Shown here: positions 1 through 5,200 of the stretch, piece after piece
Layout of the letters: each line of letters starts with the position of its first letter
Position numbering within the stretch: the stretch's first letter is position 1
DNA from: a virus
Direction: 5' to 3' (one strand)
Length of the DNA: 5,200 nt
IMG/VR virus record: IMGVR_UViG_3300045988_055167
Location: 1-5,200 of that record
The notes under the pieces: model-generated
Told to the model about the DNA's origin: nothing
The model's database searches: none
What the model saw: only the letters and a program-made list of their open reading frames with translations
Made by a program: the position numbers and the translations under genes

Positions 1-119
1 ACAGACAACTCTCCGCAGGGAAATACTGCCGCCTATTCTCTTACAGCGGATAGCGATGGCTCATTTTTGAAATCGTTTACAGAACATGGTATGGTCATTG
101 GCGTTATGTGCGCGCGCTA
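1..119 (+). repeat. Terminal redundancy, copy 1: identical to 5082..5200. A circular-genome wrap, not a biological DTR.
   Basis: Base-by-base comparison of 1-119 with 5082-5200 shows 119/119 identity. The offset of 5081 nt keeps the VP1 reading frame continuous. Confidence 0.95.
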
Positions 120-558
120 CAAGCATACCTACCAGCAGGGATTAGATAAGCGTTTTACTCGCAAAACGCGTTTTGATTACTATTGGCCGCTTCTTGCAAA
201 TTTAGGAGAACAGCCTATTTTGAACCGTGAAATCTATGCGCAAGGAACTGAAAAAGACGGCGAGGTATTCGGTTATCAGGAAGCATGGAGTGAATACCGT
301 TATAAGCCTGATATTTGTACTTCCGAGATGCGTTCAACTTATCCTCAGTCTCTTGACGTGTGGCATTTTGGCGATAATTACAAAACGCTTCCTACTCTTT
401 CGTCTGGATGGATACAGGAGGATATGAATAATATTAACCGCGCTTTGGCTGTTTCTAGTTCTGTAAGCAATCAGTTTTTTGCTGATATTTATATCAAAAA
501 TAAAGCTACGCGTGTTATGCCTGTTTATTCAATCCCAGGCATGCCAAGGACTCTGTAA
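1..558 (+). CDS. VP1: Major capsid protein VP1, C-terminal 185 aa (continuation of 3960..5081 across the circular junction). Stop TAA at 556-558.
   Basis: Frame 1 is open from position 1. The ORF-track fragment 67..558 (..FTEHGMVIGVMCARYKHTYQQGLDKRFTRKTRFDYYWPLL...NRALAVSSSVSNQFFADIYIKNKATRVMPVYSIPGMPRTL) is typical of the Microviridae F-protein C-terminus. Positions 1-119 are identical to 5082-5200, so this is the same gene as 3960..5200. Confidence 0.9.
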   Translation, partial: TDNSPQGNTAAYSLTADSDGSFLKSFTEHGMVIGVMCARYKHTYQQGLDKRFTRKTRFDYYWPLLANLGEQPILNREIYAQGTEKDGEVFGYQEAWSEYRYKPDICTSEMRSTYPQSLDVWHFGDNYKTLPTLSSGWIQEDMNNINRALAVSSSVSNQFFADIYIKNKATRVMPVYSIPGMPRTL

Positions 559-577
559 GTTTTTGCTTTTTATCTTT

Positions 578-599
578 CGCCCAGGTTGCAACCTGGGCG
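578..599 (+). promoter_or_regulatory. Perfect 22-nt palindrome / stem-loop (CGCCCAGGTT-GC-AACCTGGGCG) 20 nt downstream of the VP1 stop. Possible leaky terminator or mRNA 3' stabiliser.
   Basis: cgcccaggttgcaacctgggcg equals its own reverse complement: 9-10 bp GC-rich stem, 2-4 nt loop. It is followed by acgTTATTTg, which is only weakly U-rich, and then the VP2 RBS. Confidence 0.45.
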
Positions 600-623
600 A
601 CGTTATTTGAAAGGAGATTTAAT

Positions 624-1442
624 ATGGTTGATCCTTTAAAAACTGCTAAGCAGTATGCGGCTTATAATAATTCGTTATATCAGTCTAATACTCGACAGGC
701 TCAAGCGTTCAACGCCGCTGAGGCGGCGAAGAACCGTGATTGGCAGGAGCGTATGTCCAATTCTGCACATCAAAGAGAAGTTGCGGATTTGAAAAAGGCA
801 GGCCTTAACCCCGTCCTGTCTGCAGGCGGTCAAGGTGCCGCTACAGGTTCAGGCGCATCTGCCTCTAGCGAAGCTGCGAATGTAGATACATCGATGCCTC
901 AAGCTGTCATTGACATGGCAGAAGCACAGTTATCTAGTGCTACCGCTTTACAGCAGACCGCAATGACTACGCAGTCTAATATGGCGCAAGCTGTTCTTAA
1001 GTCTAATACTGATAAATATGTTGCTGGTTTACAATACAAGCTTCAAAAATATAAGCATGATAATCCTTCTGCCGATACTGTTGGCGGACAGTTTTCTCGT
1101 TTTCCTGATTTCCTTAAAATTGCTACTAAGTCCACTTTGGATTTTGTTGACTGGGTTGGAAAAGGACTTGAGAAAGCTGGATTTGATACTACTGGTTCCA
1201 AGAAGAAGAAAGCCGTTACAGGCTCTTCTGCTCGTGGTGTTAAAGGTTATAAGAATATTGACGAACTCATTGCTGATATTCCTGTTTACGATGAAAAAGG
1301 TCGTTTGATTTCTGGCGGTAAACAGAGAAAGAATGAAGCTCGCTTGAATCTTGGCTCTAAGTCATCAAATTCACCACTTGGTAGTAAATATCGCTTTGAT
1401 ACAATGGCTAGGTATCGCAGTAGTAAAAAACGTAAAAAATAA
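624..1442 (+). CDS. VP2: VP2 minor capsid / DNA pilot protein (phiX174 H-like), 272 aa
   Basis: ATG 624 with GAAAGGAGAT (AGGAG 612-616, 7-nt spacer). Contains the box WQERMSNSAHQREVADLKKAGLNPVLSAGG, which I recall as the conserved core of gokushovirus VP2. The rest is Ala/Gln/Ser-rich and low-complexity with a polybasic C-terminal tail (SSKKRKK), as is typical of pilot proteins. Position is immediately downstream of VP1. Confidence 0.85.
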   Translation: MVDPLKTAKQYAAYNNSLYQSNTRQAQAFNAAEAAKNRDWQERMSNSAHQREVADLKKAGLNPVLSAGGQGAATGSGASASSEAANVDTSMPQAVIDMAEAQLSSATALQQTAMTTQSNMAQAVLKSNTDKYVAGLQYKLQKYKHDNPSADTVGGQFSRFPDFLKIATKSTLDFVDWVGKGLEKAGFDTTGSKKKKAVTGSSARGVKGYKNIDELIADIPVYDEKGRLISGGKQRKNEARLNLGSKSSNSPLGSKYRFDTMARYRSSKKRKK

Positions 1443-1451
1443 CACGACACG

Positions 1452-1650
1452 ACGAATTAAACGACGTGACGTGAATAATTCGTTTTTATTGATGTTTTCT
1501 AAAACGCAGGACTTGTTCCTGCGTTTCCCCTAGGGGACTGGGGGATGGAGTCCCCCAGCCGGCTCTGCCGGGCACCTTTCCCCTCTTGATGGAAAGGTGC
1601 TAGGTGACACCTAACTAACAGTTAGTGATCACCGCGGTGAGACCGCGCCG
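1452..1650 (+). promoter_or_regulatory. Cluster of at least six stem-loops in the VP2-VP4 intergenic region. Candidate complementary-strand origin and/or terminators.
   Basis: Hairpins read directly from the sequence: 1452-1459/1476-1483 (acgaatta/taattcgt, 8 bp, followed by TTTTTATT). 1502-1511/1517-1526 (aaacgcagga/tcctgcgttt, 10 bp, loop cttgt). Palindrome ccccTAgggg at 1527-1536. 1538-1545/1551-1558 (ctggggga/tcccccag, 8 bp, loop tggag). Palindrome agccggct at 1557-1564. 1572-1581/1591-1600 (gcacctttcc/ggaaaggtgc, 10 bp, 9-nt loop). Composite 1603-1633 (ggtga..ctaact-aac-agttag..tcacc). Palindrome tcaccgcggtga at 1629-1640 and cgcgg-tgaga-ccgcg at 1633-1647. This is a local GC-rich island. 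Confidence 0.55.
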
Positions 1651-1660
1651 TAAGGCTTAC

Positions 1661-1689
1661 TTGAAAATTATAGAAAGGATTGATATAAT
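1661..1689 (+). promoter_or_regulatory. Sigma70-like promoter consensus TTGAAA-N17-TATAAT overlapping the VP4 translation start. Functional status doubtful.
   Basis: ttgaaa 1661-1666, 17-nt spacer, tataat 1684-1689. The predicted TSS (about 1696) falls downstream of the VP4 ATG (1691), which is inconsistent with serving VP4 unless VP4 starts later. May be a chance match in AT-rich sequence. Confidence 0.2.
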
Positions 1690-1690
1690 T

Positions 1691-2701
1691 ATGACGTGCT
1701 ACCATCCATTAAAGGCGTTTGCTACAGGAGAAAGGACTAAAAATGGAAAGATTAGTTATATTGTTACTGGCTACGATGCGCAAGCTATTATCATTGACGG
1801 GAAAGGTCATCGTACTGTGGTTGATTATAATCCTGAGTCTCGTGGTGATAAAGTTCTTCGTGATCCCATAGAGATACCATGTGGTAAGTGTTTTGGCTGT
1901 CGTTTGAAGCGTGCTAGAGATTGGTCTGTTCGCATGATGCTCGAATCAGAGTATCATGATGAAAATTGGTTTGTTACGCTTACATATAATAATGAACATT
2001 TACCTATGAATGAGTATATTGATGATGATGGTGTTATTCAGTTGAAATCTACGCTTTGTAAGCGTGATCTTCAATTATTTTGGAAGCGTTTACGTAAAAA
2101 ACAAGATATCAGATATTATGCCTGTGGTGAGTATGGGACAAGGACTGCGCGCCCTCATTATCACGCTGTTATCTTTGGACTCCATCTTGATCCAGATCGG
2201 CTTGTTGAGTACCGTTCACAACCTTTTCAGTTATGGACTTGTCCTGAACTTGAGGAAATTTGGAAGTGCGGATATGTTGTAGTCGGCAAGGTTACTCAAG
2301 AATCTTGTGAATATACTGCTCGGTACTGCATGAAGAAGCTTAACGGCTCTGCCGCTGAAATTTACGATCAATTTAATTTTATTCCCGAATTTTCATCTAT
2401 GAGTTTAAAGCCCGCGATTGGTCGCCAATGGTTTGACGATCATGCTTTTGATATTTACCCAAAAGATGAAATTCAATTACCTAAAGGACGTTTAGTGACA
2501 CCACCTAGATATTTTGACCAGTGCATGGAAAAATTGGATGAGGATTTGATGGTATCCGTCAAGGATGAACGAAAGGACATCGCCGAAAAGCTTGAGCATG
2601 CTAGACTGCTTGAAACTGCTTTGTCTAAGAGTGATTATCTCAAGGTTGCAGAAGCGAATATGAAGCAAAAAATGAAGCGTAAAGTTCGCCCTCTTGATTA
2701 G
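1691..2701 (+). CDS. VP4: VP4 rolling-circle replication initiation protein (phiX174 A-like HUH endonuclease), 336 aa
   Basis: The ORF track starts at a TTG/GTG at 1625, but the conserved N-terminus MTCYHPLKAF (M-x-C-x-x-P-L) begins at ATG 1691, with AAAGGA at 1674-1679. Zinc-ribbon-like PCGKCFGCRL. RCR motif I FVTLTYN. Motif II PHYHAVIFG (HxH). Motif III EYTARYCMKK (YxxxY...K, dual catalytic tyrosines as in phiX A protein). Stop TAG 2699-2701. Confidence 0.9.
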   Translation: MTCYHPLKAFATGERTKNGKISYIVTGYDAQAIIIDGKGHRTVVDYNPESRGDKVLRDPIEIPCGKCFGCRLKRARDWSVRMMLESEYHDENWFVTLTYNNEHLPMNEYIDDDGVIQLKSTLCKRDLQLFWKRLRKKQDIRYYACGEYGTRTARPHYHAVIFGLHLDPDRLVEYRSQPFQLWTCPELEEIWKCGYVVVGKVTQESCEYTARYCMKKLNGSAAEIYDQFNFIPEFSSMSLKPAIGRQWFDDHAFDIYPKDEIQLPKGRLVTPPRYFDQCMEKLDEDLMVSVKDERKDIAEKLEHARLLETALSKSDYLKVAEANMKQKMKRKVRPLD

Positions 2702-2765
2702 TTTGAATTTTTTCAAAAATAATTATGCCTTAATTATTGATTATAGGAATAGTTTTTGATAAGAT

Positions 2766-2797
2766 AAGAGTAACAAAAATGTTGCTCTTATTTTTTT
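2766..2797 (+). terminator. Rho-independent terminator-like hairpin plus U-tract after VP4
   Basis: aagagtaac (2766-2774), loop aaaaat, then gttgctctt (2781-2789): a 9-bp stem with one G-U pair, followed by A then TTTTTTT (2791-2797). The RBS of the 78-aa ORF starts at 2798, immediately after the T-run, so the terminator must be leaky if it is real. Confidence 0.45.
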
Positions 2798-2810
2798 GAA
2801 AGGAGACGTT

Positions 2811-3047
2811 ATGAATGAAGAGAAAAAAAGTTGTCAGGAAATCGAAGGATCGGAAGTTGTTTCGCCGGACGGCGAACAAGACAAAGAAAATGAACGTCAG
2901 CCCGCCCACCTTCCGTGGAGGGATTCGTTTGTAAATTGGATGCATGATTATGGAGAGTTGATCTCGGAGATTGTCCTGATGTGTTGTGTAGCTGGTGTAT
3001 GTTATTCAATGGTTTGTTTAGTGGAAATCATTTCACTGTTTGCTTAA
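2811..3047 (+). CDS. Hypothetical small tail-anchored membrane protein, 78 aa. Acidic N-terminal domain plus a C-terminal Cys-rich hydrophobic helix.
   Basis: ATG 2811 preceded by GAAAGGAGAC (AGGAG 2801-2805, 5-nt spacer), the same 9-mer seen upstream of VP1 and VP2. The ORF-track start at 2796 is a TTG and less likely. Sequence MNEEKKSCQEIEGSEVVSPDGEQDKENERQPAHLPWRDSFVNWMHDYGELISEIVLMCCVAGVCYSMVCLVEIISLFA. Residues 53-78 form a predicted transmembrane segment. The stop TAA (3045-3047) is immediately followed by the AGGAGG RBS of the next gene, suggesting translational coupling. No homolog recalled. Confidence 0.55.
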   Translation: MNEEKKSCQEIEGSEVVSPDGEQDKENERQPAHLPWRDSFVNWMHDYGELISEIVLMCCVAGVCYSMVCLVEIISLFA

Positions 3048-3059
3048 GGAGGTCTATTG

Positions 3060-3335
3060 ATGAAAAGTCCTATTTTTACTGTAAAAGATAATTTAGTTGG
3101 TTTTAATTCGCCGTATATCCGTATGAATGAACGCGTTGCTATTCGCGAGTTTCGAACTATGATTGATGATCTCGATGATAAAGGCGATCATTCTGTTTTT
3201 GATTTAGGTTTGTACTGTGTTGGTACTTTTGATTTGGAGACAGGTGTTATTGAATCCCATGATCCGCAGGTCGTTCTTCTTGCTACGCAGTGGTTGACGT
3301 TATCTCCTAAAGAGGTAGGTGAGATTGATGATTAG
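3060..3335 (+). CDS. VP5: Conserved gokushovirus small protein (VP5-like), 91 aa
   Basis: ATG 3060 with AAGGAGG at 3046-3052 (7-nt spacer). The pattern IFTVKDNLVGFNSPY...AIREF...DLGLYCVGTFDLETGVI matches the F-x-V-x-D-N-x-x-G-x-F...A-I-R-x-F...P-x-D-F-x-L-x-x-x-G-x-F-D-x-x-T-G-x-I consensus I recall for the small ORF5/VP5 family of Gokushovirinae. Stop TAG 3333-3335 overlaps the VP3 start by 8 nt. Confidence 0.62.
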   Translation: MKSPIFTVKDNLVGFNSPYIRMNERVAIREFRTMIDDLDDKGDHSVFDLGLYCVGTFDLETGVIESHDPQVVLLATQWLTLSPKEVGEIDD

Positions 3336-3870
3336 AACTCTTTTTGGCATTTTGCAGGATATCCCAGAGATGCGCGTTACTGTTTTTTCGTCCGCTGGTT
3401 CGCCTGTTAAAGATAAGTTTATCATGGAGGTTACGTCCAAAGGATATCCGAGTTTACGTAAGACTGGACAGCATAATGTTTATGATGAAATTCAGAGTTA
3501 TCGCGAAGGATGTGACCTTGCGGCAATTCTTCAGTCTTTTGGTAATGAATGTCCTAGGTTTGATCCTCTTTGTTTTGAACAAGCGGAGGCGTTTGTAAAT
3601 GATTTCAGTGATGTTTCTAGTCTCGGCGATCTTGTCAATGACGGTGAAGCTGTCAAACAGTTCTTTAATGAGCTTCCGTTGGAGGTTCGTAACTGTTTTG
3701 ATAATAGCGTTCATAAATTTGCTCGTGATTTTACTGGTGAAGGATTCCTTCAGACTCTTAGGCAGGCGTTTAATGTGCCAGATACTCCAGAGCCTTCCCC
3801 GAATCCTCCGACCCCTAGTGAACTTAATCCTGACAGCGGCTCTGTTGATCCTGATTCTGGCACTGCTTAA
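3328..3870 (+). CDS. VP3: VP3 internal scaffolding protein, about 180 aa, acidic, with a Pro/Ser/Asp-rich C-terminal tail
   Basis: The ORF is open from 3319 (GTG), but ATG 3328 with GGTGAG 5 nt upstream is the preferred start, and the exact start is uncertain. The segment YREGCDLAAILQSFGNEC...FNELPLEVRNCFDNSVHKFARDF resembles the Chlamydia-phage VP3 core as I recall it (FKDECDINQILKKYQRTG...FLTLPAHIREKFGNDP). Net acidic. Lies directly upstream of VP1. Stop TAA 3868-3870. Confidence 0.7.
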   Translation: MIRTLFGILQDIPEMRVTVFSSAGSPVKDKFIMEVTSKGYPSLRKTGQHNVYDEIQSYREGCDLAAILQSFGNECPRFDPLCFEQAEAFVNDFSDVSSLGDLVNDGEAVKQFFNELPLEVRNCFDNSVHKFARDFTGEGFLQTLRQAFNVPDTPEPSPNPPTPSELNPDSGSVDPDSGTA

Positions 3871-3918
3871 TCTTATATTCATTATTATTGTGTTTTCCAT
3901 GTTTTTCATTTTTGGTTA

Positions 3919-3936
3919 AGGGGGCGGAAGCCCCCT
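3919..3936 (+). promoter_or_regulatory. GC-rich stem-loop with a GNRA-type loop (AGGGGGC-GGAA-GCCCCCT) between VP3 and VP1, 10 nt upstream of the VP1 RBS
   Basis: agggggc / gccccct form a 7-bp G/C stem with tetraloop ggaa. It shares the G5/C5 stem character of the 1538-1558 hairpin. Position is just downstream of the VP3 stop; may be a leaky terminator, an RNA stabiliser, or a protein/packaging recognition element. Confidence 0.45.
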
Positions 3937-3959
3937 CTTCCGTATAGAAAGGAGATCAA

Positions 3960-5200
3960 ATGTTAGATAATAACTCAAAATTTAGTTACGTTCCTGGAAC
4001 GCGCGCAAGTCGTTCTATTTTTGATTTGAGTAACAGTGTTAAAACGTCATTCGATGCCGCCCAGCTCGTTCCTTTTTACTATGAGGAAGTTCTGCCCGGA
4101 GATACTTTTAATCTCGAAACGAATCTCATTGCCCGTATGCAGACTCTTGTTGCTCCTGTAATGGATGATCTTTACCTTGATTTCTTCTATTTTTTCGTCC
4201 CTAACAGAATCGTTTGGGATCATTGGAAGGAATTTATGGGTGAAAATACGAAGTCGGCATGGTACCCGGAAACGGAGTACAACGTGCCGCAGATTTCGGT
4301 CGCTCCATCTAAATCTGTAGCCGCTAAGTCTGTAGCGGACTATTTCGGCATTCCGCCGATTACTGTTCCGCAGGGTGAAAAGAACGCTTTCACTTTTTCC
4401 GCCCTTCCTTTCCGCGCCTACGCGGAAATCTGGAATGAATGGTTCAGAGACGAAAATCTGCAGGATCCAGTTCTTGTGGATCACGGAGATTCTACGCATA
4501 CATATGACGCAAATTCCGCTGTAGATGGTGGTGCTTTGCTTTATGCAAATAAGTACCATGACTATTTCACGAGTGCTCTTCCTTCGCCGCAGAAGGGCGC
4601 AGATGTGACAATCCCTATTGGTACTATTGCGCCTGTATATCCTACTAATGCGTCACAGCTCGGTAATGTTGAGAAGACATACCCTGTTTCTGTTCTTGAG
4701 TGGCGTAACTCTAATGATGCTGCCCTTCCGGCTCGTGGTGGTTTAGGTATTTTAGGATCTGGTGCTACTGATCCGTCCGGTTTGGCTGGTGTTACGTTTC
4801 TTGATCAGGAAGATAATGCTGGTATTTCCGGTAGTCCATATCCATCTAATCTGATCGCAGATATCGGATCAATTCCTTCTACATCTATCAATCAGCTTCG
4901 TTTGGCGTTTGCAACACAGGCTCTTTTAGAGAAAGATGCTCGTGGTGGAACTCGTTATCGTGAGATTATTAAGTCTCATTTTGCGACTAACTCCCCAGAT
5001 GCTCGCCAGCAGGTTCCAGAGCTTTTGTCATATAATCGTGTCCCGATCCAGATCAATCAGGTGGTTCAGAATTCGTCTAGTACAGACAACTCTCCGCAGG
5101 GAAATACTGCCGCCTATTCTCTTACAGCGGATAGCGATGGCTCATTTTTGAAATCGTTTACAGAACATGGTATGGTCATTGGCGTTATGTGCGCGCGCTA
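3960..5200 (+). CDS. VP1: Major capsid protein VP1 (phiX174 F-like jelly roll), N-terminal 413 codons. The ORF runs off the window end with no stop and continues in frame across the circular junction into 1..558; 5082..5200 duplicates 1..119. Full gene = 3960..5081 + 1..558 = 559 aa.
   Basis: ATG at 3960 preceded by GAAAGGAGAT (AGGAG 3950-3954, 5-nt spacer). Translation MLDNNSKFSYVPGTRASRSIFDLSNSVKTSFDAAQLVPFYYEEVLPGDTFNLETNLIARMQTLVAPVMDDLYLDFFYFFVPNRIVWDHWKEF... is the highly conserved gokushovirus VP1 N-terminus. No in-frame stop through 5200. The frame is continuous with ORF 1..558 once the 5081-nt period is taken into account. It is missing from the ORF track only because it has no stop inside the window. 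Confidence 0.93.
   Translation, partial: MLDNNSKFSYVPGTRASRSIFDLSNSVKTSFDAAQLVPFYYEEVLPGDTFNLETNLIARMQTLVAPVMDDLYLDFFYFFVPNRIVWDHWKEFMGENTKSAWYPETEYNVPQISVAPSKSVAAKSVADYFGIPPITVPQGEKNAFTFSALPFRAYAEIWNEWFRDENLQDPVLVDHGDSTHTYDANSAVDGGALLYANKYHDYFTSALPSPQKGADVTIPIGTIAPVYPTNASQLGNVEKTYPVSVLEWRNSNDAALPARGGLGILGSGATDPSGLAGVTFLDQEDNAGISGSPYPSNLIADIGSIPSTSINQLRLAFATQALLEKDARGGTRYREIIKSHFATNSPDARQQVPELLSYNRVPIQINQVVQNSSSTDNSPQGNTAAYSLTADSDGSFLKSFTEHGMVIGVMCAR
5082..5200 (+). repeat. Terminal redundancy, copy 2: identical to 1..119.
   Basis: See copy 1. Confidence 0.95.

Follow-up and report, generated by a model that had tools for sequence, protein, structure and literature searches.

A 5,200-nt stretch of viral DNA (IMG/VR record IMGVR_UViG_3300045988_055167, positions 1 to 5,200; hereafter the window) raises two questions: whether it is a complete circular microvirus genome read past its own start, and whether that virus is a free phage or an integrated one. 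We conclude that the window is very probably a complete 5,081-nt circular gokushovirus genome, a free or episomal copy, from a lineage that can integrate at a dif-like site, probably by means of the host Xer system. Its features are collected in Table 1.

Table 1. Features of the window, in order of position
Feature	Position	Strand	Basis or remark
Assembler wrap-around	1..119	.	Duplicate of 5082-5200; true genome is 1-5081
VP1, 3' part with stop codon 556-558	1..558	+	In-frame continuation on the circle; 120-558 completes 559 aa
GC-rich 10-bp hairpin, terminator- or attenuator-like	577..600	+	VP1-VP2 gap; terminator scan
VP2, DNA pilot / minor capsid protein, 272 aa	624..1442	+	PHROG profiles
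Large intergenic region, about 8 consecutive hairpins	1443..1690	+	Fold and conservation
Conserved hairpin GCACCTTTCC-cctcttgat-GGAAAGGTGC, then TAGGTGACAC	1572..1610	+	Candidate viral-strand origin or VP4 recognition element
VP4, rolling-circle replication initiator, 336 aa	1691..2701	+	REP_ORF2-G2P 1.5e-18, phrog_942 2.5e-116
attP, dif-like: AAT-TATGCCTTAAT-TATTGA-TTATAGGAATA-GTT	2721..2754	+	Non-coding, after VP4
Intrinsic terminator, stem and run of 7 T	2761..2797	+	Directly after attP; RNA fold -17.5 kcal/mol, z = -6.2
Orphan gene, 78 aa	2811..3047	+	Intact in 7/7 related genomes; dN/dS 0.17-0.54
VP5, 91 aa	3060..3335	+	Phage_ORF5 6.3e-15, phrog_1670 4e-15
VP3, internal scaffolding protein, 180 aa	3328..3870	+	Chlamy_scaf 3.8e-19, phrog_1642 1.7e-16
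VP1, major capsid protein, 5' part	3960..5200	+	Phage_F 2e-163, phrog_514 3.5e-210

The window closes into a 5,081-nt circle

Positions 1-119 and 5082-5200 are exactly identical, and the two ends share no overlap longer than these 119 nt. Trimming one copy left a single 559-codon ORF (3960..5081 continuing into 1..558), the in-frame passage of VP1 across the ends that the original prediction had described. ENA contig k119_213717 (5,200 nt) contains an identical 5,081-nt unit that begins at window position 378 and has a 119-nt overlap; a 5,136-nt scaffold of a separate assembly contains it too, beginning at position 629 and with an overlap of 55 nt. In k119_184566, a variant 96-99% identical to the window, the 5,081-nt unit has a 119-nt overlap and a third breakpoint. 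The IMG/VR genome L001, 87% identical to the window, is continuous across the window's 5081/1 junction. Overlap length equalled the assembler k-mer size in each case (119, 119 and 55); the 'k119_' prefix follows the MEGAHIT naming convention, and 55 is a usual final k of SPAdes. Because other contigs open this circle at other breakpoints, with overlaps that track k, we attribute the 119-nt repeat to assembler overlap rather than to chance or to a biological repeat.

It is next to inconceivable that the identity is instead a genuine terminal repeat of a linear element, or that the window was cut from a tandem concatemer or prophage. Some phages do have terminal direct repeats, and in two related contigs (L049 and L062) another phage end lies upstream of the prophage, but three other breakpoints occur among the recovered copies of the unit, and beyond unit and overlap the source contigs have no flanking sequence. 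The variety of breakpoints and the k-tracking overlaps led us to reject these origins. The earlier description of a 5081-nt circular replicon linearised with overlap therefore holds, with the same unit size in other assemblies and the source contigs giving circle plus k-mer overlap where a true direct repeat would have had different flanks.

The closed circle, seen in several independent linearisations, lies within the range of about 4.4-6 kb expected of a gokushovirus; microvirus genomes have a median length of 5,078 nt (PMC9239249). Its coding strand is T-rich (31.5% T), a composition typical of Microviridae that is in itself no proof of an ssDNA virion.

Gene content and placement within Gokushovirinae

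Profile matches recovered the gene set first proposed (VP1, VP2, a VP4 HUH Rep, VP3 and a VP5-like gene), VP1 and VP4 both giving strong matches to Microviridae, and the gokushovirus set of VP2 pilot, VP3 internal scaffold and VP5 is present in full (pilot-protein PHROGs, Chlamy_scaf and Phage_ORF5). The six real genes all lie on the plus strand, as had been claimed; two long antisense ORFs are interrupted by stops in relatives, have no family match and were discounted as spurious. No recombinase or integrase was found among the six genes, and no remaining ORF of the genome matched an external scaffold (D) or spike (G) gene.

In the PDB, VP1 matched 8DES_A at 7.5e-136 and 9CGM_A at 1.4e-114, as against 1.7e-5 for a phiX-type F protein (1M06_F). 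Full-length identity to VP1 of Chp2, SpV4 and phiMH2K is 39-42%, compared with 27% over 91 residues to phiX174 F, and the variability profile places a hypervariable surface-loop region at about 4600-4860. VP1 is thus an F-type capsid protein nearer to gokushovirus VP1 than to phiX174-type F, with a variable surface insertion. The phylogeny called for at the outset, here a neighbor-joining tree, nests VP1 among the gokushoviruses. The nearest GenBank genomes, Dulem virus 193 (PP511346, lemur faeces) and Microviridae sp. MG945526 (pig faeces), have VP1 proteins 67% identical to that of the window; by this distance, and its position inside Gokushovirinae, we regard the virus as new at the species level, within a group that is known and very large.

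VP2 matched 16 PHROG families (best overall 6.5e-40), the annotated ones being pilot protein for DNA ejection; dN/dS is 0.02-0.15 for VP2 and 0.02-0.04 for VP4. VP4 carries both motifs of an HUH initiator, the HUH motif itself (HYHAVIF, 2156-2176) and a two-tyrosine motif (YTARYCMKK, 2312-2338), which align with HFHAVHF and YVAKYVNKK of the phiX174 A protein, as well as FVTLTY (1970-1987). From what is known of the family, VP4 would nick the replicative form and drive rolling-circle synthesis, and a single strand would be packaged in a T=1 VP1 capsid with the assistance of the VP3 scaffold.

The 78-aa orphan protein has an acidic N-terminal half and a hydrophobic C-terminal segment. Searches of Pfam and PHROG gave no match, and only 2 homologous clusters occur among 1.8 billion representatives. 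The orphan is a real, lineage-specific gene. The hairpin in the VP1-VP2 gap has a predicted RNA fold of -19.3 kcal/mol (z = -5.2).

A conserved hairpin in the VP2-VP4 spacer is a candidate replication origin

The spacer between VP2 and VP4 contains the most conserved part of the genome: in the block 1478-1650, 85-97% of columns are invariant, versus about 70% in genes. As ssDNA the spacer folds at -62.6 kcal/mol versus -26.9 for shuffles (z = -10), and its hairpins 1 and 4 show compensatory changes. It had no match in Rfam.

One of these hairpins, a covarying one, has CTTGAT as part of its loop. This hexamer is enclosed by a perfect stem of 10 bp or more in 32 of 47 gokushovirus loci, Chp2 included, with 14 distinct stem sequences; none of 470 shuffles exceeded 7 bp, and seven control hexamers gave no such stems. 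The phiX174 A protein nicks CAACTTG^ATA, and VP4 may nick the CTTGAT loop in much the same way. The hairpin is presented here as a candidate replication origin. Its orientation is inverted in two clades; if it is the origin, those phages would package the strand complementary to their mRNAs.

Related phages are integrated at a dif-like site in Clostridia

Phages 82-85% identical to the window are inserted at a matching near-palindromic Clostridia site in at least three independent metagenome contigs (four records). In L002 and L065 the phage is bracketed by a 35-bp repeat with bacterial genes on the flanks, and both junctions are present. The empty site, which defines attB, is found in L071, from the same host species as L065. 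Positions 1-6439 of L065 match 6491-12929 of L071, and 11562-12364 match 12895-13697, so the insertion is exact. Each insertion leaves an intact host site on one side (attL) and a phage-type site on the other (attR), with the phage terminator (2761..2797) just inside attL. The stem of this terminator covaries (GTAAC/GTTGC, GTATC/GATAC and GCATC/GATGC in L049 and L062).

The attP of the window has an 11-6-11 layout (left arm 2724-2734, centre 2735-2740, right arm 2741-2751), and its 17 centre-proximal nt match host attB exactly (6e-7 expected by chance). Over the attP region the window and L001 are 100% identical, in spite of about 87% identity between the genomes, which indicates selection on attP. 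With 5 of 11 positions of the left arm mismatched to the host arm, and 2 of 6 between the two centres, integration may be inefficient. In L049 and L062, attR consists of the window-type arm, TATTGA and host flank, joining the window's exact left arm, centre and 40 nt of upstream flank to host DNA; the attP allele of the window has therefore integrated. In L065 the host centre TTATGA is kept in attL and the phage centre TATTGA in attR, and in L049 attR has the host T, the phage-specific G of the right arm having stayed with the phage. Were the lineage taken as a Xer/dif user, these junctions would map the crossover to a 6-nt interval, with strand exchange expected at the boundary of centre and right arm, as in other Xer-exploiting elements.

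The host, an uncultured Clostridia gut bacterium, is known from metagenomic contigs alone. We assessed its site by the dif criteria of PMC3025954. It is an 11-6-11 near-palindrome with inner CATAA..TTAT and arms TATTCC...GGAATA, and is kept at a syntenic position in an 86%-related species. Host genes converge on it, and GC and AT skew change sign there, although within the available 15-21 kb the skew signal is confounded with the orientation of the genes. About 9 kb from the site is a gene for a Xer-family recombinase, whose scores fall below all curated cut-offs (XerS, 142 bits versus 267; XerC, 124 versus 335; XerD, 121 versus 330). In a different Clostridia MAG, a second gokushovirus, only 52%-related, adjoins a site whose outer arms are the same. 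Since the phage lacks an integrase and the host site has dif hallmarks, we infer that host Xer recombinase(s) would carry out the integration.

The original prediction held that integration could not be assessed from the window. For the window by itself this is correct, but integrated relatives sharing the attP sequence made an assessment possible. The exact strain has been seen only as closed circles, and its exact VP4 in four contigs, all of genome length. The choice it left between a free phage and an integrated microvirus becomes a free or episomal circle from a lineage able to integrate.

Weighing other accounts of the integrated relatives

That only circles of this exact strain are seen would also fit a strictly lytic free phage whose dif-like site has decayed or become non-functional while other members of the lineage integrate. 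The degenerate left arm of attP agrees with such an account, as does the absence of dif motifs from most gokushoviruses (PMC7062461). We regard it as unlikely, because a decayed site would not be expected to appear, with its flank, fused to host DNA in L049 and L062, nor to be preserved intact between the window and L001 under selection.

It is a little less probable still that a non-Xer recombinase performs the integration and that the host site is an ordinary attB. The nearby recombinase misses every curated Xer cut-off, and both the use of Xer at this site and a single-copy, terminal position of the site are presumed. Against this, the phage encodes no recombinase, the 11-6-11 architecture with its inner motif is typical of dif, the site is conserved between species and sits at a convergence of gene orientation and skew, and the distantly related gokushovirus beside the same outer arms points the same way. 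Integration of the lineage through host Xer at a dif-like site thus remains our preferred reading. The broader proposition, that the CTTGAT-loop hairpin (1572-1600) is the viral-strand origin of the Gokushovirinae and that this lineage is, in addition, a microvirus exploiting the Xer/dif system of a Gram-positive gut anaerobe, is put forward tentatively, as a possibility about which we have more doubt than confidence.

Significance and comparison with known systems

By itself, the window adds one complete gut microvirus genome to the thousands that exist. Gokushoviruses are among the most abundant gut viruses and, to our knowledge, their integration had been shown experimentally in Enterobacteria only. 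Their hosts are mostly only predicted, as Clostridiales via CRISPR spacers (PMC10159846). Through the empty and occupied sites, one specific, prevalent Clostridia species is now linked to a gokushovirus lineage, and the attP, attB, attL and attR sequences with which Xer-mediated lysogeny could be tested in a Gram-positive anaerobe are available. If the proposed reading is true, microvirus use of Xer/dif in a Gram-positive gut anaerobe would be documented with both empty and occupied sites, and the CTTGAT-loop hairpin offers a concrete gokushovirus origin candidate that can be tested by synthesis.

The virus resembles Chp2, SpV4 and phiMH2K in its homologous VP1 (39-42%), VP2, VP3 (Chlamy_scaf), VP4 and VP5 and in lacking external scaffold and spike genes, and shares the CTTGAT-loop hairpin with Chp2. 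Those genomes are smaller (4.4-4.6 kb), VP3 follows VP2 in Chp2 and phiMH2K, and their hosts are intracellular or wall-less bacteria in which, unlike the present lineage, only lytic forms are known. Dulem virus 193 has the same gene order (VP1-VP2-VP4-small ORFs-VP5-VP3) and, like MG945526, a structured spacer upstream of VP4 with a hairpin flanked by TAGGTGAC; its hairpin loop is a variant (CTCTCGTT). Both differ from the window at the species or genus level, and the attP core 21-mer is absent from both.

The closest parallel in lifestyle is with the enterogokushoviruses (EC6098; Kirchberger & Ochman 2020, PMC7062461), which likewise lack an integrase and carry a dif-like motif in a short non-coding region. 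They integrate at dif via XerC/XerD, so that the bacterial dif lies upstream of the prophage and the phage dif-motif downstream of it (PMC7062461). In both systems the prophage lies between a conserved bacterial dif, a probable one in the present lineage, and a more variable phage motif. Xer dependence has been demonstrated for EC6098 in E. coli only (PMC7062461) and is predicted for the lineage of the window. Free circles and integrated forms are known in both. The present lineage differs in its host, an uncultured Gram-positive Clostridia rather than Enterobacteriaceae, in its dif sequence family (TATTCC...GGAATA arms) and in genome size (5.08 kb versus 4.3-4.7 kb).

Xer-exploiting elements of the CTXphi, VGJphi and TLCphi type are small, ssDNA or dsDNA, and insert at the chromosomal dif; like the present virus they lack an integrase and carry a dif mimic. 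Unlike the filamentous CTXphi type, the virus described here is an icosahedral microvirus, and its attP appears, as far as can be judged at the nucleotide level, to be an ordinary duplex site in the replicative form. It shares with CTX-type elements a central region mismatched to that of the host and the possibility of tandem arrays.

A closed circular gokushovirus genome

The first and last 119 bases of the window are identical, constituting its longest terminal overlap. When one copy is cut and the ends are joined, a 559-codon ORF at 3960-5081 continues into 1-558. Look-up with the window's own proteins retrieved the same circle opened at other points: the ENA contig k119_213717 (5,200 nt, 119-nt overlap, 100% identical) begins at window position 378, and a scaffold of another assembly (5,136 nt, 55-nt overlap, 100% identical) begins at position 629. 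A third k119 contig, a variant 96-99% identical, has a different breakpoint again. The source runs are those of assemblies ERZ27229761, ERZ27229685 and ERZ28573246. The overlap length tracks assembler k-mer size, and the 'k119_' prefix is MEGAHIT naming. Because the same circle recurs with other breakpoints and k-sized overlaps, a genuine repeat with different flanks in the source contig is excluded; L001, an IMG/VR genome 87% identical, also reads continuously across the 5081/1 junction. We conclude that the 119-nt overlap arose artefactually in the assembly of a closed circle, as expected from the original prediction of a circular replicon linearised with overlap. The near-identical variant L078 is 99.5% identical over window 1-3095 and 95.7% identical over 2979-5197, a mosaic pattern pointing to recombination among strains that circulate together.

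Full-length VP1 shares 39-42% identity with its counterparts in three classical gokushoviruses, Chp2, SpV4 and phiMH2K, versus 27% over only 91 residues with phiX174 F, and a neighbour-joining tree nested it among gokushoviruses. The top solved structures are gokushovirus capsids (8DES_A, 7.5e-136; 9CGM_A, 1.4e-114). In GenBank the closest genomes come from faeces of pig, dog and lemur, with VP1 identity of 65-67%, and IMG/VR and metagenome contigs include genomes 82-88% identical at the DNA level, among which the VP1 surface-loop region (window 4600-4860) is hypervariable. The window genome is a new species-level gokushovirus of a very large known group, in a gut setting. A VP1 relative with 37% identity was also present in an actinomycete isolate assembly (L044, Nocardia aurantiaca NZ_WMBB01000035; 1,963 nt, coverage 1.5), where contamination is more likely than a Nocardia phage.

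Gene content

Pfam and PHROG matches bore out the predicted gene set of VP1, VP2, VP4 with HUH motifs, VP3 and VP5 on one strand, and the matches of VP1 and VP4 to Microviridae profiles confirmed the family. With the circle closed and the gene set and placement established, the prediction was right in both observation and interpretation. VP4 carries FVTLTY, HYHAVIF (HUH motif) and YTARYCMKK (two-tyrosine motif); in the phiX174 A protein, HFHAVHF and YVAKYVNKK align with the latter two.

Features of the window genome and of related loci
Feature	Location	Strand	Sequence, match or character
VP1 capsid, 559 aa	3960-5081 + 1-558	+	Phage_F 2e-163; phrog_514 3.5e-210
VP2, 272 aa	624-1442	+	pilot-protein PHROGs, best 6.5e-40
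VP4, 336 aa	1691-2701	+	REP_ORF2-G2P 1.5e-18; phrog_942 2.5e-116
Orphan gene, 78 aa	2811-3047	+	N-terminal half acidic, C-terminal segment hydrophobic
VP5, 91 aa	3060-3335	+	Phage_ORF5 6e-15
VP3, 180 aa	3328-3870	+	Chlamy_scaf 4e-19
GC-rich hairpin after VP1	577-600		
VP2-VP4 spacer, 248 nt	1443-1690		GC-rich
CTTGAT hairpin	1572-1610	+	GCACCTTTCC-cctcttgat-GGAAAGGTGC, then TAGGTGACAC
Intrinsic terminator	2761-2797		-17.5 kcal/mol, z = -6.2
Inverted CTTGAT hairpins	L025 486-526; L026 1078-1111; L027 4615-4648; L031 101-138; L040 64-101		
attP	2721-2754		AAT TATGCCTTAAT TATTGA TTATAGGAATA GTT
attB	L071		AAC TATTCCCATAA TTATGA TTATAGGAATA GTT
Host site, candidate dif			TATTCCCATAATTATGATTATAGGAATA
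attL	L065		full host site, then phage
attR	L049, L062		phage left arm, phage centre TATTGA and right arm, then host

The first gene past attP and the terminator encodes a 78-aa orphan. All seven related genomes keep its ORF unbroken, and its dN/dS is 0.17-0.54 compared with 0.02-0.29 in core genes; it is a real gene and is under purifying selection. The protein had no match in Pfam or PHROG, and a search of 1.8 billion representative proteins yielded just two homologous clusters. A role in lysis, exclusion or lysogeny is possible.

A hydrophobic 106-codon ORF (3599-3919) in the VP3 +1 frame, which is open in 7/7 genomes, resembled the overlapping lysis gene E within D of phiX174. When VP3 synonymous codons were permuted, the expected longest open run was 111 codons (90 observed, P = 0.67), with 3.2 stops expected and 2 observed. 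Since permutation predicts as much, the ORF is a by-product of VP3 composition, and we rejected it as a lysis gene. Antisense ORFs of 170 aa (4047-4559) and 151 aa (3454-3909) were also rejected, being broken in several relatives and lacking a PHROG match; the coding strand is T-rich (31.5% T). With these remaining ORFs spurious, all genes lie on a single strand.

Conserved hairpins and a candidate replication origin

Conservation along the genome peaks in the VP2-VP4 spacer, where 85-97% of columns are invariant across seven genomes with an overall divergence of 12-18%. About eight tandem hairpins form in it (z = -10), two of which show compensatory changes. Strong structure upstream of VP4 is also common among distant relatives, and most relatives have comparable structure there. 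An Rfam scan of the whole window (E <= 1) gave no match.

One spacer hairpin presents CTTGAT in its loop. Of 47 gokushovirus loci, 32 have a perfect stem of 10 bp or more (10-18 bp) around CTTGAT, Chp2 (L074 2904-2941) among them, typically 60-350 nt upstream of VP4. Because differing loop lengths made a column-wise covariation count on the alignment unusable, we counted stems in each sequence and compared them with shuffles and control hexamers. None of 470 shuffles exceeded 7 bp and seven control hexamers gave none. The stems vary between lineages and comprise 14 distinct sequences, with conservation of the CTTGAT that ends the loop and of the 3' flank GTGACAC. The phiX174 origin is nicked within CAACTTG^ATA, and the resemblance of the loop to this sequence makes a role as viral-strand origin attractive; by this analogy, the hairpin is a candidate origin. 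Caution is warranted because the whole element lies on the strand opposite to the genes, still beside VP4, in five loci from two divergent clades, and because the hairpin loop differs in Dulem virus 193. If the element is the nick site, these five phages would package the antisense strand; otherwise it functions independently of orientation. We found no description of a gokushovirus origin hairpin in the searchable literature, which is absence of evidence only. In ssDNA phages of other kinds and in rolling-circle plasmids, hairpins serve as complementary-strand origins, and by analogy the spacer may also hold one.

Two other signals in the spacer gained no support. CTTACTTGA (1658-1666), also found in Dulem virus 193, was considered as a phiX174-like nick sequence, and ACTTG occurs upstream of VP4 in 7/36 loci, about the chance level, which gives no support for a general motif. 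A near-consensus sigma-70 match at 1661-1689 (11/12 positions) lacks credibility as a VP4 promoter: its -10 element ends one base ahead of the VP4 ATG, and relatives do not share its -35 element. The 10-mer CCCTCTTGAT of the hairpin loop (1581-1590) is repeated at the end of VP4 (2689-2698), about 22 nt before attP. This second copy is coding and kept in all relatives; some 12 such 10-mer pairs are expected by chance at this genome size, and the repeat may mean nothing.

A GC-rich hairpin follows VP1, and an intrinsic terminator whose stem covaries among relatives lies directly past attP. In a prophage, the latter would stop read-through from the host LysM gene.

Related phages occupy a Clostridia host site

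The original prediction took integration as not assessable from the window. This applies to the window by itself; relatives found at a host site allowed it to be assessed, with the window's exact strain observed as circles only. The IMG/VR record L002 (6,903 nt) exceeds genome length and contains one phage genome between 35-bp direct repeats, outside which lie genes for an ABC-2/YhgE permease, a LysM protein and a DUF4854 lipoprotein. The repeat corresponds to window 2720-2754, in the spacer past VP4. A metagenome scan with the 20-nt core recovered a longer version of this locus (L065, 12.4 kb), occupied sites in other assemblies (L049 and L062) and free, genome-length copies (L051 and L054); the remaining matches were chance ones within membrane-protein genes. 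The empty site was reached via the host YhgE/Pip protein (99% identical, same species): in host contig L071 the phage is absent and 238 nt separate the LysM and DUF4854 genes, with attB at 12896-12929. L065 1-6439 aligns with L071 6491-12929, and L065 11562-12364 with L071 12895-13697; the insertion is therefore exact.

The run shared by attP and attB is 17 nt, with a chance expectation of 6e-7 in the window genome. The attR junctions of L049 and L062 are identical to the window in left arm, centre and upstream flank; therefore, the window's attP allele has integrated. A VP1 search of contigs of GTDB species representatives found no close integrated relative; its hits were limited to a Clostridia MAG (52% relative) and a Nocardia contig of 2 kb. 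Among named YhgE/Pip homologues, the nearest, from Butyricicoccus sp. and an uncultured Eubacterium sp., are 59-61% identical.

Two irregularities were observed at the junctions. In L049 (6232-6339, minus strand) and L062 (6502-6598, minus strand), the 3' end of another VP4 and an attP-type junction precede the full prophage. Tandem prophage arrays occur in CTX-type elements, and the extra VP4 end reflects either tandem prophages or co-assembled circular and integrated forms. The attL also differs between assemblies of the same locus: L065 (6405-6439) retains an intact host site with centre TTATGA, and L002 (1228-1262) has the phage-type centre TATTGA and the final base of the phage arm. This could stem from attL-attR gene conversion, from rounds of excision and re-integration, or from collapse of the repeat in assembly.

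The host site is probably dif

Several features suggest that attB is probably the dif site of the host. It is an 11-6-11 near-palindrome with inner bases CATAA...TTAT, a pattern shared by the dif sites of E. coli and B. subtilis; the Frankia dif-site quoted in PMC3025954 also fits. Genes converge at attB (plus strand upstream, minus strand downstream), and GC and AT skew switch sign there in three contigs, a signal confounded with gene orientation. The site is kept at the syntenic position in another species (L072 and L073, YhgE/Pip 86% identical). About 9 kb away, between miaA and a Glug-domain gene, lies a gene for a 383-aa Xer-family tyrosine recombinase (L071 2501-3652; L072 2501-3640), and xerC genes tend towards dif proximity (PMC3025954). 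XerS is its best match, full length and under the curated cut-off; given also the near-palindromic site, the host may have a Xer system with a single recombinase. The phage itself encodes no recombinase among its genes.

The junctions allowed the crossover to be mapped. The host centre is kept in attL and the phage centre in attR, and in the L049 junction, with right arm TTAGAGGAATA, the phage-specific G at right-arm position 4 stays phage-side. These observations confine the crossover to the final three centre bases and the initial three right-arm bases, an interval that includes the expected cleavage position of a recombinase bound to the right arm. The attP and attB centres mismatch at 2/6 positions. 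In known Xer-exploiting elements, mismatched centres favour a single pair of strand exchanges; by extension, integration would proceed by one strand-exchange pair, then be resolved by replication.

A similar arrangement was seen in a Clostridia MAG (L043 9020-9057), where a 16-6-16 inverted repeat, ATAACTATTCCTAAAA-TGATGG-TTTTGGGAATAGTTAT, lies immediately upstream of a gokushovirus 52% identical in VP1 (small basic ORF, VP5, VP3, VP1). Its outer arms, AACTATTCC...GGAATAGTT, are the same as those of the host site used by the window's lineage, which suggests that dif targeting is widespread in Clostridia-infecting gokushoviruses. Separately, environmental, phage-unrelated contigs (L061 2031-2059, L064 and L070) contain GACTATTCCTATATTGATTATAGGAATAGTT, which is almost a perfect palindrome and has its right arm and TATTGA centre in common with attP; it may be the dif of other bacteria.

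The window genome is ordinary in kind, a complete circular gokushovirus; what rises above routine is the evidence on host and lysogeny, along with a testable candidate for the replication origin. Earlier work has reported or predicted both microvirus prophages in Firmicutes and, for gut gokushoviruses, Clostridiales hosts (PMC9239249, PMC9753089, PMC10159846), so our results extend existing knowledge and come as no surprise. The layout, in which the bacterial dif precedes the phage and a phage motif of greater variability follows it, is the same as in enterobacterial gokushoviruses, and for those phages dependence on XerC/XerD has been proven (PMC7062461).

Follow-up and report, generated by a model that had tools for sequence, protein, structure and literature searches.

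In gut and aquatic viromes, gokushoviruses rank with the most abundant ssDNA phages. Neither a replication origin nor an origin hairpin of gokushoviruses is described in the literature searched, the original Chp1, Chp2, SpV4 and phiMH2K genome papers lying outside that literature. The origin of phiX174 is a 30-nt sequence, CAACTTG/ATATTAATAACACTATAGACCAC (the slash marks the nick), which is cut by protein A and has its key sequence ~18-30 nt 3' of the nick, and the nick sequence of pC194/pUB110-type plasmids is CTTGATA. With respect to the complementary strand, we know of no sequence consensus for hairpin recognition by PriA (n' protein). The primase starts of St-1, alpha3 and G4 have C-GTTA-G and C-GAAA-G mini-hairpins, which resist SSB binding (PMC13037366). 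Hairpins in reekeekee- and roodoodoo-microviruses have tentatively been tied to negative-strand initiation, a role described as not certifiable, and no phiX174-like nick motif was reported for them (PMC9865509).

We report that the spacer between VP2 and Rep in a gokushovirus genome is probably a replication and expression control region, the core of which is the viral-strand (+) rolling-circle origin. Specifically, one of its hairpins (H6), together with the box immediately 3' of it, most likely marks the start of packaged-strand copying rather than a site of complementary-strand priming, as judged from sequence comparison. In our data this is based on how far the element is conserved, on covariation in its stem, on the strand and place where it lies, on its resemblance to the phiX174/G4 nick site and on the motifs in Rep. 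A sequence-only reading of the same DNA had correctly flagged the hairpin cluster and had suggested a complementary-strand origin; the spacer is indeed strongly structured and the structure is kept in relatives, but H6 and the box match the viral-strand nick site of phiX174/G4. The significance of H6 was missed and the function assigned to the wrong origin.

The VP2-Rep spacer and its hairpins

The genome is that of a circular gokushovirus (5081 nt), analysed here as a window of 5,200 nt, i.e. the whole stretch of DNA at positions 1 to 5,200 of the IMG/VR record IMGVR_UViG_3300045988_055167. Megablast of the whole genome against GenBank phages gave short VP1 and VP2 matches only and no close relative deposited there, and scanning metagenomes with Rep added only near-identical (96-99%) and distant (36-40%) relatives, with no intermediates. 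The spacer (1443-1690, 248 nt) is non-coding, is bordered by the VP2 stop codon (1440-1442) and the Rep ATG (1691), and has nine hairpins or palindromes in a row (Table 1). The GC-rich hairpins were confirmed where the sequence-only reading had placed them. That they lie in a long non-coding stretch also stands, while the length of 190 nt given for it does not; nor is it the only such stretch, as had been stated, but the longest, with further ones at 559-623, 2702-2810 and 3871-3959, each having its own hairpin.

The ssDNA minimum-energy fold of the spacer has a free energy of -62.6 kcal/mol compared to -26.9 +/- 3.5 in 200 dinucleotide shuffles (z = -10.1; 0/200 as good), and corresponds to a row of independent local hairpins without long-range pairing. 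Folded as RNA, the z-scores are -9.4 (+ strand) and -9.1 (- strand). In a sliding 100-nt fold scan the eleven most stable windows of the genome were all inside the spacer, with the best (1501-1600) at -37.4 vs a genome mean of -9.1 (sd 4.9), and four of the eight inverted repeats found across the whole window fall within it. The GC content is 0.60 at 1501-1650 vs about 0.35-0.47 for most coding windows. No other part of the genome is as structured or as GC-rich as the spacer, and on both counts, i.e. folding relative to shuffled controls and GC content relative to coding DNA, the data agree with what the sequence-only reading had anticipated.

The strong predicted RNA structure on both strands might also reflect that the spacer encodes a structured non-coding RNA or a ribozyme. 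This we consider very improbable: in a search run at a permissive threshold no Rfam family matched the window at E < 1, and the spacer scored 13-18 bits vs thresholds of 34-50 (the best match was sroD, E = 6.4, with 17.8 bits and a gathering score of 50). Moreover, the structures are simple Watson-Crick hairpins that lack junctions and long-range pairing, the two strands fold equally well, and in three genomes the conserved element (see below) runs opposite to the genes.

Table 1. Predicted features of the VP2-Rep spacer and the Rep gene; positions refer to the window.
Feature	Position	Strand	Description
H1	1443-1473	+	-8.6 kcal/mol; in minimum-energy fold; directly 3' of VP2 stop codon; arms are CG-rich pentamer repeats, CACGACACGACG ... 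CGACGTGACGTG
Alternative AT-rich hairpin and T-run	1452-1490	+	ACGAATTA...TAATTCGT; -6.1 kcal/mol
H2	1502-1526	+	Perfect 10-bp hairpin AAACGCAGGA-CTTGT-TCCTGCGTTT; inverted repeat I6; -10.5 kcal/mol
H3 (palindrome)	1527-1536		CCCCTAGGGG, read from sequence; marginal hairpin, -0.9 kcal/mol
H4	1538-1558	+	8-bp hairpin CTGGGGGA-TGGAG-TCCCCCAG; -8.3 kcal/mol
H5	1559-1571	+	CCGGC-TCT-GCCGG; -4.6 kcal/mol; adjoins 5' side of H6; hypervariable
H6 (putative origin hairpin)	1572-1600	+	-9.7 kcal/mol; arms GCACCTTTCC (1572-1581) and GGAAAGGTGC (1591-1600); loop CCTCTTGAT (1582-1590)
3' box	1601-1611	+	TAGGTGACACC; candidate Rep-binding sequence; core TGAC(A/G)C at fixed distance from predicted nick
H7	1603-1633	+	5' arm is the box; GGTGACAC-C-TAACT-AAC-AGTTA-GTG-A-TCACC; -7.7 kcal/mol
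H8	1634-1646	+	GCGGT-GAG-ACCGC; -4.7 kcal/mol
H9 (mini-hairpin)	1647-1656	+	GCC-GTAA-GGC; C-GNNA-G class; in minimum-energy fold
Sigma-70-type promoter match	1661-1689	+	TTGAAA-17 nt-TATAAT, TG before; AAAGGA (Shine-Dalgarno-like) at 1674-1679
Rep (VP4)	1691-2701	+	Pfam PF23343, E = 1.5e-18; presumed HUH rolling-circle initiator on H6

Conservation of H6 and the adjacent box

With the spacer as blastn query only 1572-1622 matched diverse microviruses, nearly always in unannotated DNA, and a covariance model of the element scored 55.6 bits (E = 5.6e-14) at 1565-1613, its sole strong match in the window. Among 102 distinct copies 91% of the stem cells are paired, and there are 51 double-sided changes vs 11.5 +/- 2.6 in shuffled controls (0/500 shuffles as high); for slid controls the paired cells amount to 50% or less. 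In Chp2, phiMH2K, SpV4 and Chp1 the stem sequences are entirely different with the pairing retained, and the loop motif is the same. The 15-mer GTGCTAGGTGACACC of the box was matched by at least 119 viral contigs, of which nearly all measure 4-5.5 kb, and the consensus 44-mer by 227 GenBank microvirus records; among the 60 matches listed of these 227, none has an origin or stem-loop annotation over the element.

Since the DNA patterns used to gather most copies came from the element itself, the apparent uniformity of the copies is inflated. In relatives found via the Rep protein alone, the covariance model gave strong matches in six (L003, L004, L005, L006, L008 and L009) and a partial match in L010, and the element in L011 was found by a motif-and-stem search. 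Of the classical isolates the element is present in Chp2 (covariance model), phiMH2K and SpV4 (motif-and-stem search), and Chp1. Copies chosen by the loop alone still have a TGACACC-like box at the same offset. H6 together with the box is the only element conserved across Gokushovirinae. The hosts of Chp1, Chp2, SpV4 and phiMH2K (Chlamydia, Spiroplasma and Bdellovibrio) represent three bacterial phyla, and conservation of the element across hosts of different phyla fits recognition by the phage's own Rep and not by the host priming machinery.

Of the 116 genomes in which Rep was found, 114 have the element on the coding strand. Across 114 genomes the median distance from the box to the downstream start of Rep is about 183 nt; here the distance between the end of H6 and the Rep ATG is 91 nt. 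In L004, L066 and L078 it is inverted relative to every gene with the same spacer retained. This is hard to square with an mRNA element and suggests that it acts at the DNA level; an inverted element implies that the antisense strand is packaged or that the loop has flipped within a long palindrome.

Searching bacterial genomes with the box 15-mer gave mostly chance matches (the hairpin was present in 8 of 120, six of which are ~4-kb contigs binned into MAGs), and the scan yielded no host assignment for the phage in the window. Since enterogokushoviruses integrate by way of dif-like motifs, which are located in their non-coding DNA or at the VP4 5' end (PMC7062461), and the box TAGGTGACACCTA is a near-perfect palindrome in the window, the palindromes could be read as a site for site-specific recombination, i.e. 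a dif-like XerCD site or attP. We give this hardly any credence: the best matches to dif of E. coli, B. subtilis, V. cholerae and H. influenzae were 16-18/28 vs a mean of 17.3 and a maximum of 19 in shuffles, none of the best was inside the spacer, and there is no integrase gene in the window.

The predicted nick site and Rep

The loop motif of H6 is CTCTTG/AT (1583-1590) and the subfamily consensus is TACTTG/AT, also (T)ACTTG/AT. Using loop matrices with 14 and 10 columns, position 4300 (+) in phiX174 and 501 (+) in G4 ranked first in the respective genome when both strands were scanned (about 10,800 and 11,200 positions, respectively), and both matches keep the register of the annotated origin (4306). 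The 14-column matrix extends over the loop into the first part of the 3' arm and was derived from box-selected copies, with its columns free to vary. Because these two origins, both known from experiment, share ancestry, the two top ranks count as one observation. The box lies at the distance from the nick at which phiX174 has its key sequence, but with a box-only matrix this sequence, CACTATAGACCAC, ranked 1454 of 10,826, i.e. there was no above-chance match; the full 29-column matrix did not recover the phiX174 origin, and the covariance model, which includes the hairpin, had no match in phiX174 or G4. Homology of the whole 30-nt phiX174 origin was dropped, the similarity being demonstrable for the nick decamer only.

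Two further observations concern this region. A GAC is shared at +18 to +20 from the nick, which is anecdotal. A second ACTTGA at 1659, 3' of H9, was considered as a second nick site and rejected, as the motif is not enriched downstream of the box in 111 genomes, and is treated as part of the -35 region.

Rep has the motifs HUH (H156-Y-H158, in RPHYHAVIF) and YxxxY (Y208/Y212, in EYTARY), to which RLHFHAV and FYVAKY correspond in phiX174 protein A; in pairwise BLASTP the two proteins match with E = 7e-6 across the HUH region.

In the mechanism that we propose, H6 would expose CTCTTG/AT in its loop and Rep, encoded just downstream, would bind the adjacent box. The nick is predicted to be between G1588 and A1589, where cleavage as such, its position and the binding to the box are all deduced from sequence. 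Rep would cut the + strand here and stay on the 5' phosphate of A1589, while the 3' OH of G1588 would be extended by the host polymerase. After one round the second tyrosine would cut the regenerated hairpin in the displaced strand, the ends of which would be joined to give a single-stranded circle. H1-H5 upstream and H7-H9 downstream would be accessory elements, kept for structure and selected on the strand with the nick motif, with SSB-free complementary-strand priming sites or transcription stops insulating Rep as candidate roles. Finally, the 3' end of the spacer would supply a promoter-like sequence and the Rep ribosome-binding site.

The flanking hairpins

In relatives with 96-99% identical Rep, compensatory changes are present in H2 (in L244, A:T to T:A; AAATCGCAGGA...TCCTGCGATT) and in H5. 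In these relatives the H5 variants are CGCGGC-GTT-GCCGCG, the same with -AAC- or -AAT-, or GCGGT-AAC-GCCGC, which differ by a paired insertion lengthening the stem and by a loop flipped to its reverse complement (GTT vs AAC), and always form a hairpin. Dulem virus 193, the Rep of which is 56% identical at the N-terminus, has eight hairpins in the same layout (z = -7.8), with upstream hairpins that are not alignable in sequence to those of this genome. In Dulem virus 193 both arms of H1 are changed, CGCGACGCG...CGCGACGCG (in L242 an A-to-G change in H1 gives G-T); H4, which is identical in close relatives, is without sequence counterpart, a different hairpin being in its place; H7 is kept with an inner compensatory change from TAACT/AGTTA to AAACT/AGTTT; CGCGCC-TAG-GGCGCG is at the position of H8; and H9, kept in all close relatives, is GCC-GTTA-GGC. 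Conservation of H3 is limited to close relatives, and in several unrelated gokushoviruses GACACC pairs with a downstream GGTGTC (cf. H7). The flanking hairpins are lineage-specific in sequence and kept as structures, where covariation in H1-H5 and H7-H9 rests on few events.

The structure is accordingly retained in relatives, as the sequence-only reading had expected, while two of its more specific proposals found no support. The hairpin with a T-run at 1452-1490, suggested to terminate VP2 transcripts, has fewer G-C pairs in its stem (1452-1484) than a terminator requires, is missing from Dulem virus 193, has this stem broken by substitutions in L002, L240, L242 and L243, was not called by the terminator scan, and competes with H1, which is the conserved one. 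As for a G5/C5 motif shared between H4 and the hairpin at 3919-3936, H4 is without counterpart in Dulem virus 193 and the latter is of a different class, C-GNNA-G, with the loop GGAA here and GTAA in L001 and L002.

In 72 of 111 genomes, the 100-nt window with the strongest structure has its centre no more than 150 nt from the box. In a coarse-step sliding fold of 111 genomes the 5' flank is more structured than the own-genome average (median z = -1.5; below -1 in 74% of the genomes) and the 3' flank is not (median z = +0.8). The loops of origin-adjacent hairpins are closed by G...A (GNA, GNNA, GNNNA) in 35 cases vs two reverse complements, and this strand asymmetry suggests that the hairpins are selected on the + strand.

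These data bear on the reading of the cluster as a complementary-strand (-) origin, where SSB-resistant hairpins recruit host primase, PriA or RNA polymerase, which we find possible but rather unlikely. If limited to H1-H5 and H8-H9 it is compatible with a viral-strand origin at H6, and a role of this kind for the flanking hairpins is possible on circumstantial grounds. The very strong ssDNA fold, the architecture kept in relatives despite sequence turnover, the structured flank 5' and not 3' of the nick hairpin and the loop asymmetry are all in keeping with it. Moreover, H9 (C-GTAA-G; C-GTTA-G in Dulem virus 193) is of the class found at the G4, St-1 and alpha3 primase starts (PMC13037366), single-strand origins function on one strand, are structured and about 160 nt (PMC5703833), and in other microvirus clades a minus-strand origin has been proposed, with stated uncertainty, for hairpins located upstream of Rep (PMC9865509).

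For H6 and the box, however, a (-) origin conflicts with the phiX174-type nick motif and with conservation in Chlamydia, Spiroplasma and Bdellovibrio phages, host-dependent single-strand origins being typically limited to particular hosts (PMC5703833). Furthermore, no defining motif of known minus origins was detected: TAGCG(T/A) (CS-6, ssoA-type) is absent from 1443-1690, which has short independent hairpins instead of one long imperfect palindrome, and H9 is followed by TTACTTGAAAA without a CTG at the G4 spacing. The G4-type rule, which may not be that of the host, is a stable hairpin with a C-GNNA-G or GCGAAAGC-type loop and, a few nt on, the primase start triplet CTG; in G4 the CTG is 6 nt after hairpin I, and in the spacer CTG triplets are at 1519, 1538 and 1565. 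Most of the hairpins in the window (H2, H4, H5 and H7) are without G...A loops, other intergenic hairpins, e.g. 3919-3936 with its GGAA loop, are equally good candidates, and G...A loops also stabilise same-sense RNA hairpins, such that the asymmetry cannot separate ssDNA from mRNA.

The flanking hairpins might instead act on RNA, as terminators, pause sites or stabilisers of the 3' end of the late VP1-VP2 message, thereby insulating Rep. This reading we rate no higher, and termination or insulation is an equally live alternative. It would parallel the terminator and promoter in the phiX174 H-A intergenic region, for which a transcription start is annotated at 3962, and all genes here have the same direction. 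The spacer separates Rep from the last late gene, its + strand folds no less exceptionally as RNA than as DNA, GNRA-type loops (GTAA, GGAA) are stabilising in RNA hairpins and the loop asymmetry fits the mRNA sense. The best promoter match of the window (11/12, extended -10) follows the hairpins at 1661-1689; relatives and Dulem virus 193 retain the TTG of its -35 and its TATAAT, and it is a putative promoter for Rep. Against an action on RNA, a terminator scan of 1443-1690 on both strands called no site, the GC-rich stems are without T-runs (the sole T-run follows a weak, non-conserved hairpin), nine hairpins exceed what termination needs, and C-G-closed GAA triloops, a motif stable in DNA and not in RNA (PMC13037366), are common beside the origin in other genomes.

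A possible shared origin module and comparison with known systems

We tentatively propose, while leaning somewhat against its holding in full, that Gokushovirinae share one unannotated origin module composed of the nick hairpin, the TGAC(A/G)C box and 5' hairpins with G...A loops, i.e. plus and minus origins in a compact arrangement beside rep like that of rolling-circle plasmids, where the three inversions would represent antisense packaging. If the assignment of H6 and the box to the viral-strand origin is correct, it would give a defined and biochemically testable nick site, a natural zero coordinate for circular gokushovirus genomes, a DNA marker (hairpin and box) for gokushovirus genomes and prophages, and a cis element for replicons or reverse-genetics systems of gokushoviruses. 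It would also connect, via one nick motif, the in-gene origin of phiX174 with the origins of hairpin-loop type in plasmids and CRESS-DNA viruses. The flanking hairpins and the inverted cases raise the questions of where the minus strand is primed and which strand is packaged.

Compared to known complementary-strand origins (G4/St-1/alpha3 oric, the phiX174 PriA site and ssoA/ssoU), the spacer has in common a stable, intergenic hairpin cluster on the virion strand with strand-specific polarity, and the GCGAAAGC and GCGTTAGC mini-hairpins at the G4/St-1/alpha3 primer sites resemble the C-GTAA-G of H9 (PMC13037366). Unlike these origins the flanking hairpins here are lineage-specific, and on reading there is no sequence similarity to G4 oric. 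The reekeekee- and roodoodoo-microviruses also have conserved intergenic hairpins before Rep, with compensatory substitutions and a loop conserved above the stem (PMC9865509); they represent other clades with other sequences and were set apart by description.

phiX174 and G4 (Bullavirinae) belong to the same virus family, with homologous initiators having HUH and YxxxY in common, the nick motif ACTTG/AT, the element on the gene-sense strand, and conserved sequence about 10-23 nt 3' of the nick. In phiX174, however, the origin is inside gene A, whereas the element here is intergenic and upstream of rep; the nick motif here occupies a hairpin loop above a covarying 9-10 bp stem, no hairpin being apparent at the phiX174 and G4 origins when the sequences are read by eye; in phiX174 an AT-rich spacer takes the place of the 3' arm of the stem; and the box (T/G)TGAC(A/G)C is without detectable relation to the key sequence.

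Rolling-circle plasmids and CRESS-DNA viruses differ in that Rep here belongs to Pfam PF23343 and not to Rep_1 or Viral_Rep, and the copy-control elements of the plasmids are lacking. As in the plasmid dso and the CRESS-DNA stem-loops, the predicted nick site is in the loop of a hairpin or cruciform beside a candidate initiator-binding sequence, and the putative origin is just upstream of rep (PMC5703833; PMC5714925). A nearby structured region with one-strand polarity resembles the single-strand origin of rolling-circle plasmids, and, as in hairpin-type HUH origins, a covarying inverted repeat has the nick motif in its loop and an initiator with HUH and tyrosine motifs encoded adjacent to it.

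Genome map and the structured spacer between VP2 and Rep

The genome is circular with a length of 5081 nt, and the window reads through it with a 119-nt overlap (positions 1-119 equal 5082-5200). It is a gokushovirus genome for which Dulem virus 193 (from lemur faeces) is the nearest GenBank record, while relatives with a 96-99% identical Rep (VP4) are present among IMG/VR and ENA metagenome contigs. All genes are carried by the + strand. For the small ORF between Rep and VP5 no Pfam match was obtained; the N-terminal half of its product is acidic and a C-terminal stretch is hydrophobic. This product may act in the membrane or in lysis, and it does not resemble VP8 of other gokushoviruses, which is basic. 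VP3 ends in a region rich in proline and serine that carries an imperfect tandem duplication.

Genes, hairpins and other features predicted in the window
Feature	Position	Strand	Remarks
VP1 capsid	3960, across junction, to 558	+	Pfam Phage_F
Palindrome 3' of VP1	577-600		perfect, 12 bp, then T-rich tail
VP2	624-1442	+	
H1	1443-1473		
H2	1502-1526		
H3	1527-1536		
H4	1538-1558		
H5	1559-1571		
H6	1572-1600		candidate origin hairpin
Box	1601-1611		conserved sequence 3' of H6
H7	1603-1633		
H8	1634-1646		
H9	1647-1656		
Sigma-70 promoter match	1661-1689		TTGAAA, 17 nt, TATAAT with TG before it
Rep/VP4	1691-2701	+	PF23343
Hairpin 3' of Rep	2754-2801		AT-rich, with T-run
Small ORF	2811-3047	+	78 aa
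VP5	3060-3335	+	PF20577
VP3 scaffold	3328-3870	+	Chlamy_scaf
VP3 tandem duplication	3824-3865		21 nt, 71% identity
VP3-VP1 intergenic hairpin	3919-3936		GGGGGC-GGAA-GCCCCC

The sequence-only reading had placed a dense, GC-rich hairpin cluster between VP2 and Rep, and our data confirm this: nine local hairpins or palindromes (H1-H9) follow each other in a row and GC reaches 0.60. The spacer extends from 1443 to 1690 (248 nt), i.e. it is wider than the 1452-1650 first assigned to it, and it is the longest but not the sole non-coding stretch. Folded as ssDNA it gives -62.6 kcal/mol compared with -26.9 ± 3.5 in shuffled controls (z = -10.1), and as RNA z = -9.4 and -9.1 for the + and - strand, respectively. 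When the genome is scanned in sliding 100-nt segments, the eleven with the most stable fold are all within the spacer, the best having -37.4 kcal/mol (genome mean -9.1, sd 4.9). As to other candidates, no Rfam match to a structured RNA family was found, and matches to a dif-like site were at chance level and outside the spacer.

A conserved hairpin and box

Using sensitive blastn against GenBank phages, only 1572-1622 of the spacer gave matches, which came from many unrelated microviruses and in almost all cases from unannotated DNA. Inspected by eye, they share a genome-variable stem, a conserved loop and a conserved box 3' of the stem; hairpin and box together are referred to as the element. 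The 15-mer GTGCTAGGTGACACC matches at least 119 viral contigs, nearly all 4-5.5 kb, and the element consensus is GCACAGTTAC-yyTACTTGAT-GTAACTGTGC-TAGGTGACACC. When 102 distinct copies are aligned, pairing across the ten stem pairs amounts to 91% and double-sided changes number 51 (11.5 ± 2.6 in shuffles); sliding the partners by 1-3 columns lowers pairing to at most 50%.

A covariance model built from this alignment was used to scan the window and relatives selected on Rep, independent of the motif. It has exactly one strong match in the window (1565-1613, 55.6 bits) and also matches the Rep-selected genomes L003, L004, L005, L006, L008 and L009, with a partial match in L010; L011, selected in the same way, also has the hairpin. 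Chlamydia phage Chp2 is matched at 2900-2951 with a wholly different stem sequence (GCGTATAACAG/CTGTTATACGC). Direct inspection revealed the same design in Bdellovibrio phage phiMH2K (GTTCGGCTAC...CCCTACTTGTTGTAA...GTAGCCGAAC) and Spiroplasma phage SpV4 (GGGGCATAT...ATTACTTGTTATA...ATATGCCCC), and in Chlamydia phage Chp1 (NC_001741, 2752-2790) GGGCTATAT-CCTCTTGGCT-ATATAGCCC followed by the box GAGCGACAC, where the loop CCTCTTGGCT is a variant with G replacing A after the predicted nick. Four "hairpin-like structures" are annotated in the Chp1 GenBank record, and the element hairpin is not one of them.

The 44-nt consensus matches 227 GenBank records, all microviruses, and among the 60 of these matches listed none has an origin or stem-loop feature at the element. 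To test the box independently, further copies were collected with the loop as criterion, and in these the box is conserved in its own right at a fixed offset (...TGACACC, ...TGACGCA and similar). In 114 of 116 genomes the coding strand carries the element, and the median distance from the box to the start of Rep, which lies downstream, is about 183 nt. In a sheep-rectum MAG assigned to Alphaproteobacteria, one contig of 44 kb (JAFXIF010000050.1) also has a complete origin hairpin, flanked by homologues of gokushovirus Rep and VP1; this may be a prophage integrated with its genes in another order. Another contig, L308, has the hairpin with no Rep or VP1 detected at an E of 1e-3 or better.

The full-text literature searched, which did not cover the older Chp1, Chp2, SpV4 and phiMH2K genome papers, held no description of a gokushovirus origin hairpin, and an earlier notice in those papers is possible. 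The closest report describes hairpins conserved upstream of Rep in two further clades of microviruses and leaves their function open (PMC9865509).

Structure and possible roles of the flanking hairpins

The spacer hardly differs among relatives whose Rep is 96-99% identical; in one of them (L244) an A:T pair of H2 has become T:A, a compensatory change. The hypervariable H5, which adjoins the origin hairpin on its 5' side, forms a hairpin in every relative; no other spot is hypervariable when the window is compared with L001, L002 and L240-L244, all in this identity range. The differences, a paired stem insertion and a flipped loop (GTT vs its reverse complement AAC), suggest hairpin inversion or template switching beside the origin. 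In Dulem virus 193, with a Rep N-terminus 56% identical to that of the window, the spacer (z = -7.8) has eight hairpins in the same order with compensatory changes in H1 and H7; H8 is present but different, the H9 loop is GTTA (GTAA in the window), and three upstream GC hairpins could not be aligned to H2-H5. Compensatory changes and retained order indicate that the cluster is selected as structure. Among 111 diverse genomes, 72 have their most structured 100-nt segment centred no more than 150 nt from the box. Relative to the average of its own genome, the 5' flank without the origin hairpin is more structured (median z = -1.5), but not so the 3' flank (median z = +0.8). For the origin-nearest hairpin, G...A-closed loops outnumber the reverse-complement classes 35 to 2, arguing for selection on the strand that carries the nick motif.

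A complementary-strand origin had been proposed for the cluster. H6 and the box are here read instead as a probable viral-strand origin, and the proposal is kept alive for the flanking hairpins, which might, tentatively, be minus-strand priming sites. C-GAA-G and C-GNNA-G mini-hairpins, which bind SSB poorly, are found at the primase sites of G4, St-1 and alpha3 (PMC13037366), and the G...A-loop mini-hairpins near the origin belong to this class. However, such loops also stabilise same-sense RNA, most hairpins in the window are without them, and neither a CS-6 motif nor G4-like CTG spacing is present; the evidence for priming is therefore circumstantial. Compatible with priming, and as tentative, is a role in transcription, i.e. 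termination or insulation ahead of the predicted promoter at 1661-1689, which is equally plausible by position and parallels the phiX174 H-A intergenic region with its annotated transcription start at 3962, although no canonical terminator was called in the spacer. The suggested VP2 terminator (hairpin plus T-run, 1452-1490) is not upheld, its AT-rich stem being broken in four relatives while the overlapping H1 is kept. This promoter is the best sigma-70 match of the genome, and its -35 TTG and -10 hexamer are conserved in relatives; it ends one base 5' of the Rep ATG, and transcription from it would begin within the first Rep codons.

Hairpins are also present in other intergenic regions. The G5/C5 motif thought to link H4 with the VP3-VP1 hairpin is not shared: H4 is conserved in close relatives only, and the latter is of the C-GNNA-G type (loop GGAA here, GTAA in L001 and L002). 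Being of the type of G4-like primase sites, it is a candidate for minus-strand priming or mRNA stabilisation. The palindrome 3' of VP1 was called terminator-like, and the hairpin 3' of Rep is probably the Rep terminator.

A probable viral-strand origin and its relation to phiX174 and G4

Judged by loop, Rep motifs, strand and distribution, H6 together with the box is likely to be the viral-strand origin. At the core of the phiX174 origin is the same sequence as the loop motif, (T)ACTTGAT; the phiX174 record reads CAACTTGATATTAATAACACTATAGACCAC and places the origin at 4306, on the A that follows the G, and by this register the nick is predicted between G1588 and A1589. The loop and the beginning of the 3' arm were turned into a matrix of 14 columns, none of them fixed by the search since the copies had been selected on the box, and both strands of phiX174 and G4 were scanned with it. 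The matrix ranks phiX174 position 4300 (+) and G4 position 501 (+) first among about 10,800 and 11,200 positions, respectively; both are the known origins, in register, and as these are mutually homologous the two top ranks count as one observation. The window Rep has an HUH motif (H156-Y-H158) and two tyrosines four residues apart (Y208, Y212), like FYVAKY of phiX174 protein A, to which it aligns with E = 7e-6. Moreover, the motif is conserved across phages of Chlamydia, Spiroplasma and Bdellovibrio, and since single-strand origins are typically host-restricted (PMC5703833) this fits the phage Rep better than host priming proteins.

In L004 (2934-2982; same contig as L246), L066 and L078, the element is in the usual VP2-Rep spacer on the strand opposite all genes. 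The L004 hairpin has box copies on both flanks, making it a long palindrome in which the loop alone is asymmetric. These inversions could reflect antisense-strand packaging or a loop flip as in H5, and under either reading they argue that the element acts at the DNA level rather than within an mRNA.

Compared with phiX174 there are also differences. With a matrix built on the box alone, the phiX174 key sequence does not stand out (rank 1454 of 10,826), and the GAC at +18 to +20 from the nick in both is anecdotal. The phiX174 origin is located inside gene A whereas the gokushovirus element is intergenic, and on reading the sequence no hairpin was seen around the phiX174 nick site. Given these differences, we consider the two to be origins of one kind but not the same element: in the variant architecture of gokushoviruses, a phiX174-type nick site is presented in an intergenic hairpin.

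What the first reader, a model, noticed from the sequence alone, without database searches (positions are those of the whole stretch)
2811..3047. 78-aa tail-anchored Cys-rich membrane protein: candidate single-gene lysis (MS2 L-like architecture) or other membrane-acting accessory protein
This is a well-signalled small gene. It carries the same GAAAGGAGA RBS used by VP1 and VP2, an ATG start, and a stop that overlaps the next gene's RBS. It encodes a highly charged acidic N-terminal domain followed by one C-terminal hydrophobic helix containing four cysteines (EIVLMCCVAGVCYSMVCLVEIISLFA). Gokushoviruses lack a phiX174 E homolog, and their lysis mechanism is unresolved. A charged N-terminal domain with a C-terminal TM helix is the layout of the MS2 L lysis protein. 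I do not recognise this sequence as any conserved microvirus protein.
Basis: inference. Interest (0 to 1): 0.7.

Follow-up and report, generated by a model that had tools for sequence, protein, structure and literature searches.

The report
Hidden membrane-protein gene overprinting VP8
A small virus of gut bacteria encodes a real, previously undescribed 78-residue membrane protein whose first half is read, in a shifted frame, from the same DNA as the virus's DNA-binding protein; it is the best candidate for how this virus attacks its host's membrane, perhaps to burst the cell, but that role is untested.

Summary
The ORF (2811-3047) exists as described. The two start codons lie 4 nt apart behind one GAAAGGAGA ribosome-binding site.

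In the overlap, selection acts on VP8 (pN/pS 0.06). The long ORF's N-terminal part is an unconstrained by-product (2.45): its acidity (+1 to -7) and the cysteine content of the hydrophobic tail (0-4) are not conserved.

The long frame is nevertheless kept open. About 4.8 stops are expected (P=0.0008). T is used 0 of 147 times at stop-risk wobble sites, against 59-65% in controls, including 11 relatives whose VP8 is not overprinted. The 32 codons beyond VP8 are under purifying selection (0.12-0.27) and form a confident hydrophobic helix.

This is a genuine overprinted gene for a tail-anchored membrane protein. It is confined to a clade of dif-integrating microviruses of gut Clostridia. A second family (Dulem virus 193) has the same architecture with an unrelated tail.

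Lysis is the most likely role (about 0.4), by analogy only. The protein is not a member of the MS2 L or phiX174 E families.

The parts
2721..2754 (.). dif-like attachment site (attP) of the phage, directly upstream of the gene pair. The right arm GATTATAGGAATAGTT is identical to the host site.
   Evidence: Comparison of the prophage junctions in L019, the empty site in L053 and the circular genome.
2755..2800 (+). Conserved hairpin followed by a T7 run: a terminator-like element that ends at the RBS.
   Evidence: RNA fold -18.1 kcal/mol, z = -5.98, 0 of 200 shuffles as stable. Compensatory stem changes in L018 and L027. The simple terminator scan did not list it, because the stem has few G-C pairs.
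2798..2806 (+). Single Shine-Dalgarno sequence GAAAGGAGA serving both start codons. Counted from AGGAGA, spacing is 4 nt to ATG 2811 and 8 nt to ATG 2815.
   Evidence: Three copies in the window, one each before VP2, this locus and VP1. VP1 uses the same 4-nt spacing.
2811..3047 (+). Long ORF, 78 aa: the overprinted gene for a tail-anchored membrane protein.
   Evidence: Open in all relatives. The start codon is always ATG or GTG. The frame is kept open by selection.
2815..2934 (+). VP8, a 39-aa basic DNA-binding protein (functional counterpart of phiX174 J). It sits in the frame shifted by +1 relative to the long ORF.
   Evidence: phrog_10695 matched over 1-39 of 39, E 7.7e-8. tblastn hits in 361 microvirus records, many annotated 'DNA binding protein'. 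pN/pS 0.06.
2811..2934 (+). Dual-coding zone. This part of the long ORF is an unconstrained leader that must only stay free of stop codons.
   Evidence: pN/pS 2.45 in the long-ORF frame. VP8 wobble diversity 0.378 against 0.359 in VP5. T used 0 of 147 times at stop-risk wobble sites. pLDDT below 50.
2949..3041 (+). Conserved functional tail Y47-F77 (YGELISEIVLMCCVAGVCYSMVCLVEIISLF). The hydrophobic core I54-V71 corresponds to 2970-3023.
   Evidence: Near-invariant in 25 aligned proteins. Variation falls at third codon positions, including Ser TCN/AGY switches. Diversity by codon position 0.147/0.085/0.344. pN/pS 0.27, or 0.12 in the core clade, with control frames at 0.96 and 1.36. Helix with pLDDT 90 or higher.
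3045..3052 (+). Stop codon TAA fused to the VP5 RBS (TAAGGAGG). VP5 starts at 3060.
   Evidence: Sequence. Invariant in the alignment. VP5 matches Pfam Phage_ORF5, E 6.3e-15.

Best explanation
SHOWN. Window 2811-3047 is a genuine gene that arose by overprinting.

- One ribosome-binding site (2798-2806) serves two start codons 4 nt apart.
- Ribosomes starting at ATG 2815 make VP8, the conserved 39-aa DNA-binding protein.
- Ribosomes starting at ATG 2811 read the same DNA in the other frame. They produce a disordered leader of about 46 residues whose sequence is dictated by VP8 and is not itself under selection, except that stop codons are excluded.
- They then continue 37 codons past the VP8 stop into a strongly conserved segment (Y47-F77) that forms one hydrophobic helix.
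- The product is therefore a tail-anchored single-pass membrane protein whose active part is the C-terminal helix.

INFERRED. The protein is made in a fixed ratio to the structural protein VP8 late in infection. It accumulates in the cytoplasmic membrane of the Gram-positive host (Clostridia, Anaerovoracaceae) and damages the envelope so that progeny are released. It could do so in either of two ways:

- by binding a membrane-embedded step of cell-wall precursor supply, as phiX174 E and the levivirus Sgl proteins do; or
- by oligomerising and depolarising the membrane, which in Gram-positive bacteria unleashes autolysins.

Confidence that it is a real expressed gene for a membrane protein is about 0.95. 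Confidence in the lysis role is about 0.4, and that is the figure given below.
For: Gene reality:
- The ORF is intact in 69 protein clusters and in all 11 loci retrieved without reference to it.
- Given the VP8 protein and this genome's codon usage, the frame should hold 4.8 stops. P(open) is 0.0008.
- T is used 0 of 147 times at VP8 wobble positions where it would create a stop, against 119 of 290 at harmless positions. It is used at 65% of the same site class in the other genes, and at 59% in the VP8 genes of 11 relatives that lack the ORF, which carry 1-8 stops in that frame.
- Per site: T occurs at 0 of 9 risk sites against 15 of 18 safe sites, p = 5e-5. Codon pairs covary: GAT only with CGN, GAC with AGR, TTT only with CGC.
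- The start codon in the long frame is always ATG or GTG, 4 nt before the VP8 start.
- The tail has pN/pS 0.12-0.27, with control frames near 1.
- AlphaFold2 gives a helix at 35-77 with pLDDT 90 or higher over 51-78.
- A second family (Dulem virus 193, 14 clusters) has the same two starts 4 nt apart, the same stop avoidance (P = 0.0015) and the same pattern of variable N-part and conserved TM tail, with an unrelated tail sequence.

Lysis role:
- No homologue of any lysis protein or peptidase was found among the genes I scanned.
- Gokushoviruses are reported to lack a peptidoglycan-synthesis inhibitor (PMC7062461).
- Known single-gene lysis proteins of the smallest phages are small overprinted TM proteins. 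In MS2 L the N-terminal half, which lies in a coding overlap, is dispensable, and activity maps to the C-terminal 35 residues (PMC10688784). That matches the constraint pattern here.
- In Dulem virus 195 the same VP8-VP5 slot holds a Peptidase_M15_3 (E 1.5e-25). Roux et al. proposed that enzyme class as a microvirus endolysin (PMC3394797).
- Unrelated TM tails on one shared architecture fit the fast, host-specific turnover typical of lysis genes (inference).
Against: - There is no experimental evidence and no sequence or profile similarity to any lysis protein or holin.
- Enterobacterial gokushoviruses lyse cultures without such a gene (PMC7062461). A lysis function may therefore reside elsewhere in the core genome.
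- A second hydrophobic alternative-frame ORF (3599-3919, inside VP3) is also kept open in all relatives and could be the lysis gene instead.
- In other relatives the VP8-VP5 slot holds unrelated small soluble ORFs or nothing, so position alone says little.
- No single-gene lysis protein is known for a Gram-positive host (own knowledge).
- The flanks of the helix are acidic on the N side and uncharged on the C side, so topology cannot be assigned.
- Sharing a strong RBS with a protein needed in many copies per virion might yield too much of a toxic product unless start selection is strongly biased.
Confidence: 0.4

Rival explanations
1. Superinfection exclusion or another lysogen-benefit function. 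The membrane protein is made at a low level from the prophage or resident circular genome and blocks DNA entry of incoming related phages.
For: The clade is temperate. Complete prophages lie at a dif-like site in long Clostridia contigs, with an empty-site comparator. Small single-pass membrane proteins are a common form of phage exclusion factor (own knowledge). Gokushovirus carriage confers superinfection immunity by an unknown mechanism (PMC7062461).
Against: The enterobacterial gokushoviruses that show this immunity have a six-gene arrangement with no such gene described (PMC7062461). Here the gene shares its RBS with a structural gene and sits behind a terminator-like hairpin, which is not the layout of a constitutively expressed immunity gene. 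No PADLOC hit.
Confidence: 0.2
2. A non-lytic accessory membrane protein comparable to phiX174 K. It would modulate burst size, anchor replication or assembly at the membrane, or tune VP8 output through start-codon competition.
For: phiX174 K is also a small, overprinted, membrane-associated and non-essential protein (own knowledge). Two starts 4 nt apart must compete for the same ribosomes. The family is narrow: three 50%-identity clusters among 1.84 billion representatives. That fits an accessory rather than a core function.
Against: A purely regulatory role cannot explain strong amino-acid-level purifying selection on the 32-codon tail. No evidence links it to replication or assembly.
Confidence: 0.2
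3. Only a short hydrophobic peptide (about 35 aa) is made, starting at the internal ATG 2940 just after the VP8 stop, by reinitiation. On this view the upstream part of the ORF is not translated.
For: Met44 is invariant among variable neighbours in the 25 aligned core-clade proteins. It lies 5 nt after the VP8 stop. MG945526 and MG945242 encode a TM stretch after VP8 in the same relative frame, with stops upstream.
Against: Met44 is Ile in the diverged homologues L030 and L031. Stop avoidance extends over the whole overlap, from VP8 codon 7 to codon 28. The upstream start codon is always conserved. The one indel between the VP8 stop and Met44 is 12 nt, so it keeps the frame. There is no conserved RBS at a proper distance from 2940. 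A short isoform made in addition to the long one is not excluded.
Confidence: 0.05
4. A VP8-TM fusion made by -1 ribosomal frameshifting from the VP8 frame into the long frame. This would give a basic N-terminus and a hydrophobic C-terminus, as in MS2 L.
For: The long frame is the -1 frame of VP8. Some relatives have an A-run (ACAAAAAAAATG) at VP8 codons 23-25.
Against: The A-run is not conserved, because the Lys codons vary freely between AAA and AAG. Stop avoidance also covers the region upstream of any such site. A dedicated start codon is conserved.
Confidence: 0.03
5. A chance ORF, with the conserved tail being a cis-acting DNA or RNA element rather than coding sequence.
For: In this genome alternative frames are often long and hydrophobic because wobble positions are T-rich. 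One example is the 96-aa ORF at 1018-1308, which is not conserved.
Against: P(open) is 0.0008. The stop-avoidance signature is absent from relatives that lack the ORF. Variation in the tail has a 3-base period with synonymous changes, including TCN/AGY serine switches, and pN/pS is 0.12-0.27 against about 1 in the other frames.
Confidence: 0.01

Closest known systems
MS2 L lysis protein (Fiersviridae, L-type single-gene lysis proteins)
   Same: About 75 aa. The gene lies in a coding overlap. It has a soluble N-terminal half that is dispensable and a C-terminal TM part that carries the activity (PMC10688784). Here too the overlapping N-half is unconstrained and only the C-terminal 32 residues are conserved.
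   Different: ssRNA phage of Gram-negative hosts. The N-part of L is basic (own knowledge), whereas here it is acidic to neutral. There is no conserved Leu-Ser motif and no sequence similarity. L overlaps coat and replicase and depends on coat translation, whereas here a dedicated start codon shares the VP8 RBS.
phiX174 E lysis protein (Bullavirinae; inhibitor of MraY)
   Same: A small single-TM protein of a microvirus, encoded in an alternative frame of a morphogenesis gene. Only the TM part is sequence-critical (own knowledge).
   Different: E has an N-terminal TM domain with an essential proline and lies wholly inside scaffold gene D. This protein has a C-terminal TM helix without proline, overprints the VP8 (J-like) gene and extends beyond it. 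No Pfam family was matched significantly, including any for E. The host is Gram-positive.
phiX174 K protein
   Same: A small, overprinted, hydrophobic and non-essential accessory protein of a microvirus (own knowledge).
   Different: K overlaps genes A and C. There is no sequence similarity. The function of K (a burst-size effect) is itself poorly defined.
88-aa ORF of Dulem virus 193 (PP511346) and 14 related clusters
   Same: Identical architecture: ATGGATG with two starts 4 nt apart, read-through of VP8 in the -1 frame, stop avoidance (P = 0.0015), and a conserved TM tail ahead of VP5.
   Different: The tail sequence is unrelated (BLASTP E 6.2). It has a basic stretch before the TM and a charged C-terminal tail (ELKGVRF). 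It is annotated only as 'hypothetical protein', and VP8 is left unannotated in that record.
Gokushovirus VP8 / phiX174 J (DNA-binding packaging protein)
   Same: The overlapped gene at 2815-2934 is a member: basic, 39 aa, with the C-terminal motif F.RTA...N...RGGIRL shared with VP8 of distant gokushoviruses.
   Different: This is the older gene that was overprinted, not the finding's product. In distant gokushoviruses VP8 lies directly upstream of VP4 and is not overprinted.

Membership tests
MS2 L-type lysis proteins | Highly basic N-terminal domain | tested here: not met
   Net charge of the N-part is -7 in the window and +1 to -7 among 19 homologues.
MS2 L-type lysis proteins | Hydrophobic domain followed by a conserved Leu-Ser dipeptide (feature recalled from own knowledge) | tested here: not met
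   The core-clade tail YGELISEIVLMCCVAGVCYSMVCLVEIISLF has no LS. LS occurs only in L030 and L031, at non-equivalent positions.
MS2 L-type lysis proteins | C-terminal TM part sufficient for activity, N-terminal half dispensable | tested here: inconclusive
   The constraint pattern agrees (pN/pS 2.45 in the N-part against 0.12-0.27 in the tail). Activity itself was not tested.
MS2 L-type lysis proteins | Lysis modulated by host DnaJ; causes lysis on expression | not testable with these tools
   Needs expression experiments.
phiX174 E (Microvir_lysis) | Sequence membership in the Pfam family | tested here: not met
   The only Pfam hit is a chance-level Btz match (E 0.066, below cut-off).
phiX174 E (Microvir_lysis) | N-terminal TM domain with a conserved proline; gene embedded in scaffold gene D | tested here: not met
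   The TM helix is C-terminal (residues 54-71) and contains no proline. The gene overprints VP8, not the scaffold gene.
phiX174 E (Microvir_lysis) | Inhibits MraY; requires SlyD | not testable with these tools
   Needs genetics or biochemistry.
Holins | TM domain(s) followed by a charged, hydrophilic C-terminal tail, with an adjacent endolysin gene | tested here: not met
   The protein ends 3-7 residues after the helix with no basic residues. No endolysin or peptidase domain was found in the genes scanned.
Overprinted (dual-coding) viral genes | Alternative frame kept open beyond chance while the older frame carries the purifying selection | tested here: met
   P(open) 0.0008. T used 0 of 147 times at risk sites, against 59-65% in three controls. 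pN/pS 0.06 in the VP8 frame against 2.45 in the new frame.
Overprinted (dual-coding) viral genes | Own translation signals and a part under protein-level selection | tested here: met
   ATG or GTG is always present 4 nt before the VP8 start, behind a consensus RBS. Tail pN/pS 0.12-0.27.
Gokushovirus VP8 DNA-binding protein (applies to the overlapped ORF 2815-2934) | Short basic protein with the C-terminal RGGIRL motif, matching the family profile | tested here: met
   phrog_10695 matched over 1-39 of 39, E 7.7e-8. 361 microvirus records, annotated 'DNA binding protein'. Invariant F16, A20, N27, R34, G35, G36, R38 and L39 in an alignment with distant VP8s.

The most novel reading that the evidence does not exclude
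The 78-aa protein is the lysis effector of microviruses that infect Gram-positive gut Clostridia. That would make it the first single-gene lysis protein known to act on a Gram-positive envelope. On this reading the VP8 gene serves as a recurrent 'nursery': different lineages (this clade and the Dulem virus 193 clade) have attached different membrane-active tails to the same dual-start overprint.
Probability: 0.3. Interest if true: 0.85.

Novelty: new variant of a known kind. Interest (0 to 1): 0.68.

Why it matters
**Open question on lysis.** Gokushovirus-like microviruses are among the most abundant phages in gut viromes, yet no lysis gene has been identified for them (PMC7062461).

[quoted passage not shown] This locus shows that comparative codon statistics can verify one, with a clean internal negative control.

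**What the result provides:**
- a concrete, cheaply testable candidate for a membrane-acting (possibly lytic) protein of phages that infect Gram-positive anaerobes;
- a new gene layout, with two start codons 4 nt apart behind one RBS feeding two frames;
- evidence that annotation pipelines systematically miss either this ORF or VP8 in these genomes.

If the protein is lytic, its conserved 32-residue helix would point to a vulnerable membrane target in Clostridia.

Tried and rejected
**Hypotheses tested and rejected**

1. Chance ORF: rejected by simulation, by site-level tests and by the negative control.
2. Tail conserved as a DNA or RNA element: rejected, because variation is synonymous with a 3-base period.
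3. Internal start at Met44 as the only start: disfavoured, because Met44 is Ile in L030 and L031 and stop avoidance extends upstream.
4. A -1 frameshift fusion of VP8 to the tail: disfavoured, because no slippery site is conserved.
5. Selection for an acidic N-domain or for cysteines: neither is conserved.

**Searches that found nothing**

6. Homology searches for the product found nothing beyond the family itself. These covered Pfam, PHROGs, NCBIfam, PADLOC, PDB, tblastn against 50,697 phage records, and a profile search of 1.84 billion representatives. In one search, P0108 and P0109 look spurious.
7. GTDB species-representative genomes hold no copy. IMG/VR holds only two relatives.

**Ambiguous or dropped leads**

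8. MG945526 and MG945242 encode a TM stretch after VP8 but with stops upstream and no usable start codon. They are ambiguous and not counted.
9. The alternative-frame ORF in VP2 (1018-1308) is broken in several relatives and was dropped.

10. A 39-aa query was too short for the protein search. A degenerate DNA pattern had too few fixed bases. The broad VP8 alignment had no stretch conserved enough to search with.

**Not run**

11. A fold search was not run, because a single helix gives meaningless matches.
Full report
**What the window is.** The window is a complete circular microvirus genome of 5,081 nt; positions 5082-5200 repeat 1-119. It has the gokushovirus gene set, all on the + strand:

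| Gene | Coordinates | Evidence |
|---|---|---|
| VP1 | 3960, wrapping to 558 | ORF 3960-wrap-558 reads without internal stops; homologue in relatives hits Phage_F |
| VP2 | 624-1442 | PHROGs pilot-protein families |
| VP4 replication initiator | 1691-2701 | phrog_942, E 2.5e-116 |
| VP5 | 3060-3335 | Pfam Phage_ORF5 |
| VP3 scaffold | 3328-3870 | Pfam Chlamy_scaf |

No close relative exists among 50,697 deposited phage records.

**Checking the observation.** The ORF at 2811-3047 is exactly as described.
- The RBS GAAAGGAGA lies at 2798-2806. It is one of only three copies in the genome; the others precede VP2 and VP1. By chance 0.06 copies are expected.
- The ORF starts with ATG, and its TAA stop is fused to the VP5 RBS (TAAGGAGG).
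- Its N-terminal 46 residues have net charge -7.
- A C-terminal hydrophobic stretch has a Kyte-Doolittle maximum of 2.26 at residues 56-74 and contains four cysteines.
- AlphaFold2, run with a 25-sequence alignment, gives a disordered 1-34 (pLDDT about 47) and one helix at 35-77, with pLDDT about 90 or higher for residues 51-78.

Four nucleotides downstream of the ATG, in the next frame, lies a 39-codon ORF at 2815-2934: MKRKKVVRKSKDRKLFRRTANKTKKMNVSPPTFRGGIRL.
- It matches phrog_10695 end to end (E 7.7e-8).
- It hits 361 microvirus records by tblastn, many of which annotate the region as 'DNA binding protein'.
- It shares the motif F.RTA...N...RGGIRL with the VP8 proteins of distant gokushoviruses.

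This is VP8, the small basic packaging protein. The 'acidic domain' of the 78-aa ORF is simply the Lys/Arg-rich VP8 gene read one base out of register.

**Which frame is real? Both are.** I collected relatives in three ways:
- through the 78-aa protein: 69 clusters at 65-100% identity, all full length, with DNA;
- through VP4;
- to avoid ascertainment bias, through VP5.

This gave 19 distinct sequences.

In the overlap, substitutions are synonymous for VP8. pN/pS is 0.06 in the VP8 frame and 2.45 in the long frame, the pattern reported for phiX174's overprinted genes (PMC9865509). VP8 wobble diversity (0.378) equals that of VP5 (0.359), so the N-part of the long ORF has no amino-acid-level constraint.

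Downstream of the VP8 stop the picture reverses. Variation sits at third codon positions of the long frame (0.147/0.085/0.344), including serine TCN/AGY switches. pN/pS is 0.27, or 0.12 in the core clade. The two other frames give 0.96 and 1.36 and contain stops. The tail is therefore protein-coding and under purifying selection.

**Is the whole 78-aa ORF translated, or only the tail?** Four results point to initiation at the upstream start codon.

1. Given the VP8 protein and this genome's strongly T-biased wobble usage, the long frame should contain 4.8 stops across the overlap. The probability of being open is 0.0008.
2. T is never used at VP8 wobble positions where it would create TAA, TAG or TGA in the long frame (0 of 147), although it makes up 41% of bases at harmless positions in the same gene. 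Three controls exclude a context effect:
   - The same site class in this genome's other genes uses T 65% of the time.
   - A per-site count, which is robust to relatedness of the sequences, gives T at 0 of 9 risk sites against 15 of 18 safe sites (p = 5e-5). Codon pairs also covary: GAT only with CGN, GAC with AGR, TTT only with CGC.
   - In 11 related microviruses whose VP8 is not overprinted, T is used at 59% of risk sites, that frame carries 1-8 stops, and no start codon lies 4 nt upstream.
3. The long frame always begins with ATG or GTG exactly 4 nt before the VP8 start. The variants seen are ATGAATG, GTGAATG, ATGTGTG, GTGTGTG and ATGAGTG.
4. The candidate internal start Met44 is Ile in the two most diverged homologues. 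The only indel between the VP8 stop and Met44 is 12 nt, which preserves the frame.

A -1 frameshift fusion is unlikely, because no slippery site is conserved and stop avoidance starts near the 5' end of the overlap.

**Which features are conserved.**
- Not conserved: the acidity of the N-part (+1 to -7) and the cysteines (4 in the core clade, 1 in L031, 0 in L030).
- Conserved across all three subfamilies: an acidic juxtamembrane motif (Y-x-E-L-[IL]-[ST]-E-I), an uninterrupted hydrophobic core of about 18 residues containing small residues (AG or GG), and a short tail ending [IL]-S-L-x.
- Family size: a profile search of 1.84 billion representative proteins finds only three real clusters.

**Genomic and host context.** The gene pair lies immediately downstream of a conserved hairpin plus T-run (dG -18.1 kcal/mol, z = -6, with compensatory changes). 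Upstream of that is a dif-like site.

Two long contigs (572 kb and 34 kb) carry the phage as a prophage between a LysM-domain gene and a DUF4854/RuvX/IreB/AlaS block. A related genome (L053) has the empty site. The junctions define the host site as AACTATTCC-N-GGAATAGTT, with a phage copy at 2721-2754.

The flanking host gene is 95% identical to one in an uncultured Clostridia MAG. It is 72-83% identical to homologues in Lentihominibacter, Anaerovorax and other Anaerovoracaceae. The host is therefore a Gram-positive-type gut Clostridium. Microviruses of Gram-positive bacteria were first reported only in 2022 (PMC9239249).

**Is the architecture unique?** No. Dulem virus 193 (PP511346), whose VP8 is 72% identical, has ATGGATG and an 88-aa ORF that reads through VP8 into a strong TM segment (Kyte-Doolittle 2.86). 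That record annotates only the long ORF and misses VP8.

The Dulem ORF shows the same stop avoidance: P(open) = 0.0015, with 0 T at 7 risk sites against 10 of 19 elsewhere. It belongs to a family of 14 clusters with the same pattern of variable N-part and conserved tail. Its tail is unrelated in sequence to the window's.

In other relatives the VP8-VP5 interval is empty, or holds unrelated small soluble ORFs. In Dulem virus 195 it holds a Peptidase_M15_3 (E 1.5e-25). In distant gokushoviruses VP8 sits directly upstream of VP4 and is not overprinted.

**Function.** Nothing identifies the function by homology. The case for a lytic or other envelope-damaging role is indirect:
- The genes I scanned show no match to any known lysis protein or peptidase.
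- Gokushoviruses in general lack an identified lysis gene (PMC7062461).
- Every characterised lysis gene of the smallest phages is a small overprinted TM protein.
- The constraint pattern here, a free N-half in the overlap and a conserved C-terminal TM part, is what MS2 L shows experimentally (PMC10688784).
- Coupling to an abundant late structural gene gives a simple accumulation timer (inference).
- A putative endolysin-type peptidase occupies the same slot in a relative.

Against this:
- There is no experiment.
- Enterobacterial gokushoviruses lyse without such a gene.
- The topology is unresolved.
- The slot argument is weak.
- I found a second conserved hydrophobic alternative-frame ORF inside VP3, described below.

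I therefore put the lysis role at about 0.4. Superinfection exclusion and a K-like accessory role are each at about 0.2.

**Second candidate ORF (outside the finding).** Window 3599-3919 is a 106-aa, very hydrophobic ORF in the +1 frame of VP3 that runs 49 nt past the VP3 stop.
- For: it is open, with conserved ATG and stop, in all 16 distinct relatives. A GGAGG or GGAAGG lies 9-10 nt upstream. None of 113 risk codons makes a stop, against 24% in control genes.
- Against: this frame is hydrophobic and stop-poor by composition. P(open) by chance is 0.08. Codon-position diversity shows no amino-acid-level constraint, and the short unique tail is conserved at the nucleotide level.

The evidence is moderate. 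It resembles the position of E inside D in phiX174 and deserves the same experimental test.

**Verdict.**
- The product is a member of neither the L nor the E family.
- It is a new variant of a known kind, an overprinted small membrane protein of a minimal phage, with an unusual layout of one RBS and two starts.
- I found no prior description in the literature searched.

Noticed in passing
window 3599-3919 (+): A second candidate overprinted gene: a 106-aa, very hydrophobic ORF in the +1 frame of scaffold gene VP3, extending 49 nt past the VP3 stop. It is open, with conserved ATG and stop, in all 16 distinct relatives, and a GGAGG or GGAAGG lies 9-10 nt upstream. None of 113 risk codons makes a stop, against 24% in controls. 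However, P(open) by chance is 0.08 and there is no sign of amino-acid-level constraint. It rivals the 78-aa ORF as a lysis or membrane candidate.
   Followed up: partly
window 2721-2754; L019 about 7925-7960 and 12930-12965; L053 about 17855-17885: The phage is temperate. Complete prophages sit at a dif-like palindromic site (AACTATTCC-N-GGAATAGTT) between a LysM-domain gene and DUF4854/RuvX/IreB/AlaS in long contigs, and an empty-site genome exists (L053). The host genes place it in Clostridia, Anaerovoracaceae, one of the few solid cases of a microvirus in a Gram-positive-type host.
   Followed up: partly
L028 1-1590 compared with L019 12930-13000: In L028 the same host flank (DUF4854 side) adjoins the long-ORF end of the prophage. 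In L019 it adjoins the VP4 end. A related phage is therefore integrated at the same site in the opposite orientation, or in a different arrangement.
   Followed up: no
window 2755-2800 (+): A conserved hairpin plus T7 run ends exactly at the shared RBS (dG -18.1 kcal/mol, z = -6, compensatory stem changes in L018 and L027). It is probably the VP4 terminator and would insulate the prophage from host read-through. VP8 and the long ORF must then be transcribed through it.
   Followed up: partly
L001 (IMGVR_UViG_3300008360_000151) compared with the window: Mosaicism. VP4 is 99% identical to the window's and the intergenic region is identical, but the long ORF is only 73% identical. This implies a recombination breakpoint near the VP8 start.
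   Followed up: no
between window 2930 and 2931 (insertion in L001, L021-L023, L032, L038): A 12-nt in-frame insertion, a near-duplication of TTTGTAAATTCT right at the VP8 stop, gives the 82-aa variants of the long ORF.
   Followed up: no
L002/L018/L029/L032/L038 and L015/L033-L037, L024: between the hairpin and the dual start (equivalent to window about 2797/2798): Some relatives carry an extra small acidic ORF inserted just upstream of the dual start and ending at or a few bases into the long ORF's start. Examples: MEYDYEFDDFVDWMHDLIEEGVYGE; a 47-aa ORF MEVKLVFNDETRQYEV...; a 54-aa ORF in L024. Function unknown.
   Followed up: no
L128 975-1358 (Dulem virus 195, PP511409); L119, L129-L135: The VP8-VP5 interval is a variable accessory slot in gut gokushoviruses. 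It holds a Peptidase_M15_3 in Dulem virus 195 and 189, assorted unrelated soluble ORFs of 43-83 aa in others, and nothing in many.
   Followed up: partly
L122 (PP511346.1) 555-821 and 559-678: The GenBank record of Dulem virus 193 annotates the 88-aa overprinting ORF as 'hypothetical protein' and leaves VP8 unannotated. For the window's clade, the gene calls held in the public collection list the long ORF and no VP8. Gene callers report only one of the two overlapping genes.
   Followed up: yes
window 1-119 and 5082-5200: The window carries a 119-nt terminal redundancy. The genome is a 5,081-nt circle, and VP1 runs across the junction.
   Followed up: yes
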